Below, piece after piece: positions 1 through 64,000 of a stretch of DNA of 64,000 nt. Source of the DNA: Ignavibacteriota bacterium (GTDB taxonomy: Bacteria > Bacteroidota > Ignavibacteria > UBA10030 > UBA6906); contig CAWDEM010000008.1 of the NCBI GenBank assembly GCA_963801355.1, forward strand, positions 640,001 through 704,000. Reading direction: 5' to 3'. The position numbers and the translations under genes were made by a program. Each line of letters begins with the position of its first letter. Within the stretch, counting starts at the first letter, position 1. The notes beneath the pieces were generated by a model. That model saw only the letters and a list, made by a program, of their open reading frames with translations. It was not told the origin of the DNA and searched no databases.

Positions 1-174
1 CAGATTTCCGCCCTCCAGCAGCCGTGCGAAGAGATCTGTGGCGTCGGCAAGTTCCCGCGCGTTGGTCTCGTCAAGATAGTTGGTCACCTGCCAGGAGGAG
101 AGAGCGCTGACGAGCACTACACCCGCGAGGAGGAGGATGGTGAACACAGACGCGATGCGTTTGCGAAGTTTCAT
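1..174 (-). CDS. Sensor histidine kinase, N-terminal part (PhoR-like); runs off the window edge
   Basis: ATG at 174 gives MKLRKRIASVFTILLLAGVVLVSALSSWQVTNYLDE..., a basic N-terminus plus TM helix, directly downstream of an OmpR/PhoB-family regulator. Confidence 0.7.
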   Translation of the reverse strand, partial: MKLRKRIASVFTILLLAGVVLVSALSSWQVTNYLDETNARELADATDLFARLLEGGNL

Positions 175-217
175 GATATGCCGGCCTGAAGAAAATGCGG
201 TATCCGGTGTCCGGAGT

Positions 218-925
218 TCAGCCCTGTGGTTTTTGGAACCTGTACCCGACCCCCTTTACCGTCTCGATCACGTCCGCATCTCTGCCGAGTTTCTCGCGGA
301 TTTTGCGGATGTGCACATCCACCGTACGATCGATGACCACGACGTCGGTACCCCAGAGGGTGTTAAGCAATGACTCGCGTGTGAAGACCCGCCCGGCGTG
401 GCTGGCGAGCAGTGTCAAAATCTCGAACTCCTTCTTCGGGAAGAACACCTCTTTCTTCCCGATTTTCACCTTGTACGTGGAACGATTGATCTCCAGGTTC
501 CCGACCGCAATGATCTCCTGTTGAGCGGCGGCATCCCGGACCGGCTGGGCAGTACGGCGGAGCACCGACTTCACGCGAGCCACCAGGGTCCGGGGGCTGA
601 TCGGCTTCTGGATGTAATCGTCAGCTCCGAGTTCCAACCCCACCACCTCGTCAACTTCGTTCGAGCTTGCCGTAAGAAAAACGACGGGGATCCTTGCGCT
701 GGCGGGCTGTGCTTTCAGGCGCCGGCAAGTCTCGAAACCGTCCATGACAGGCATCATGATGTCGAGTATGATAAGATCAGGTGCAGGAGAGATTTTGGCG
801 AGCGCTTCTTTGCCGTTGCGTGCGCCGAGTACTTCGAACCCATCTTTGGTGAGGTTATAGCGGATGAGTTCGACGATATCCTCTTCGTCATCGACGACCA
901 GGATGCGCTTCTTTTCCGGAGCCAT
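218..925 (-). CDS. OmpR/PhoB-family response regulator (PhoP-like)
   Basis: Receiver domain (LVVDDE, LDIMMP, GADDYIQKP) plus winged helix (RTVDVHIRKIREKLG, ETVKGVGYRF). Confidence 0.93.
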   Translation of the reverse strand: MAPEKKRILVVDDEEDIVELIRYNLTKDGFEVLGARNGKEALAKISPAPDLIILDIMMPVMDGFETCRRLKAQPASARIPVVFLTASSNEVDEVVGLELGADDYIQKPISPRTLVARVKSVLRRTAQPVRDAAAQQEIIAVGNLEINRSTYKVKIGKKEVFFPKKEFEILTLLASHAGRVFTRESLLNTLWGTDVVVIDRTVDVHIRKIREKLGRDADVIETVKGVGYRFQKPQG

Positions 926-932
926 GAGACCC

Positions 933-1937
933 TCAGGAAAGCGTCACTTCTTTCCCGCGTTTTGCCGATCGGTATACCGCATCGACCACCCTCATGCGCT
1001 GTACCGCTTCTTCGCCGGTAGAGATCACCGGATGGATGTTTTTGACGGCGCCGAAAAAATGCCGCAGTTCGTTTTCGTAGGAGCGTTTGAAGAGTGCCGG
1101 CGTGGGTGCGAGCTTGGCGGGAGCAAGGTTTACGAGGTTTCCGTGCAGCTGCTTGTAGATCTTGAGCGGGTTCAGGCTCGCACTGCCGTCGCTGCCGTGC
1201 ACGTAGCAGTAGGAAGTATCCTGTTCAAGGCACATCGACCAGCTCACCTCAATGTTCACGGTCGCGCCGTGCTTCAGCGTCAGCAGGACGATCGAGGTAT
1301 CTTCCACGTTTTTTGTTCTCTGGTGGTAGTGAGCGGCCTTCACACGGCTGACTTCGTCATAGCTCATCATCCAGAGAGCAAGATCCAGCATGATGATCCC
1401 CTGGTCGATGAACACCCCCCCGCCCGACTTCTCCTTCTGGGTGATCCAGGCGGTGTCAAATGTCCGCTTGCGCAGCCACCCGGTGCGTGTGTAGTGGACC
1501 TTGCCGAGTTCCTTGCCGTCAATGAGGCTCTTGAGGATCATTGTATCGGGCCGGAACCGGTGATTCATTCCTACCATGAGCTTGCGTTTGTGTTCCTTCG
1601 CGGCGGCGGCCATCGCTTCGGCTTCGACGTACCTGCGGGCAATAGGCTTTTCGACAAGCACGTCCTTTCCCGCACGGAGGACAGACAGCGTGACATCCCG
1701 GTGAGCGTCGGTGGAGGTACAGACAATCACCGCATCGATTTCTTCCCTTGCGAGCATGTCATCCAGATCGGTATACTGCCTTGCTATCCCGTACTTTTCC
1801 CCGACCAACTGGAGCCGCGCCCTGTCACGGTCGCACAGCGCAACAACTTGAGCTTCGGGCATCTTCATAAGGAGAGGAAGATGGATGACCTGCGCCACCC
1901 ATCCTGCACCAACGACAGCCGTCTTCACGCGTTCCAT
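933..1937 (-). CDS. Gfo/Idh/MocA-family oxidoreductase
   Basis: VVGAGWVA Rossmann motif, LVEKP, MVGMNHRF, SGGGVFID. Confidence 0.9.
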   Translation of the reverse strand: MERVKTAVVGAGWVAQVIHLPLLMKMPEAQVVALCDRDRARLQLVGEKYGIARQYTDLDDMLAREEIDAVIVCTSTDAHRDVTLSVLRAGKDVLVEKPIARRYVEAEAMAAAAKEHKRKLMVGMNHRFRPDTMILKSLIDGKELGKVHYTRTGWLRKRTFDTAWITQKEKSGGGVFIDQGIIMLDLALWMMSYDEVSRVKAAHYHQRTKNVEDTSIVLLTLKHGATVNIEVSWSMCLEQDTSYCYVHGSDGSASLNPLKIYKQLHGNLVNLAPAKLAPTPALFKRSYENELRHFFGAVKNIHPVISTGEEAVQRMRVVDAVYRSAKRGKEVTLS

Positions 1938-1949
1938 GGTTCAGGAGGA

Positions 1950-3854
1950 TTAGGTAGTGGGTAACGGAATAGTTGTTTTGACGAATGACACGATGCCGTC
2001 AACATCGAGCCGGAGCTCGGCCGCCAGTTCGTCGGGTGCGCCGTGGTCGACGAAGCGGTCGGGGAGGCCGTGCAGATACACCTCGGGTCCCGGAGCGTGG
2101 CGTGACGCATAATACTCCGCCACAGCGCTGCCAAAGCCGCCGATGATCGAGTTGTTTTCGAGGGTAATCACGTGTGCACAGCGATGCCCGATGTCGTCGA
2201 GCAGTTCCCCGTCAAGCGGTTTGATGAACCGCATATTGACGACCTCGCACTGAATGCCATCGCCCTCGAGTACGGCCGCGGCCCGGAGTGCAGGCTGCAC
2301 CATGTCGCCCACAGCGAGGAGGGCTACGTCAGTTCCGCTGCGGAGGATTTCAGCCTTTCCGATCGGGAGAGCGTCGAAACTTTGTTTCAGCGGCACGCCC
2401 ACGCCGTTGCCGCGGGGATAGCGGAGCGCGATGGGGCCATCCTGGTACATGACCGCGGTATAGAGCATATCGCGGAGCTCGTTCTCGTCCTTGGGAGCCA
2501 TGACCACCATCCCGGGGATCAGGCGAAGGTAGCTGAGGTCGAATGCACCGTGATGGGTGGGACCGTCTGCGCCGACAATGCCGCCGCGATCGATGGCAAA
2601 CACGACATGCAGGTGTTGCAGGGCGACATCGTGAATAATCTGGTCGAACGCCCGCTGCAGGAACGTGGAATAGATCGCCACGATAGGGATACAGCCTTCG
2701 GTAGCAAGGCCGGCGGCAAACGTCACGCCGTGTTGTTCGGCAATGCCCACATCGTAGAAACGTTGCGGCAGTTCGCTCTGGAGTTGATCCAGGCCGGTGC
2801 CGTCAGGCATCGCCGCCGTGATGCCAACCACGTTCGGCATCATCCGGGCAAGTTCCACCACCGCGGCGCCGAATACCTTTGTGTATGCGGGAGGGCCGCC
2901 CGTTTTCTTCGCCATAGGTCCGGTGACCTTGTCGAAAGGCGTGACCCCGTGCAAACGCTGCGAATCCTCCTCCGCCGGTTTATAGCCCTTCCCTTTCTGG
3001 GTGATGGTATGAACCAGAATCGGGCCGTTGAAGCTCTTCACTTCCTGAAAGATGCGCACCAGCTGCGTCAGATTATGCCCGTTGATCGGCCCGAAGTAAC
3101 GGAAGCCGAGGGCTTCGAAGAGCATTCCCGGCGTGACGATCACCTTCAAGCCGCCTTCCACCCGGGCGGCCGCTTTGCGAATCCGGTCTCCCCACTGATC
3201 GAGTTTGCCGGTCAGCTCATAGACGTTTCGCTTCACCCTATTGTACTGAGGACTTGCAATCACCTCGGTGAAGTAGTTGGAGATCGCCCAGACATTCGGG
3301 GCGATGGACATGTTGTTATCGTTCAGAACGACGATGAGATTTTTCTTCAGGAGACCGGCATTGTTCATTCCCTCGTAGACCATCCCTCCGGTCATGGATC
3401 CGTCGCCGATCACGGCTATCACGTCGTACTTCGCCCCGGTAAGGTCACGTGCGGCGACCATGCCGAGTGCAGCGGAGATGGAGGTACTTGCGTGGCCCGC
3501 CCCGAATGCGTCGTAGGCGCTCTCGGAGCGCTTGAGGAAACCGCTGAGGCCGTGGTATTGCCGGATCGTGTTGAACCTGTCCTTACGGCCCGTGAGGATC
3601 TTGTGGGGGTACGCCTGGTGCCCGACGTCCCAGATCAGCTTGTCCTGCGGCGTATTGAACACATAGTGCAGCGCGATGGCGAGTTCGACGGCGCCGAGCC
3701 CTGCGCCGAGATGCCCTCCGGTGCTCGCGACAATTTCAATCAGGAATTGCCGGACATCGCTGGCAAGCCCTTTCAATTCCTGCACAGACATGCTCCGCAT
3801 ATCGGCTGGAACGTCAACACGATCAAGATACGGATAGCGGGTGTCGGTACTCAT
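1950..3854 (-). CDS. dxs: 1-deoxy-D-xylulose-5-phosphate synthase
   Basis: GGHLGAGLG, WDVGHQAYPHK, GDGSMTGG...LNDN (ThDP site), DVGIAEQH, GADGPTHHG. Confidence 0.97.
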   Translation of the reverse strand: MSTDTRYPYLDRVDVPADMRSMSVQELKGLASDVRQFLIEIVASTGGHLGAGLGAVELAIALHYVFNTPQDKLIWDVGHQAYPHKILTGRKDRFNTIRQYHGLSGFLKRSESAYDAFGAGHASTSISAALGMVAARDLTGAKYDVIAVIGDGSMTGGMVYEGMNNAGLLKKNLIVVLNDNNMSIAPNVWAISNYFTEVIASPQYNRVKRNVYELTGKLDQWGDRIRKAAARVEGGLKVIVTPGMLFEALGFRYFGPINGHNLTQLVRIFQEVKSFNGPILVHTITQKGKGYKPAEEDSQRLHGVTPFDKVTGPMAKKTGGPPAYTKVFGAAVVELARMMPNVVGITAAMPDGTGLDQLQSELPQRFYDVGIAEQHGVTFAAGLATEGCIPIVAIYSTFLQRAFDQIIHDVALQHLHVVFAIDRGGIVGADGPTHHGAFDLSYLRLIPGMVVMAPKDENELRDMLYTAVMYQDGPIALRYPRGNGVGVPLKQSFDALPIGKAEILRSGTDVALLAVGDMVQPALRAAAVLEGDGIQCEVVNMRFIKPLDGELLDDIGHRCAHVITLENNSIIGGFGSAVAEYYASRHAPGPEVYLHGLPDRFVDHGAPDELAAELRLDVDGIVSFVKTTIPLPTT

Positions 3855-4099
3855 TCCTTTTCTTCTTCGTCAAGTTCTTCAAACGCCCCGTCCGCCTTTT
3901 TGCTCAGCCGTTTCAGGATGAGCTCCGCCTGCGCCAGGCGTTCGCTGCAGGCTTTGGACAGCAGGAGGCCTTCCTCGTACAGGCGCAGGGATTCCTCGAG
4001 CGGAACGTCGCCGCGCTCGAGCCGTTCGACGATGTCCTCCAGACGCTTCAGCGACTCCTCGAACGTCGGGGGGTCCTGCTCACGTTTCTTCGGGGCCAT
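3851..4099 (-). CDS. xseB: Exodeoxyribonuclease VII small subunit
   Basis: FEESLKRLEDIVERLE..LEESLRLYEEG; follows xseA. Confidence 0.95.
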   Translation of the reverse strand: MAPKKREQDPPTFEESLKRLEDIVERLERGDVPLEESLRLYEEGLLLSKACSERLAQAELILKRLSKKADGAFEELDEEEKE

Positions 4100-4104
4100 G
4101 GAGA

Positions 4105-5295
4105 TTACACTATCGTTGATGGAACGTCACCATCATGAAATGAAATCGTTACGTCATCGTGCGCGTGCAAATGCGACGCAGTGCTGATAATTCTGCCATT
4201 CTTCCGGATCATCGTGTATCCCCGTTTCAGCGTACGGCCGGGGTCAAGTGCCTCTAGGCGTTGTCCGGCGCCCTTCATCTGTGACGCCGCAAGTGCGAAC
4301 CGATGTGAAGCGGACGCCCCCATCGAACGCGTCAGCTCATCAATATGCTGACTGTGGTTATGGAGCAGGTCAACAGGCCTATTGAAGGCGTGACTTTTGA
4401 GTAGGTAGCCGATGTGTTCTCTGTGCTGTGCGACCCTGGAGACGAGCGATTCGTGCATAGTATAGGCAAAATCGCGCAAAATCTCAAGGACGGCGACGCG
4501 GTCCTTCACAATGATTTCCGCAGCAGCGCTGGGAGTCGGCGCACGCACATCGGCCACAAAATCCGCGATGGTGAAATCCACCTCATGGCCTACCGCGCTC
4601 ACAACGGGGATGCGCGAGGAGACGATCGAGCGGGCAACCACCTCTTCATTAAACGCCCAGAGGTCTTCCAGTGACCCGCCTCCCCGGGCGACAACGATGA
4701 CATCCACTGTGCCGCAGAAATTCAGGTCGCGCACCGCCTGCGCGATCTCTTCCGCTGCGCCCGCACCCTGCACGCGCACGGGAACCAGCACGAGGGTCAG
4801 CGCAGGGAAACGGCGCCGGAACACGTTCACCATATCATGCAGCACGGCCCCGGTCCGGGAAGTCACGATGCCGATCCGTTCGGGATATTCCGGGAGCGGC
4901 TTCTTACGGCTTCGCTCGAACAAACCCTCCGCGGCGAGTTTCTCTTTCAACCGTTCGAATGCCAGCTGCAGCTCTCCGGCACCGAGGGGATTGACGGATG
5001 CCACATCAATCTGGTACGTCCCGCGGACCTCGTAGACGGTGATACGGCCCGACACAATGACTTTCATGCCGTCGCGCGGCATCACGGTGATGTGCTGCAC
5101 ACGGCTGCGCCAGAGGACTGCGGAAAGCTGGGAGTTTTCATCCTTGAGGGTGAAGTAGACGTGCCCCGAGGAGTGATGTTTGAGGTTGGAGATTTCGCCG
5201 ACCACGACAACGGAGGTGAAGCCGGTTTCGAGCACCTGCTTGATACGGCGCGTCAGCTCGGTGACAGTATATTGCCGGGGTGTATCCGGGTTCAT
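4105..5295 (-). CDS. xseA: Exodeoxyribonuclease VII large subunit
   Basis: GEISN..SGHVYFTLKD, ARGGGSLEDLWAFN, AVGHEVDFTIADFVAD; start taken at the ATG at 5295. Confidence 0.96.
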   Translation of the reverse strand: MNPDTPRQYTVTELTRRIKQVLETGFTSVVVVGEISNLKHHSSGHVYFTLKDENSQLSAVLWRSRVQHITVMPRDGMKVIVSGRITVYEVRGTYQIDVASVNPLGAGELQLAFERLKEKLAAEGLFERSRKKPLPEYPERIGIVTSRTGAVLHDMVNVFRRRFPALTLVLVPVRVQGAGAAEEIAQAVRDLNFCGTVDVIVVARGGGSLEDLWAFNEEVVARSIVSSRIPVVSAVGHEVDFTIADFVADVRAPTPSAAAEIIVKDRVAVLEILRDFAYTMHESLVSRVAQHREHIGYLLKSHAFNRPVDLLHNHSQHIDELTRSMGASASHRFALAASQMKGAGQRLEALDPGRTLKRGYTMIRKNGRIISTASHLHAHDDVTISFHDGDVPSTIV

Positions 5296-5369
5296 GGGGG
5301 TGTCACTATTGTGTGCGTTCCTCCCGCCAAAGCACTTGAAGATAGCGAATTTTCCACTTGCAACCACCG

Positions 5370-5398
5370 TTGAAAGGAAGAAAAAAGAGTCCTATATT
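5370..5398 (+). promoter_or_regulatory. Sigma70-type promoter for bshB1, probably near-leaderless
   Basis: TTGAAA-17 bp-TATATT, ending 8 nt before the ATG at 5407; no SD. Confidence 0.6.
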
Positions 5399-5406
5399 GA
5401 TCAACG

Positions 5407-6126
5407 ATGAAACTCGACGTGCTGGCCATAGGCGCGCATCCGGATGACGTGGAGCTTTCCTGCGGGGGAACCGTAGCGAAGCTGGTCCACCAGGGTCACC
5501 GTGTCGGCCTGGTGGACCTCACCGAGGGGGAGATGGGCACGCGCGGTTCCCGAGAAATTCGCTCGGCGGAAGCAGCGGAAGCCGGACGTATACTCGGGAT
5601 AGCGGGCCGCGACACGCTGCGGATTCCGGACGCCGGCATCGAGATCACGCGGGACAACATCCTCGCGCTCGTCCGCCTCATTCGTCATCATCAGCCCGAC
5701 GTGCTGCTTATCCCTCACTCCGTCGACCGGCATCCGGACCACGAACATGCGCACATCCTTGCCCGGGAAGCATGGTTCTATGCCGGCCTCCGGAAGATCG
5801 AAACGGAGTTCGAAGGCAAACCCCAGGAATCGCACCGTCCCCGCTCCTACTACCACTTCATGCAATGGTTTGAGTTCGTCCCCTCGTTCATCGTCGACAT
5901 CACCGAAACATTTGATGTGCGCATCGAAGCCATGCGGGCGTTCCGATCGCAGTTCTACGATCCCTTCAGCAACGAGCCGGGAACGATCCTCAGCACTCCG
6001 GAGTTCCTGGAGTCAATCCGCACAAGGGCGGAGTATTACGGCGACAAGATAGGCGTGAAGTACGCTGAGGCATTTTTCTCGCCGGCGCAGATACCCGTTC
6101 CCGATCTTTTCACCCTGCACCGATAA
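5407..6126 (+). CDS. bshB1: Bacillithiol biosynthesis deacetylase BshB1 (PIG-L family)
   Basis: AIGAHPDDVELSCGGT, DLTEGEMGTRG, RHPDH, YAEAF. Confidence 0.9.
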   Translation: MKLDVLAIGAHPDDVELSCGGTVAKLVHQGHRVGLVDLTEGEMGTRGSREIRSAEAAEAGRILGIAGRDTLRIPDAGIEITRDNILALVRLIRHHQPDVLLIPHSVDRHPDHEHAHILAREAWFYAGLRKIETEFEGKPQESHRPRSYYHFMQWFEFVPSFIVDITETFDVRIEAMRAFRSQFYDPFSNEPGTILSTPEFLESIRTRAEYYGDKIGVKYAEAFFSPAQIPVPDLFTLHR

Positions 6127-6127
6127 C

Positions 6128-6562
6128 ATGCACTTACTCCATCCCGTCCTGGTACATTTTCCCATCGCTTTGCTGGTGATCAGCGTCGTCTTTGAACTGG
6201 CAGCATGGTTCACGCGGAAGTCTCACCTCTCCCTGGTTGGTTGGTGGCTGCAGCTGATCGGCACTGTAGGAGTGATCGCGGCGACACTCAGCGGTGTGGT
6301 CGCGGAAGCTGCAGTGGGAGTCGCCCTGTTGCGGGCAGCGGACACGTTTGCATTGCACGAGCAGCTGGCGTTCGTGACCTGCATCGTGTTCGCCGTGTTG
6401 CTGTTCTTCCGGCTGTCATCACACCGGGCCCTTCCGGCGGGTTGGCCACGTCTCTATCTTGCCGCCCTCACCGGCGGTGTCGTCCTGCTGTTGCTCACCG
6501 GCTGGTTCGGCGGCGAACTCGTGTTCTCGTACGGCATCGGCGTCTCTTTTCCTTCGCGCTGA
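6128..6562 (+). CDS. DUF2231-family membrane protein
   Basis: HPVLVHFPIALL N-terminus, about 4 TM segments, GWFGGELVFSYGIGV C-terminus. Confidence 0.8.
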   Translation: MHLLHPVLVHFPIALLVISVVFELAAWFTRKSHLSLVGWWLQLIGTVGVIAATLSGVVAEAAVGVALLRAADTFALHEQLAFVTCIVFAVLLFFRLSSHRALPAGWPRLYLAALTGGVVLLLLTGWFGGELVFSYGIGVSFPSR

Positions 6563-8541
6563 TCCTCCGGTCCGGCTTGCCTCAGCGCGCCTTCGGGCGC
6601 GCGCCGGATGATCGTCATCAGGAAACCCAGCAGCAGAATGATGACGCCCGACCAGACGAGATTGATCAGAGGCTTAATGCTGGCCTCCACCACGAGCACA
6701 TCCGCTTTTGCCGGGGCGGTCGTTCCATTTCCCTTCAGAAGTGCCGGCTGCCCCGTCGCGTTCGCCTGATCAAGCGACAGCGGAGCGATATACAGATCGC
6801 GCAGGAGGAGATGAGCGATGTCAGGGTTACGCATCACGCCCTCGCTGTACCTGCTGAAGAACATCACGGGCTTGAGCATGATCGCCAGATTTTCCCGCTC
6901 GACGCGGACATCGAAGGCATACCGTTCTTTTTCGAATTCGTGGTACCCCTGATATGTCATCCGGAGGCCCAGCGCGTCCACGCTCTTTCCCAGCGGCAGC
7001 GCAACGGTTTGCTCCCGGTCGTACTCGGATGAGACGACAAACCCGAGGAGCATCATGCCGATGCCGATGTGCGCAACCGCTCCTCCCGCCAGCCGCAGGT
7101 TGGTCCGTGCGATTCTCCACCCCACCTGAACATTTGCCACGAGGCCGAACATGGCGGCGCCGAGGAGGACCAGCGTGAGCGGTTCCGTGGCCCCGAGGGC
7201 AACGGCAGCAGCGGCCGTCAGCAGGCCGCCGAGTGCCGGAGGCACAAGGGCCTGCAACAGTGAGCGTCTGTCGGATTTTGTCCACCAGAGAAGCTGTCCG
7301 AAACCTGTGAGGAGACCGATCGCTACGCCCAGCGGCATGACCGTCTGCACATAGTAGGAGATGTCCACCGCGCTCTTGCTGCCGTAGAAGATGCCGGTGA
7401 TCAACGGTGACGAGGTGCCAATGATCACCAGGACCGCGATGATGACCAGGGTTGCCGCTCCGAGGAACAGTGCGAATTCGCGCGACAGGTAGTGGTGCCG
7501 CGCCGGACGCCGCGGGAATTCCTTCCAACGGCGGGCGAAGAGGAACGCCGGCAGCCCGGTGGCAAGGATCAGCACGCCCACGAGCAGCCCGTATACCCAC
7601 ATCCCGGGGTCAACGAATGAGTGCACCGACGTGTCGCCGAGCACGCCGCTTCTCGTGAGGAAGGTGGAATACACGACGAGGATGAAGCAGAGGATGCCCA
7701 GGGCCAGGTTGGTGCGGACGAATGCGCCGCGCTTTCGCTGTGAGAGCGTCGTGTGGATCGCGGCGACGCCCACCAGCCAGGGGACCAGGGAAGAATTCTC
7801 CACGGGATCCCAGCCCCAGTAGCCGCCCCATCCGAGCGTTTCATAGGCCCAGACTCCGCCCATCATGATGCCGGTTCCGAGCACAAAGGTTCCGAACACC
7901 AGCCACGGCGTCGCCGCCTTGAACCACGAGTCGTAGTCGCGTTTCAACATTGCGGCGATCGCATACGCATACGGCACGCCCATGGCAGCAAAGCCGCTGA
8001 AAAGCACCTGGGGATGGATGACCATCCAGTAGTTCTGCAGTAGGGGGTTCAGTCCCCTGCCATCGGCCGGCATGAAACCCGCCCTGACATCTCCCGGGAA
8101 CGATTCCCAGACATAAAGAAACGGATTCTTCACAAGCAGCATGAGGAGAAGCATGAGCTCGATGCCGCCGAAGATGCTCATGACCTGAGCTTCGTACCCA
8201 TGGCGGGCCGCATGCCTGAGAAGCACCACGCCGATGATCGCGGTGTAGAACGCCCAGAGCAAGAAGCTTCCTTCCTGGCCGGCGTAGAAAGTGGAGATCA
8301 GGAGCGGCGTGGGGAGATCGCGGGAGCTGTAGCTCCAGATGTACGTGTACTGGAATTGATGCGTGAGGATGAGATACAGGAGGGTTGCAGCGGTCAGCAC
8401 CACTGCGGCGAGTGCAGTGACAAAGCCGAGGCGGCCGAGAGTGAGAGAAAGCGGTGTGCCCCGCAGGTGGTGGCGCACGTAGGCGAGGACACTGACAGCG
8501 CAGGCAACGAACGCCAGCTTGACCAGCAACCCGCCAATCAT
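6454..8541 (-). CDS. ccmF: Cytochrome c heme lyase CcmF
   Basis: GQEGSFLLW, GLNPLLQNYWMVIHP, WAYETLGWGGYWGWDPVENSS, TRSG..SVHSF; AGGAG before the ATG at 8541. Confidence 0.94.
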   Translation of the reverse strand: MIGGLLVKLAFVACAVSVLAYVRHHLRGTPLSLTLGRLGFVTALAAVVLTAATLLYLILTHQFQYTYIWSYSSRDLPTPLLISTFYAGQEGSFLLWAFYTAIIGVVLLRHAARHGYEAQVMSIFGGIELMLLLMLLVKNPFLYVWESFPGDVRAGFMPADGRGLNPLLQNYWMVIHPQVLFSGFAAMGVPYAYAIAAMLKRDYDSWFKAATPWLVFGTFVLGTGIMMGGVWAYETLGWGGYWGWDPVENSSLVPWLVGVAAIHTTLSQRKRGAFVRTNLALGILCFILVVYSTFLTRSGVLGDTSVHSFVDPGMWVYGLLVGVLILATGLPAFLFARRWKEFPRRPARHHYLSREFALFLGAATLVIIAVLVIIGTSSPLITGIFYGSKSAVDISYYVQTVMPLGVAIGLLTGFGQLLWWTKSDRRSLLQALVPPALGGLLTAAAAVALGATEPLTLVLLGAAMFGLVANVQVGWRIARTNLRLAGGAVAHIGIGMMLLGFVVSSEYDREQTVALPLGKSVDALGLRMTYQGYHEFEKERYAFDVRVERENLAIMLKPVMFFSRYSEGVMRNPDIAHLLLRDLYIAPLSLDQANATGQPALLKGNGTTAPAKADVLVVEASIKPLINLVWSGVIILLLGFLMTIIRRAPEGALRQAGPEDQREGKETPMPYENTSSPPNQPVSNSRTTPPVRAAR

Positions 8542-8584
8542 AAGCACTCCTGTGGTGGAAAGAACAGTAGATCACTTCGACGCG

Positions 8585-8628
8585 GAGATTGCTTCGCTCG
8601 CTCCTCACGGAGCTCGCTCGCAATGACA
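8585..8628. repeat. REP-like palindromic element (GAGATTGCTTCG...CTCGCAATGACA type)
   Basis: GAGATTGCTTCGCTCGCTCCTCACGGAGCTCGCTCGCAATGACA, with an inner GCTCC/GGAGC stem and an outer ATTGC/GCAAT stem; intergenic between ccmE and ccmF. Confidence 0.6.
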
Positions 8629-8639
8629 GCTGCCTGCCC

Positions 8640-9035
8640 CTACGACTGTGGCTTGACTACTTCGCTTCCTTTTGCCTCGTACTTGGACGGGCACTTCGTG
8701 AGCAGTTCGTTTGCGTGGAAGTAGCCTTCCTTGGTGAACTTCCCTTTGGCAACCACACTCGTGGCGAGTTCAAAATTGTTCGGGGCGGCGCCTTCGAGGA
8801 TTACCTGGCACTCCTTCCCGTTATCATCCACGAGGTAGAACGAAAACTGGCCAGTGGTTGGATTGAACGAGGATTCACGTTGTCTGTTCCAGGTTCCTTT
8901 CAGCTGCACCTTCTTCCCTTTGGCCATGGCGCCGGCGATATCCGTGTATTCCACGTTGGTGTCGAGGAACGAATAGGCGCCGAAGACGATAAAGACCAGT
9001 ATAATAATTGCGCCGACGATGGTTTTTGCGTTCAT
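8640..9035 (-). CDS. ccmE: Heme chaperone CcmE, CxxxY type
   Basis: N-terminal TM, OB-fold size, LLTKCPSKY motif, ccm context. Confidence 0.92.
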   Translation of the reverse strand: MNAKTIVGAIIILVFIVFGAYSFLDTNVEYTDIAGAMAKGKKVQLKGTWNRQRESSFNPTTGQFSFYLVDDNGKECQVILEGAAPNNFELATSVVAKGKFTKEGYFHANELLTKCPSKYEAKGSEVVKPQS

Positions 9036-9051
9036 GTCCGGGTCTCTCCCT

Positions 9052-9192
9052 TCACTTCCCTTCCTGGTGCATATCGCGTTCCAGTTTTTTTAATCGCCCG
9101 TCGAGCCGGAACAGATAAAGATAGACGCCGAGCCAGATGCCGACCGCAATGATCAGCACGATGTAGAGTTGGTTCTGGGCCAGAAAATCCAC
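9052..9192 (-). CDS. ccmD: CcmD-family small membrane protein (46 aa; not in the ORF track)
   Basis: GTG start, MDFLAQNQLYIVLIIAVGIWLGVYLYLFRLDGRLKKLERDMHQEGK; a single TM plus charged tail between ccmC and ccmE. Confidence 0.85.
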   Translation of the reverse strand: MDFLAQNQLYIVLIIAVGIWLGVYLYLFRLDGRLKKLERDMHQEGK

Positions 9193-9194
9193 TG

Positions 9195-9893
9195 CTATCC
9201 TTTCGACTGGTGGTGATACTCGAGCCGCGCCGTCCGCACGCGTAACGACAGCATCCAGATAAAGAGAAGTGTAAACGCGATGAGGGACGAGAAAAAGACG
9301 ACGCGCATATTCGGCGACATCTTGAATTCAATCACCGGACCGGCGCCGTCGGGATCTCCCGCAGCGCCCGGGTGGAGGCCGGTCATGATACGGGGCATAA
9401 TAAAGATGAAGAACGGGACGGTGACGGCCGCGAGAATGGAGTAGACGGATGAGAGCGTGGCTCTCTTTTCCTCGATTTCCACCGCAGAGCGAAGCGAGAA
9501 GTACGCGCCGTAAATAAGGAGGAGCACAAAGATCGACGTTTCCCGGGGATCCCAATTCCAGAAGGAGCCCCAGTTGAATTTCGCCCACACGGCCCCGGTC
9601 ACCGTCGCGAGCACGCAGAAGAGCAATCCGAGTCCGGCGGCCGACGCAGACGTCAGGTCATCCACCGGATCCTTCCGGCGCAGGTAGCGGATACCGAACA
9701 CCATGCTGGTGAGAAACGCCACGACGCTGAGCCAGGCAGTCGGCACGTGGAAGAAGATGATCCTGGCCTTTTCTTCGAGGCCCGGGATCGAGGGAAACTC
9801 GTACCAGTGCTGCGGCTGCTGCACGATGGGCAGTCCGAGCGCGGCGACAATCACCAGGGTCAGCAGAATACCGAGCACGATCCGCATGGTCAT
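9195..9893 (-). CDS. ccmC: Heme exporter/cytochrome c biogenesis protein CcmC
   Basis: IIFFHVPTAW, WAKFNWGSFWNWDPRET (WWD motif), GLHP. Confidence 0.94.
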   Translation of the reverse strand: MTMRIVLGILLTLVIVAALGLPIVQQPQHWYEFPSIPGLEEKARIIFFHVPTAWLSVVAFLTSMVFGIRYLRRKDPVDDLTSASAAGLGLLFCVLATVTGAVWAKFNWGSFWNWDPRETSIFVLLLIYGAYFSLRSAVEIEEKRATLSSVYSILAAVTVPFFIFIMPRIMTGLHPGAAGDPDGAGPVIEFKMSPNMRVVFFSSLIAFTLLFIWMLSLRVRTARLEYHHQSKG

Positions 9894-9897
9894 GCGG

Positions 9898-10593
9898 TCA
9901 GTCTTTCCATATGTAGTCAAAAAGCATCGTCGATGCGGTAATAACGACCACAATATACGAAATCAGGACCTGAAATTCACCCGCCGCTTCGCCGAACGGA
10001 GCACCATCGGCGGCGAGCCGCGTGGCGTTGATAACGGTCAGCAACAGGGGCAGCAGAATAGGAAACGATAAAACGGGGTACAACGTTCCCTTGGTATTGG
10101 CGCGCGCAATGATGGCGGCGATGATCGTCGACGCGGCGGCCAGGCCGATGCTCCCGAGGGCGATCGTGACAAGAAAGATGCTCAGTGTGCGGACGACGAA
10201 TCCATTGATGAAAAGCGCATAGAGCGCGACGGTCAGGAGGGTCAGGCCAGCGCCGAGTGCAAGATTAAAAAGCAGTTTGCCTGCAAAGACCGCGCCCGGC
10301 GGTGTCATCAATTGCAGCGTCATGCCTGTGCCCCGCTCTTCCTCCATGACAAATGTTCTGGAAAGTCCGGACATCGCCGCGAAGAAAATCACCACCCAGA
10401 GCATACCCGCGAGCACTTCAGGAGAGGCACCTTCCCCTCCCAGCGAGAAGAGGATGATCGCGATGGTGGTCACCACAAACATCACAAGCGCGCTCATCGC
10501 ATAACGCGTGCGCAACTCCGAGCGCCAGTCCTTGAGGAACACGGCAAGTGCGGCACGGATCCAGCGGGCGGCCACCGGTTCACGGGCGCTCAT
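9898..10593 (-). CDS. ccmB: Heme exporter permease CcmB
   Basis: KDWRSELR, FVMEEERGT, LYPVLSFPILLP; about 6 TM. Confidence 0.92.
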   Translation of the reverse strand: MSAREPVAARWIRAALAVFLKDWRSELRTRYAMSALVMFVVTTIAIILFSLGGEGASPEVLAGMLWVVIFFAAMSGLSRTFVMEEERGTGMTLQLMTPPGAVFAGKLLFNLALGAGLTLLTVALYALFINGFVVRTLSIFLVTIALGSIGLAAASTIIAAIIARANTKGTLYPVLSFPILLPLLLTVINATRLAADGAPFGEAAGEFQVLISYIVVVITASTMLFDYIWKD

Positions 10594-11203
10594 TGAGATC
10601 CACCTTTCGCTCATGGATATCGATGTCTGCCGGATCATTCGTTGCGACGACCAGGATGCCGCGTGAGCGCTGCTCGCTCATGATGGTCCGGACGATTGCC
10701 GTACCGTCCGCATCCAGGTTGGCCATGGGTTCGTCCAGGATGAGGATGCGCGGTTGATGCGCCAGGGCGAGTGCATACTTCAATCGTTGCTTCATGCCCG
10801 ATGAAAACCCGTGCACCGGGTCCGTGCGCTTCGGTTCAAGGACGACACGAGCGAGCAGCTGTGCGTAGGCGGCCCGGTCTCCGCGCTGGCCGCGCAATGA
10901 CGCGGCAAGCAGCATGTTCTCCATGGCGGAGAACTCATCGTAGACCTGCAGGTATGGAGCGACCAGGCCGAAGAGCGCCCTCCGGGAGAACTCGTCGAGC
11001 TTACCGGCACCGTCGACGACAACATGCCCCTTGGCTGGACTCAGCACGCCGCACAGGATCTTCACGAGTGTAGACTTCCCCGCCCCGTTCCTGCCTGTGA
11101 TCAGGAGCGTTTCTCCCTCGCCGACGTGGGTTTCGACATTGCGGAAAACAATCCTGCGGTTGAAGGACTTGCCCAGTCCGTGTGTGGAAAGTTCGAGGGC
11201 CAT
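10580..11203 (-). CDS. ccmA: Heme ABC exporter ATP-binding protein CcmA
   Basis: GRNGAGKST, FSSGMKQRL, LILDEP; upstream of ccmB. Confidence 0.9.
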   Translation of the reverse strand: MALELSTHGLGKSFNRRIVFRNVETHVGEGETLLITGRNGAGKSTLVKILCGVLSPAKGHVVVDGAGKLDEFSRRALFGLVAPYLQVYDEFSAMENMLLAASLRGQRGDRAAYAQLLARVVLEPKRTDPVHGFSSGMKQRLKYALALAHQPRILILDEPMANLDADGTAIVRTIMSEQRSRGILVVATNDPADIDIHERKVDLNERP

Positions 11204-11206
11204 GGG

Positions 11207-12904
11207 TTACTCGCGGACCACCGGGATCTTGCCTGTGACTCTTCCCCCGGGCAGCTCGATCACAAACAGATAGACGCCTGTGGGGGCAAACGTCCCGTCG
11301 TTGGTGCGCCCATTCCAGGTAAACATTTGCCGGTCAAGGTGGGTGGTTGAAGAAATATCCGTCATGGAAGTCACCAGATCGGCAGATGCACTGAAGACGT
11401 ATAGCGAGCCCTTTTGCCGGTCCACTCCTTCCACCGGGATGTAGACGTAGGGCATGCGGCCCGGGTGAAATGGCACGGGGAAAGGGCGCTCGCTGGAGAA
11501 CGAGGATGGATCGTTATATGGCCGGACTGTGTCACCCAGGTAATACGTTGTCCAGAGGCTCATGTCCGCAACGTCCAGTTTGCTGTAGATACCGATGGGC
11601 GTGCTCTTATATGAATCGTCAACCCGCGTGGAGCGAAGGCGCAACGTGTAAGGGAGCAGCGGAATGGAAGCGAGGGTAGTTCCGCCGAGGTAGACGTTAC
11701 ACACCATCACCGTCATCGTGTCCGTGCCCCGTTCGACCTGCGCATAATGGGTGCCCAGGCTCCGTAACGATCCGGGCACATCGCGCGAGGCTCCAGTGAA
11801 TTCGAGAGGCGATTGGATGATCCGTGGGTAGTCGGCTGCGTCGGCATAATACGACCCGGATTTCGCGCGGGAGCCCGTGAAGTAGTTCCAGATTGACCAC
11901 TCGGCATATGCGCCGGCGAAATCCATGCCGTGTTCACGGAGTGCCTGGTCGATCGCCAGTTGGGGACGGAGGAGCCTTGTCTTTTCCCAGATTTCACGCA
12001 TCACATCAATGCCGAATCGTGCGCTGACATAGTGACCCCAGATGGCCCGGCTATACATGATCATGTCGCCCGAAGTGAAGGGGGTTTCGGGAGAGCGAAA
12101 GTGGCTCCAGACCGCGCTCAGGTAATTGTAGTAGTCATTCACTTCGGTGTAGACAACATCCTCCATCCACGTCGAGGTGATTTCATAGAAAAACGGGTCT
12201 TGGTCCCAGTAGCCGTAGTTCCCGATCTGGATTGCATGATGCAACTCATGGGCGATCGTCACTTTGAGTCCGGGTATGCCCCGGTTCTTGTCGGGCCGTA
12301 CGAACACAAAATCATTGTCGATGGTCATCGATGAGGCCGTGCGTCCGCCGGGAACGATCGATTCATCGGGGGTAGTATAGCCGTACATGGCACCGAGCTC
12401 CATCACATAGATATCGTACTCCGGGCCGCCTCCCAGAGAGCCGTCGCTGATCGGGGGTGGGTAGTGCAGGGTTCCGGTTTCCACCGGCACGACGTAGGAA
12501 AGGATCGCGATGATGGAGTCGACGCAGGCGCGGGCCGTTCCGGGTATGCGGTTGCCGCCGGGATCGAGGAGTGCGGGCGTATTGTTGCCGACGGTATCGT
12601 AGTGCACACGGAAAGAGCCGGCGAGCACGGAGGTCTGCAATTCGGGCCGGGCGAGGATGCGCGCCAGTGAGGTCCGATCCATCAGATTGCCTTGCGCATC
12701 CGGAGTCTGACTCCGCTGCATCGCCTCGTGGAGGGCATGGAGGATGATCGGGAAGCCACACTTGATCGGTTCTCCCTCGGGAGGGACCAGGTGTGCGGGG
12801 ATCGGAAGAGACGTCACGGGCATGAAGCGGGAAGGTTGTTCCTGGGCTGCACTCTGCACGCAGAGGGCCGACGCCGCGATGGCCATGGTGAGCATGGATT
12901 TCAT
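11207..12904 (-). CDS. Secreted zinc metalloprotease-like protein (MXAN_6640-like) with a C-terminal T9SS/FlgD-like domain
   Basis: Signal peptide, AHELHHAIQ..FYEITSTWME (HExxH...E), C-terminal PFPVPF...WNGRTNDG..TGVYLF...GKIPVVRE. Confidence 0.72.
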   Translation of the reverse strand: MKSMLTMAIAASALCVQSAAQEQPSRFMPVTSLPIPAHLVPPEGEPIKCGFPIILHALHEAMQRSQTPDAQGNLMDRTSLARILARPELQTSVLAGSFRVHYDTVGNNTPALLDPGGNRIPGTARACVDSIIAILSYVVPVETGTLHYPPPISDGSLGGGPEYDIYVMELGAMYGYTTPDESIVPGGRTASSMTIDNDFVFVRPDKNRGIPGLKVTIAHELHHAIQIGNYGYWDQDPFFYEITSTWMEDVVYTEVNDYYNYLSAVWSHFRSPETPFTSGDMIMYSRAIWGHYVSARFGIDVMREIWEKTRLLRPQLAIDQALREHGMDFAGAYAEWSIWNYFTGSRAKSGSYYADAADYPRIIQSPLEFTGASRDVPGSLRSLGTHYAQVERGTDTMTVMVCNVYLGGTTLASIPLLPYTLRLRSTRVDDSYKSTPIGIYSKLDVADMSLWTTYYLGDTVRPYNDPSSFSSERPFPVPFHPGRMPYVYIPVEGVDRQKGSLYVFSASADLVTSMTDISSTTHLDRQMFTWNGRTNDGTFAPTGVYLFVIELPGGRVTGKIPVVRE

Positions 12905-12931
12905 GGGAGGAAGCACGGGCCGGGATTGGTG

Positions 12932-13408
12932 TTAGTGTGCCTGCCGGCGTCGCTTCAGTCGGATCGTGCGTCGCCGCAATGCTTCGGCAAACCGGCGCCG
13001 CTCATCCTTGGTCTCCGGTTCAACAGCCGGAACCTGTTGGGGAGTCCCGTCATTGTCAATAGCCACGAAGGTGAGATACGCGCTGTTGGCGCGGCGTTCG
13101 GGAAGCCCTGCCTTGCCGTGCGCGGTGACCTGGACGCCGACTTCCATGGAGGTGCGGAACGCACGGTTCACTGAAGCCAGCAGGGTCACCACCTCGCCGA
13201 GTTTCACCGGGTGATGGAAGCTCAACTCGTCCACCGACGCCGTGACGCACACCATGCCGCAGTGGCGCTGGGCGGCAATGGCGGCGACAACATCAATCCA
13301 GTGCATCAGCGTTCCGCCGAGCAGGTTTCCCAGCTGATTCGTGTCGTTAGGCAGAACGAGTTGCGTCGTTGTCACCTGCGACGCGCTGACCGGCTTTGCG
13401 CGGTTCAC
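12932..13408 (-). CDS. Hotdog-fold acyl-CoA thioesterase (YciA-like)
   Basis: LVLPNDTNQLGNLLGG, CVTASVD, SMEVGV, AYLTFVAID. Confidence 0.92.
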   Translation of the reverse strand: MNRAKPVSASQVTTTQLVLPNDTNQLGNLLGGTLMHWIDVVAAIAAQRHCGMVCVTASVDELSFHHPVKLGEVVTLLASVNRAFRTSMEVGVQVTAHGKAGLPERRANSAYLTFVAIDNDGTPQQVPAVEPETKDERRRFAEALRRRTIRLKRRRQAH

Positions 13409-14214
13409 ATTCCCATCCCCTTTCCTCCCTTCGCGGTGTCGCTCTTGACCGGGGGAGACGGCAGGTTCCGGTCAATCTCCGCTTTCAGCTCATCCATACG
13501 TCCGCGTAAAACGCTGTTCGGGTATTTATCGATGAACTTTGCGACTTCCGCAGATGCTTCTGTGTATTTGTTCCTACTCATCAGGAGCTCCACTTTGCCG
13601 ATGTACGCCAGCGGTGCATACTCGGTATCGTGGTATTTTTCGATCACGTCGTCGTAATAGAACATGGCCGACCGGTAATACTCCATCGTGTTATACAGGC
13701 GGGCGGTATCATATTGCTTCTTTGCCAGCCGGTTCGTCAGCTCATGGATCTTCGCATCGGCATCCGCTGCGTTCGGGTTTGCAGGGTAGTACTCCACAAA
13801 ACTCTGGAACTCATCAATGGCGTTGCGTGTATATTTCTGGTCCAGGGCAGCTTTCGGCGAGAGTTTGTAGTAACACAACGCGCTCTTGTACGTCGCGTCG
13901 GCGACACGCGTACTTGCGGGATAGTTGCGTTTTACGATGGAATACTCGAAGGCGGCAAGGAGGTACTCCCCCCTTTCGAAGCGGCACTCGCCGAGATAGT
14001 ACTGCGCATCGGGTGCAAGTGAGCTTCCCTGATACTGCAGCGTGATCACGGTAAACTCATTGATCGCCGGGAGATAGTCGCCGTTATCGAAGAGCGCCTT
14101 CGCATGGCTGAAACGGTCCTCCATGGACATGACCGTGGTGACATCGGCCGAGCCGCATCCACCGAGCACGAGAGCCGTAATGAGTATGAACCCCGAGACT
14201 ATTGACTTCGCCAT
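13405..14214 (-). CDS. bamD: Outer membrane protein assembly factor BamD
   Basis: Lipobox LGGC, TPR repeats, LDQKYT..AIDEFQSFVEYYP, LAKKQYDTARLY. Confidence 0.9.
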   Translation of the reverse strand: MAKSIVSGFILITALVLGGCGSADVTTVMSMEDRFSHAKALFDNGDYLPAINEFTVITLQYQGSSLAPDAQYYLGECRFERGEYLLAAFEYSIVKRNYPASTRVADATYKSALCYYKLSPKAALDQKYTRNAIDEFQSFVEYYPANPNAADADAKIHELTNRLAKKQYDTARLYNTMEYYRSAMFYYDDVIEKYHDTEYAPLAYIGKVELLMSRNKYTEASAEVAKFIDKYPNSVLRGRMDELKAEIDRNLPSPPVKSDTAKGGKGMGM

Positions 14215-15251
14215 GAAAACCACTCCTCTGCTGCTCCCGTCGAAAGGTGCCTGACCCGTTCAAGGACGCGCGTGGCATTTGCGCCGGAAGGGAGAATCTC
14301 CGGCTGGTATCCGCAGCGCACCGGCAAGCACCGCAACACTTCAAGATGTCGGCCCGTCCCATCCTTCACCAGGCGGACTGCGAGGGCGAGTCCGTGGCGG
14401 GTCCAGAACTGGGATGGTTGTTCAAACACACAATTGCCCAGCGAATGGGCGATGACGGCACCATTCTCGCGCACAATACCGTGCGGAACGTGTGGATGAT
14501 GTCCCAATACCAGGTCAACTCCCGTCCTGACCGCCGCACGCGAAAAAGCAATTGTCCCCGCCGTCGGGCGGTCGGTGTATTCATCTCCACCGTGATAGCT
14601 CAGGATAAGGAAATCCACCGAATCCCGCCAGGCCCTGATGCGCGGGAAGAGACGGGCCGTGTCGGATGACACAACCAGCGTATCCCAGCGCGAGGGACGG
14701 ATGTTCATCAGACCCGAGCATGCAAAGAGCGCGAGCGTGATGCCGTTGACGGACAACCTGGCAGGTTCGTATGTCTCGCGGGCAGTTCTTCCGCTTCCCG
14801 CATGGAGGACACCTGCGGCATCCAGGTTTTCGAGTGTTTCGCGGACGGCTCGCGCGCCGTAGTCCAGCGCGTGATTGTTCGCCGTGGCAACAACAGTCAC
14901 GCCGCCCTTCCGGAGCGACCATGCACCCGATGGGGGGCCCGTGAAGACATAGTTACTGCCCGGACTCTCCGTCTCTCCGTTCTGGTCGGAAAGCGGAGAC
15001 TCCAGATTCGCGAAGACGACATCGTACGACGCGATGGTATCCGCCAGCTTCCGGAACGGGTGCAGCGTGTCCCCTCCCAGCAACTTCCGGCCGAGTGTGC
15101 GGCCGAGGTTCACGTCCCCGAAAGCAATCAGCTGTACTTCATTGCGATGCACGTCACGCGGAATTGGCGGGGCTGGTTCCTGGGACCCCGAAGCCGCGGG
15201 AAAAAGCGCCGCCGTCACAAGTATCCACCGCACCACCCCGGGCGTCTTCAC
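14199..15251 (-). CDS. CapA-family metallophosphatase-fold protein
   Basis: GDVNLG, ANLESP, ANNHALDYG, GHHPHV, SLGNCVF; N-terminal signal. Confidence 0.88.
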   Translation of the reverse strand: MKTPGVVRWILVTAALFPAASGSQEPAPPIPRDVHRNEVQLIAFGDVNLGRTLGRKLLGGDTLHPFRKLADTIASYDVVFANLESPLSDQNGETESPGSNYVFTGPPSGAWSLRKGGVTVVATANNHALDYGARAVRETLENLDAAGVLHAGSGRTARETYEPARLSVNGITLALFACSGLMNIRPSRWDTLVVSSDTARLFPRIRAWRDSVDFLILSYHGGDEYTDRPTAGTIAFSRAAVRTGVDLVLGHHPHVPHGIVRENGAVIAHSLGNCVFEQPSQFWTRHGLALAVRLVKDGTGRHLEVLRCLPVRCGYQPEILPSGANATRVLERVRHLSTGAAEEWFSWRSQ

Positions 15252-15254
15252 CTG

Positions 15255-15881
15255 TCAGCTCCGCGTGGTGAAGAGCATGAACACCGCCACGCCGATTGCA
15301 CCGACGAGGATCAGGGGTTCAAGCCATGAGGAGAAGAACCCTTCGGAAGGCACGGTGCCGTGCGTTGCGGCAACGCCCGGATGCTCGACGCGCACGACGT
15401 CACTGAGTGCGATCGTATCCGTGCGCTGCGATTGCCACTCCTCATCATAGAGATAACGTGCACTCCCGGTGTCGCTGACCCGCAACCAGAGCGTCAGCGC
15501 AGTAGTGCGGTCAAGGGCGCGTCCGCCGAAGAGCCCATCACGCCGCAGATTCGCATAGTCCACGCGTGCGCTCTTGACCGCGCACTGGATTCGCCATTCT
15601 CCGCCGGCGGGAACCGGCACGAGGTTTCGATCCCGCAACGCTCGCGCTATCGCTTCCTCGATGTACCAGTACGAACCCGCGGGTTCAACCGACACGTCCG
15701 TCTTGAGTGTATCGCGGGGATGGAGCTGTGCGCACATGCCGGCCACGGCCTCGGTTGCGAGTGACTGGTAGACGTCAAGAGTGGTTGGCGCCTGCGCGGT
15801 GTCCGGCTGTGCGAGGACATCCGCGATGCAGGCGCAGCAAAGTGCCGCGAGAATTGTGACGGGACGGGCGTTCCTCCGCAC
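15255..15881 (-). CDS. Hypothetical exported protein with a C-terminal membrane anchor
   Basis: Signal-like N-terminus, C-terminal WLEPLILVGAIGVAVFMLFTTRS; tightly packed in the operon; start uncertain. Confidence 0.7.
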   Translation of the reverse strand: MRRNARPVTILAALCCACIADVLAQPDTAQAPTTLDVYQSLATEAVAGMCAQLHPRDTLKTDVSVEPAGSYWYIEEAIARALRDRNLVPVPAGGEWRIQCAVKSARVDYANLRRDGLFGGRALDRTTALTLWLRVSDTGSARYLYDEEWQSQRTDTIALSDVVRVEHPGVAATHGTVPSEGFFSSWLEPLILVGAIGVAVFMLFTTRS

Positions 15882-15882
15882 G

Positions 15883-16161
15883 TTACACCCTGGCGGTGTT
15901 TGGGGCGTTTTGCTGCTCAGGAGCAACCTTGCGCTTGCGATAGAGAATACCCACGGGTATGATCACGCAGTAGCCCAGCACAAGGAGGACCGGAGAAACG
16001 ACGAGAGGAAAGAATCCCTCGATCGAGCCTTCGAGCATCGCGGCATACCCGGCGATGATGCTGAGGAGACCGATTCCGATGATAATGAAGTTCTGTCGGT
16101 CGAGTGGAAGAGCAGTTTCCCGGTTGGGTTTCCGGACTTTATTTTTGATCGGCTTGGCCAC
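15883..16161 (-). CDS. Small two-TM membrane protein (DUF3098-like)
   Basis: LPLDRQNFIIIGIGLL...VSPVLLVLGYCVIIPVGILYR; GGAG upstream of the GTG. Confidence 0.75.
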   Translation of the reverse strand: MAKPIKNKVRKPNRETALPLDRQNFIIIGIGLLSIIAGYAAMLEGSIEGFFPLVVSPVLLVLGYCVIIPVGILYRKRKVAPEQQNAPNTARV

Positions 16162-16195
16162 GGCACGCAACTCCGCTAATGTTTACGAACCCCTT

Positions 16196-16231
16196 AAAAT
16201 AAAAGCCCAGCGTTGGGGGGAACGCCGGGCT
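16196..16231 (-). terminator. Rho-independent terminator
   Basis: 10-11 bp GC-rich stem plus U-tract (UUUUAUUUU) on the minus strand. Confidence 0.8.
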
Positions 16232-16280
16232 CGACCATGTACCGTACAACAGTCAGGGGAGTAACTGTCGTATAGGTCGC
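16196..16280 (-). ncRNA. Candidate ~85-nt small RNA or attenuator leader with two C-rich-loop hairpins
   Basis: Hairpin 1 UACGACAGUUA-[CUCCCC]-UGACUGUUGUA inside CGACC/GGUCG; hairpin 2 GCCCGGCGUU-[CCCCCC]-AACGCUGGGC followed by UUUUAUUUU; upstream promoter; no ORF. Confidence 0.65.
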
Positions 16281-16285
16281 CCATA

Positions 16286-16313
16286 AATATACAAAAAGAA
16301 CCACGATTGTCAA
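16286..16313 (-). promoter_or_regulatory. Sigma70-type promoter
   Basis: Perfect TTGACA-16 bp-TATATT in an AT-rich intergenic island. Confidence 0.7.
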
Positions 16314-16345
16314 TAGCCACAGGGGTGTATTTTGGCTAATATTCT

Positions 16346-17059
16346 TCATGAGGCCGGATTTGGGCCATTTTCTTGAATAACGCCATCCACGATGCGAAGC
16401 ACCCGGTCGGCCAATCTGGCGAGATTCTCGTTATGAGTTACCACGACAAACGTCTGCCCCATTCGCCGGCTGAGGTCTTTAATCAGTTCATGGAGGCGTT
16501 CGGCGTTGGTACTATCCAGATTGCCGGATGGCTCATCCGCAAGGACAACCCTGGGGTTGTTCATGAGCGCTCTGGCGACGGCGACCCGTTGTTGTTCCCC
16601 TCCGGAGAGGTGCGTCGGTTTCTGCTCCGCGCGGTCTTCGACGCCGACCTCGCGCAGGAGGCGGAGTGCCTGCTCCCGGATATCCTGGAACTTCGCGCCG
16701 TTGATAAGGCCCGGCATAGCGACATTTTCCAGAGCGGAAAATTCCGGAAGGAGGTGGTGAAATTGGAACACGAAGCCGGTGGAGCGATTTCTGAAGCGCG
16801 CAAGGTCGTCGTCGTTGAGTGCGAACACATCCACATCGTCATAGTGCACGTTGCCTGATGTCGGCCGGTCGAGTGTGCCCAGGATATGCAGTAGTGTACT
16901 CTTCCCCGCTCCCGAGGCGCCCACGATGGCGATAATTTCGCCCGGTTCAATGCGCAGTGTTATGCCCCGCAACACGCGCAGCTCGCCGCCGTTGGAAGTT
17001 CCGGCCTGGAACGTCTTCGTCACGGCTGTCGCGGTAATGATGCCTGTGGTGGATGTCAT
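16346..17059 (-). CDS. lolD: Lipoprotein-releasing ABC transporter ATPase LolD
   Basis: GASGAGKST, GFVFQFHHLLPEFSALENV, LSGGEQQRVA, LADEPSGNLD. Confidence 0.92.
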   Translation of the reverse strand: MTSTTGIITATAVTKTFQAGTSNGGELRVLRGITLRIEPGEIIAIVGASGAGKSTLLHILGTLDRPTSGNVHYDDVDVFALNDDDLARFRNRSTGFVFQFHHLLPEFSALENVAMPGLINGAKFQDIREQALRLLREVGVEDRAEQKPTHLSGGEQQRVAVARALMNNPRVVLADEPSGNLDSTNAERLHELIKDLSRRMGQTFVVVTHNENLARLADRVLRIVDGVIQENGPNPAS

Positions 17060-17066
17060 GGTATCG

Positions 17067-18296
17067 TTACTCCCACCGGATAGCCTGCACCGGGAGCATA
17101 CTTGCCGCCCTGCGGGCCGGATAGAGTGAAGCAAGGATACTCAACAGCATGGTGGCAACGGACACCGCCACAAAATCGGTCCAGCGCACCTCGACGGGAA
17201 TGGCCGGAATAATATAGACTGTCGGATCGAGCGGGAACAACTGGTAGTGAATCTGGAGATAGCACACCAGGAGGCCGATCCCTGTGCCGAGCAGTGTTCC
17301 GATAGTGCCCACGAGGACGCCCTCGAACATGAACACCCGCATGATGCTTGTCGACGTTGCGCCGAGGGCCTTCAGGATGCCGATATCCCTGCGCTTCTCG
17401 ATGACTCCCATAGTCAATGAGCCGAGCACGTTGAACGTCGCGACGCCCACGATCATGCAGAGGATGATATAGGCGGTCCAGCGCTCCACCTTCATCACGG
17501 AATAGAGATCTCTGTGGAGATCGTACCATGTCGACACACGGTAGTTGTCGCCGAGCTTGCGCTGGAGATCTGCCTTGACGCCGTCGGAGTCGTCGATATT
17601 CCGGAGGCGCATTTCTACACCGGTGACCGCGTTGCCCATGTCGAAGAGTTCGCGTGCCGTAGCGAGCGAGACGTAGGCATAGTGCGAGTCGTAGTCCTTG
17701 TTGTTGGAGTCGTAGATGCCGACGACCGAGCACTCGCGCGTTACCGGTTGGCCGAACTGCACGAGCATTTCATCGACTCCCACGGGGCTGAGGATGGAGA
17801 TGTCCGCGCCGACGGTTGTTCCCAGCCGGTCTGCCAGTCCCAGGCCGAGCACGATGCCCGAGTGTTCCCGGGTGTCGGAGAATGCAAACGTGCCCAACAC
17901 GGTGCTTTGTTTTACCCCCGAGACGCGGTCCACGAGCGAATCCTCAACCCCCTTGACGAGAACCACGCGGTTCATGCGCCCTGCAACGAGCAGTGCTTTG
18001 TTGGCGACGAACGGGGCCGACGCAGCAATCCTCCGGTCCGCGGCGATTGCCTGCATCAGTGTGTCCGTGAGTTCCAGCCGTGCGCCCCGTGCGGGTTCCA
18101 CACGAACGTGCGGGTCGAAGCCTACGAGCACCTTTGTGACCACGCTATTGAATCCGTTGAAGACCGAGAGCACGATGATCAGCGCGGCGACTCCCACCGT
18201 GATGCCGATGACGGAGACGAGCATGATGATATTGATGAAGCGCATCTGGCGCTTGGATCGCACGTACCGGCGCGCTATGAATCGCTCGAAGCCCAT
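17067..18296 (-). CDS. LolC/E-family ABC permease
   Basis: FIARRY, GITVGVAALIIVLSVFNGF, EKRRDIGILKALGA, LYPARRAA. Confidence 0.92.
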   Translation of the reverse strand: MGFERFIARRYVRSKRQMRFINIIMLVSVIGITVGVAALIIVLSVFNGFNSVVTKVLVGFDPHVRVEPARGARLELTDTLMQAIAADRRIAASAPFVANKALLVAGRMNRVVLVKGVEDSLVDRVSGVKQSTVLGTFAFSDTREHSGIVLGLGLADRLGTTVGADISILSPVGVDEMLVQFGQPVTRECSVVGIYDSNNKDYDSHYAYVSLATARELFDMGNAVTGVEMRLRNIDDSDGVKADLQRKLGDNYRVSTWYDLHRDLYSVMKVERWTAYIILCMIVGVATFNVLGSLTMGVIEKRRDIGILKALGATSTSIMRVFMFEGVLVGTIGTLLGTGIGLLVCYLQIHYQLFPLDPTVYIIPAIPVEVRWTDFVAVSVATMLLSILASLYPARRAASMLPVQAIRWE

Positions 18297-19513
18297 CAAG
18301 AAAACCTGATTGCTGTGACGGGATCCAGTCGCGACGCAAGACGGGCGGGTACGAGTGAACTCAGCAGGCACAGGCCGATGGTAATGGCGGAGACGATCGC
18401 GAAATCCCCCCATCGCATGAGAATCGGGACCGACGTCATGAAATAGATGTCGCTGGGCAACGACAGAAAGCCGAATCGCAGCTGTGCATAGCACAGCGTG
18501 AACGCGAGGAGGTTTCCCAGCCCCGTGCCGATCAACGCAATCGTCAAGCCCTGTCTGAGGAAAATCCTCGTGATCCCCCAGCGCGTTGCTCCCATGGAAG
18601 CCAGGACGCCGATTTCTCGTGTCTTGTCAAGGACCATCATCAGGAGTGTGCCGATGATATTCACGGTGGCCACAACGATAATCAAGCCGAGGATAATGGG
18701 GATCGGCTTCTTCTGCAGTTCAATCCAGCTGAACAGATTGCGGTAGCTTTCGAACACGGTGCGGGAATAGTGTGGATAGCCGAGCAAATTGGAAACGCGC
18801 TCGGAGATCGCGTCGGCGCTGTCCACGCGGCTGAGCTGCACATCATACCCGGTGACCGCATCCTTGATCTGGAAGAGCGATTGGGCATCACGAAGGTCGG
18901 TAAAGCCGTAGATGTCGTCATACTCTGCCATGCCGCTCTCATAGATTCCTGTCACGTGGAATTGCATCGCCCTGGCCTGTTTGCCTTCGAGCATCCTCCC
19001 GACACTGAAGATCACCGCCCGGTCACCGATATCCAGCGCCAGCCGGCCGGCAAGCTTGCGGCCGATGACCAGCTTGGCGCCGACGCCCTCCGTATGAGCG
19101 ATGTCGTAGCTGCCGGCCACCATATACTTGAGTGCAATGGTGTTCTCGATTGAGGGGTCGACCCCTTTCACAAAGATCCCGTCCACGCCTTCCCGGGACC
19201 GCACGAGCGCTTCCCGGGCGACATACGGAGACACCGACGTGATCACCGGGGAGAGCGCAGCGATACGCAGCCTGTTTTCCCGGAAGTTCCTGAGAGGCAG
19301 ATTCTGGTAGCCCACGATCTGCACGTGGCTGGTAAACCCCACGACTTTCTCGGTGATTTCCTTTTCGAAGCCGCCCAGGACGGAGAGTGCGATGATGAGC
19401 GTGGCGGTGCCCAGCATGACGCCCAGCACGGAGATTGCGGCAATGAATGAAAAGAAACCCGCATTCCGCTGGGAGCGCAGGTACCGCCGGGCTATCATGT
19501 CGCTATACGACAT
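18296..19513 (-). CDS. LolC/E-family ABC permease
   Basis: IARRYL, LGVMLG..LSVLGGF, DKTREIGVLASMGA, PARLASRLDP. Confidence 0.92.
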   Translation of the reverse strand: MSYSDMIARRYLRSQRNAGFFSFIAAISVLGVMLGTATLIIALSVLGGFEKEITEKVVGFTSHVQIVGYQNLPLRNFRENRLRIAALSPVITSVSPYVAREALVRSREGVDGIFVKGVDPSIENTIALKYMVAGSYDIAHTEGVGAKLVIGRKLAGRLALDIGDRAVIFSVGRMLEGKQARAMQFHVTGIYESGMAEYDDIYGFTDLRDAQSLFQIKDAVTGYDVQLSRVDSADAISERVSNLLGYPHYSRTVFESYRNLFSWIELQKKPIPIILGLIIVVATVNIIGTLLMMVLDKTREIGVLASMGATRWGITRIFLRQGLTIALIGTGLGNLLAFTLCYAQLRFGFLSLPSDIYFMTSVPILMRWGDFAIVSAITIGLCLLSSLVPARLASRLDPVTAIRFS

Positions 19514-19515
19514 GG

Positions 19516-20626
19516 TTACGCCGGGCTCCCCGGGCCATTGGCAAGAAGGAAACCCTTGATAAAATCGTCAAGGTCCCCGTCCATGACTCCCTGCACGTTA
19601 CTTGTTTCGACATTTGTACGGTGATCTTTCACCAGATTGTAGGGCTGGAACACGTAAGAGCGGATCTGGCTCCCCCACTCAATTTTCTTCTTTGAGCTCT
19701 CGATTGCGTCCCGCTTGGCTTCTTCCTCTTCTTTGCGCCTTTGGTAGAGCTGCGATTTCAGCATTTTCATTGCCCGTTCGCGGTTCTGGAACTGCGAGCG
19801 TTCCTGCTGGCAGGCCACGATAATGCCACTGGGGACGTGTGTGATACGGACCGCGGTTTCCACTTTGTTGACATTCTGTCCCCCCTTGCCGCCCGAGCGG
19901 TAGGTGTCGATCTTGAGATCCACCGAGTTCACCTCGATCTCCACGTCGTCTTCGATCTCGGGATAGACGTAGACGGAGGCGAACGATGTGTGGCGCCGGG
20001 CGTTGGAATCGAACGGCGAAATTCGCACGAGCCGGTGCACACCGTTCTCCGCTTTGAGATACCCATACGCGAATTTGCCGGTTACTTCCACCGTGGCGCT
20101 CTTGATTCCGGCTGAATCGCCGTCGAGACGATCGACGAGGGCGACGTTGAAGCCTTTCCGTTCGCACCAGCGAAGGTACATGCGGAGGAGCATTTCGCCC
20201 CAATCCTGGGCTTCCGTTCCTCCTGCCCCGGCGTGGATCGTGAGAATGGCATTGCGCCCGTCATCCTCACCGCTGAGCATATTGCGGAATTCCAGGTCAG
20301 CCAGACCCGTGGTCACTGCCTTCAATTCCGCGGCGATGTCAGTGGCGAGCGATTCGTCGTTTGACTCTTCCGCGATTTCCACAAACGTACGGGCATCCCC
20401 GAGGCGCTTGGCTAGGTTGTTCCAGGCATCCACCCACTCTTTGCGTCCGCTGATCTCCTGCATCACCTTTTGCGCGGTGGCGTTGTCATCCCAGAAGTGG
20501 GGTGCGTGGCTCTTTTCCTGAAGTTCTGCTACCGATTTTTCTTTTCCGTCGATGTCAAAGATACCTCCGGAGCGCCGTCAGCCGCTCGGTAAGTTCTTTG
20601 ATTTCTGCCTTTTGTTCGTCGAACAT
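19516..20626 (-). CDS. prfB: Peptide chain release factor 2 with a programmed +1 frameshift
   Basis: [23 protein letters not shown], then CTT TGA C and the +1 frame DIDGKEK...; GGQ motif (GGKGGQNVN), SPF motif. Confidence 0.96.
20554..20569 (-). promoter_or_regulatory. prfB autoregulatory frameshift site
   Basis: CGGAGG-TAT-CTT-TGA-C: internal SD-like sequence plus slippery CUU-UGA. Confidence 0.93.
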
Positions 20627-20704
20627 GAACCCTTCCGCTTTGAAAATTCCGTTTGCTGAATTAGGTGAATTGTGCAGGCTGACCGGCGGACAGGACCGGG
20701 AGCG

Positions 20705-22471
20705 TCACACAATCCTGATGTGGAGTTCACGCAACTGCTTCTCATCGACCGCACTTGGGGCCTCGTCCATGAGCGACACCGCATTTGCGGTTTTCGGGAA
20801 CGCCATCACGTCACGAATCGATTTCATCCCCGTCAGGATCATCACCAGACGGTCGAGCCCGAACGCAATGCCTCCATGAGGGGGAGCACCATAACGGAAT
20901 GCATTCAGGAGGAATCCAAATTTGTGCTCCGCCTCTTCCTGCCCAATACCCAGCAGCTCGAACATGCGGCTTTGCAGTGCCCGGTCATGGATCCTGATGC
21001 TTCCTCCCGCCACCTCCGTGCCATTCAACACGAGGTCATAGGCACGCGCACGCGCCTTGCCGGGGTCCGTCTCAAGCAATGGCGTGTCGTCGGGATTCGG
21101 CGATGTGAAGGGATGATGTACTGCTACAAATCGCTTCTCTTCCTCGCTGTATTCGACAAGGGGGAAATCGGTTACCCAGAGCAACTCAAGTTTATCCTCG
21201 GGCACAAGCTTAAGCCGGCGTCCCATCTCCAGGCGGAGGGTGCCGAGAATCGTGTAGGCTTTCGCCCACGCGTCCGACACAAGCAGCGCCAGGTCACCTT
21301 GCTTCCCACCCATCCCTTCCACAATACGCTGCAGCAGCTCCTTCCCCAGGAACTTTTCAATCGGGCACTCAATGCCGTTCCCGGTCCATTTGATGTACAC
21401 CAGACCGCCTGCTCCCAGGGTCTTGGTGTAGTCCACCAGGCCGTCGAGCTGGTTCCGTGACATGCCCGCTTCGCCCGGAACAATAAACCCGCTTACTACC
21501 CCGCCCTTCTTCACGACGTCCGAGAATACCCTGAAGCCCGATTCTCTCACCAGCTCATTCACGCAGGCGAGCTTGAGGCCGAATCTGGTGTCCGGTTTGT
21601 CGGTCCCGTACATCTCCATTGCCTCATGGAATGTAAGGCGTTGCAGCGGCAACTGCAGGCCGACACCCTGCAATTCCTTGAAAATCCGTTGCATGAGGCC
21701 TTCGGTGATGCTCCTGATATCCTCCTCGTCCACAAACGACATTTCCGCATCGATCTGTGTGAACTCGGGCTGGCGGTCGGCGCGCAGGTCTTCGTCTCGA
21801 AAGCACTTCACGATCTGCACATACCGGTCCATCCCGGAAACCATCAGAAGCTGTTTATATGTTTGCGGCGACTGAGGTAATGCGTAGAAGCGACCGCGGT
21901 GAACCCTGCTTGGAACCAGGTAATCGCGTGCTCCTTCGGGTGTGCTCTTCATCAGGATGGGGGTCTCGATCTCGATGAAGCCGTTTTCGTCGAAATATTT
22001 ATGCACAAGCTGATACAAACGGTGCCGGAACATCAAGTTTGCCTGGAGCATCGGGCGGCGCAGGTCGAGGTAGCGGTACTTCAACCGGAGATCCTCACCG
22101 GCCTCTACATCGCCGTCAATGGGAAACGGAGGAGTGTCCGCGCGACTCAGGATGGTCAGCGTCCCGGCCATCACATCGATTTCGCCGGTCGACATGTCCG
22201 GGTTGGTTGTGCCTTCGGGGCGGGTCTCCACGGTGCCCGTGACGGAGAGAACGAACTCGCTGCGGAGTTCCTTGGCGAGTTGATGCGCCTCTTCGTTGTG
22301 ACGGGGATTGAACACCACCTGGGTCTTGCCGTAGCGGTCACGGAGGTCGATAAAAATCACGCCGCCGAGGTCTCTGCGGACATCCACCCAACCGTTCAGG
22401 GTCACTGTTTTCCCGATGCTGTCAGCGCGGAGTTCACCGCACGTATGCGTACGTTTCGCAAAAGACGGCAC
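20705..22471 (-). CDS. aspS: Aspartate--tRNA ligase
   Basis: RTHTCGEL, FYALPQSPQ, FRDEDLRADRQPEFTQ, GAPPHGGIAFGLDR; GGAGG before the GTG at 22471. Confidence 0.97.
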   Translation of the reverse strand: MPSFAKRTHTCGELRADSIGKTVTLNGWVDVRRDLGGVIFIDLRDRYGKTQVVFNPRHNEEAHQLAKELRSEFVLSVTGTVETRPEGTTNPDMSTGEIDVMAGTLTILSRADTPPFPIDGDVEAGEDLRLKYRYLDLRRPMLQANLMFRHRLYQLVHKYFDENGFIEIETPILMKSTPEGARDYLVPSRVHRGRFYALPQSPQTYKQLLMVSGMDRYVQIVKCFRDEDLRADRQPEFTQIDAEMSFVDEEDIRSITEGLMQRIFKELQGVGLQLPLQRLTFHEAMEMYGTDKPDTRFGLKLACVNELVRESGFRVFSDVVKKGGVVSGFIVPGEAGMSRNQLDGLVDYTKTLGAGGLVYIKWTGNGIECPIEKFLGKELLQRIVEGMGGKQGDLALLVSDAWAKAYTILGTLRLEMGRRLKLVPEDKLELLWVTDFPLVEYSEEEKRFVAVHHPFTSPNPDDTPLLETDPGKARARAYDLVLNGTEVAGGSIRIHDRALQSRMFELLGIGQEEAEHKFGFLLNAFRYGAPPHGGIAFGLDRLVMILTGMKSIRDVMAFPKTANAVSLMDEAPSAVDEKQLRELHIRIV

Positions 22472-22613
22472 TGCAACCTCCATGGATTCCAAACCATTAA
22501 TATACCCAAAAGGCATCTGAGTATCAAACCACCCTCATGATAGTCATCGGGTTTCGTTGTGCTTCTCAGGGCTTTTCCCTACTTTATTTCATACCCCATT
22601 CATGCCGGCTTAC

Positions 22614-24689
22614 ATGCACAAGATTCTCATTCTCCTCCTCTTCGCCGCGGTCCACGGTATTGCGCAGGACGATACCGCGGAACAAGCCCGCCGCCGCACC
22701 GAAAACATCGAGATAATTCTCCGGATTCAGGACCGCCGTACCGTCCACGACGGTAAACTCATCGCGCTCCTTTCCGATGACCAACCTGCTGTGCGTCGCC
22801 GTGCGTATTTAGCTTTTGCGAGCATTCAGGATACCACCGCCCTCCCCATGCTCATCCGGGGCCTCATCGACCCCGAACCAGGCGTGCAGGAGGCTGCAGC
22901 CGTGGCGATCGGTCAGACCGGGGTTCTTTTGTCGGTCCCTCACCGCGCGGAGCTGGAGCATGACCTTATCTGGAACCGTCTTCACATGACACAGGTCCCT
23001 GACCGGTTAATCGAAGAGATCGGTAAATTCGGGACTGTTGACGGTCTGAAAGATCTCGTCATCCGCATCGGCAACGCGTATCCCCGCCGGTATGAGGGGG
23101 GCATGATCATGGGGATTGCCCGGTTTGCGATCCGCGGCATCATTGACCCGGGCGCGGTGCGGTATCTTCTGGTCAGTGCAAAAACAGACGAGCCGGTTCC
23201 CTGGGAGGCACTTTACGCATTGCAGCGCATCGGTGACGATCCCGAATCCAGGGCGGAGATGGAATATCTCGTGCAGCTCCGGAACGATCGGGACCCTCTC
23301 GTGCGGTTGAATCTTGCAGTGTTGCTGGGAAAGCTTCGCGATGTCCGGGTTGCCAGAGACCCTCTCATCCGCCTGGCCTCGTCCGACGATGACTGGCGCG
23401 TGCGCGTCTCTGCTCTCCGTTCTCTGGCCTTGTACCCGCTTGCCGCTGACCCGCAGGCGCTGGACATTTTCCGGAGGGCATTTTTCGACGGCAACATGCA
23501 TATCGTTCTCGCCGCGATTGCAGCGCTCCGGTCGTCGGATCTCACACCGGCCGACACCAGCGGTGCTGCGCGGGAGCTGCTGGATGAGCTGGTAGCCGTT
23601 GCCGCAAACGACGGGAATGCATTCCCCTGGCAACATCAGGCGGAAGCAGCTGCAACGCTCGCCTCACTGTTGCGATCCACGGCATTTCCCCACCTCGTTT
23701 ATTCCTCCTGGCCGAATGCGCATCTTCAAGCGGACGTCCTTCGTGCTCTCGGTGCAACCGGAGTCGAGGAATCTGCGATGCCTCTCCTCGCCGCGCTGGA
23801 TGATGACCGTGCAATCGTCCGTTGCGGGGCACTCGATGGGCTTGCCACGCTTGCGCGCTTGCGAACGGATGACCGTGCGCTCCGCAGAACCATTCGTTCA
23901 ATGCTTCCCGGGCTTTGTTCTTCCGGAGACGTAGCGGTGATTGCCACGGCGGCTGGGATGATGGCCGATTCGATTTTTGCCGATCCGAAGAGCACTCCGG
24001 ATCTCTTGCGTCTGGTGCCCGGGCTGCGGGGGCCGGACAATATCGAGGCTCTCCTCGAGGTGATCTCCGCCCTGGGTGAGCTGGGTGACAACCAGGCGGT
24101 TCCGCAACTCATTGACCTTCTGCAGGAATCGGAACGTCCTGTCGCCACGGAAGCGGCTGCTGCACTCCGGCGCTTGACGGGGACGGACTACTCCGCGAGA
24201 ATCAGTCAGCGCGAGCCCCTGTACACCGATTTTGATTTCGCCTACCTGCGTGCGCTTCCCGAGACCATTCGTGTGGTCATATCCACAGCGCGCGGCGATA
24301 TCACCGCGGAGTTGTACAAAGACCTCGCGCCGTTCACTATCATGAGCATGCTCAAGCTCTCCTCCCAGCGCGGCTTCTTTCGCGGCCTGACGTTTCACCG
24401 TGTTGTGCCGAATTTCGTCATCCAGGGAGGATGCCCGCGCGGCGACGGTTGGGGCGGTCCCGGTTACACGCTTCGCTCGGAGTTCTCAACGGTGCGCTTC
24501 CGTACCGGCACTATCGGCATTGCATCGGCGGGCAAGGATACCGAAGGTTCGCAGTTCTTCATCACGCACTCTCCCCAGCCGCACCTTGACGGACGCTACA
24601 CGATCATCGGGAACGTCATCGACGGTCAGCACGTTGTGGATGCACTCGAACGCGACGATCGTCTCTTTGATTTCCGGATTCAACCATAA
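22614..24689 (+). CDS. Exported HEAT-repeat protein with a C-terminal cyclophilin-type PPIase
   Basis: Signal peptide, multiple HEAT/PBS repeats (D..VR..A..AL), FHRVVPNFVIQGG...GSQFFIT..PHLDGRYT. Confidence 0.9.
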   Translation: MHKILILLLFAAVHGIAQDDTAEQARRRTENIEIILRIQDRRTVHDGKLIALLSDDQPAVRRRAYLAFASIQDTTALPMLIRGLIDPEPGVQEAAAVAIGQTGVLLSVPHRAELEHDLIWNRLHMTQVPDRLIEEIGKFGTVDGLKDLVIRIGNAYPRRYEGGMIMGIARFAIRGIIDPGAVRYLLVSAKTDEPVPWEALYALQRIGDDPESRAEMEYLVQLRNDRDPLVRLNLAVLLGKLRDVRVARDPLIRLASSDDDWRVRVSALRSLALYPLAADPQALDIFRRAFFDGNMHIVLAAIAALRSSDLTPADTSGAARELLDELVAVAANDGNAFPWQHQAEAAATLASLLRSTAFPHLVYSSWPNAHLQADVLRALGATGVEESAMPLLAALDDDRAIVRCGALDGLATLARLRTDDRALRRTIRSMLPGLCSSGDVAVIATAAGMMADSIFADPKSTPDLLRLVPGLRGPDNIEALLEVISALGELGDNQAVPQLIDLLQESERPVATEAAAALRRLTGTDYSARISQREPLYTDFDFAYLRALPETIRVVISTARGDITAELYKDLAPFTIMSMLKLSSQRGFFRGLTFHRVVPNFVIQGGCPRGDGWGGPGYTLRSEFSTVRFRTGTIGIASAGKDTEGSQFFITHSPQPHLDGRYTIIGNVIDGQHVVDALERDDRLFDFRIQP

Positions 24690-24697
24690 GGCATCTC

Positions 24698-27160
24698 ATG
24701 CGACATCAGCTCTTCACGGTTGTGGTGACGGCGGCGGCATGGCTCTTCTGGGGTTGTGGCGGCGGCCCGCAGTCACTCCTTCCCGGCAGACTCGATGACG
24801 GCACAATACTGCTCCCAAACGGCTGGCGCCTCTCTCCGGCGGGCACCCATGTCGATATCGGAGAATTACCGCTCAACACCGACCTCTCGCCCGACGGACG
24901 TACTGCCATCATCACCAACGACGGCACCTCCCGGCACTCGATATCTGTGGTCGATCTGGACCGTTGGGAAGTCACCGACACGATGACCATTCCCAAGGCC
25001 TGGCTGGGCATCAAGTTTGTCGATGACGGAAAGAAGTTTATCGTTTCGGGAGGAAACGACAACTGCGTGCGCATGTACCGGCTTCAGAGTGGGAAAGCGG
25101 TGAAGGACGACACGATATCCGTGGGGCTTCCGTGGCCAAAGGAGAAGATCTGGCTGGGCGGACTCGATGTAGATCCAGCCTCCTCCTTCGCATACGTCGC
25201 CGGAAAAGAAAACTGCCGTCTCTACGAGCTGGATCTCAACCTCAAAACCGTGCGGCGGAGCGTTCTCCTGCCCTCGATACCTTACGGTGTTCTCTTCGAC
25301 CGGCATGCGCGCGGCATCTGGGTCTCCCTCTGGGGAGGGAGCAGTGTTGTCCGCGTCGATGCGGCAACTCTCACAATTGCCGATTCCTTCAGAGTCGGCG
25401 ACCATCCATCGGCAATGGAACTCTCCTTGGACGGCTCACGGCTCTGGGTCACCAATTCGAATCACAACACGGTGTCGGTGATCGACATTGCCGGACGGAA
25501 AGTGGTGGAAACGCTCACGACTGCTCTTTCGCCCCAGGCGCCTCCGGGCAGCACTCCGAATGCCCTGGCGGTGGACAACGCCCGTCAGCGGCTCTACGTT
25601 GCGAATGCCGACAACAACTGTCTTGCCGTCTTCGATATATCAGTGCCCGGCCGTTCCCGCTCGATCGGCTTCATCCCTGTCGGGTGGTATCCGACATCGG
25701 TCAGTGTGCGGCCAGGCACAGGAGAACTACTCGTCACCAACGGCAAGGGGTTCACTTCCAGGGCGAATCCGCGCGGACCCAATCCCACCGTCCGGACGAA
25801 GGAGGAACAGTACATCGGGTCCATGTTCAGGGGTTCCCTTTCGCGCATTCCTCCGCCCGATGACACCGCACTCGCTGCGTATAGCGCCAGGGTTTATCAG
25901 AACAGCCGCTACACTGACAAGCGCAGCCAGCAGCCGGGAAACGATCCGACGAATCCGATCCCGGCGGCGACGGGGCCGGCAGTGCCGGGGGGCTCCTCCC
26001 CCATCAAGTATGTGTTTTACGTTATCAAAGAGAACCGGACGTACGATCAGGTCTTCGGAGATTTGCCGCAGGGGAATGGCGATCCAAAGCTCTGCCTGTT
26101 CCCTGAACAGGTCACACCGAATCTGCACGCCCTGGTGAAGGAGTACGTTCTGCTCGATAATTTCTATGCCGATGCCGAAGTGAGTGCGGACGGGCATAAC
26201 TGGTCGATGGGTGCTTATGCCACCGACTACACGGAGAAGACCTGGCCGACCCAGTACGGGGGGCGGGGGGGCGAGTACGTCTATGAGGGCGGTGCGCCGA
26301 TCGTCTTTCCGTCATCCGGCTACCTGTGGGACAATTGCCAGCGGAACGGAAAATCCTACCGGACGTACGGTGAATTTATGTTCAATCCGGTGACACCGGG
26401 CGACTCTGGACAGCCCGCGATGCCGTCGCTTGCCGGACACGTTGCGCCCTTCTACCGGGGGTGGGATCTCGCGTATTCCGACGTAGACCGCGTGAAGTCA
26501 TGGATGAAAGAGTTTGAAGAGTACGAGCGGACCGGGGACCTGCCGCAGTTCCAGATCGTTAAACTCCCCAATGACCACACTGAAGGGACGCGCTCCGGCT
26601 CCCTGACGCCTCGGGCTTTCGTAGCGCAGAATGATCTGGCCGTGGGCATGCTCATCGAGAGGATCAGCCACAGCAGGTTCTGGAAAGAGTCGGCGATCTT
26701 CATTGTCGAAGACGACGCGCAGAACGGCCCCGACCATGTGGATGCGCACCGCACGGAGGCGCTGGTGATCAGCCCCTACGCGCGTCGCGGAGCGGTTGAC
26801 AGCGAGCTCTACTCCACTTCCTCCATGGTGCGCACCATGGAGTTGATCCTCGGTATGCCGCCCCTCACACAGTATGACGCGGCTGCGACGCCCATGTATG
26901 CTTCGTTCATGGCCACGCCCGATTTGACTCCGTATACATGTCGTCCGGCGCGCCATGATCTCTTCGAACGAAATCCGGACAAAGCGGTCGGACAACTCCG
27001 CAGCAACGAACTGGACTTCAGCATTCAGGATGCGATTCCGGATGTGGAGTTGAACGAGATCATCTGGAAGTCATTGCACGGCGAGCACTCGGAAATGCCG
27101 GCGCCGGTGCGAAGTGCGTTCGTGCAGGTGCACGGAGGCGAAGAGGAGGAAGAAGACTGA
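24698..27160 (+). CDS. YncE/YVTN beta-propeller fused to a phosphoesterase (alkaline phosphatase superfamily); lipoprotein
   Basis: WGC lipobox, YVTN-like repeats (LWVTN, LYVAN), YVIKENRTYDQ, EVSADGH, EDDAQNGPDHVDAHR. Confidence 0.87.
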   Translation: MRHQLFTVVVTAAAWLFWGCGGGPQSLLPGRLDDGTILLPNGWRLSPAGTHVDIGELPLNTDLSPDGRTAIITNDGTSRHSISVVDLDRWEVTDTMTIPKAWLGIKFVDDGKKFIVSGGNDNCVRMYRLQSGKAVKDDTISVGLPWPKEKIWLGGLDVDPASSFAYVAGKENCRLYELDLNLKTVRRSVLLPSIPYGVLFDRHARGIWVSLWGGSSVVRVDAATLTIADSFRVGDHPSAMELSLDGSRLWVTNSNHNTVSVIDIAGRKVVETLTTALSPQAPPGSTPNALAVDNARQRLYVANADNNCLAVFDISVPGRSRSIGFIPVGWYPTSVSVRPGTGELLVTNGKGFTSRANPRGPNPTVRTKEEQYIGSMFRGSLSRIPPPDDTALAAYSARVYQNSRYTDKRSQQPGNDPTNPIPAATGPAVPGGSSPIKYVFYVIKENRTYDQVFGDLPQGNGDPKLCLFPEQVTPNLHALVKEYVLLDNFYADAEVSADGHNWSMGAYATDYTEKTWPTQYGGRGGEYVYEGGAPIVFPSSGYLWDNCQRNGKSYRTYGEFMFNPVTPGDSGQPAMPSLAGHVAPFYRGWDLAYSDVDRVKSWMKEFEEYERTGDLPQFQIVKLPNDHTEGTRSGSLTPRAFVAQNDLAVGMLIERISHSRFWKESAIFIVEDDAQNGPDHVDAHRTEALVISPYARRGAVDSELYSTSSMVRTMELILGMPPLTQYDAAATPMYASFMATPDLTPYTCRPARHDLFERNPDKAVGQLRSNELDFSIQDAIPDVELNEIIWKSLHGEHSEMPAPVRSAFVQVHGGEEEEED

Positions 27161-27191
27161 GGGCGGGATGTCCCGCCCCCGGGGGAAACCA

Positions 27192-28010
27192 CTAGTGCGG
27201 CTGTTGTGCCGCGTCCATGGCCCGGTAGTCCAGCTCCGAGCCAAGCACGCTGTGCGGGATCAGGAACACAGCAAGAACAACGAGAGCCGCACCCAGAGCC
27301 CAGCGGCCGGGGTACTTTGACTTGCGCATTGCGAACGCCGCAATGATCCAGGCGAGGACTGCAACGAAAGTTTTGTTGTCCGTGAGGTCGTGACCAAACG
27401 GCCAGCCCGTCCAATACGCATCGAAGGCATATTTCTGCACGATGGGACCGAGGATCAACCCGCCGACGGCAAGTACGCCGATGGTCCAGCCGACAAGCCG
27501 GCTGTAGCGCGGGGCGGGAGCAAACGCCTCCAGTCCCGCACGGGTGGACAACAGCATGCCGCCAAACATGGCGAGCACGTGGGGGATGAGCACAAAGAGC
27601 GGCACGTCGCCCTTGAAGCGGATGACGACTCCTCCTTCTTCAGGGACGAGTGCGGTTGACGTTCCCGACGTCAGCCGCACGCGATAATCCAGCTTCCCTG
27701 AGGGCGGCTGGTGCGGGAGCGTAGCGCGCACATTTCCGTCGCTGAAGGTCATCGGTGCTGCGTTCCAGGCATCTTCCGTGTTGTGGCGCTTCCATTCCAG
27801 CACGCCGCTCACATCCGGGTTCCCGGTTCTGACGATCACCTCATGATCCCCCTCTCCGCCGTGTGATCGATCGAAGCGATAGGCAACGTGTTGCCCGCCG
27901 ACGGTGAGACTTCCCGTCAGAGGGTACGTAGGTCCAGTCATGCGCTGGTACATGGCGATGGATGCGGTGAGAAGGAAAGCAATGACCCAGAGGACGGCGC
28001 TGCGGTTCAC
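27192..28010 (-). CDS. Hypothetical multi-TM membrane protein
   Basis: AGGAG-GTG start; N-terminal TM, soluble domain, then about 4 TM segments with WTGWPFGHDLTDNKT. Confidence 0.78.
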   Translation of the reverse strand: MNRSAVLWVIAFLLTASIAMYQRMTGPTYPLTGSLTVGGQHVAYRFDRSHGGEGDHEVIVRTGNPDVSGVLEWKRHNTEDAWNAAPMTFSDGNVRATLPHQPPSGKLDYRVRLTSGTSTALVPEEGGVVIRFKGDVPLFVLIPHVLAMFGGMLLSTRAGLEAFAPAPRYSRLVGWTIGVLAVGGLILGPIVQKYAFDAYWTGWPFGHDLTDNKTFVAVLAWIIAAFAMRKSKYPGRWALGAALVVLAVFLIPHSVLGSELDYRAMDAAQQPH

Positions 28011-28172
28011 CGATGCTCCTTTGCGCAAAGTGTCTGGAGATTGAGGTAGAGTGCGTATCAGTTCCCTGCCAATATAGCAAAAAACCCGGTTTCTTGCTTT
28101 CTTGGAGTCATTATGTTAGTATTTACTTTTACCTGTTCACTCCCCAACGCGCGTCAGGAGGCGCACTCCTTC

Positions 28173-29390
28173 ATGGGTATCAGTCAACTGGCACGTTCAA
28201 TCGCCGAATCCCCCACGCTGGCAATGAACGAGCAGGCACGTCTGCTCCGGGAGCGGGGTGAAGCCGTGATCCATCTTGGCGCCGGTGAGCCGAAAAACAG
28301 AGCGCCGATCAACGCCATTCTCTCCTCCGCGGCCAAACTCAACACGGGTGACATCAAGTACACGCCGACCGAGGGCATTCCGTCGCTCCGGAAGGCCATC
28401 ATTCGCTATACCGAGGAAAACTACGATCGGATTGTGGCACCGGAAAACGTTCTTGTCTCCGCCGGGGCGAAGCAGATTCTCTTCCAATTGCTGTTCACGT
28501 TGTTGAATCCCCAGGAAGAGGTCATCGTGCTGGCTCCCTACTGGGTGAGCTATCCCGAAATGATCAAGATGGTCTATGCGGTGCCGGTGATCGTGACGCC
28601 GGAAGACGGATCGTTCCATCCACGGATGGAAGACATCCAAAAGGCAGTCAGTTCCTACACGAAGGCCATCATCGTCAACAGTCCCAACAATCCCTCCGGC
28701 GTCATGTACAGTGCGGAGTTCATCGCGAGCATTGTCGAGTTCTGCGAGCGCAAAGGGATTTATCTGATCATGGACGATATCTACCACAAGCTGGTGTTCG
28801 ACGGGAAGGTCCCCGTGTCGCCGTACAAATACACCAGCAAGGATATCGAGAACACACATGTCATCAGCATCAACGGGATCTCCAAACTGTACGGCATGAC
28901 GGGCTTCCGCATCGGCTGGGTCGTCGCGCCGCGGAAGATCGTGCAGGTCATGACCAACGTGCAGGCGCAAACATCGTCCTGCACCTCGGTGATCCTGCAG
29001 GCGGCTGCAGAGGGGGCACTGACCGGATTGCAGAGCGTTGTCGAGACGCTCCGGTTGACGCTCGAGAACAACCGCAACGTCATGATGCAGGAACTGCATG
29101 CATTTTCCGGCATATCGATCACCAAACCTGACGGCACGTATTACTGTCTGCCCGACTTCCGCGCGTACAGCAAGGATTCCGTGAAACTCTCCAACTTCCT
29201 GCTGCAGAAAGCCCTCGTCGTGACGGTGCCGGGCAAGGAATTCGGCATGGAGGGACATCTCCGGCTGAGCTATGCGACGACCGTGAAGGACATCAAGCAA
29301 GGCCTTGAACGCATCAAGTGGGCCCTGGATCCCAATGCACCCAATGACATCTACATCGGCGAACGAAAACTGATCAGGGACTGGCTATGA
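28173..29390 (+). CDS. PLP-dependent class I aminotransferase (aspartate aminotransferase-like)
   Basis: GAKQ, NSPNNPSG, DDIY, SKLYGMTGFRIG, LRLSYA. Confidence 0.92.
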   Translation: MGISQLARSIAESPTLAMNEQARLLRERGEAVIHLGAGEPKNRAPINAILSSAAKLNTGDIKYTPTEGIPSLRKAIIRYTEENYDRIVAPENVLVSAGAKQILFQLLFTLLNPQEEVIVLAPYWVSYPEMIKMVYAVPVIVTPEDGSFHPRMEDIQKAVSSYTKAIIVNSPNNPSGVMYSAEFIASIVEFCERKGIYLIMDDIYHKLVFDGKVPVSPYKYTSKDIENTHVISINGISKLYGMTGFRIGWVVAPRKIVQVMTNVQAQTSSCTSVILQAAAEGALTGLQSVVETLRLTLENNRNVMMQELHAFSGISITKPDGTYYCLPDFRAYSKDSVKLSNFLLQKALVVTVPGKEFGMEGHLRLSYATTVKDIKQGLERIKWALDPNAPNDIYIGERKLIRDWL

Positions 29391-31027
29391 ACAATCTGCT
29401 CGACATCAAGACACCGGCACAAGGCGAAGCGCAGGCCCTGAAGAGCGATTACGGCTTGGACAATCTGGGTCTCACCAATTTGCGGATGGCGTACTGGAAC
29501 CTTCCCACCGAGGCGCTGTACGAAGAAATCGCTTTCCGGCGCGAAGCGCGGATTGCACGCAACGGGCCCATCGTTGTCCACACCGGTAAACACACCGGCC
29601 GCTCCGCCAATGACAAATTCGTCGTCAAGGAAGGAAGCACCGACGAGCACATCTGGTGGGGCGAGTACAACCGTCCGTTCAGCACCGAGAAATTCAACGA
29701 TCTCTACAACCGTGTGCAGGGGTATTTGCAGGGACGCGACGTGTTCGTACAGGATTGCTATGCCGGCGCCGACCCGAGCTACCAGCTTCCCATCCGTATC
29801 ATCACGGAAACCGCCTGGCACTCGCATTTTGCGAGGAACATGTTCCTCCTCCCGCGCACAAACGAAGAGCTCCGTCGGCACGTGCCGGAATTCACTGTCC
29901 TCGCGGTCCCCGGATTCAAGGGCATCCCGCAGATCGACAGCACGGCCACGAACACCTTCATCGTGCTCAATTTTGCCCAGAAGCTCTGCCTCATCGGCAA
30001 CACGGGCTACGGCGGAGAGATCAAGAAATCGATTTTCACGATTCTCAACTATCTCCTGCCGCTGCAGAATGTCATGCCCATGCATTGCTCCGCGAACATA
30101 GGTGCGCAGGGGGATACCGCGCTCTTTTTCGGACTCTCGGGCACGGGGAAAACCACGCTCTCCGCCGATCCGTTGCGCCGTTTGATCGGCGATGATGAGC
30201 ACGGCTGGAGCGATGAGGGCATTTTCAATTTCGAGGGTGGCTGCTACGCCAAGGTCATCCAGCTCTCCCCCTCCGCCGAACCGCAGATCTACGCCTGCAC
30301 CCGCAGGTTCGGGACCATTCTCGAGAACGTACCGTATGACCCGGTCACCCGGGTGGTCGACCTGGACGATGAGTCCATCACCGAGAACACGCGTGCCTCC
30401 TATCCGCTCGACTACATCGAAAACGCCGTGCCGGAGAAGATGGGCGGTCACCCGAAAAACATCATTCTCCTGACGTGCGATGCGTCCGGTGTCATGCCTC
30501 CCATTGCGCGGCTCTCGGCGGACCAGGCGCTCTACCAATTCATCTCGGGTTACACGTCGAAAATTGCCGGCACCGAGGCCGGTCTGGGCCAGGAGCCCGA
30601 GATGACATTCAGCACCTGTTTTGGTGCACCGTTCATGGTGCACAGGCCATCGTTCTACGCGGACCTCCTGAAACGGAAAATCGTGAAGTACGGAGCCAAC
30701 TGCTGGCTGGTGAATACGGGATGGATCGGCGGGCCGTACGGCGTGGGCAAGCGCATCAGCATACGCTACACGCGCGCGTTGTTGAACGCTGCGCTTGACG
30801 GAAAGCTCTTACGCGTGGCTTACAAGAAAGACCCGGTATTCGGCTTTGAAGTGCCGCAGGAGTGCGAGGGGGTGCCGGAGCAGGTGCTTGAACCGTCAGG
30901 TTCCTGGAGCGACAAGGCCTACTACAAACAGAAATATCGCGAGCTCGCGACGCGGTTCGTGGAGAACTTCAAGAAATACGAAGAGGGCTGCACGCCGGAC
31001 GTGAAGCAGGCGGGCCCAAGAATTTGA
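29387..31027 (+). CDS. pckA: Phosphoenolpyruvate carboxykinase (ATP)
   Basis: YGGEIKK, MHCSAN, FFGLSGTGKTTLSAD, LIGDDEHGW, NFEGGCYAK. Confidence 0.97.
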   Translation: MNNLLDIKTPAQGEAQALKSDYGLDNLGLTNLRMAYWNLPTEALYEEIAFRREARIARNGPIVVHTGKHTGRSANDKFVVKEGSTDEHIWWGEYNRPFSTEKFNDLYNRVQGYLQGRDVFVQDCYAGADPSYQLPIRIITETAWHSHFARNMFLLPRTNEELRRHVPEFTVLAVPGFKGIPQIDSTATNTFIVLNFAQKLCLIGNTGYGGEIKKSIFTILNYLLPLQNVMPMHCSANIGAQGDTALFFGLSGTGKTTLSADPLRRLIGDDEHGWSDEGIFNFEGGCYAKVIQLSPSAEPQIYACTRRFGTILENVPYDPVTRVVDLDDESITENTRASYPLDYIENAVPEKMGGHPKNIILLTCDASGVMPPIARLSADQALYQFISGYTSKIAGTEAGLGQEPEMTFSTCFGAPFMVHRPSFYADLLKRKIVKYGANCWLVNTGWIGGPYGVGKRISIRYTRALLNAALDGKLLRVAYKKDPVFGFEVPQECEGVPEQVLEPSGSWSDKAYYKQKYRELATRFVENFKKYEEGCTPDVKQAGPRI

Positions 31028-31032
31028 CGTAG

Positions 31033-32487
31033 TTATTTTCTCCCGCCGAAAATCGATCCGAGCACGCCCCGGATAATCTGACGTCCGATCTGCGTGCCGG
31101 CGGCGCGCATTGCGCTCTGAGCCATCGCGGAAATCATCTTCCCTGTTTCGCTCTTCTTCTCTTTGGGTTCGCGTGTTTGCCCGGCCGGCGTCCGGGTGGT
31201 GTCTTCCGCGCGGGCGCGGAGATTCTCATACGCCGACTCCCTGTCCACGGTCGCCTCATAGTGCCCTGCAAGTGCTGACGCCTGCATGATGGTCTGCCGC
31301 TGCTCGGGCGTAATCGGCCCGATCTGACCATGGGGCGGGAGCACGAATGCGCGTTCCACGATGGCGGGAGTCCCCTTCACCTCGAGAAATGATACCAGCG
31401 CCTCGCCGACGGCGAGTTCTGTGATCGCTTTTTCCACTTTGAAGGCCGGGTTCAACCGGAATGTCTTCGCTGCCGCCAGGACCGCCTCCTGGTCGCGTGG
31501 GGTGAATGCGCGCAAAGCATGTTGCACACGATTGCCAAGCTGGCCAAGAACGATATTCGGGACATCGAGGGGATTTTGCGTGATGAAGTAGACCCCTACT
31601 CCTTTCGAGCGTACCAGTCGGACGACCTGTTCGATCTTTTCGAGCAGCGGCTTGGGTGCGTCTGCGAAGAGGAGGTGGGCCTCGTCAAAAAAGAACACGA
31701 GCTTGGGTTTTTCCGGATCCCCCACCTCGGGGAGGCGCTCGAACAATTCGGCGAGCATCCAGAGCAGGAACGTCGCGTAGATTTTCGGTTTCAGAAGGAG
31801 TCTGTCGGCGGCAAGGATGTTCACCATCCCGCGACCTTCGCTGTCAGTCTGCATCATATCATCCAGGTCAAGCGCGGGTTCGCCGAAGAACTGCGTTCCC
31901 CCCTGCTCTTCCAGCGTCAGGAGGCCCCGTTGTATCGCCCCCACGCTCGCCGCGGAAATGTTCCCGTACTGAGTTTTGTACTGCGCAGCATTGTCTCCCA
32001 CGTGGCGAAGCATCTCCCGGAGGTCTTTGAGGTCCAGCAGAAGGAGCCCGCCATCGTCCGCGATGCGGAAGACCATCGTGAGCACGCCTTCTTGTGTGTC
32101 GTTCAGATTCAGCAAACGTGCAAGGAGGAGAGGTCCCATCTCAGAGATCGTCGCGCGTATCGGGTGCCCCTGCTCGCCGAACACATCCCAGAACGTCACG
32201 GGGGAGCCGTGGAAATCGAAATCCTTGAGCTGCAACTGCTTGATCCGTTCGAGGATTTTGGGTTTCCCCGTTCCCGCCTGGCTGATGCCGGAGAGGTCCC
32301 CCTTCACATCTGCCATAAACACCGGCACACCGATACTGCTGAACTGTTCGGCGATGACTTGAAGAGAAACCGTCTTGCCCGTGCCCGTAGCGCCGGCGAT
32401 AAGCCCGTGGCGGTTGGACATTCCGGGCAGAAGGTAGAGCGGGCGATCGCTCTGGGCAATCAGGAGGCCGTTGGAGGTGTCTGACAT
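31033..32487 (-). CDS. DUF853/YjgR HerA-like P-loop ATPase
   Basis: [53 protein letters not shown]. Confidence 0.92.
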
Positions 32488-32584
32488 AGAAGACTCACGT
32501 TGGTTGTACAGGGAGAACGGGAAGCACTGCCGGAGTGAATATAGCAAATTTCAGTTACAGAAAGCACTCCGGGATCGCCCGCTG

Positions 32585-33175
32585 TCACTTTTGCTCCTGC
32601 AATTCCATCAGCAAGGTGATGTTGATCGTGTCGCCCGCAACCAGACCACCGGCTTCGATTGTCTTGTTCCACTTCACGCCGAAGTCAAAGCGATTAAAGG
32701 AACCAGTCGCCCGGAGACCGGCTTTTCGATTCCCTCGCGGATCAGTGATCTGTCCGGCATATTTCGCATCAAGCACAACCGGCTTGGTGACGTCCCGGAT
32801 CGTAAGGTCACCGGTAATTTTGTACGTATTTTCCCCGATCTTTTCGAATGACGTGCTCTTAAAGGTGATGAGCGGATACTTCTCGGCGTTCAGGAAGTCG
32901 TCCGAACGGAGGTGCTTGTCGCGCATATCGTTTTCCGTATTAATGCTGGACGTCTTGATAGTCGCCTCCAGTGCGCTCCCGGAGAAATCGTCCTTTCCTT
33001 GCTTGAGTGTTACGTCGAAGTCCTTGAAGCCGCCTTCCACTTCGCCAACCACGAGGTGGGAAACCGAGAACTTGACCTGACTGTGCGCGGCATCCTGTTT
33101 CCAGGTTGTCGCCGGGGCAACGCCCGTACCGAGTGCTAAGAAGAAGAGAAGAGAAAGCACGGTGAGTCGTTTCAT
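32585..33175 (-). CDS. YceI-family protein
   Basis: Signal peptide, DAAHSQVKF, RDKHLRSDDF, GDLTIRDVTK, RFDFG. Confidence 0.93.
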   Translation of the reverse strand: MKRLTVLSLLFFLALGTGVAPATTWKQDAAHSQVKFSVSHLVVGEVEGGFKDFDVTLKQGKDDFSGSALEATIKTSSINTENDMRDKHLRSDDFLNAEKYPLITFKSTSFEKIGENTYKITGDLTIRDVTKPVVLDAKYAGQITDPRGNRKAGLRATGSFNRFDFGVKWNKTIEAGGLVAGDTINITLLMELQEQK

Positions 33176-33279
33176 TGTACATCTCCTGTTGAGGTGTGAG
33201 TTGAAGTAGTGTTGACGTTGAAAAGAATTGTTCATCATTTGCTCCAGGCCCGAGGGCACTTTCAGACTGCGATCCTGAG

Positions 33280-33741
33280 TCAGGAATATCGCTCTTCGAG
33301 GGCACGTCCCAATTTTTTTAGGAGTGCGCCGAGGCGCTCCTGCTCCAATTCAGGAATAACCGAACCGAACTCCGCCATTGCCGATGCATGTTTGGGGAAG
33401 ATTTCGAGAAACAGCTTCTTCCCTTTCGCGGTGAGCCGGGCCACCGTAACGCGGCGATCCTCCGCATGAGCTATGCGTTCCAGCAGACCTTCCCGTTCAA
33501 GGTTGTCGACGATCACCGTCGTATTGGCGCAGCTGATGAGCATTTTACGCGAGAGCTCACCCAGGCTCATTGGGCCGAGGTGTCCGAGCGCTTCCAGAAC
33601 GGCGAATTGCGACGGGGTCACCCCGAAGGACCGGATATTTGCCGCGGAGAGGCGGTTCAACGTGGCAAAGGCGCGTGCAAGCTTGACCCACATCCGCAGC
33701 GCTGTATCCGCTTTCCTGCCATAATGATGATTGTCGCTCAT
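33280..33741 (-). CDS. MarR-family transcriptional regulator (MhqR-like)
   Basis: GVTPSQFAVLEAL, VDNLEREGLLER..EDRRV...LTAKG, IFPKH; true start at the ATG at 33741 after an AAGGA SD. Confidence 0.9.
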   Translation of the reverse strand: MSDNHHYGRKADTALRMWVKLARAFATLNRLSAANIRSFGVTPSQFAVLEALGHLGPMSLGELSRKMLISCANTTVIVDNLEREGLLERIAHAEDRRVTVARLTAKGKKLFLEIFPKHASAMAEFGSVIPELEQERLGALLKKLGRALEERYS

Positions 33742-33888
33742 GGTTTTACAATCCTTTCGACTTGAGATATTACAAACTCTAAATATATAACCCCGCAAAA
33801 GCTCCGGAAGTTCCCTGCGACTTGTTGCGCATGTTGCGTTGCAAATGCCGTCGATTTTTCCGAGATTGCCTCGCGAAAGGAGCCCATC

Positions 33889-34806
33889 ATGACCATTCTT
33901 GTTACCGGCGGCGCCGGATTCATCGGGAGTCATATTGTCGAGTACTTCCAGCGGACGGACGATGTGATTGTGCTGGACAGCCTGCGTTCGGGCTTCAAGC
34001 AGAATATCGATCCGTTCAGGGTCCGGTTCATCCACGGCAGTGTCACCGACGGCACGCTCGTCGACGACATTATGCGCGGCGTGGACTATGTCTTTCACCT
34101 GGCGGCGCTGGTGAGCGTTCCGGAATCGATGGAAAAGCCGGGGGATACCGTGGAGATCAACGTGCAGGGGACGCTCCACGTGCTTGAGGCGGCGCGCGCA
34201 CACAAGGTCAAGAAAGTCGTCATTTCCTCTTCCGCGGCAATCTACGGCGACAACCCAAGCGTGCCGAAGGTCGAGAGCATGTTGCCGGAGCCCCGGAGTC
34301 CGTATGCAATCACCAAACTGGACGACGAATATTACGGAGGGATGTTCGCCGCGGATTTCGGCCTGCCGGTTGCGTGCCTGCGCTACTTCAACGTCTTCGG
34401 GCCGCGCCAGAACCCCCAATCGCAATACGCCGCGGCAGTACCGATTTTCATCGCCCGATGCCTGCGGGGTGAGGAGATTGTCATTTACGGGGATGGGGAG
34501 CAGACACGCGACTTTGTCTATGTGAAAGACATTGTTGCGGCAAACGTGCTCGCCGCAACGTCGGGAATGACCGGCGTGTACAACGTGGCGAACGGGCGGA
34601 GTGTCAGCATCAACGCGCTTGCGGAATTGATCGTGAGGCTCACCGGCGCGAACGTGCGGGTCAGGCACGCCCCGGTCCGTGCAGGTGATGTGAAACATTC
34701 GCTTGCTGATGTCAGCCGGATGCAGAGCACCGGCTTCGTACCGCGCACGTCGCTCGAAGAAGGACTACAGCAGACGATCGAGGCGATGCGACACCGGAGG
34801 AGCTGA
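33889..34806 (+). CDS. NAD-dependent epimerase/dehydratase (extended SDR)
   Basis: TGGAGFIGSH, SSAAIYG, YAITK, LRYFNVFGPRQ, GDGEQTRDFVYV. Confidence 0.93.
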   Translation: MTILVTGGAGFIGSHIVEYFQRTDDVIVLDSLRSGFKQNIDPFRVRFIHGSVTDGTLVDDIMRGVDYVFHLAALVSVPESMEKPGDTVEINVQGTLHVLEAARAHKVKKVVISSSAAIYGDNPSVPKVESMLPEPRSPYAITKLDDEYYGGMFAADFGLPVACLRYFNVFGPRQNPQSQYAAAVPIFIARCLRGEEIVIYGDGEQTRDFVYVKDIVAANVLAATSGMTGVYNVANGRSVSINALAELIVRLTGANVRVRHAPVRAGDVKHSLADVSRMQSTGFVPRTSLEEGLQQTIEAMRHRRS

Positions 34807-34831
34807 CCGTTCCTCCGGTGTTACATGCTGT

Positions 34832-37597
34832 TCAGGAGTGTTGTGCCCGGCGGCCACGCCCGGTCCGGTTCCGCCGCGACAACTTCAGCACTTCTGCTGC
34901 GGCAAACACGCAGATGGCGACCACCAGCGCCGCCCCGAAATCCCGCAATTCCAGCGGTCCTGTCTGGAAGGGCACCTGCAACGCCGGGACGTACAGCACC
35001 AGCGCGGTGAGAACGCATGTGAGAGCCATCCCGCCGAGCAGCGCCCGGTTGGTCTTGCGGCGCGATGTGAATGCGGACTCTGCCAGCGAGCGGCAGTTCA
35101 ACGCATTCATCAGTCTGGCCGCAATCAAAGATGCAAAGAAAAGGCTCATCGCTTCCCGGTGAGGATAGTGCCAGACCTCCACCGCCACCGTAAACACCCC
35201 CAGCGTTGCCAGACCGATCACCGTGCCCAGCGTGGCGATGTAGACATAGGACCAGGAGTTGAGCATCCCTTCCTTGATGGGTCGCGGGCGGTGTCGCATA
35301 ATACCGGGTTCGGGCGGCTCGACGCCCAGGGAAATCGCTATCAGTCCATCCATGATGAAATTAATGAACAGCACTTGCACGGCGGCCAGCGGCAACGGGA
35401 GTCCAGCCAGCAACGCGATCACAAGAGCCAGCACGGTGCCCATGTTGCCGCTCAGGAGGAAGACAAGGTATTTGCGGATGTTCATGAAAATGCTCCGCCC
35501 CTCTTCGATCGCGCGCACAATGGTCGCGAAGTTGTCGTCCGTGAGGATCATATCGGAAGCTTCTTTGCTGACGTCCGTGCCCGTGAGCCCCATGGCGATG
35601 CCGATGTCGGCACGTTTGAGCGCGGGGGCGTCGTTGACCCCATCGCCCGTCATTGCCACAACGCTGCCCTGCGAAAGAAATGCATTCACGATGCGCAGCT
35701 TGTGGTCAGGGGCTATCCGGGCGAAGATGTCGGTGGTGGCGATTTTTTCCTCGAGCTCCGCGTCCGTCAGGGTTGACATTTCCTGCCCGGTCAGCACACC
35801 GCCGTGTTTCAGAATGCCCAGCTCCTTGCCGACCGAAATCGCCGTCAGCTTGTGATCCCCCGTAATCATCACGGGGCGGATGCCCGCATGCTCGCATTTC
35901 AGGATGGCATCTTTCACCTCCGGTCGCACGGGATCCTGCATTGCCATCAAACCCAGGAAGACGAGTCCTTCTTCGGGATTTGCGTTGAATTCAACGGGAT
36001 GATGTGAGGATGCGAGGGCCAGCACACGCAGCCCCCCGGCCGCCAGAGCGTGTCCGCTTGCCACAATTTTCGCCCGGTTTTCTTCGGTCAGCGGCCTCGG
36101 CCCTTCGGTCGTATACACTCCCACACAGTACCCGAGCAGCACTTCCGGAGCGCCCTTGCTGCAGACGAGTGTGCCGTTGCCATCCCGGTGCACAGAAGTC
36201 ATCCTTTTGGTTTCGGAACTGAACGGAATCTCGTACACGCGCGGGTGCTGTTCCCGCAGTGCGCGCAGATCCATGCCGCCTTTTGCCGCAGCGACCAACA
36301 GCGCGCCTTCCGTAGCATCACCCAGCATTTCCCACCTGCCTTTTTCCTCATGGCGCTGCAGGACTGCGTCATTGCAGAGGGCTGCGGTACGGAGCAGCTC
36401 CCGCAGTTCGGAATCCGTGTGGATGTTCAGGAGGGCTCCGTTTGCCTTGAACTCTCCTTTCGGCTCATACCCGGTGCCGGACACTTCGATCAGCCGGTCG
36501 CCGGTCACGATACGGCGCACCGTCATTTCGTTCTGCGTGAGCGTTCCGGTCTTGTCGGAACAGATCACCGAGGTTGAGCCGAGAGTCTCCACCGCATCCA
36601 GTTTCCGGATGAGTGCCTTTCGTTCCGCCATGCGGCGTACGCCGAGGGCGAGTGTAATCGTCATCACGGCAGGGAGCGCTTCAGGGATCACCGCCACGGC
36701 GATCGCGACACCCCAGACAAACATTTCCACGAGCCCATAGCCCTGCAGGACGCCGAGTGCGCTCATGGCGGTGGCAAGGACGATTGAAAAGATCCCCAGG
36801 TTGCGTCCGAGAGTGTCCAGATTTGCCTGCAGCGGAGTCTGCCGCTGGGTTGTAGTCTGAAGGAGCGAGGCGATTCTTCCGATTTCGGTGTCGAGGCCGG
36901 TCGCCACGACCACTGCGGCTCCGCGGCCATATTGAATCGTCGTTGCGGTATAGACCATGTTTGTGCGGTCGCCGACCTGTGCGGCGGTGTCCAGCACCGC
37001 GGTGGGATCCTTTTCCGCCGGACGGGATTCGCCCGTGAGCATCGACTCGTTGATTGTCAGGTTCATCGACTCGATCAGCCGTGCGTCGGCAGGGATGGCA
37101 TCGCCGGTTTTCAGGATGATCGTATCTCCGGGCACGAGATCCCTGGCGGGGATCATCATTTCGATGTCATCTCTGAGCACCGTGGCCTGCGGAACGGAGA
37201 GCTTCTGGAGGGCTTCCAGGGCCTCCTCTGCCTTGTACTCCTGTATGAATCCGACGACCCCCGCGAGTATGACGATGATGATGATGGCAAGGGCTTCCAC
37301 CATTTCGCCCATTGCCCCCGAGATGACAGCGGCAACGATCAGCACCACGATCAGGACACTGAAGAACTGTCGCGCAAACAGAAGGAGAACCGAATCCTTT
37401 TTCGGCGGAGGGAGCTCATTGAAGCCCGTCCTGCTACGGACTTCGACCACCTGCTTGGATGTGAGTCCGTGTGGTGAGGCATGGAGGCGGTTCAGAGCCT
37501 CCTGCACCGCAAGGGAGTGCCATGCGACGGGTTGCTGAGCCGCCGTGGGTGCTATTGTGGACACACTGGAATGGCGTTGCGCGGCCACGTCGCTCAT
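34832..37597 (-). CDS. Cation-transporting P-type ATPase (type IIA, Ca2+-like)
   Basis: [37 protein letters not shown]. Confidence 0.94.
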
Positions 37598-38445
37598 GAA
37601 ACCGCCTGACCGTGGGCCATTGCCTCGAGCCGTGCAATGCGCTCCTCCATCGGAGGATGCGTGCTGAAGAGTTTAGCAATTCCGCCAGCGCTGAGCGGAT
37701 TCACGATAAACATGTGTGCGGTCGACGGCGATGCGTTCATCGGGATCTGGTGGGCCCGCGTCTCGAGCTTCCGCAGCGCATTTGCCAGGGAGAGCGGATT
37801 CCCCGCCATGTTCGCGCCACCTTCGTCTGCCAGGAATTCCCTTGAGCGGGATATCGCCATCTGGATCAACATTGCCGCGAAGGGGGCCACGAGCATCATC
37901 ACCAGGCCGACGGCCGGACTCCCGCCTCCGCGATCGCTGGAGCTCCGCCCGCCCCCGAACATCATCCCCATATGCCCGAGCATGCTAATTGCGCCGGCCA
38001 TCGTCGCGGCGACGGTGCCGATGAGTATGTCCCTGTGTTTGACGTGGGAGAGTTCGTGTCCCAGCACGCCGCGCAGTTCGTCACGGGAAAGGATATTCAC
38101 AATTCCCTTCGTTACGGCCACCGCCGCGTGCTCCGGATTCCTACCGGTTGCGAAGGCATTCGGTTGATCACCGTCGATCAGGTAGAGTTTTGGCATGGGC
38201 AACCCTGCCTTGCCGGTCAACTCCTGCACGGTCTGATACAGCTCCGGCGCATCCGACTGGCTGATTTCCTGCCCTCCGTACATGCGCAGGACGATCTTGT
38301 CGCTGAACCAGTAGCTCCCGAAATTCATTACCACTGCCATGATGAAGGCAACCAGCATGCCGCTCTGTCCGCCGATGAGATTGCCTACAACGACGAGCAG
38401 GACGGTGAGTATGCCCATGAGCAGGAAAGTCTTCATTGTGTTCAT
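37594..38445 (-). CDS. htpX: Zinc metalloprotease HtpX
   Basis: [28 protein letters not shown]. Confidence 0.95.
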
Positions 38446-38579
38446 TTTCGTACCTTTCCTCTGGAAAATTTGCAGAGCAATTGCATTGTCAGAAGGTCCT
38501 CAGAATGAGTTTCCCGTTGTCCGGATTGGACATACAACATCCATGACACTTGGGGAGTTCTTGGGATCTGCAATAGTCC

Positions 38580-38608
38580 AAAATACAGGTTTCTCTCGAG
38601 GCATGCAA
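38580..38608 (-). promoter_or_regulatory. Sigma70-type promoter for the htpX operon
   Basis: TTGCAT-17 bp-TATTTT; implies a leader of about 130 nt. Confidence 0.55.
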
Positions 38609-38683
38609 GAATTGGATGAGGTCCGTAGACCTCTCCCGCAGGCCGTGATGGAGGCATTGCATCAACGTCGGACATGAAGGGTA

Positions 38684-39340
38684 TTATGCTAATGTCTTGA
38701 ACGTAAACGTGATATCTTTTTCGAGTTCAATCACGACATAGTATCCCTCCCTGACAGAACCGCAGTTTACCATTCTGCTGACACCAATCGCGTCTTCACC
38801 CGCGGACTCATGTATGTGTCCGCAGATGACCAGGTCGGGCCGGCGGGATTCGATGAAATCCCTTACTGCACGACTCCCGACATGCTTTCCGCTTCTCACC
38901 CTGTCGAGTTTGGTGTCGTACGGAGGGGCGTGAGGCACGAACACCTTTCTGGGAGCATCAGCGACATCAGCGAATCCCTTCTCGGCAAGCGCAAGAATCT
39001 CCTCTTCTGCGATCTCAAAAGGGGTATGGAGGAACGAATGTGGCCCGCCGGAAACCCCGAAGAACCCTGCATCCTTGATACGCACCCCCTTGCCGTTAAT
39101 GCTGATTTTCGCTGCGGCAAAGCCCGCTTCGATTTCACGAGTGTCCATGTTGCCCGCCACAGCCAGGACGGGCTCCGTAATGGCCCGAAACCCGGCAAGA
39201 GCGTCGAGGGCCTCCTCCCTGGTGCCGAAAGTCGTGAGATCACCTGCCATGACCACGAGGTCGATCCCCTGCTCCGCGCGCAGGATCCGTTTCGCGAGTT
39301 CGTAGGCACCATGGATATCGGACAGGGCAAGTATGCGCAT
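38684..39340 (-). CDS. Calcineurin-like metallophosphoesterase
   Basis: SDIHG, AGD, GNMD, HAPP, CGHIHE. Confidence 0.9.
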   Translation of the reverse strand: MRILALSDIHGAYELAKRILRAEQGIDLVVMAGDLTTFGTREEALDALAGFRAITEPVLAVAGNMDTREIEAGFAAAKISINGKGVRIKDAGFFGVSGGPHSFLHTPFEIAEEEILALAEKGFADVADAPRKVFVPHAPPYDTKLDRVRSGKHVGSRAVRDFIESRRPDLVICGHIHESAGEDAIGVSRMVNCGSVREGYYVVIELEKDITFTFKTLA

Positions 39341-39406
39341 AGCTTGAATCCTGAATGGATGCGTCGTAGATTGAGGGGTCCTCAGGCAATAGTTACAGGA
39401 AGCACT

Positions 39407-40177
39407 ATGCTGGCGTTCTTACGGGATTTGTGGATCTGGGCTGCGATCATCGTGCTGATCGTGCTCTGGCTACCCTTACTGGCGATCGTGCGCATGTGCG
39501 ACCGGGATCCCGCCGTGTACTCCACAGGAAGGTGGTTCCGGCGCCTCGGCGCGGCCATGACGCGGGTGAACCCGGCATGGAAAATCACAATTCGAGGTCT
39601 GCCGCAGCGCTACGTGCGAAAGCCAGCGGTCGTTGTGAGCAACCATCAGTCGCTGGCAGACATCCCGGTGCTTTCACGGCTGCCATGGGAGATGAAATGG
39701 GTGGCAAAGCGGGAGCTCTTCCGTCTGCCGGTTGTAGGGTGGATGATGAGGCTTGCCGGAGACATCTCCCTGGAGCGGGGTGACGCCCGGAGCGGCGCAC
39801 GGGTGCTCGTACATGCAGGCCGCTATTTGAGAAACAACTGCCCCGTCATCATTTTTCCTGAAGGCACCCGATCGCCTGACGGCCTGGTGGGCAACTTCAC
39901 CGATGGAGCATTCCACCTGGCCATTGCCGCCCAGGTTCCCATACTTCCGGTAAGCGTCGAGGGGACCAGCAATGCTTTGCCAAAGAAGAGCTGGCGATTC
40001 CGCGATACTGCCCGAATTACGGTGACGGTGTTTCCGGAAGTCTCCACCGCCGGGCTCAGCCGTGCCGACCTCCCCGCTCTGCGCGACAGGGTCCGTGCCA
40101 TCATTTGCGAGAGCATCGCAGCATCGCGGGGTGTCCCCCCCGCTTCCGTCGACGCCGCCTCCCACCCATCACCCTAG
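39407..40177 (+). CDS. Lysophospholipid (1-acylglycerol-3-phosphate) acyltransferase, PlsC family
   Basis: NHQSLAD (HX4D), [11 protein letters not shown]. Confidence 0.9.
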
Positions 40178-40492
40178 ATATGGCTTGAGTTTGTCCAGCA
40201 GCGCCCTTTTCGGCATCGCACCGATGAGTTGCTCCACTACCTTGCCCCCCTTGAAGATCATGAGCGTGGGGATGCTGCGGATGCCGAACTTCATCGAGGT
40301 TTCGGGATTGTTGTCCACGTCGACCTTCACCACCTTAATCTTACCGTCATACTCCGTACCGATCTCTTCCACGACCGGGGCGATCATCTTGCACGGGCCG
40401 CACCAGACGGCCCAGAAATCGACCAGCACCGGGACGTCCGACTTCAGCACCGCCGAATCGAAACTTGCATCCGTTACCTCAATTGGCTTCAT
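40169..40492 (-). CDS. trxA: Thioredoxin
   Basis: [17 protein letters not shown]. Confidence 0.97.
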
Positions 40493-40507
40493 GGTATCTC
40501 CTTGTGT

Positions 40508-43500
40508 TCATGACCGGGTCGACAGATCCCCGATGAATCGTACGCTGTGATCTCCCAGAAGGAGCTTTGCTCCCTCCTGAAATTGCTCCGTCGGATCCAC
40601 TCTGTAGCGGGGTGAATGAAACATGCTCGGCCGTTGCTGCTTGCCCTCGAGCGAGATGTAGCACGGGCAGTTTCCTGGATGTTGTTCCAGCAATACCCTC
40701 AGATCGTGAATTGCCTGTTCGCGGACGCCATCGACGTTGATGGAGAGAATGACGCTCCGCGTGAACTTCTCCTTGACTTTGCTGATGGGGTACACTTCGT
40801 TCACCAGAACGCGCAGCTGATCGCCGTTGAGTTCTCCCTTCCCCACGACCATGACAATGGCATCCGGGATGAGCAGATGTTGGTACTTCGTGTACGGGTC
40901 GGAGAAGACGATGCACTCACACTTTCCGGTGAAATCCTCGATCGCCACGAACGCCATCATGTTATTGCGCCGGTCGGGCTTCCTCCGGACCGAGGTGACG
41001 ATGCCGCACGCGCGCACCGTTGCGTTGGCTTTCAATTCGCCCACCTCGCCCAGGTGGACGGTCGCGAACTGCTTGATCTCATCTTCATATTTCAGGAGCG
41101 GGTGGCCCGAGACGTAGAGGCCCACAACGGACTTCTCCTTCGCCAGTTTCTCCGACTCGTTCCAGGGTGCAGCGTCACCGAGCGGAGGGTAGCTCACATG
41201 TGTGGTGCTCTCATCGCCGAAGCCGAACAGGCTCTCCTGGCCGGTCGCGCTGTGGCTCTGCGACATCTGTCCGAACTGCATTGCACGGTCCACATTGTCC
41301 AACAGCAGTGCGCGGTGCCCGGGGAGTGAGTCGAACGCGCCGGCCTGGATCAGGCTCTCGAGACACTTGCGATTCACCAGGTGGAGGTCGACGCGCAAGC
41401 AAAAATCAAACAGATTCTTGAACGGACCGTCCGCGCGGCGGGCATGCACCACGTTGTCGATTGCGCTCTCTCCAACGTTCTTGATTGCCACCAGGCCGAA
41501 GCGGATGGATCCGTTCACCACGGCAAAATCCTTTCCGCTTTCGTTTACGTCCGGCGGAAGAACACGGAGTGCGCTGTGGCGGCAATCGTCGATCAAAGGG
41601 GGGATCTTGTCTGTGTTGCCGATTTCCGACGTCAGGGTTGAGGCCATGTATTCCGCGGGATAGTGTGCCTTCAGGTACGCAGTCTGGTAGGCGATCACCG
41701 AGTAGGCGACACTGTGCGATTTGTTGAAGCCGTACGAAGCGAACTTCTCGATGAGGTCAAAGATTTCTTCTGCAGGGCGTTTGTCCATCCCGCGACTCAC
41801 AGCGCCCTCGACAAACTCTTTTTTCATATTCGCCATGAGGTCTTTGTCCTTCTTACCCATGGCACGCCGCATGAGATCCGCCTTGGCCAGTGAAAAGCCG
41901 GCGACTCCGCTGGCGATTTTCATCACCTGCTCCTGGTATACGATAACGCCGTAAGTCTCCTTCAGAATCGGTTCCAGGGTCGGATGGGCGTATTTGATCG
42001 CCTGCAGGCCGTGTTTGCGGGAGATGAAATCCCCGATCATCTCCATCGGACCGGGCCGGTAGAGGGCGTTCATGGCGACGAGGTCGCTGATGCAGGTCGG
42101 CTTCAGCTTGCGCAGCCAGTCGCGCATACCCGTACTTTCAAACTGGAAGACCGCGACCGTGTCGCCCCGGGAGAACAGGGCGAATGTATTCTGATCATCT
42201 TCCGGGATCGCATCCAGATCGATTGCCACGTTGTGGTTTTCCCGGATCATGCGCAGGGCGTTCTCCATCACGGAGAGTGTCCGGAGCCCCAGGAAATCCA
42301 TCTTCAGGAGTCCCGCCTTTTCGAGGTCCTTCATATTGTACTGCGTCATCACCTCGGTGGTCGGCGTTTTGTAGAGCGGGACATAGTCCGAAATAGAGCC
42401 GGGAGCGATCACAACGCCGGCCGCATGCATACCTGCATTGCGGTTCAATCCCTCCAGTGCCAGGGAAGCGGAGACCAGTATCCGTATCTTTTCGTCGGCG
42501 CTTTCCTTCACCCATTTGAGGTCGGGGATAGTCTCAAGGGCGTCTTTGAGCGGTCGGACCTTCCCCTGCTCCACGGGGATCTGTTTGGTGATAGACTCGA
42601 TCGTGCTGAGAGGGATGCCCAGCACCCGTCCGACGTCTTTGAGCACGGCCCGCGCGGAGAGGGTGCCGAAGGTAATGATTTGCGAAACTGAATCAGCGCC
42701 GTACTTGTCACGCACGTACTGAATCACCTTTTCCCGTTTGTCATCGGCGAAATCCACGTCAATATCGGGCATGCTGATGCGGTCGGGGTTGAGGAAGCGC
42801 TCGAACAGGAGATCATATTTCAGCGGGTCAACGTTGGTTATGCGCAGCGAGTAGGAGACGATGCTCCCGGCAGCACTTCCGCGTCCCGGGCCCACGGCGA
42901 CGCCCATTTCGCGTGCTGCGCGGATAAAATCCTGAACAATGAGAAAATAGCCCGCGTACCCCATTTTCTTGATGACATCGATCTCATGCTCCAGGCGTTG
43001 CAGCATCTCGGGCGTCTGCTGGGCGTAGCGCTCCGAGAAGCCCTTTCGGGCAAGCTGCTCGAAGAAATCATCCAGCGTCTCGGCGCCGGAATCCGCCGGT
43101 ATCGGGAACTGGGGCATCTTGTTCCCTTTGAGCGAGAGCTCCAGATTGCACTTCTCGGCAATCTCGAGGGTCGAGGAAATGGCCTCAGGAAAATCTCTGA
43201 AGAGATCGGTCATCTCCTTGGTAGACTTAAAGTACGCCTGATCCGTCTGATATCGCAGTTTAGCATAATCCTGTGTCGTCCCGGCGGTTGAATCCGGGAT
43301 GAGAAGGAGGATGTTGTGGGCAATGGCGTGATCGTGGCTGATGTAGTGGATATCGTTCGTGCAGACCAGCTTGAGTCCCAGTTCTTTTGCCAGCTTCGGA
43401 GCTTTTCTGCGGACCACCGCTTCGCGGTCTATGCCATGATCCTGGATCTCGATGTAGAAATCCTCGCCAAAGATATCCTTGTAGATCTCCGCCGCCTCGT

Positions 43501-43987
43501 AGGCCTCCCTGTCGTTGCCGTTCGCGAGATGGGCGGAGACAACGCCGCCGGCACAGGCAGAAGTTGCCAGGAGTCCCTCGCGGTACTGGCGTAGCAGTTC
43601 GGCGTCAATGCGAGGCTTGTAGTAAAACCCTTCAAGGTGAGCGAGCGTGCACAGCTTGATGAGGTTCTTATACCCCACTTCGTTCTTGGCGAGCAGAACC
43701 AGGTGATGATACGCCGCGCGTTTTCCTCCCGATTCTGTTTGTTGCGTGCTCCGGTCCTGACGGTTCCCCTTTGTCAGGATGTATGCCTCCATCCCGATGA
43801 TCGGCTTGATGCCTGCCTTCTGGGCCTTCTTGTAGAATTCGATGGCGCCAAAGAGCACCCCGTGGTCGGTAAGGGCAATCGCCGGCATCTTCTCTGCGAC
43901 GGCGGCAGCAATCAGATCATCGATGCGGCAGGCCGCGTCGAGGAGGCTGTAATGTGAATGGTTGTGCAGATGAACGAACTGATTCAT
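40508..43987 (-). CDS. dnaE: DNA polymerase III alpha subunit
   Basis: PHP domain (HLHNHS, TDHG), GPGRGSAAGS, PDIDVDF, KMDFLGL, YGFNKSH. Confidence 0.98.
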   Translation of the reverse strand: MNQFVHLHNHSHYSLLDAACRIDDLIAAAVAEKMPAIALTDHGVLFGAIEFYKKAQKAGIKPIIGMEAYILTKGNRQDRSTQQTESGGKRAAYHHLVLLAKNEVGYKNLIKLCTLAHLEGFYYKPRIDAELLRQYREGLLATSACAGGVVSAHLANGNDREAYEAAEIYKDIFGEDFYIEIQDHGIDREAVVRRKAPKLAKELGLKLVCTNDIHYISHDHAIAHNILLLIPDSTAGTTQDYAKLRYQTDQAYFKSTKEMTDLFRDFPEAISSTLEIAEKCNLELSLKGNKMPQFPIPADSGAETLDDFFEQLARKGFSERYAQQTPEMLQRLEHEIDVIKKMGYAGYFLIVQDFIRAAREMGVAVGPGRGSAAGSIVSYSLRITNVDPLKYDLLFERFLNPDRISMPDIDVDFADDKREKVIQYVRDKYGADSVSQIITFGTLSARAVLKDVGRVLGIPLSTIESITKQIPVEQGKVRPLKDALETIPDLKWVKESADEKIRILVSASLALEGLNRNAGMHAAGVVIAPGSISDYVPLYKTPTTEVMTQYNMKDLEKAGLLKMDFLGLRTLSVMENALRMIRENHNVAIDLDAIPEDDQNTFALFSRGDTVAVFQFESTGMRDWLRKLKPTCISDLVAMNALYRPGPMEMIGDFISRKHGLQAIKYAHPTLEPILKETYGVIVYQEQVMKIASGVAGFSLAKADLMRRAMGKKDKDLMANMKKEFVEGAVSRGMDKRPAEEIFDLIEKFASYGFNKSHSVAYSVIAYQTAYLKAHYPAEYMASTLTSEIGNTDKIPPLIDDCRHSALRVLPPDVNESGKDFAVVNGSIRFGLVAIKNVGESAIDNVVHARRADGPFKNLFDFCLRVDLHLVNRKCLESLIQAGAFDSLPGHRALLLDNVDRAMQFGQMSQSHSATGQESLFGFGDESTTHVSYPPLGDAAPWNESEKLAKEKSVVGLYVSGHPLLKYEDEIKQFATVHLGEVGELKANATVRACGIVTSVRRKPDRRNNMMAFVAIEDFTGKCECIVFSDPYTKYQHLLIPDAIVMVVGKGELNGDQLRVLVNEVYPISKVKEKFTRSVILSINVDGVREQAIHDLRVLLEQHPGNCPCYISLEGKQQRPSMFHSPRYRVDPTEQFQEGAKLLLGDHSVRFIGDLSTRS

Positions 43988-44064
43988 GAGGTTTTCCGAT
44001 AAGACAAACGGCGCCGCGCGGACGCCCGGGATTTCGAGTTCAGATCACTGGATACACCAGGGGC

Positions 44065-44093
44065 AACTTAGGAGCAACGGTCCGTGAAGTCAA
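44065..44093 (-). promoter_or_regulatory. Sigma70-type promoter for dnaE-trxA
   Basis: TTGACT-17 bp-TAAGTT. Confidence 0.55.
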
Positions 44094-44195
44094 GTAGTAC
44101 CGCTGACAACTTTTACACATTCTTTGCAGAGAAGAAGGTGGACAACGGACAGAGTACCTCGAATCATCCGACGATGAAGCGGCCAAACCCCAGAG

Positions 44196-45617
44196 TCACA
44201 TAGGATTCACGACAAGCAGCTTAAGTTCGGTCATCTCCTCCATCGCGTACCTCACGCCTTCCCTCCCAAACCCTGAGTCCTTCACTCCGCCATACGGCAT
44301 GTGATCGATTCTGTACGTGGGGACGTCATTCAGGACCACTGCACCCACCTCAAGCCGATCATACGCCAGCAATGCTTTTTGCAGACTACCCGTGAAGAGT
44401 CCGGCCTGCAGTCCGTACACCGAAGCATTTACGCGCTCCAGCGCTTCCTCGAACCGGTCGTACGGCTCGATCGTCATAACGGGTGCGAAAGCCTCGAGGC
44501 AACTCACTTTCATTTCCGGAGAAACGTTCTCGAGTATAGTCGGGTTGAGGATTGAACCTTCCCGGCCACCACCGCAGGCAATGTGAGCACCGGTCGACAC
44601 TGCCTCACGGATCCACTCCTCGATTTTCGAAGCCGCCGCTTCCGTGATCATCGGCCCTACCAGTGTGCGCTCATCGAAAGGATCTCCGACCGGAAGTGCA
44701 GAAGCAAGCGCAATCAACTGCTCCCGGGCGTGCTCCCATATTGTCCTGTGCAGGTAAACGCGTTGAACGGAGATGCACGACTGCCCCGCATTGGCGAATG
44801 CGCCGTTGACAATCTTGCGCACAGCCGGTTCCAGGTCCGCATCGGGCTCCACGATCACACCCGCATTCCCACCCAACTCGAGTGTAACACGCTTCTTGCC
44901 GGCTTTCCCTTTAAGGCTCCAGCCGACATCAGGACTTCCCGTGAAGGTGATGAGCTTAATTCTTTCATCTGTAACGAGTTGACTGCTATCATCTCCAGAA
45001 CAAGGGACAACGTTGAACGCACCTCTGGTCAGCCTTGTCTGCTCTATGACTTGAGCCAGCATGAGCGACACTTGTGGAGAGTTGGAAGAAGGTTTCAGGA
45101 CGATAGAATTCCCTGCCGCGATTGCAGGGGCCACCTTATGCGCCACCAGATTCAGAGGGAAGTTGAACGGAGTTATCGCCCCGATCGGCCCGAGTGGGAA
45201 GCGGCGGGCGAGACCGAATCTGCCGGCAGACTGTGCGTTCAGGTCCAGCGGGAGCACGTCGCCCTCTATCCGGCGTGCCTCATCGGCTGCTATCGAAAAG
45301 GTGAATATGCTCCGGTCTACTTCGGCGCGGGCCAGGGAAATCGGTTTGCCGGTCTCCAAAGTAATCATCCGGGCAAATTCCTCCCGCCGGTCCTGAATTC
45401 CTGCCTCAATCGCTCTGAGAATCGTATGCCGCTCCAGGGAACTGGTGCGCCTCGTGGCCGAGAAAGCGGCTGCTGCGGACCCTATTGCGTGGTCAATGTC
45501 CTTCGGAGTAGCCTGGCACACTTCACCCGCGGGACGGTCATTGTACGGGTTCCTGACGATCCGTACTCTGGCTGATTCCCTCCATTCACCCGCAGTATAA
45601 AAGGGCCATGGCGGCAT
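44196..45617 (-). CDS. Aldehyde dehydrogenase family protein
   Basis: ITPFNFP, FTGS, LELGGN, GQSCIS, PYGGVKDSGFGREG. Confidence 0.94.
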   Translation of the reverse strand: MPPWPFYTAGEWRESARVRIVRNPYNDRPAGEVCQATPKDIDHAIGSAAAAFSATRRTSSLERHTILRAIEAGIQDRREEFARMITLETGKPISLARAEVDRSIFTFSIAADEARRIEGDVLPLDLNAQSAGRFGLARRFPLGPIGAITPFNFPLNLVAHKVAPAIAAGNSIVLKPSSNSPQVSLMLAQVIEQTRLTRGAFNVVPCSGDDSSQLVTDERIKLITFTGSPDVGWSLKGKAGKKRVTLELGGNAGVIVEPDADLEPAVRKIVNGAFANAGQSCISVQRVYLHRTIWEHAREQLIALASALPVGDPFDERTLVGPMITEAAASKIEEWIREAVSTGAHIACGGGREGSILNPTILENVSPEMKVSCLEAFAPVMTIEPYDRFEEALERVNASVYGLQAGLFTGSLQKALLAYDRLEVGAVVLNDVPTYRIDHMPYGGVKDSGFGREGVRYAMEEMTELKLLVVNPM

Positions 45618-45628
45618 GCGTCATCTCA

Positions 45629-47344
45629 TCAATTGTCTATCATCGATCGTCCATAGTCAATCAGTCTTTCTCTCTCCACAAAGACTCTCTCCCCTGTTTT
45701 CCGCACTTTGATTTCCACCTTCCCCTGCGAGAGGTTTTTTTCACCCACGATCACCTGATAGGGCATGCCGAGCAGGTCGGCATCCTTGAATTTGAACCCG
45801 GGGCTCACGTCGGTTCGATCGTCGAAAAGCACCTCAAAACCTGCGGCGGTCATTTCCTGGTAGAGAGATTCCGAAGCATCCAGCACCTGTTTGCTCTTGG
45901 TCCCCACGGAGATCAAATGGAACATGAACGGTGCAAGGGATTTGTCCCAGACGATGCCGTTCTTATCATGATTTTGTTCGATATGGCATGCTACGATGCG
46001 ATCCACGCCGATGCCGTAGCTTCCCATGATGATGGGCTGTTCCTTGCCGTTCTCGTCGAGAAACTTGGCGCCGAGGGCGTCTGCGTATTTCGTCCCCAGC
46101 TTGAAGATGTGTCCCAGCTCCACTCCTTTCACCACGCGGAGCGGACCGTTTCCGTCAGGGCTTTCTTCGCCCTCTTGGATCGTGCGGAGGTCGTAGTACC
46201 CGTCGATGGTACAGTCGCGCTCCAGGTCAATGTTCATCAGGTGATAGTCGTTCTTGTTCGCGCCGCTTGTCAAGTTGTTTGCTCTCTTCAGGCGGCTGTC
46301 GGCGATGATCTTGAAATGCTTGCTGGCTGGTGTGCGCTCGCGCAGCCCGACCGGGCCGATGGACCCACCCTCAGCGCCCGTGAGTTCCAGAAGCTTCTCC
46401 GCCTCAATGGGTCGCACTTCCTTCCCCATCGCCGTCATCAGTTTTGCTTCGTTCAGCTCATCGTTGCCGAGCATCAGGACAAGCACCGGTGTTTCATCTG
46501 CCCAGTAGACGACGGATTTTGCGAGACGGCTCTGGTCGACGCGGAGAAAGTCCGCAACCTGGTCGATGGTCTTGATACCCGGTGTGTGTACTTCCTTCAA
46601 CGGTTTGCTCTCCGGATCTCTCGGCGCGTCGGGGACGCGTGACGTCGCGATTTCAACGTTTGCTGCATACCGGTTGTCTGCGGACACGGCGATCACATCT
46701 TCTCCGGCGTCGGATTCCATCATGAATTCCTGCGAGCCTGTTCCGCCCATCGCGCCGCTGGATGCACCGACGATGAAGAAATTCAGACCGCACCGTGAGA
46801 AGATGTTCTTGTACGCCTGCGCGTGCAGGTCATAGCTGACATCCAGGCCCTGCCATGAAGAATCCAGACTGTAGCTGTCTTTCATAAGAAACTGGCGTCC
46901 GCGTAGCACACCGGAGCGGGGTCGGGGCTCATTCCGGAATTTCGTCTGGATCTGGTACCACATCTGCGGCATTTGCTTGTACGAGGAGATGTGGTTCTTC
47001 GCGAGCCAGCAGATCACTTCCTCATGGGTCGGCGCGAGAACAAGCGGACGGTTCTTCACATGAAAGAGAATGTCGCCAAATGCCTTCACGCGACCTGTCT
47101 CCTCCCACAACTCGATCGGGCTCAACGCAGGCAGGTGCAGTTCTTGTGCCCCGATGGCATCCATTTCCTGCCTGATGATCTCCATCGCTTTCTTCAAAGC
47201 ACGGTAGCCCAGGGGAAGGAACGCATAGATGCCCGCTGCGAGGGCCCGGACCATCCCGGCCCGGATCATCAGTTGATGGCTCGGTATTACGGCTTCTGTG
47301 GGTGTCTCTTTGACCGTGGGGATAAAGCCGGAGCTGAGGCGCAT
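45629..47344 (-). CDS. proS: Proline--tRNA ligase (bacterial type with INS editing domain)
   Basis: LAPTHEE, KFRNEPRPRSG, ELGHIFKLGTKY, MGSYGIG. Confidence 0.97.
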   Translation of the reverse strand: MRLSSGFIPTVKETPTEAVIPSHQLMIRAGMVRALAAGIYAFLPLGYRALKKAMEIIRQEMDAIGAQELHLPALSPIELWEETGRVKAFGDILFHVKNRPLVLAPTHEEVICWLAKNHISSYKQMPQMWYQIQTKFRNEPRPRSGVLRGRQFLMKDSYSLDSSWQGLDVSYDLHAQAYKNIFSRCGLNFFIVGASSGAMGGTGSQEFMMESDAGEDVIAVSADNRYAANVEIATSRVPDAPRDPESKPLKEVHTPGIKTIDQVADFLRVDQSRLAKSVVYWADETPVLVLMLGNDELNEAKLMTAMGKEVRPIEAEKLLELTGAEGGSIGPVGLRERTPASKHFKIIADSRLKRANNLTSGANKNDYHLMNIDLERDCTIDGYYDLRTIQEGEESPDGNGPLRVVKGVELGHIFKLGTKYADALGAKFLDENGKEQPIIMGSYGIGVDRIVACHIEQNHDKNGIVWDKSLAPFMFHLISVGTKSKQVLDASESLYQEMTAAGFEVLFDDRTDVSPGFKFKDADLLGMPYQVIVGEKNLSQGKVEIKVRKTGERVFVERERLIDYGRSMIDN

Positions 47345-47417
47345 ACCTGTTCTGTGGTAGTGGACGTATCGTATAAGATACGCAAATGCAGCGGGCGAAT
47401 CAAGAAACGGCGGAGCG

Positions 47418-48278
47418 TTACTTCACATGCTTCAAGAAGGTTCCGTTGCGATATTCGCGGAAGGCCGTATTCAGTTCTTCGTCCGTGTTCATGACGATCG
47501 GACCCTGCCATGCGACAGGTTCACCGAGAGGCTTGCCGGCGATCAACAGAAGTCTTGCTCCCTTCGCGGAGGTCGTGGCCGTGATTTCGTCGCCGTCCTT
47601 GAAGTGCACGAGGCGTGGACTCCCGATGAATTCGTCCGCGCCCGGACCGAAGGAGGCCTCACCCTCGTACAGATACGCAAACGCCGTGTGTCCTTTTGTC
47701 ACCGGGACCGTGACTGCACCCATGGGTGCGATGTGAACATCGAGGTAGAGAGGTTCGATCACGATTTCTTTGACGGGGCCATCTGTTCCCTGGAATCTAC
47801 CCGCAACGATCTTCACCGTCGCGCCGGACCCGTTGGAAACTTCGGGGATGCTGTCTGCAACCACTTCCTGATATCTGGGATGCATCATTTTCTGGCGTGC
47901 GGGAAGGTTTGCCCAGAGCTGAAAGCCGCTCATATGCCCATCACTTCCGCCTTGCGGCATCTCCTGATGAATAATCCCGCTGCCGGCGGTCATCCACTGG
48001 ACATCTCCTGTGCCGATCACCCCTTTGTTACCCATGCTGTCCTGATGTTCGACGGTTCCCTCAAGGACATAGGTAATGGTTTCCATTCCTCTATGCGGGT
48101 GCCAGGGGAAACCTGCAAGGTAGTCGGCAGGGTTCGAAGACCCGAAATGGTCCAGGAGCAGGAACGGATCGTACTTCGTGGGCTCCCCGAACCCGATAAC
48201 GCGCTGTAGATGGACTCCTGCACCTTCGATCGTGGACCTGGTTCGCGATATGGCGGCAATGGAACGATTCTGGGGCAT
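47418..48278 (-). CDS. Pirin-family protein
   Basis: PFLLLDHF, HPHRGMETITY, QWMTAGSGIIHQE, GPIVMNT. Confidence 0.94.
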   Translation of the reverse strand: MPQNRSIAAISRTRSTIEGAGVHLQRVIGFGEPTKYDPFLLLDHFGSSNPADYLAGFPWHPHRGMETITYVLEGTVEHQDSMGNKGVIGTGDVQWMTAGSGIIHQEMPQGGSDGHMSGFQLWANLPARQKMMHPRYQEVVADSIPEVSNGSGATVKIVAGRFQGTDGPVKEIVIEPLYLDVHIAPMGAVTVPVTKGHTAFAYLYEGEASFGPGADEFIGSPRLVHFKDGDEITATTSAKGARLLLIAGKPLGEPVAWQGPIVMNTDEELNTAFREYRNGTFLKHVK

Positions 48279-48422
48279 GGTAGTTCTCCTATGGTTGACG
48301 CTGGCATCAGGATCGGGTAACTTTCCTGCGACATGTAGGATTGCTTTCAAAATTATCGCATCATCCCGCGAATGTCAACTCCCGGTTCTTGTGATTTAAC
48401 ATTGAATTGTGCATGATAGTTC

Positions 48423-49892
48423 ATGCAAAACTCTAAGCTCTTCCCTGCCATCGGGTTGGTGTTGATTTCAGTCCTTGTCCTGGCATTTGCCGTTGAGCGG
48501 GCGCACGCCGCACCTCATCCCGCTCAGGCCCGATTGTTCGATATTGTGATCCAGAACGGCAGGGTCATGGACCCCGACCGGCGTTTGGATAGCGTACTCA
48601 ACGTCGGAATTCTCGGCGGGGCCATACGGGCGGTGACGGCTGATCCGTTGCCGGCGAAGCGGACGATTGATGCCAGGGGGATGGTAATTGCCCCCGGGTT
48701 CATTGACATACTTTCGTATGATCCAGTGGAACCGGGTACGTGGACGAAGATCGCCGACGGCGTCACCACGAACCTTGCCATGCACGGTGGCGCAGTCGAG
48801 CCTGACAGCTGGTACCGCGCGGTGGCCGGGCAATCACCTCCCGTGAATTACGGTGCCTCATTCTTCTACAATGCGGCCCGCGTGCGGTTCGTCAAAGACC
48901 GCTACGCTCCTGCCCCGGAAGAAATCCGCCTGAAGATCCTTGCGATGACTGAAGCAGCGCTCCGCAAGGGCGCCCTGGGCGTCTCATTCGCCCTGGAATA
49001 TGTTCCCGGTGTCAGCGCTGAAGAGATCAAGCCTGCCATGGCTCTGGCGGCGCAGTACGGAGTCCCCGCCTTTTTTCATGCTCGTTTCTCGGACATGGAA
49101 TCGCCGGGCACGAATCTGGACGCTCTCCGGGAGATCATCGGCTATGCACGGACCACACGCGCCGCCGTACACATCGGTCATATCAACAGTACAGGTGGCA
49201 CGTTTTCCATGGGGAGCTCCATCGAATATCTGGATTCCGCTCGGGCCGGGGGCATGGATATCACCGCCTGCATGTATCCGTACACGTACTGGGCGACATA
49301 CTTGAACAGTGCGCGTTTCGATGCCGGCTGGCAGGAGCGGTTCCACATTTCGTACGGAGATCTTCAGCTAGGCGGTTCATCGGAGAGGTTAACGCGGGAG
49401 ACATTCCTGAAGAATCGCCGCCTGGGGAAATTGGCCGTGGCTTATGCAATCCCCGACGAAGACAACCGGATTGCGCTCCGGCAGCCGTACGTGATGATCG
49501 GGAGCGATGCCATTCTGGAACCGGGCTACAACAACCATCCGAGAGCCTCGGGCACATTCTCGAGAACGATTGCGGTGTACGTACGGGAGCAAAATATCAT
49601 TTCGCTCATGGACGCGATAGCGAAGATGACGATCCTGCCGGCGCGCCGCCTGGAGGGGGCGAGTGAGTCGATGAAACGCAAGGGCCGCATCCAGATCGGC
49701 GCCGATGCGGATATTGTGGTCTTTGATCCCGTCCACATCCGAGACCGCGCGACGGTGGAGCATCCGGAGACACCATCCGCGGGCATACACTATGTTCTCG
49801 TTGGAGGGAAGGTTGTGCTCGACGGAGGGGTCTTGCACAGGAACGTGAGGAATGGTTCGGCAGTCAGGGGGCCACTGAGATCTCTCAGGTAG
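48423..49892 (+). CDS. Exported amidohydrolase (N-acyl-D-amino-acid deacylase-like)
   Basis: Signal peptide, APGFID, GVTT, HIGH, MIGSDA, HPRASGTF, KGRIQIGADADIVVFD. Confidence 0.85.
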   Translation: MQNSKLFPAIGLVLISVLVLAFAVERAHAAPHPAQARLFDIVIQNGRVMDPDRRLDSVLNVGILGGAIRAVTADPLPAKRTIDARGMVIAPGFIDILSYDPVEPGTWTKIADGVTTNLAMHGGAVEPDSWYRAVAGQSPPVNYGASFFYNAARVRFVKDRYAPAPEEIRLKILAMTEAALRKGALGVSFALEYVPGVSAEEIKPAMALAAQYGVPAFFHARFSDMESPGTNLDALREIIGYARTTRAAVHIGHINSTGGTFSMGSSIEYLDSARAGGMDITACMYPYTYWATYLNSARFDAGWQERFHISYGDLQLGGSSERLTRETFLKNRRLGKLAVAYAIPDEDNRIALRQPYVMIGSDAILEPGYNNHPRASGTFSRTIAVYVREQNIISLMDAIAKMTILPARRLEGASESMKRKGRIQIGADADIVVFDPVHIRDRATVEHPETPSAGIHYVLVGGKVVLDGGVLHRNVRNGSAVRGPLRSLR

Positions 49893-49911
49893 GCGAATAT
49901 CCGTCGGCAGC

Positions 49912-49947
49912 AAAAGAACGGGGGTGACCGATTGGTCACCCCCGTTC
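49912..49947 (-). terminator. Intrinsic terminator between convergent genes
   Basis: 14-bp perfect stem GAACGGGGGTGACC-GATT-GGTCACCCCCGTTC; U-tract on the minus strand. Confidence 0.85.
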
Positions 49948-49971
49948 GCATTCATCCGGGAGTTTTATTCC

Positions 49972-50526
49972 TTACAACTTGTACGACACACCGATTTTGA
50001 AGAATCCGATATCGTATCCAAGTTCAGCCGTGGCGGCAAATTTCGGACTGAAGTAGTAGCGGCCACCGACGTAAATTCCAAAGCCAAAGTAACCACCGCC
50101 GGCACTATAGGGGAATTCCCGCTCGTTCACCCCATCGAACTTTGCGCTAACGATGTGATACCCCAGCGTCAGGCCGGCGTAGAGATCGGTGTTCTTGAGG
50201 TCCTTGAGTTGATCTGCGAAGTGATATGCTCCGCGGGCTCCCACGAATATGTACGTGTAGGACCACTTGTAGTTATGAGCACCACCCCAATCATACTTGG
50301 ATGTCGAGAACGAGACTATTCCCCCGGCCGAAATATTCGGGACCACTGCATGGTCAAATGACACGAAAATCGGAGGCATGCCCGCAGTTCCATATGCACC
50401 GGGATATCCGAGCCCCAGTCCGGCGGTGAGCACGCTTTCCCCTTTCTTCGACTGCGCTTCAGCATTCGAGAAGAGGATGGCAGAGACGACAAGCAGCACG
50501 GTGAGGACTGCCAGAATATGTTTCAT
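49972..50526 (-). CDS. Outer membrane 8-stranded beta-barrel protein
   Basis: Signal peptide (AEA), alternating aromatic/Gly strands, C-terminal KIGVSYKL. Confidence 0.8.
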   Translation of the reverse strand: MKHILAVLTVLLVVSAILFSNAEAQSKKGESVLTAGLGLGYPGAYGTAGMPPIFVSFDHAVVPNISAGGIVSFSTSKYDWGGAHNYKWSYTYIFVGARGAYHFADQLKDLKNTDLYAGLTLGYHIVSAKFDGVNEREFPYSAGGGYFGFGIYVGGRYYFSPKFAATAELGYDIGFFKIGVSYKL

Positions 50527-50614
50527 CTGTTGTACTCCAGTGATTGTGGGTAAGTTGAGTCCTGAGCCAGCCTCATTGAACAATTGTATAAAATGTACCT
50601 CAATCCCGGGTAAT

Positions 50615-51814
50615 TCACAAACGGCGGGGTCTCGTCCAGATCGTTCCAAGAATCCCGGGTTTCTTGCGGCCCGGATCCGGCGGGTGCATCCTCTGCACGG
50701 TACCGGCCGGCACATCGGGTTGATAGTACACTGTCAGTATGCGCAAGGAATCGAGTTCCACAGATGCGGGGTAGCCAAGATCACCATTGGGAGCGTCGTC
50801 ACGCAGAACAACCTCGTTGCGGGGGTCCCACGTGACCCCGTCATGGCTAATGCAGGCACGCTGGCCGTAGGGCTTCCGGCGATAGCCATACGAACAGAGC
50901 ACGCCGCCGTCGGAAAGCAAAAGGAGATGCGGAGGGAAGCCCCAGAGACCCGTGGCAAACGGGGGGGCCCAGGTCCTCCCGTTGTCGTCGGAATAGGACT
51001 CCCAGAGCACGCAACGAGGATCCGTGTCGTCGTATGGCACTGCGGTTGCACGGATCATCATGACAATCCGCCCCGAGTGGAGCTGTACCACATGGGGTTC
51101 TCCAAGCCGAACACCGCCGTAGGCGGTTCCCCCGATAGTCGCAAGAAGTGTGCATGTGCTTTCCGGGTGAACCGAACGGTAGACGCCTATACTTCCTTTT
51201 TCTTCTCGGTAGGAAGCGATGAGCACGGATCCATCGTGCAATTGAATGCCTCCATGCACTGCATCCTTGCCCGGCCGGGGTGCCGACCATGATTTTCCGT
51301 TGTCGTGCGATGTGGCATGCCACGCACCCTGATGCCGGCACTCCGAAACGTAGCTCGCTCCGCTCACATGCGTGGACCACCGTTCGAGGACCGGTTTCTC
51401 GTATGATGCCGGGGGGAGTGCGGCATATGATGCGCGGGTATGACACGTGGACCAGAGATGCGCCAGGATCGTGCCGTCACCAAGTAGAGTGAGCCCCGAC
51501 TCCCGGTCATCGATTGCCGTATCATAGACGGTGTCAGGAGGTTGCCATGTGATGCCGTTGTCGGTCGATCGGACGGAGAGAATTGCGCCGTCCGGCCCGA
51601 GATGTTCCTCTGTTCGTGAGAACAGTACAAGGAGGTCGCCGTTGCCCGCACGGACGAGCGACGGCCAGGCACAATAGAGGCTCTCCGGACCATACAGCAG
51701 GATGTGTTGAGATCTCACTCCTTCATTCCGGGCATCTGTGTCGTTCGGTGTCCAGCCCGTGGCGAACAGGCCGAGCAGCAGAGCGCCGGCGACGCGGATG
51801 CTGGATTCAGGCAT
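50615..51814 (-). CDS. Sialidase-like (BNR/Asp-box) glycoside hydrolase
   Basis: Asp-boxes STDNGITW, SHDNGKSW, SDDNGRTW, SHDGVTW; DLGYP. Confidence 0.82.
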   Translation of the reverse strand: MPESSIRVAGALLLGLFATGWTPNDTDARNEGVRSQHILLYGPESLYCAWPSLVRAGNGDLLVLFSRTEEHLGPDGAILSVRSTDNGITWQPPDTVYDTAIDDRESGLTLLGDGTILAHLWSTCHTRASYAALPPASYEKPVLERWSTHVSGASYVSECRHQGAWHATSHDNGKSWSAPRPGKDAVHGGIQLHDGSVLIASYREEKGSIGVYRSVHPESTCTLLATIGGTAYGGVRLGEPHVVQLHSGRIVMMIRATAVPYDDTDPRCVLWESYSDDNGRTWAPPFATGLWGFPPHLLLLSDGGVLCSYGYRRKPYGQRACISHDGVTWDPRNEVVLRDDAPNGDLGYPASVELDSLRILTVYYQPDVPAGTVQRMHPPDPGRKKPGILGTIWTRPRRL

Positions 51815-53243
51815 TGGATGTTTCCCCGGGAACGTTGCGATAGGAGTTTTCCGGGAGGAGGCGTATGCCATTCTGGCGAATGACTTCCGCATACCAGTGT
51901 GCGGAAGTCCGGGGAAGCCGACGGCCCGTTGCATAGTCGACGTGATAGAGACCGAAGCGGCGCGAGAGTCCCGATGACCATTCAAAATTGTCCATCAATG
52001 ACCAGATGAAATAGCCCCGGAGGTCGATTCCCTGTGCAATTGCCTCATGTGCGGCGGCCAGGTAGGCCTCGAGGTACGCTACGCGAAGGGGGTCATCGAG
52101 GGTATCTCCCCCGGCGGGTGTGGGAAGTGCGCAGCCGTTCTCGGTGACGACAATCTGCGGGTGATTGTATCGCGCGGTAATCCAGTGGAGAAGCTTCCGG
52201 AACCCCCATGGTACGACTCCCCACCCCATGGCCGTGGTTGCCCACCCCGAGTGCAAAGAGAGGTGCACGTCCTGGTCTTCCTCAATTCCGCTGTTGACGA
52301 AGGGATGTGCCGGCGGATGGGCACCCGCTTGTGCATCCGCGGCATACATTGTTGTGTAGTGGTTCAAGCCGAAGAAATCCTGCGATCCGCGGATCATGGC
52401 GGATTCTTCGCGCGTGAAAGGAGGCAGGCGGCTTCCCAGCCGTTGCCGCATCACCTCCGGGTAGTCTCCGCGATAGAGCGGATCGGCAAACCAGCCGAGG
52501 AAGAACTCCAGCGAGCGTTGCGCTGCGGCGACGTCCGAGGGCGCACTGGTGAGCGGTTCGCGCCAATCGCAGTTGGTCGTCATCGAGATCAGGCCATTCT
52601 GGACGGCCTGGAACCTGTCCCTGTACGCGCGCGCTGCCATACCGTGTGCGCGCAGGATCGTGTGGGCTACCACGTATGGTTCCGCGTTCGAGGTGCGGCC
52701 GGGAGCGAATATCCCCTGCCCGTGTCCCAGAATCGACGTGACCCAGGGCTCGTTGAACGTCGTCCAGTGTGTGACGCGGTCTCCGAAGCGGTTGAAGCAG
52801 AGAACGGCATAGTCCCTGTAGATCTCCGCGAGCGCCGGGTTCATCCAGCCGTCGAGTTCCAGTTGGAGCGCCAGCGGAAGGTCCCAGTGATACAGCGTCA
52901 CCCACGGCGTGATGCCGTGCGTGAGCAATTCGTCGATCAGGTCGGAATAGAAGCGGATCCCCTCTTCATTCGGGGTACCACGTCCGGCCGGCAGAATTCT
53001 TGACCACGCGATGGAGAACCTGTACGCCTTGAGCCCCAGAGCTGCCATAAGCGCGACATCATCCTTCCAGCGGTGGAGATGGTCGCATGTCACATCGCCT
53101 GTTGAGCGATCGGCGATTTTGCCTGGTGTGTGGGCGAAGGCATCCCATATGGAAAGGCCTTTGCCGCCTTCAAGCCAGCCGCCTTCGATCTGGTAGCTGG
53201 CAGTCGCGGCCCCCCAGGCAAACTCTTTCGGGAAGGTCAGCAT
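51807..53243 (-). CDS. GH1 beta-glucosidase
   Basis: FAWGAATASYQIEG, TFNEP (acid/base), VTENG (nucleophile), WSLMDNFEW. Confidence 0.95.
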   Translation of the reverse strand: MLTFPKEFAWGAATASYQIEGGWLEGGKGLSIWDAFAHTPGKIADRSTGDVTCDHLHRWKDDVALMAALGLKAYRFSIAWSRILPAGRGTPNEEGIRFYSDLIDELLTHGITPWVTLYHWDLPLALQLELDGWMNPALAEIYRDYAVLCFNRFGDRVTHWTTFNEPWVTSILGHGQGIFAPGRTSNAEPYVVAHTILRAHGMAARAYRDRFQAVQNGLISMTTNCDWREPLTSAPSDVAAAQRSLEFFLGWFADPLYRGDYPEVMRQRLGSRLPPFTREESAMIRGSQDFFGLNHYTTMYAADAQAGAHPPAHPFVNSGIEEDQDVHLSLHSGWATTAMGWGVVPWGFRKLLHWITARYNHPQIVVTENGCALPTPAGGDTLDDPLRVAYLEAYLAAAHEAIAQGIDLRGYFIWSLMDNFEWSSGLSRRFGLYHVDYATGRRLPRTSAHWYAEVIRQNGIRLLPENSYRNVPGETSNA

Positions 53244-53322
53244 GGGCGTCAGTGCTCCTCAGCATCATGGAATGTGATGGACAGGGAAAAAACAGCAGAA
53301 GTGCCGGCGGTGTGCTCTGTAG

Positions 53323-54933
53323 TCAGGAGCGGGATCTTCCTCCGGGTCGTGGCCTTCTCGCCGGGCCGCTGCGTCGCGGTACACGCGAGGCCTTCTTGCG
53401 GGGCTCCACGGTCCCTTCCGGGAGTGGTGGCAGTGGCTGGAGCAATTCGGCATCAGGGTGGACTGCCGGGAGGGACCGGCCGATAAATTTCTCAATTTCG
53501 GGGATCTGATATGACTCCGTTTCCGTGGCAAAGCTCACTGAGGTTCCGATCGCTCCTGCACGGCCGGTGCGACCGATGCGATGCAAATAATCCTGGGCAT
53601 CCATCGGGAGGGAAAAATTCACCACATGGCTCACACCGGCGATGTGCAGACCGCGGGCGGCGACATCTGTTGCAACGAGCACTTTGAATCGCCCGTTACG
53701 GAATGCTTCAAGGGTCTTCACGCGCTGATCCTGCGATACATCACCTGACAACAGCCCGCATTTGATCTCATACGCGGTCAAACGGTCTTTGAGGAATTGG
53801 GTCTCGTCCCGCCGGTTCGCAAAGACCATGACACGTTCCAGCTTGCGGACGGTGATCAGGTTGTACAGCACCGTAAACTTTTCCTCGTCGGTGGTAATGA
53901 AGACCACCTGGTCAATTGACGCGAGCGTCATCGCCTGTGGAGGGGTCACATCGACATGCACCGGGTCGCGCGTCCAGGCAACGGCAAGGCGTTGCACCTC
54001 CGGCGTCAGGGTCGCGCTGAAGAACATCGTTTGGCGTTTCCCTTTCATCGGAGTGCTCTCGATAATCCGGCGCACGTCCGGGATGAAACCCATGTCGAGC
54101 ATTCGGTCCGCTTCGTCGATCACGAGGATCTCGACGCTGCTCAGATCGATGTTGCCGTTGCGTTTGAAATCCAGCAGCCGACCGGGAGTGGCGGCAACAA
54201 TATCCACAAATTCATCCTTCAGAGTGTTCTGTTGCTTCCTGTACTCCATGCCGCCGAACACAGCCATCGTTTTGGACGTCGTGTACTTCGAGAGTGACTT
54301 TGCGTCCTTGTCGATCTGGAGCACGAGTTCACGTGTGGGCGCGAGGATCAGGGCGCGCGGTGTTCCTCTCTTGCGCGGCTTCGGGGCAGGTGTCCTGCTG
54401 AAATGGGTGAGTATCGTGATAAGGAATGCCGCCGTTTTGCCGGTGCCTGTTTGTGCCCGGCCGGTGGCGTCAGCGCCCGAGAGAGTCTTCTCGAGAATCC
54501 CCGCCTGGATGGGTGTGCAGTACTGGAAGCCGAGGTCAGAGATCGCACGCATCACTTCGGGTGGAAGGTTGAGGTCATGGAAACGGACCTTTCCTTCTTC
54601 GGCAGGGACGCTGAACTCCGCCGGATTCCAGAGTACCGGAGGCTGGCGGGGTTCCTGGGTCTGCCGCGGCGGTTGCCGCCGGGGTCGCTCTTGCTGCGCT
54701 TGCCGTTCCGGGCGTGGGCGGGGTGAGGTGTGGGTATCGCGTTTCTGGCCGGGTGGCGGTGCAGGGCGTGACGGCGTCACGCGCCCCTGCGGCGCACGCC
54801 TCGTGCGGGTTCGCTGCTCGCGGATCGCCGGGGACGGCGGATTCTGAGGGGGAATTATTGGGGTGCCGGAGGATTTCTTGCCTGAGCCGGCAAGCTTCTT
54901 GATCAAATCACCAATCTTTTTGAGGACAGTCAA
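53323..54933 (-). CDS. rhlB: DEAD-box RNA helicase, RhlB-like, with a long N-terminal extension
   Basis: LGFQYCTPIQ, AQTGTGKT, PTREL, DEAD, SAT, HRIGRTGRAG; start uncertain (TTG at 54933). Confidence 0.85.
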   Translation of the reverse strand: MTVLKKIGDLIKKLAGSGKKSSGTPIIPPQNPPSPAIREQRTRTRRAPQGRVTPSRPAPPPGQKRDTHTSPRPRPERQAQQERPRRQPPRQTQEPRQPPVLWNPAEFSVPAEEGKVRFHDLNLPPEVMRAISDLGFQYCTPIQAGILEKTLSGADATGRAQTGTGKTAAFLITILTHFSRTPAPKPRKRGTPRALILAPTRELVLQIDKDAKSLSKYTTSKTMAVFGGMEYRKQQNTLKDEFVDIVAATPGRLLDFKRNGNIDLSSVEILVIDEADRMLDMGFIPDVRRIIESTPMKGKRQTMFFSATLTPEVQRLAVAWTRDPVHVDVTPPQAMTLASIDQVVFITTDEEKFTVLYNLITVRKLERVMVFANRRDETQFLKDRLTAYEIKCGLLSGDVSQDQRVKTLEAFRNGRFKVLVATDVAARGLHIAGVSHVVNFSLPMDAQDYLHRIGRTGRAGAIGTSVSFATETESYQIPEIEKFIGRSLPAVHPDAELLQPLPPLPEGTVEPRKKASRVPRRSGPARRPRPGGRSRS

Positions 54934-55021
54934 TGGGTGTGAGAACTCGCTTTCTGGAAGTGCACGGATGATATACAACGTACCGCATTATCGTGCGAGT
55001 TTCAAGCACAAAGGGGGGGTA

Positions 55022-55372
55022 CTATTGATTCCCCTTTCTGAGGCACGACCGCATTGCGGCGCCTGTCGCACCGGCCACGCCACCGGCGATGGCTGCAATG
55101 GCACACGTGAGCGGCACGAGTACCCATCCACTGCCCAGGTTGAGCATAAGGGCAACCCGGGCCGCGATGATTTCACTTTGCGTGAGAAACAGAGCCAGTG
55201 CCGCGAGTATCCAGACGGCGCCGGCACTCACCGCGCCCATCACGAGCGCATGGCAGGCCGGCATTGGAGATACAAAAGCCACCAGGAGAGGGATCACCAT
55301 GGCCCACCACCAGTAAGGGGTTGCCGCCTGGAGAATGAGAATGAGGGCGGCCGATATGATCGTCTTTATCAT
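55022..55372 (-). CDS. Hypothetical four-TM membrane protein
   Basis: Hydrophobic 116 aa; ATGA overlap with the acylase stop codon. Confidence 0.72.
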   Translation of the reverse strand: MIKTIISAALILILQAATPYWWWAMVIPLLVAFVSPMPACHALVMGAVSAGAVWILAALALFLTQSEIIAARVALMLNLGSGWVLVPLTCAIAAIAGGVAGATGAAMRSCLRKGNQ

Positions 55373-57993
55373 TTGGACCCCCTCATCTCTGTTTCACCCA
55401 CAATTCGATCATTATTCCGGTTGGGATCATTCAAGAATACGAGCTGATGGTAGCTCCCCTTCATCCACGTGTCCACGGAATTGTCATAGAAGACCGAGCC
55501 GGGACTTCCGGACTGTCCCCCCGGGTAGACCCCCCACCCTACCGGTGACGTGCCGAGCTCTACCGCCATTCGCCACGAGGGACCACCGGTCCGGCTGATG
55601 GCGTTCACCGTGTTGTAGTTGCCGGAGGTTGGGAGCTCCGATCTTCCGAGACCGGGGATCTGCGCAAGATGCCGTATGGAGGTCCCGCGAGATTTCCCCC
55701 ATGCCCAGTTGTCACTGAACGGTCCAAATTCTTTCGTCAGTTGCAGCACGGCGACAGAGAACGCGTTCCGAACGATCTCACCCAACGTTTCAACCCTGGA
55801 TGTGGTGCGGTCGTCCACGAACTGGCTCCCGGGATCCGAGAGCAGCAGGTGCAGCGTGACGTCGGCCCTGGGCTGCATGAGCATCACCCCATCCCTGCGG
55901 AGATCATCCTGCCAAACGCCTGTTTCGATCTCCCTCCACCAATACTCAAAGACCTGCGGGGAAATCAAGCGGGGGGCATAGTCGTATTTCCAGCCCTGCA
56001 ACTCCGTGAACGCCTTCGCCTCTTCAGTGCGTAAGGAATTCCCGTCGACGAGAGACAGGAGCAGGGGCAATGCCTTTGCGGCTCGAGGATTGACGATGTC
56101 AATCTGGAGCGCTTTCATATCTTCGATGGTCGCCTTCTGCGCATCCCGGAGCCGGTCGTTGATTCGTGTCGAGCGTTCGAAACCCGCGTAGTTCCAACCG
56201 AGATAGTACGGATAGGTGCTGTCGGCCGGAGGTTGATTGGCTGAACTCACAAAGCCCTGTGCGGGATTGAACACGTGGGGCAGGTGTGCGCGTGGCACCC
56301 ACCCATGCCATTCGTCCGCTGGATCTTTCCCATCCAGGAGGAACTTTCCCTGGTCCTTTCTACGGAGCGGCAATTTCCCATTGTGCCAGATGGCGATATT
56401 GTTGTCGGCATCTGCGTACACGAAATTCTGAGCGGGGCAGTCATAGCCATGCAATGCGCGCACGAAGTCGTCGTACGAATCGGTCATATTCATCTTGAGA
56501 AACGCATCGATCGCGTTGGATGAGTCAAGTGCAGTCCACCGCATGGCGTACCCGGAGGGAATCCGCTGATCCGGCAGCCGTTCCCCGGGCCGTGCGACAA
56601 CCGGGCCGTGATGGGTGTACACGACAGTCTCCACAACAGCAGGGCCTCCCCGTACGCTGATGATCTCTTCGCGTTTGTGTGTCGGGTGCCACAGGCCGGC
56701 GTGGAGGTATTCATTCAGAGAAGAATCTTTGAATGTGATCTCATACCAGTCAAGCACATCCGATCCGGCGTTTGTCTCGCCGAAGGCGATCGTCTTGTTG
56801 AAGCCTATGAGCACTCCCGGCCAACCCGGGGTTGAGACTCCATAGACGTTGATTTCGGGGGAAGTCAGCTGTACTTCGTACCAGATCGAAGGGAGTGTGA
56901 GGCCAAGGTGCGGATCGCTGCACAGTATGGGCCGCCCCGATGCCGTGCGTGAGCCGGAGAGTGCCCAGTTGTTGCTCCCAATGAACAGGTCGGCCTCCTC
57001 AACTTCCCCTTCAGCGATCGCAGCGGTACCGGGGATTCCCCCCGTCATGCTGCTGGCCTCAGGGGATTCCCCCATCATCGTGAGGGAATCAGGAGACCAC
57101 TCCATCTTCGTGCTGGCATCGGGGGATCTTCCCCTCATTGTGCCGTCATCGGGCAATCCCCCCCTCATCGTGCCGGCTCCAGGAAACCTTTCCGTCTTCG
57201 TAATGGCTGACGGGTGCTCAGGAGTCTCTCTGCTTGAAGAAATTCCTCCGGGCAGTGGAGCGAACTTCCAGGGGGTTCCTTTCGGGATCACCGGATCCGC
57301 GAACGGGAGGACATCGGGGTACAGGATCGACGTCAGGCTGTCGCCCAGGATATCGCGGGCGCGTGTCAGGGCGGCGTCGTTGTTCGAAAAGGAGAGTGTC
57401 AGTGCGAAATTGGAAAAGATGAGTGCGCTTTTGAGGGACGTCCACATCTCCGGGCTGTAGTCAAAAATCTTGAATTCCAGGGGAACGTGGCGTTCTTCGA
57501 GATCATTGATCCATGCGTTGACTCCTTCGCCAAAAGCTTCTGTGGCGACGTGCATGAACGGGTCTGCCTGGTGATTTCGCATGACGAGTTCCGCCGCGAC
57601 ACCCAACCCAATGCGTCGGTTGAAGCGATCCAGTTCGAGCGTGCGGGCACCGAGGACCTCGGAAAGGCGGCCCGCTGCGGCCCGGGCCTGGAAGTCCATT
57701 TGCCAGAGACGGTCTCTCGCCACGCAATATCCCTGCGCAAAGAAGAGGTCATGCACATTGCGCGCGAAGATGTGGGGGACATGCCGGTCATCCCACAGAA
57801 TGCGCACCGTCTCGTGCAGGCCGCTCAGTTCGAGAGTTGCAGGAAGCTCATCGGTGGAGCGGCTGTTTTGCCAGAAGCCTGCGAACGGGTTGAGGAATTT
57901 GCCCGGCGCGGGGATGGGGCCGTACCTCCAGTTCAGGAGGAAGAAAAGAGCCCCGGTCAGCAGGCACAAGGACAGCGGACGGATCCATTTCAT
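55369..57993 (-). CDS. Penicillin acylase-family Ntn hydrolase (S45)
   Basis: VPHIFA, AQGY..ARDRLWQMD, G|SNNW catalytic Ser, DPHL..PSIWYE, SANQ, YPGGQSG. Confidence 0.93.
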   Translation of the reverse strand: MKWIRPLSLCLLTGALFFLLNWRYGPIPAPGKFLNPFAGFWQNSRSTDELPATLELSGLHETVRILWDDRHVPHIFARNVHDLFFAQGYCVARDRLWQMDFQARAAAGRLSEVLGARTLELDRFNRRIGLGVAAELVMRNHQADPFMHVATEAFGEGVNAWINDLEERHVPLEFKIFDYSPEMWTSLKSALIFSNFALTLSFSNNDAALTRARDILGDSLTSILYPDVLPFADPVIPKGTPWKFAPLPGGISSSRETPEHPSAITKTERFPGAGTMRGGLPDDGTMRGRSPDASTKMEWSPDSLTMMGESPEASSMTGGIPGTAAIAEGEVEEADLFIGSNNWALSGSRTASGRPILCSDPHLGLTLPSIWYEVQLTSPEINVYGVSTPGWPGVLIGFNKTIAFGETNAGSDVLDWYEITFKDSSLNEYLHAGLWHPTHKREEIISVRGGPAVVETVVYTHHGPVVARPGERLPDQRIPSGYAMRWTALDSSNAIDAFLKMNMTDSYDDFVRALHGYDCPAQNFVYADADNNIAIWHNGKLPLRRKDQGKFLLDGKDPADEWHGWVPRAHLPHVFNPAQGFVSSANQPPADSTYPYYLGWNYAGFERSTRINDRLRDAQKATIEDMKALQIDIVNPRAAKALPLLLSLVDGNSLRTEEAKAFTELQGWKYDYAPRLISPQVFEYWWREIETGVWQDDLRRDGVMLMQPRADVTLHLLLSDPGSQFVDDRTTSRVETLGEIVRNAFSVAVLQLTKEFGPFSDNWAWGKSRGTSIRHLAQIPGLGRSELPTSGNYNTVNAISRTGGPSWRMAVELGTSPVGWGVYPGGQSGSPGSVFYDNSVDTWMKGSYHQLVFLNDPNRNNDRIVGETEMRGSK
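57031..57210. repeat. Degenerate 30-bp tandem repeat (6 copies) within the acylase spacer
   Basis: Units start at 57031, 57061, 57091, 57121, 57151 and 57181, e.g. GGGGGATCTTCCCCTCATTGTGCCGTCATC and GGGCAATCCCCCCCTCATCGTGCCGGCTCC. Confidence 0.8.
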
Positions 57994-58124
57994 CGCGTTG
58001 ATGAGGAGATTGTCGCGGAATATTGTCTGGGGCAATTTCTGCTGCAGGAGGAGTTTGCGGTATGGACCATGTACCTATGCACGTTTGCCGGTCAGGTCAC
58101 ACGGACGGTCCACTGCGCGTTCGT

Positions 58125-60068
58125 TCACTTGAGCAGGAATTCCTTCATGAACATAATCGTGGCATAGAACTCAAAGTCAGCGTTGCTCTTCTTTCCAAAG
58201 CCATGCCCCTCGTCTTTTGCCATGAGGTACCAGACGGGGGTTTGCCGACCCTTGAGCGTTGCCACAATCTGCTCCGACTCGCTTGCCGGAACACGAGGAT
58301 CGTTCTTCCCCTGGATCACAAACAGTGGTTTTGCGATCTTTGCTGCGTTGTTCAACGGTGCAATCTTCTGCAGGAACGCACGCATTTTCGGGTCACGCTC
58401 ATCGCCGTACTCCACCCGCCGGAGATCCCGGCGATACGGCTCGGTCCGTTCAAGAAACGTGACAAGATTTGACATCCCTACGATGTCTACGGCGCACCGA
58501 ATTTTGTCGGCATACATGCTTGCCACGGCGAGTGTGGCATGGCCCCCGTAGCTCCCTCCTGTGACCAGGATCCGGTCCCCGTCAAGTCCGGGTTGTTGCT
58601 TGATCCAGTCGAGCAGCGCCTCCAGATCCCTATAGGAACCCTCCCGCAGGAAGCCATTGTCGAGTTTCAGGAACGACTTCCCATATCCTGATGACCCTCG
58701 TATGTTCGGAAAGACAATGGCGTTGCCCATCTCATTGAGATAGTAGTTGTACCTTCCCAGGAAACCAGGCTGGAACTGCCCTTCGGGGCCGCCGTGGATA
58801 TCCACTATGACAGGGCGTTTACCCTGGAACTTTGACGCCGGCATGTACAAGAACCCAGAGATCATCTTGCCGTCAAATGTCTGCCACTTGACGAGTTCGG
58901 GTTGTGAAAAGTTGTCAGTGTTCAGCCCGCCCGTTTCGCTTTGTGTCCACCGCTCAATCTGCCCTGAGACCATGTTCAAGGAATACACGTCCGCCGTCGA
59001 GCGTGCCGATGAGAGGTTGAATCCGAGGTGGATATTGTCCTCGTGCCATTGGATGTTGGAGACCTGCCCGAACGGCAATTCCGGCATGGGGAGATCTGTG
59101 TGGGTTCCGGTTTCCATCACGTGGAGCACACCCACGCCGTCTTCGTTCGTCACATAGGCCAGCTTTGTCCCGTCTTTGCACAAATCAAATGTGGAGACGT
59201 CCCAGTTGATATGGGATGTCAGGTAAGAGTGCTTCCGGGTGCGCAGGTCTATGACTGCCAAGCGCATGAACTCGCTTGCATTGTCCGTCGTAGTGTAGAT
59301 ACTCTTGCCGTCAGCGCTGAATTTCCCTCCGCTATAGGCGACCTGCCCTGTTCCCTTTTCGGTGAGGAGCGTCTTAGCACCGGTGGCGGCATCGAAAAGC
59401 CAGAGGTACGACTCATTGATGGAAACCTCTTCCTGTGCAAGGATGGTTTTTCCATCCGGAGACCAGTCGAGTGTCCCCCAGGCTTCCCCCTTGTCGAGTT
59501 GGGCCAGGATCCGCCCGCCGTCAGGGTTGGTCGGATCCATGATGTAGAAATCATAGTCCTTGCCGTTCCGCTTGGTTGAGGCGTAGACAAGGCTGTCGCC
59601 TTTTCGAGACCATGCGCCGGGCATATTGCGTGACTTCCCGTCCGTCAGGAGTGTAATGGCCCCGGAGCCAAAGTCGTAGCGGAAGATCTGGAACCACTCC
59701 CCTCCACCCACATCCTTCACAAAGAGGAAATAGTCGGCGCGCGCAGGAGGGAATCCCCCGCCGAAGATGCGTTCAGGAAAGAATGTAAGCTGGGTACGGG
59801 CGCCTCCTGGGAACTTTATGTAGTGAAGCTGCGATGAATTGCCGAATCGTGTGCTGACAAGCATTTCCTTCAACTTCGGGTTCCAGCTCTGCAGCCATGC
59901 GGAGCGAAACTCAGTATAGCGTCCGACCTGCTCTGCGATCGTCGAGGGAACCGGTGGAATCCCGTCAATGACGAGGTTCTCACCCGGCACAACGGTCTGG
60001 GGTGTCTGTGAGAAAGCCAGCGCCACCGCGAGGGGAATTGCTGCAACGAGTATGCGCCAATACTGCAT
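58125..60068 (-). CDS. S9-family (prolyl oligopeptidase-like) peptidase
   Basis: Signal peptide, beta-propeller, IHGGPE, GGSYGG, GKNDPRV, DEGHG. Confidence 0.93.
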   Translation of the reverse strand: MQYWRILVAAIPLAVALAFSQTPQTVVPGENLVIDGIPPVPSTIAEQVGRYTEFRSAWLQSWNPKLKEMLVSTRFGNSSQLHYIKFPGGARTQLTFFPERIFGGGFPPARADYFLFVKDVGGGEWFQIFRYDFGSGAITLLTDGKSRNMPGAWSRKGDSLVYASTKRNGKDYDFYIMDPTNPDGGRILAQLDKGEAWGTLDWSPDGKTILAQEEVSINESYLWLFDAATGAKTLLTEKGTGQVAYSGGKFSADGKSIYTTTDNASEFMRLAVIDLRTRKHSYLTSHINWDVSTFDLCKDGTKLAYVTNEDGVGVLHVMETGTHTDLPMPELPFGQVSNIQWHEDNIHLGFNLSSARSTADVYSLNMVSGQIERWTQSETGGLNTDNFSQPELVKWQTFDGKMISGFLYMPASKFQGKRPVIVDIHGGPEGQFQPGFLGRYNYYLNEMGNAIVFPNIRGSSGYGKSFLKLDNGFLREGSYRDLEALLDWIKQQPGLDGDRILVTGGSYGGHATLAVASMYADKIRCAVDIVGMSNLVTFLERTEPYRRDLRRVEYGDERDPKMRAFLQKIAPLNNAAKIAKPLFVIQGKNDPRVPASESEQIVATLKGRQTPVWYLMAKDEGHGFGKKSNADFEFYATIMFMKEFLLK

Positions 60069-60180
60069 GATCAACCTCCATCTTTGTTGGCAACAATCGG
60101 GTGCCCGTGGCTGGATGCGCGAGGCGAACCACGCCGCGCGCATGGAAAGCCTCACGTGAAGCGACGTGGGTGTGGCGTAG

Positions 60181-61002
60181 TCAGTCCTCAGACGTGTATA
60201 GGAGGGGATTCAGAATGCTCGCCGCCGGATCGTCAGCCTTCAGACCGGGCAGGAATTCTTCCATGTCAACACGCCGGTGTTCATGATTGGGATACATGAC
60301 GCGCGTCCCATCAGCGAAGTAGCTCACTGCGAGCGCTTCCCTGCGGGTGTCGCTATCGTTGCCAGATGTCGAGTGCAGGATCTGGCCCGAGTAGACACAT
60401 GCGTCACCCGCGTTCATCACATAGCTCACCACCGGTATCTTGTGGTTTCTGATGATGCGGTCGAAGAGCTGGTCGGCTTCATATGATGGAGGGACTTCGG
60501 GGAACTGCCCTGCGCGATGCGTACCAGTGGCAAACCGTATCGCAGCCATATTGAGGGTGATGTCGACAAGTGCAATCCACAGCTTCATTGTGTGATGGGT
60601 GGCCAGTGGCCAGCTGTAGTGATCCTTGTGCCACGGCGTGGGATACCCTCCCGGCTCCTTCACGAGCGCCTCATCATGATAGAGCCGCACTCCCTTGACA
60701 CCCATCAGCGTGGCGGCAATCCTCGCGAATCGCTTCGAGAGAACAAACTCGCGAATCTCATCGCTCTTCCGCCACACATTTGAGACGTATTCAAGCAGCG
60801 GCCTTGATTCATCCTGCGTCACCATCACATCACGGGTACTCGAGCACTCGTCGGCCAGCTTTGTGATCAGGGGGCCATAGTATTGAATTTCGTCGGGCGT
60901 GGCCACGCCGCGAAGAAGAATATGTCCGTCCCTACGGAAATTCGCACACTGTGCGACATCGATTGGAAAAACGCTGGCAAGATCGAAGGTTATCGTTTGC
61001 AT
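60181..61002 (-). CDS. Phytanoyl-CoA dioxygenase (PhyH) family Fe(II)/2OG dioxygenase
   Basis: FRRDGHI, KEPGG..TPWHKD (HxD), WIAL, distal LHS, RREAL. Confidence 0.88.
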   Translation of the reverse strand: MQTITFDLASVFPIDVAQCANFRRDGHILLRGVATPDEIQYYGPLITKLADECSSTRDVMVTQDESRPLLEYVSNVWRKSDEIREFVLSKRFARIAATLMGVKGVRLYHDEALVKEPGGYPTPWHKDHYSWPLATHHTMKLWIALVDITLNMAAIRFATGTHRAGQFPEVPPSYEADQLFDRIIRNHKIPVVSYVMNAGDACVYSGQILHSTSGNDSDTRREALAVSYFADGTRVMYPNHEHRRVDMEEFLPGLKADDPAASILNPLLYTSED

Positions 61003-61069
61003 GCGCAGCCCTCCGCATTGTACCGCGGCAACTTCTGCTTCGAATCAAAGAGCTCTGGTGGGTAGTGGA

Positions 61070-61098
61070 AATGTATCGTTCTCGCGTAACATTGTCAA
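61070..61098 (-). promoter_or_regulatory. Sigma70-type promoter for the PhyH gene
   Basis: TTGACA-17 bp-TACATT. Confidence 0.65.
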
Positions 61099-61104
61099 GA
61101 CAAA

Positions 61105-61154
61105 GGTCGCCTGACGACGGGTCTCCTGACGACGGATCTCCTGACGACGGATCT
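61105..61154. repeat. 15-bp tandem repeat, about 3.3 copies
   Basis: GGTCGCCTGACGACG / GGTCTCCTGACGACG / GATCTCCTGACGACG / GATCT. Confidence 0.85.
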
Positions 61155-61161
61155 GAAGATA

Positions 61162-62895
61162 CTACTTCATCAGCACGAACGTGCGCGTCTGGTCGTAACT
61201 TTGCCCTGATGCTGCCGCAGGATCATTTGTGTGCAGCCGGTAGAAGTACGTTCCCGATGAGAGCGTGTATCCAACTCCCCCGAATGCAGTGCCCGCTCTG
61301 GCGGAAAGCTGCACTTCGTGGTACCCTGCGTCCTTTTCCTCATCGACCAGGGTTGCCGCGTGCTGGCCGAGCGTGTTGTAGACTGTGAGCTTTACGTGCG
61401 CACGTCTCGGCAGGGCGTAACGGATGGTGGTGCTCGGGTTGAAGGGGTTGGGATAGTTCTGATACAGTGAAAAGTCCGTTGCCACTCCCTCTCCGCGGGA
61501 GGAAGTAACATCACCGACCGAAACCCTTATCGGCTCATGATATGCCGTCGTACCATCAAGATCTACCTGCTTGAGCCTGTAGTACCATACACCTGCCCCC
61601 ACCCCCGTGTCAGTGAAGCCATAGTCATGCGGTTCGATGGTCGTACCGTGTCCGGCGACAAAGCTCCCGGGAAGTGCTGTGAATGTCACAGGCTGATCCG
61701 GAGCCCGCTCAACCTCAAAACCGTAGTTGTTGGTTTCGCTGAGCGTTCGCCAGTAAAGCTGCACGCGGTCAATTCCTGTTGCCAGGCCGGTGAACTGTGC
61801 AAGCTGCACGGGGACTGGTTCGGTGGGCGCGACCTCCACATCACCGAATGTGGCATCTACGTAATGTGACAGGAGCAGCAGGGAACCGCGTGCCGCCTTT
61901 TTTGCCTGGTCCAGGTATATGAGATCCCATACGGCCGGTTCCGGCGTGCCCTGATGCCAGACACGGAGCGAATAGAGGTCCCCATTAGCCTGTGTCCGGA
62001 CCTGCATCTTGTAGAGCATCGTCTGACCAAGGGGGATCGTCCCCCCGCTCGTATCGTGGACATCCGTCCAGATCTCCAGACGTTCGCCCCCGTTCTGTGC
62101 AGTATTGAACGCATACATACCCAGAGCGCCTGATGGATAGTATCCGGTCTTCGGCTGCCATCCGGCAAACGGATCGTCGGTGTGGCCGATCCATCTGAGA
62201 AAAATGCCAACTGCAGGTTGGCCGCTTGTCGGATTGTATCCCGCAGGATTGATGCTGTGCATGGTAATCGGAACGGTCACCTGGTAGTCCGTCCACGTGG
62301 TGTCTCCGATCGCGATCAGACGATCGTAGCCCAGGTCTACGTTGCGGACGCCGCCGCTTTCGAGAAACCACTGTCCATCGACGACTTGCGCAGAGGCCAT
62401 GATATCTGGTGATGAGCTCCATGAGACTGTGCAGGGAATCGGCCAGTGTGTGCCTGATTGATACCTCACGACCACAGTATCCTTCGTGAAGTTCCCCTGC
62501 GACGCGGCAGTCACCACAACTCTGTTGGAATCCGGGAGCGGACTGAGTTGGGACCACGAGAGGTCAATATTGAAGTCCCCGTTGTTGAAGAGGCGTCGCG
62601 TATCCGGTCCGAGTCTGAGCTTCCGGGATGGACCACCATTCAGTGAGTACGTGAGTGAATCGATCCCGCTCGGGTTGTTCACATTGCCCAGGACATTTGC
62701 CCAGCGCTGGGGGACACCTACCGTACGAAACGTCAGCCGCTTACCATAGAAAAACGTGAAGGTTGTCTGTGCGGTGACAGAATGCCCGGGAGATGTGGAG
62801 ACCTCTTGCGCGTTTCCCGGGTGAGCCGGTGGCATGACCAACAAGAAAACCACCGAAAACAGGGTTGTTCTATTGAGTTTCGTGACGAGCCCCAC
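61162..62895 (-). CDS. Secreted protein with a T9SS type A sorting domain
   Basis: Signal peptide, beta-rich body, PVQLAQF..WRTLSETNNYGFEVER..YYRLKQVDLDG module, CTD LYQNYPNPFNPSTTIRY...SSGTYFYRL...VLMK. Confidence 0.88.
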   Translation of the reverse strand: MGLVTKLNRTTLFSVVFLLVMPPAHPGNAQEVSTSPGHSVTAQTTFTFFYGKRLTFRTVGVPQRWANVLGNVNNPSGIDSLTYSLNGGPSRKLRLGPDTRRLFNNGDFNIDLSWSQLSPLPDSNRVVVTAASQGNFTKDTVVVRYQSGTHWPIPCTVSWSSSPDIMASAQVVDGQWFLESGGVRNVDLGYDRLIAIGDTTWTDYQVTVPITMHSINPAGYNPTSGQPAVGIFLRWIGHTDDPFAGWQPKTGYYPSGALGMYAFNTAQNGGERLEIWTDVHDTSGGTIPLGQTMLYKMQVRTQANGDLYSLRVWHQGTPEPAVWDLIYLDQAKKAARGSLLLLSHYVDATFGDVEVAPTEPVPVQLAQFTGLATGIDRVQLYWRTLSETNNYGFEVERAPDQPVTFTALPGSFVAGHGTTIEPHDYGFTDTGVGAGVWYYRLKQVDLDGTTAYHEPIRVSVGDVTSSRGEGVATDFSLYQNYPNPFNPSTTIRYALPRRAHVKLTVYNTLGQHAATLVDEEKDAGYHEVQLSARAGTAFGGVGYTLSSGTYFYRLHTNDPAAASGQSYDQTRTFVLMK

Positions 62896-62960
62896 TCAAG
62901 TGTGAAACAGAATGTCACTGTAATGACGCCGTCCTTAATGAGGGAATTCGCCTGATCTTA

Positions 62961-63079
62961 TGCAAGCGCATCTCCTGCAAGCATCTCGTGCAAGTGATTA
63001 CTGCAGTGTCTCCTGCAAGTGTGTCTCCTGCAAGTGTGTCTCCTGCGATTGTGTCTCGTGCAAGTGTGTCGTACAAGTG
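62961..63079. repeat. 12-15-bp tandem repeat, about 9 units (consensus TGCAAGTGTGTCTCC)
   Basis: Units start at 62961, 62976, 62989, 63002, 63014, 63029, 63044, 63059 and 63072. Confidence 0.85.
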
Positions 63080-63089
63080 AAACCGGGCG

Positions 63090-63118
63090 TTGACTCTCCC
63101 CTTATCCTGCCGTATCTT
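63090..63118 (+). promoter_or_regulatory. Sigma70-type promoter for the kinase
   Basis: TTGACT-17 bp-TATCTT. Confidence 0.65.
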
Positions 63119-63140
63119 TCCCCCAGACCAGAGGCCCGCG

Positions 63141-64000
63141 ATGATCGGCAAGACCATCTCTCATTACACGATTCTGGGCAAGCTTGGCGAAGGGGGGATG
63201 GGCGTTGTGTACAAAGCCGAAGACGCCCATCTGAAGCGCACAATCGCCCTGAAATTCCTTCCACCCGAACTCACGTCTGATGACGAGGCTAAAAAACGCT
63301 TCATCCATGAAGCGCAAGCCGCCTCGGCACTCCAGCACAACAACATCTGCGTGATCCATGACATCGACGAGACTCCGGACGGCCAGCTGTTCATTTGCAT
63401 GGAGTACTACGATGGGGAGACCCTCGACAGGAAGATCGGGCGTTCGCCCCTCACAATCGAAGAGGCCGTCAACACTGCCATTCACATAGCTAGTGGTCTT
63501 GGTAAGGCCCATGAGCACGGGATAATCCACCGTGACATCAAGCCCGCTAATATCATGGTCACCGGTGACAGCGGTGCAAAGATCCTCGACTTCGGTCTTG
63601 CAAAACTCTCCGGCCGGTCGAAGCTGACCAGATCCGGGACAACGCTGGGAACGTTGGCATACATGTCACCCGAACAGACCAGGGGCGAGGAGATCGACCG
63701 CAGATCCGATATCTGGTCGCTGGGCGTGATCCTCTATGAGATGGTTGTCGGAACCCCACCGTTCAAGGGGGACTATGAAAATGTTGTCGCCTACGAGATT
63801 GCCAATACGGCGCCAGTGCCCGTGACCTCTCTCCGCACCGGGGTGCCGATGGACCTCGAGCGTATCATCGACAAAGCTCTGACAAAGTCGGCGGATGAGC
63901 GCTATCAGCACATAGACGAAATGCTTGTTGACCTGAAGCGGCTCAGCAAGGAATCGAAGGATTCTTCTGTTATCAGCCAGCACCCTGCCCCGGCGGCCCC
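63141..64000 (+). CDS. Hanks-type Ser/Thr protein kinase; runs off the window edge
   Basis: MIGKTISHY..LGEGGMGVVYKA, ALKFL, HRDIKPAN, DFG, GTLAYMSPEQ, SDIWSLG. Confidence 0.95.
   Translation, partial: MIGKTISHYTILGKLGEGGMGVVYKAEDAHLKRTIALKFLPPELTSDDEAKKRFIHEAQAASALQHNNICVIHDIDETPDGQLFICMEYYDGETLDRKIGRSPLTIEEAVNTAIHIASGLGKAHEHGIIHRDIKPANIMVTGDSGAKILDFGLAKLSGRSKLTRSGTTLGTLAYMSPEQTRGEEIDRRSDIWSLGVILYEMVVGTPPFKGDYENVVAYEIANTAPVPVTSLRTGVPMDLERIIDKALTKSADERYQHIDEMLVDLKRLSKESKDSSVISQHPAPAA

Follow-up and report, generated by a model that had tools for sequence, protein, structure and literature searches.

The 64 000 nt stretch of Ignavibacteriota DNA analysed in this study (referred to below as the window) contains on its minus strand, at positions 16196–16281, a gene for a small RNA (sRNA). 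The patterns of conservation and covariation described below argue that this is a real, selected and lineage-specific RNA gene, and not a chance fold. As to its function, the reading preferred here, to which we would give about an even chance, is that of an Hfq-independent, trans-acting anti-Shine–Dalgarno (SD) sRNA that would double as the leader of the transcript of a DUF3098-like gene. The extent given for the gene is that of the match to a covariance model, designated R1; the transcript itself is predicted to run from about position 16279 to 16196 (~84 nt), its start having been placed from the promoter.

That promoter was recognized by sequence match and comprises a −35 hexamer, TTGACA (16308–16313, minus strand), and a −10 hexamer, TATATT (16286–16291, minus strand), separated by a spacer of 16 nt and matching the consensus at 11 of 12 positions. 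Two promoter-like sites were found in 2.5 kb, as compared with 0.8±0.8 in shuffled sequences. When relatives were aligned with their flanks, (C)TTGACA and TAnnnT boxes were observed at fixed spacing in nearly all of the sequences, with about 7 nt between the end of the TAnnnT box and the first conserved base of the sRNA. Of 93 primary loci, 70 have a perfect TTGACA at a distance of 16–18 nt from a TAnnnT, and in 88 the −35 box agrees with the consensus in at least five of its six positions. At the level of sequence signals, the promoter proposed in a first-pass annotation of the window is supported by its match to the consensus and by its conservation in the primary loci.

In the predicted fold, all elements of which lie on the minus strand, a short stem designated P1 is formed by CGACC (16275–16279) and GGUCG (16232–16236). 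It encloses hairpin 1 (P2; 16245–16272), which has an 11 bp stem and reads UACGACAGUUA-CUCCCC-UGACUGUUGUA, with the CUCCCC loop at 16256–16261. The second hairpin (16204–16231), with 11–12 pairs, seven of them G-C, reads AGCCCGGCGUU-CCCCCC-AACGCUGGGCU, its loop occupying 16215–16220, and is followed by the U-tract UUUAUUUU (16196–16203) of an intrinsic terminator. No tRNA or tmRNA was detected at the locus by ARAGORN. The first-pass annotation had described an unannotated minus-strand RNA with its own promoter and terminator and with two hairpins bearing C-rich loops of 6 nt; the sequence is as described, the fold has exactly these hairpins, and, as shown below, the parts are conserved and the stems covary.

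The sRNA gene is located between two genes of the same strand. Upstream is a lolD-like ABC-transporter ATPase gene (16346–17059; ABC_tran, 2.1e–34), the last of a lolC/E/D-like trio, with two FtsX/MacB_PCD permease genes upstream of it. Downstream is a gene for a 92 aa DUF3098-like protein (15883–16161), for which the PF11297 score of 22.2 bits does not reach the cut-off of 25. The protein is basic at its N-terminus, contains two hydrophobic helices and is predicted to be membrane-embedded. Its GTG start, at 16161, lies 34 nt past the sRNA U-tract, in agreement with the promoterless gap of about 35 nt noted previously; nothing promoter-like fits in this interval. The genes that follow in the same direction encode an unknown 208 aa protein, PGA_cap, YfiO/BamD, a 4HBT thioesterase, DUF6055 and CcmA/B/C/E/F.

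Folding of the minus strand yielded P1 and both hairpins at −37.3 kcal/mol (z=−2.82), a value equalled by one of 200 shuffled sequences, as against z=−0.51 for the plus strand, which was equalled by 57 of 200. The stems contain three G-U pairs (G14–U36, U21–G30 and G59–U77 in the numbering of alignment A1), and these agree with folding specific to the minus strand, as had been argued from their presence at the outset. The accompanying statement that the locus has no ORF is incorrect if taken literally, in that two mechanical ORFs, 16194–16349 (51 aa) and 16183–16320 (45 aa), overlap the sRNA. It holds in substance: homologues of the sRNA differ by linker insertions and deletions of 1–2 nt and by compensatory changes in the stems, and since such differences fit poorly with coding, both ORFs were judged to be non-coding.

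To assess conservation, a 131 nt query was compared by BLAST with 40 relatives, and strong matches (E≤3e–11) were obtained in 29. The conserved part corresponds to query positions ~43–120 (about 16278 to 16201), that is, to the body of the RNA, for which identities of 74–97 % were observed across families of the window's order; the flanks are not conserved. Taken together with the R1 searches described below, these comparisons show the sRNA to be conserved across genera, families and orders, to a degree far beyond chance.

Three alignments were used to examine covariation. A1 consists of 30 sequences and served to build R1; A2, which holds the 26 most diverse members from the class, and A3 were fitted to that model. 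In A1, the UCCCCUG of loop 1 is invariant in all 30 sequences, as is the CCCC-A of loop 2; 98.8 % of cells are paired and five pairs are compensatory. It is apparent from A2 that all three stems covary. Compensatory changes were found there in 20 of 24 pairs, including nine of ten in the stem of hairpin 1 and seven of eight in the terminator stem, so that the covariation in relatives for which a check had been recommended is present. For A3, whose sequences were gathered with a pattern that itself constrains the terminator stem, the corresponding figure is 15 of 24, with all four P1 pairs compensatory. For each of A1, A2 and A3, the observed covariation value was met by none of 500 shuffles, and slid controls were only 22–42 % paired. 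In A2, P1 occurs as GACC/GGUC, GACU/AGUC, GAGC/GUUC and GGUC/GGCC, and the stem of hairpin 1 as, for example, ACGACAG/CUGUUGU, UCAAAGGG/CCCUUUGA, GCAAUGG/CCAUUGC and GCGGUAU/AUGCCGC.

The runs of C, which are unpaired in the apical loops, are more conserved than the stems that carry them. At least four C residues are kept in loop 1 of 23, and in loop 2 of 24, of the 26 diverse members in A2. Single-sequence folds of these members gave both hairpins in all 26 and a closed P1 in 24. Members of f22, and the f21 members L067/L068, have kept the promoter and a terminator hairpin with a C-rich loop, together with a hairpin 1 that lacks the C-run, which indicates that loop 1 is dispensable in some lineages. 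A lack of conservation of hairpin 1 or of the C-loops, together with the lack of a short transcript, was one of two outcomes that the first-pass annotation had named as fatal to its proposal, the other being a strong Rfam hit; neither that loss of conservation nor such a hit was found.

The distribution of the family was determined with R1. The genome from which the window derives contains a single copy (103.5 bits, E=1.2e–25), the next best match having E=0.34. In the sampled genomes of the class, matches were obtained in 45 of 151 at E≤1e–3 and in 30 of 151 at E≤1e–7, and most carriers had one match. In a phylum-wide sample, 28 of 151 genomes were matched; three of roughly 114 phylum genomes from outside the class gave matches, with E values of 1e–4 to 7e–4. 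Four out-of-class match sites were inspected and proved to be ordinary terminators. Plain terminators likewise account for the weak matches L196, L198–L200 and L202–L206, which come from outside the class and in some cases from within it.

When 185 579 species genomes were scanned with a pattern, at least 117 stretches were returned, and the titles among the pattern matches listed were those of Ignavibacteria, Ignavibacteriales, Ignavibacteriaceae, Ignavibacterium album, 'Bacteroidota' metagenome-assembled genomes and a few strays. Of these loci, 100 (L069–L168) were searched with R1, L169–L185 being left out. The score reached 54 bits or higher at 87 of the 100 (90 matches when tandem copies are included), among them the I. 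album record (L148; 96.3 bits); two were matched weakly, and 11, from Actinobacteria, Proteobacteria and others, were unmatched. The last group comprises L072, L073, L081, L090, L099, L100, L104, L108, L113, L129 and L132, and the actinobacterial loci among them were suspected to be 6C RNA; because neither R1 nor Rfam matches any of them, all 11 are considered to be chance matches to the pattern. As far as sampled, the sRNA family appears to be confined to the class Ignavibacteria and to be patchy within it.

No Rfam 15 family was matched at gathering thresholds anywhere in the 64 kb window, and ten diverse member loci searched at the same level yielded only tRNAs. A permissive search of 701 nt (E≤10) gave five matches. 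The best was to ar14 (26.3 bits, E=0.0076; gathering threshold 58.8); others below threshold were to anti-hemB (20.7 bits, 49.5 required) and to a betaproteobacterial toxic sRNA (13.2 bits, 50 required). The models for 6C and Chlorobi-1 gave no match, either at E≤10 in the 701 nt or at gathering level, nor was the locus matched by the Rfam RsaE model. A check against 6C, Chlorobi-1 and the cuckoo RNAs had been suggested earlier, and the lack of any family at threshold is as novelty predicts. In the literature searched, of which subscription journals and supplements were not part, neither this sRNA nor any regulatory RNA of Ignavibacteria is described, and DUF3098 is mentioned in a single paper. 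The two best of the sub-threshold matches, ar14 and anti-hemB, are themselves sRNAs with C-rich loops. The family, undescribed in the sources searched, is of a known functional kind, that of RNAs with C-rich, probably anti-SD loops.

The closest resemblance is to the cuckoo RNAs of the Alphaproteobacteria (CcsR, NfeR and αr14; ar14, RF02344). These are described (PMC4615179, PMC8034643) as adjacent hairpins with the same C-rich, anti-SD-like loop motif, with stems that vary by compensatory changes, with one to nine copies per genome that may be clustered or carried by accessory replicons, and with a conserved gene environment, the sRNAs being located in the 5′ or 3′ UTR of the gene for a small DUF protein. 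The features used to recognize a cuckoo-type RNA (two to four adjacent hairpins, compensatory stems and a variable copy number) are found here as well, with two hairpins and one to nine copies. There are also clear differences. The loops of the cuckoo RNAs carry CCUCCUCCC, according to PMC4615179, in place of the (U)CUCCCCU(G) and (U)CCCCCC(AA) of this family; the Alphaproteobacteria belong to another phylum, and the ar14 score is far under the gathering threshold; the neighbour there is DUF1127 and here a DUF3098 membrane protein; and in the present sRNA the second hairpin is the terminator itself. The DUF1127 protein CcaF1 binds RNA and matures the CcsR RNAs, as reported in PMC8034643, and anti-SD pairing is proposed for the cuckoo RNAs in PMC4615179.

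Two further RNAs with C-rich loops are comparable. The actinobacterial 6C RNA has C-rich hairpin loops and is widely conserved in one lineage, as is the present sRNA, although it differs in sequence and in lineage and its targets have been validated; PMC6486639 describes direct binding of several mRNAs by these loops, with no need for RNA chaperones. The sX13 RNA of Xanthomonas has stable stems and apical C-rich loops, and repression by it requires both its C-motifs and motifs rich in G close to where translation starts, whereas Hfq is dispensable (PMC3771888). It differs in being gammaproteobacterial and in having three loops with 4C-motifs, and no sequence relationship to it is apparent, no Rfam family having been matched at threshold.

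Among the Firmicutes, RsaE/RoxS is a conserved, Hfq-independent sRNA in which several C-rich regions, partly single-stranded, target SD sequences. A different kind of precedent is provided by sRNAs derived from leaders, such as terminated riboswitches and the RNA of the trp attenuator when it acts in trans, where one promoter gives rise to a short RNA and to a read-through mRNA. The arrangement in the window, with one promoter, a predicted short terminated RNA and a gene behind it, is similar; the differences are that the present RNA shows no evident fold for ligand binding or antitermination and that copies of the sRNA are found away from such a gene.

The association with the DUF3098-like gene was examined in a non-redundant set of 119 RNA loci, each followed by 330 nt or more of available sequence. 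In 98 of these, a DUF3098-like gene on the same strand is next downstream (93 were recognized with an iterated profile and five more by tblastn), and the distance from the end of the R1 match to the start codon has a median of 26 nt and a range of −3 to 76 nt. In the window's order, the sRNA/DUF3098 pair has lolD upstream, the sRNA being situated 44–246 nt past it on the same strand, and p223 downstream; in another order, an 83 aa ORF is upstream and EutN_CcmL and DprA are downstream. Across orders, DUF3098 is the sole constant neighbour of the sRNA. Between the sRNA terminator and the DUF3098 gene, no promoter-like site was detected, and the interval is in most cases too short to accommodate one, from which it would follow that the gene is read through the terminator; its expression therefore probably depends on such read-through. 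Of the 151 class genomes, 148 carry a DUF3098-like gene, nearly always once, with or without the sRNA. No sRNA was found upstream of DUF3098 in the sampled genomes of 14 families (f5, f11–f15, f17, f18, f23–f27 and f30), or in one genome of f7. In f5, a promoter of similar form, TTGACA-17-TACATT, directly precedes DUF3098, and because it drives that gene directly there, the promoter may primarily belong to the DUF3098 gene.

The other 21 of the 119 rows are secondary copies (tandem, orphan or phage-borne), although a few represent the same place twice. One closed genome of 5.9 Mb has nine copies, two others have four each and one has two. In tandem arrays, the spacing is ~160 or ~330 nt, and a TTGACA promoter precedes those copies for which upstream DNA is available; orphan copies face convergent genes. 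At least five of the nine copies are located in a repeated element with the order terminase large subunit, 105 aa ORF, sRNA, convergent small ORFs and ArdC-like anti-restriction protein. No integrase was found beside the copies examined. In IMG/VR, a first pattern gave no contig and a looser one gave a single viral contig, on which portal and terminase genes of Mu type adjoin a copy scoring 63.4 bits with R1. The −35 boxes of the phage copies are weaker, and these copies give the impression of being derived. We infer that the extra copies and those of Mu-like phages may act as independent genes.

If the preferred reading, that of a trans-acting anti-SD sRNA, is correct, a strong σ70-type promoter would direct initiation at the base of P1, and the RNA would fold into two hairpins, the second of them the terminator, each displaying the conserved C-run in its loop. 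Most transcripts would stop at the U-tract, giving an RNA of some 80–85 nt. By analogy with the RNAs discussed above, the C-rich loops would be the working parts, forming Hfq-independent pairs with G-rich segments in or close to the SD sequences of mRNAs and so lowering the translation of the targets, as demonstrated for 6C and sX13 and proposed for the cuckoo/CcsR RNAs. At the ancestral site, the sRNA would also constitute the 5′ leader of the DUF3098-like gene, which would be expressed by read-through of the terminator. In keeping with such a scheme, Hfq is absent from the window's genome, which is 100 % complete and encodes two RRM_1 proteins and one CsrA. The organism has a canonical 16S anti-SD tail, CCUCC, and regions at −8 to −12 that are G-rich.

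Targets were predicted in the window's genome only, from 3595 crude gene calls and the energies of loop–mRNA duplexes. In this crude, single-genome prediction, a negative outcome of which is weak evidence, start regions were not enriched over gene interiors for duplexes of −14 kcal/mol or lower (149 versus 200 for loop 1 and 166 versus 274 for loop 2), and the best 12 predicted targets have no common functional theme. Three individual candidates were considered and set aside. A 9 nt complement of loop 1, GGGAGUAAC, precedes the start of lolD in the window's genus; it belongs to the upstream permease gene, whose conserved final codons (W-E-stop) it forms, and the A/U variant of the loop is not accompanied by a covarying change in it. 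The complement at folE is similarly the coding end of an upstream gene, and that at pdp (pyrimidine-nucleoside phosphorylase) is not conserved. Nor did the suggestion of the first-pass annotation that an AAGGGG just downstream could pair with a loop find general support: this motif does not extend beyond the window's genus and a small number of others, and the start regions of DUF3098 genes pair with the loops no better than do shuffled sequences (−6.46 versus −6.00 kcal/mol, P=0.2).

Contigs lying on the sRNA were encountered in metatranscriptomes from two studies. In one, a 79 nt contig is identical to the window over 77 nt (16202–16278); in the other, contigs extend over 16171–16278 and 16201–16278. 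These contigs provide a weak hint of expression, and they possibly represent contaminating DNA. Little weight can be attached to the ends at 16202 and 16278, which coincide with the limits of conservation, because assemblies from mixed relatives break where conservation ends. The coding flanks 15900–16169 and 16305–16358 were uncovered in three RNA runs and covered in a DNA run (X1); the uncovered parts are not evidence in either direction.

It had been proposed at the outset that the RNA is either a trans-acting sRNA or a cis attenuator. A classical attenuator is unlikely, since no conserved antiterminator was found; trans and cis action as such are not distinguished by computation. A purely cis-acting leader, in which premature termination, perhaps under the control of a loop-binding factor, would set the expression of the DUF3098-led operon and the short RNA would be a by-product, is unlikely in our view. 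It would account for the position of DUF3098 directly behind 98 of 119 loci, across orders in which the neighbours otherwise differ, for the short gap (median 26 nt) devoid of promoter-like sites, and for the f5 promoter placed straight before DUF3098. Several observations are difficult to reconcile with it, however. In truncated folds of the 26 members, no conserved antiterminator was seen and the 5′ domain was unchanged; without its 3′ arm, the 5′ arm of the terminator was on average 0.32 paired, and was at least half paired in just seven of the 26, with differing local pairings. Attenuation does not call for a conserved loop sequence on the terminator hairpin, no DUF3098 follows the tandem, orphan and phage-borne copies, and DUF3098 starts are not specially complementary to the loops (see above). 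DUF3098 also lacks an upstream sRNA in the sampled genomes of the 14 families and in the f7 genome mentioned earlier. A role of the RNA in binding protein, its loops docking an RRM/KH-type protein or the DUF3098 protein through its basic N-terminus and the RNA either titrating that protein or being matured by it, is improbable. The identical short motifs in two apical loops on covarying stems would suit such a role, as would the presence of two RRM_1 proteins in a genome without Hfq, the conservation of a gene for a small basic protein beside the sRNA, and the precedent of CcaF1 and CcsR (PMC8034643). Against this, the C-rich loops act by base pairing in every characterized analogue (PMC6486639, PMC3771888), and the DUF3098-like protein is predicted to be embedded in the membrane and is found in 148 of 151 class genomes regardless of the sRNA.

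The presence of nine copies in the 5.9 Mb genome, at least five of them in the terminase/ArdC element, and of one on the Mu-like viral contig raises the question of whether the sequence is repetitive or mobile DNA (a module derived from phage, or an attachment site) and not a cellular regulator. This is considered very improbable: the window's genome has a single copy and most carriers in the class have one match, there is one syntenic site with a conserved promoter, covariation is at the level of RNA, includes G-U pairs and is strand-specific, no integrase lies beside the copies examined, and it is the phage copies that look derived. As for the notion that the sequence is merely the terminator of the lolCDE-like operon, preceded by a chance hairpin, its location 44–246 nt past lolD on the same strand is what would be expected; even so, this reading is refuted by the conservation data and retains a negligible likelihood. 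A conserved promoter separates lolD from the hairpins, hairpin 1 and both loops are conserved, with covariation of the stems, and the sRNA also occurs with no lolD upstream. A more far-reaching interpretation is quite doubtful and is offered as speculation. It would have the sRNA and DUF3098 as one module, a Bacteroidota-lineage counterpart of the cuckoo RNA/DUF1127 (CcsR-CcaF1) system, with one promoter giving rise to a C-loop riboregulator and, through read-through, to a partner protein tied to the lolCDE/BamD envelope genes, and with copies that have been captured by Mu-like phages of Ignavibacteria to reprogramme the regulon at infection.

Should the function prove to be local attenuation only, the finding would be of modest interest. 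Within the literature and the Rfam 15 release searched, the sRNA represents the first candidate regulatory RNA family for the Ignavibacteria, a little-studied class of environmentally widespread relatives of the Chlorobia and Bacteroidia, and R1 could go forward as the model of a new RNA family. It would add an independent example of a design in which C-rich loops are directed against G-rich ribosome-binding sites, and which seems to have arisen repeatedly, in the Actinobacteria, the Alpha- and Gammaproteobacteria and the Firmicutes. The capture of copies by Mu-like phages offers natural variants of the sRNA for comparison, and the fixed leader position ties it, in a manner open to experiment, to a nearly universal gene of unknown function, that for DUF3098. 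For the organisms themselves, the family may provide a way into post-transcriptional control in a setting where Hfq is lacking.

When the entire window (1-64000) was compared with Rfam, no families, tRNA included, were found at the gathering score. An Hfq gene is absent from the genome of the window's organism, whose completeness is rated at 100%. This genome encodes one CsrA (C8:2762148-2762288) and two RRM_1 proteins (C4:1476854-1477060 and C8:1546214-1546420).

The gene downstream of the sRNA, on the minus strand at 15883-16161, encodes a DUF3098-like small membrane protein with a basic N-terminus and two helices. In the full-text library searched, the DUF3098 domain is named by one paper. 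The gene, seen also at loci L298-L347, was found in 148 of the 151 genomes sampled from the class Ignavibacteria, nearly always as a single copy, with a weak second match in one genome. It often lies directly after lolD, the ABC ATPase gene, even at loci from which the sRNA is missing. In another order of the class (L111, L123 and L060), the DUF3098-like gene is followed by genes for an EutN/CcmL-like protein and DprA, and the sRNA is preceded by a conserved ORF of 82-85 aa (L111:1166-1423, L123:1186-1434 and L060:1203-1451) for which no Pfam match was obtained.

A complement of one of the sRNA loops was observed where the second permease gene meets lolD (17060-17085, minus strand). The last codons of the permease gene form a conserved Trp-Glu-stop (UGGGAGUAA), and these bases also serve lolD as its Shine-Dalgarno region. 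In the window's genus this stretch is perfectly complementary to loop 1, the apical loop of the 5′ hairpin, over 9 nt (GUUACUCCC). Covariation between this complement and loop 1 was absent outside the window's genus.

The RNA situated upstream of the DUF3098 gene varies. At locus L316, in family f8, this gene has a TTGACA promoter, and the place of the sRNA is taken by a long 5′ leader of a different kind, containing repeated CUGA(C/U)C motifs. In variants from families f22 (L187-L195 and L201) and f21 (L067 and L068) the promoter is retained, as is the terminator hairpin including its C-rich loop, while the first hairpin lacks the C-run. Of all the elements of the sRNA family, the terminator loop is therefore the one that persists most.

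Copies of the sRNA also occur in tandem: three at L133:1493-1897 (= L207), spaced by approximately 160 nt, and two at L162:293-706 (= L209/L213), spaced by approximately 330 nt. In the trio, whose first copy lies at the contig end, a TTGACA promoter is located 5′ of every copy for which upstream sequence is available, and the DUF3098-like gene stands behind the last copy only. In the pair, one copy is preceded by TTGACA and the other by a weaker TTGCAA.

Further copies reside in a repeated prophage-like element of one 5.9-Mb genome (L217:104-2963, and also L215, L220, L221 and L222), arranged in the order terminase large subunit, 105-aa ORF, sRNA (3 nt beyond the ORF end), convergent small ORFs and an ArdC-like anti-restriction/zincin protein. 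Another (L225:1985-2068), on an IMG/VR viral contig, adjoins Mu-type portal and terminase genes. A homologue of the host sRNA is therefore carried by phages of the Ignavibacteria.
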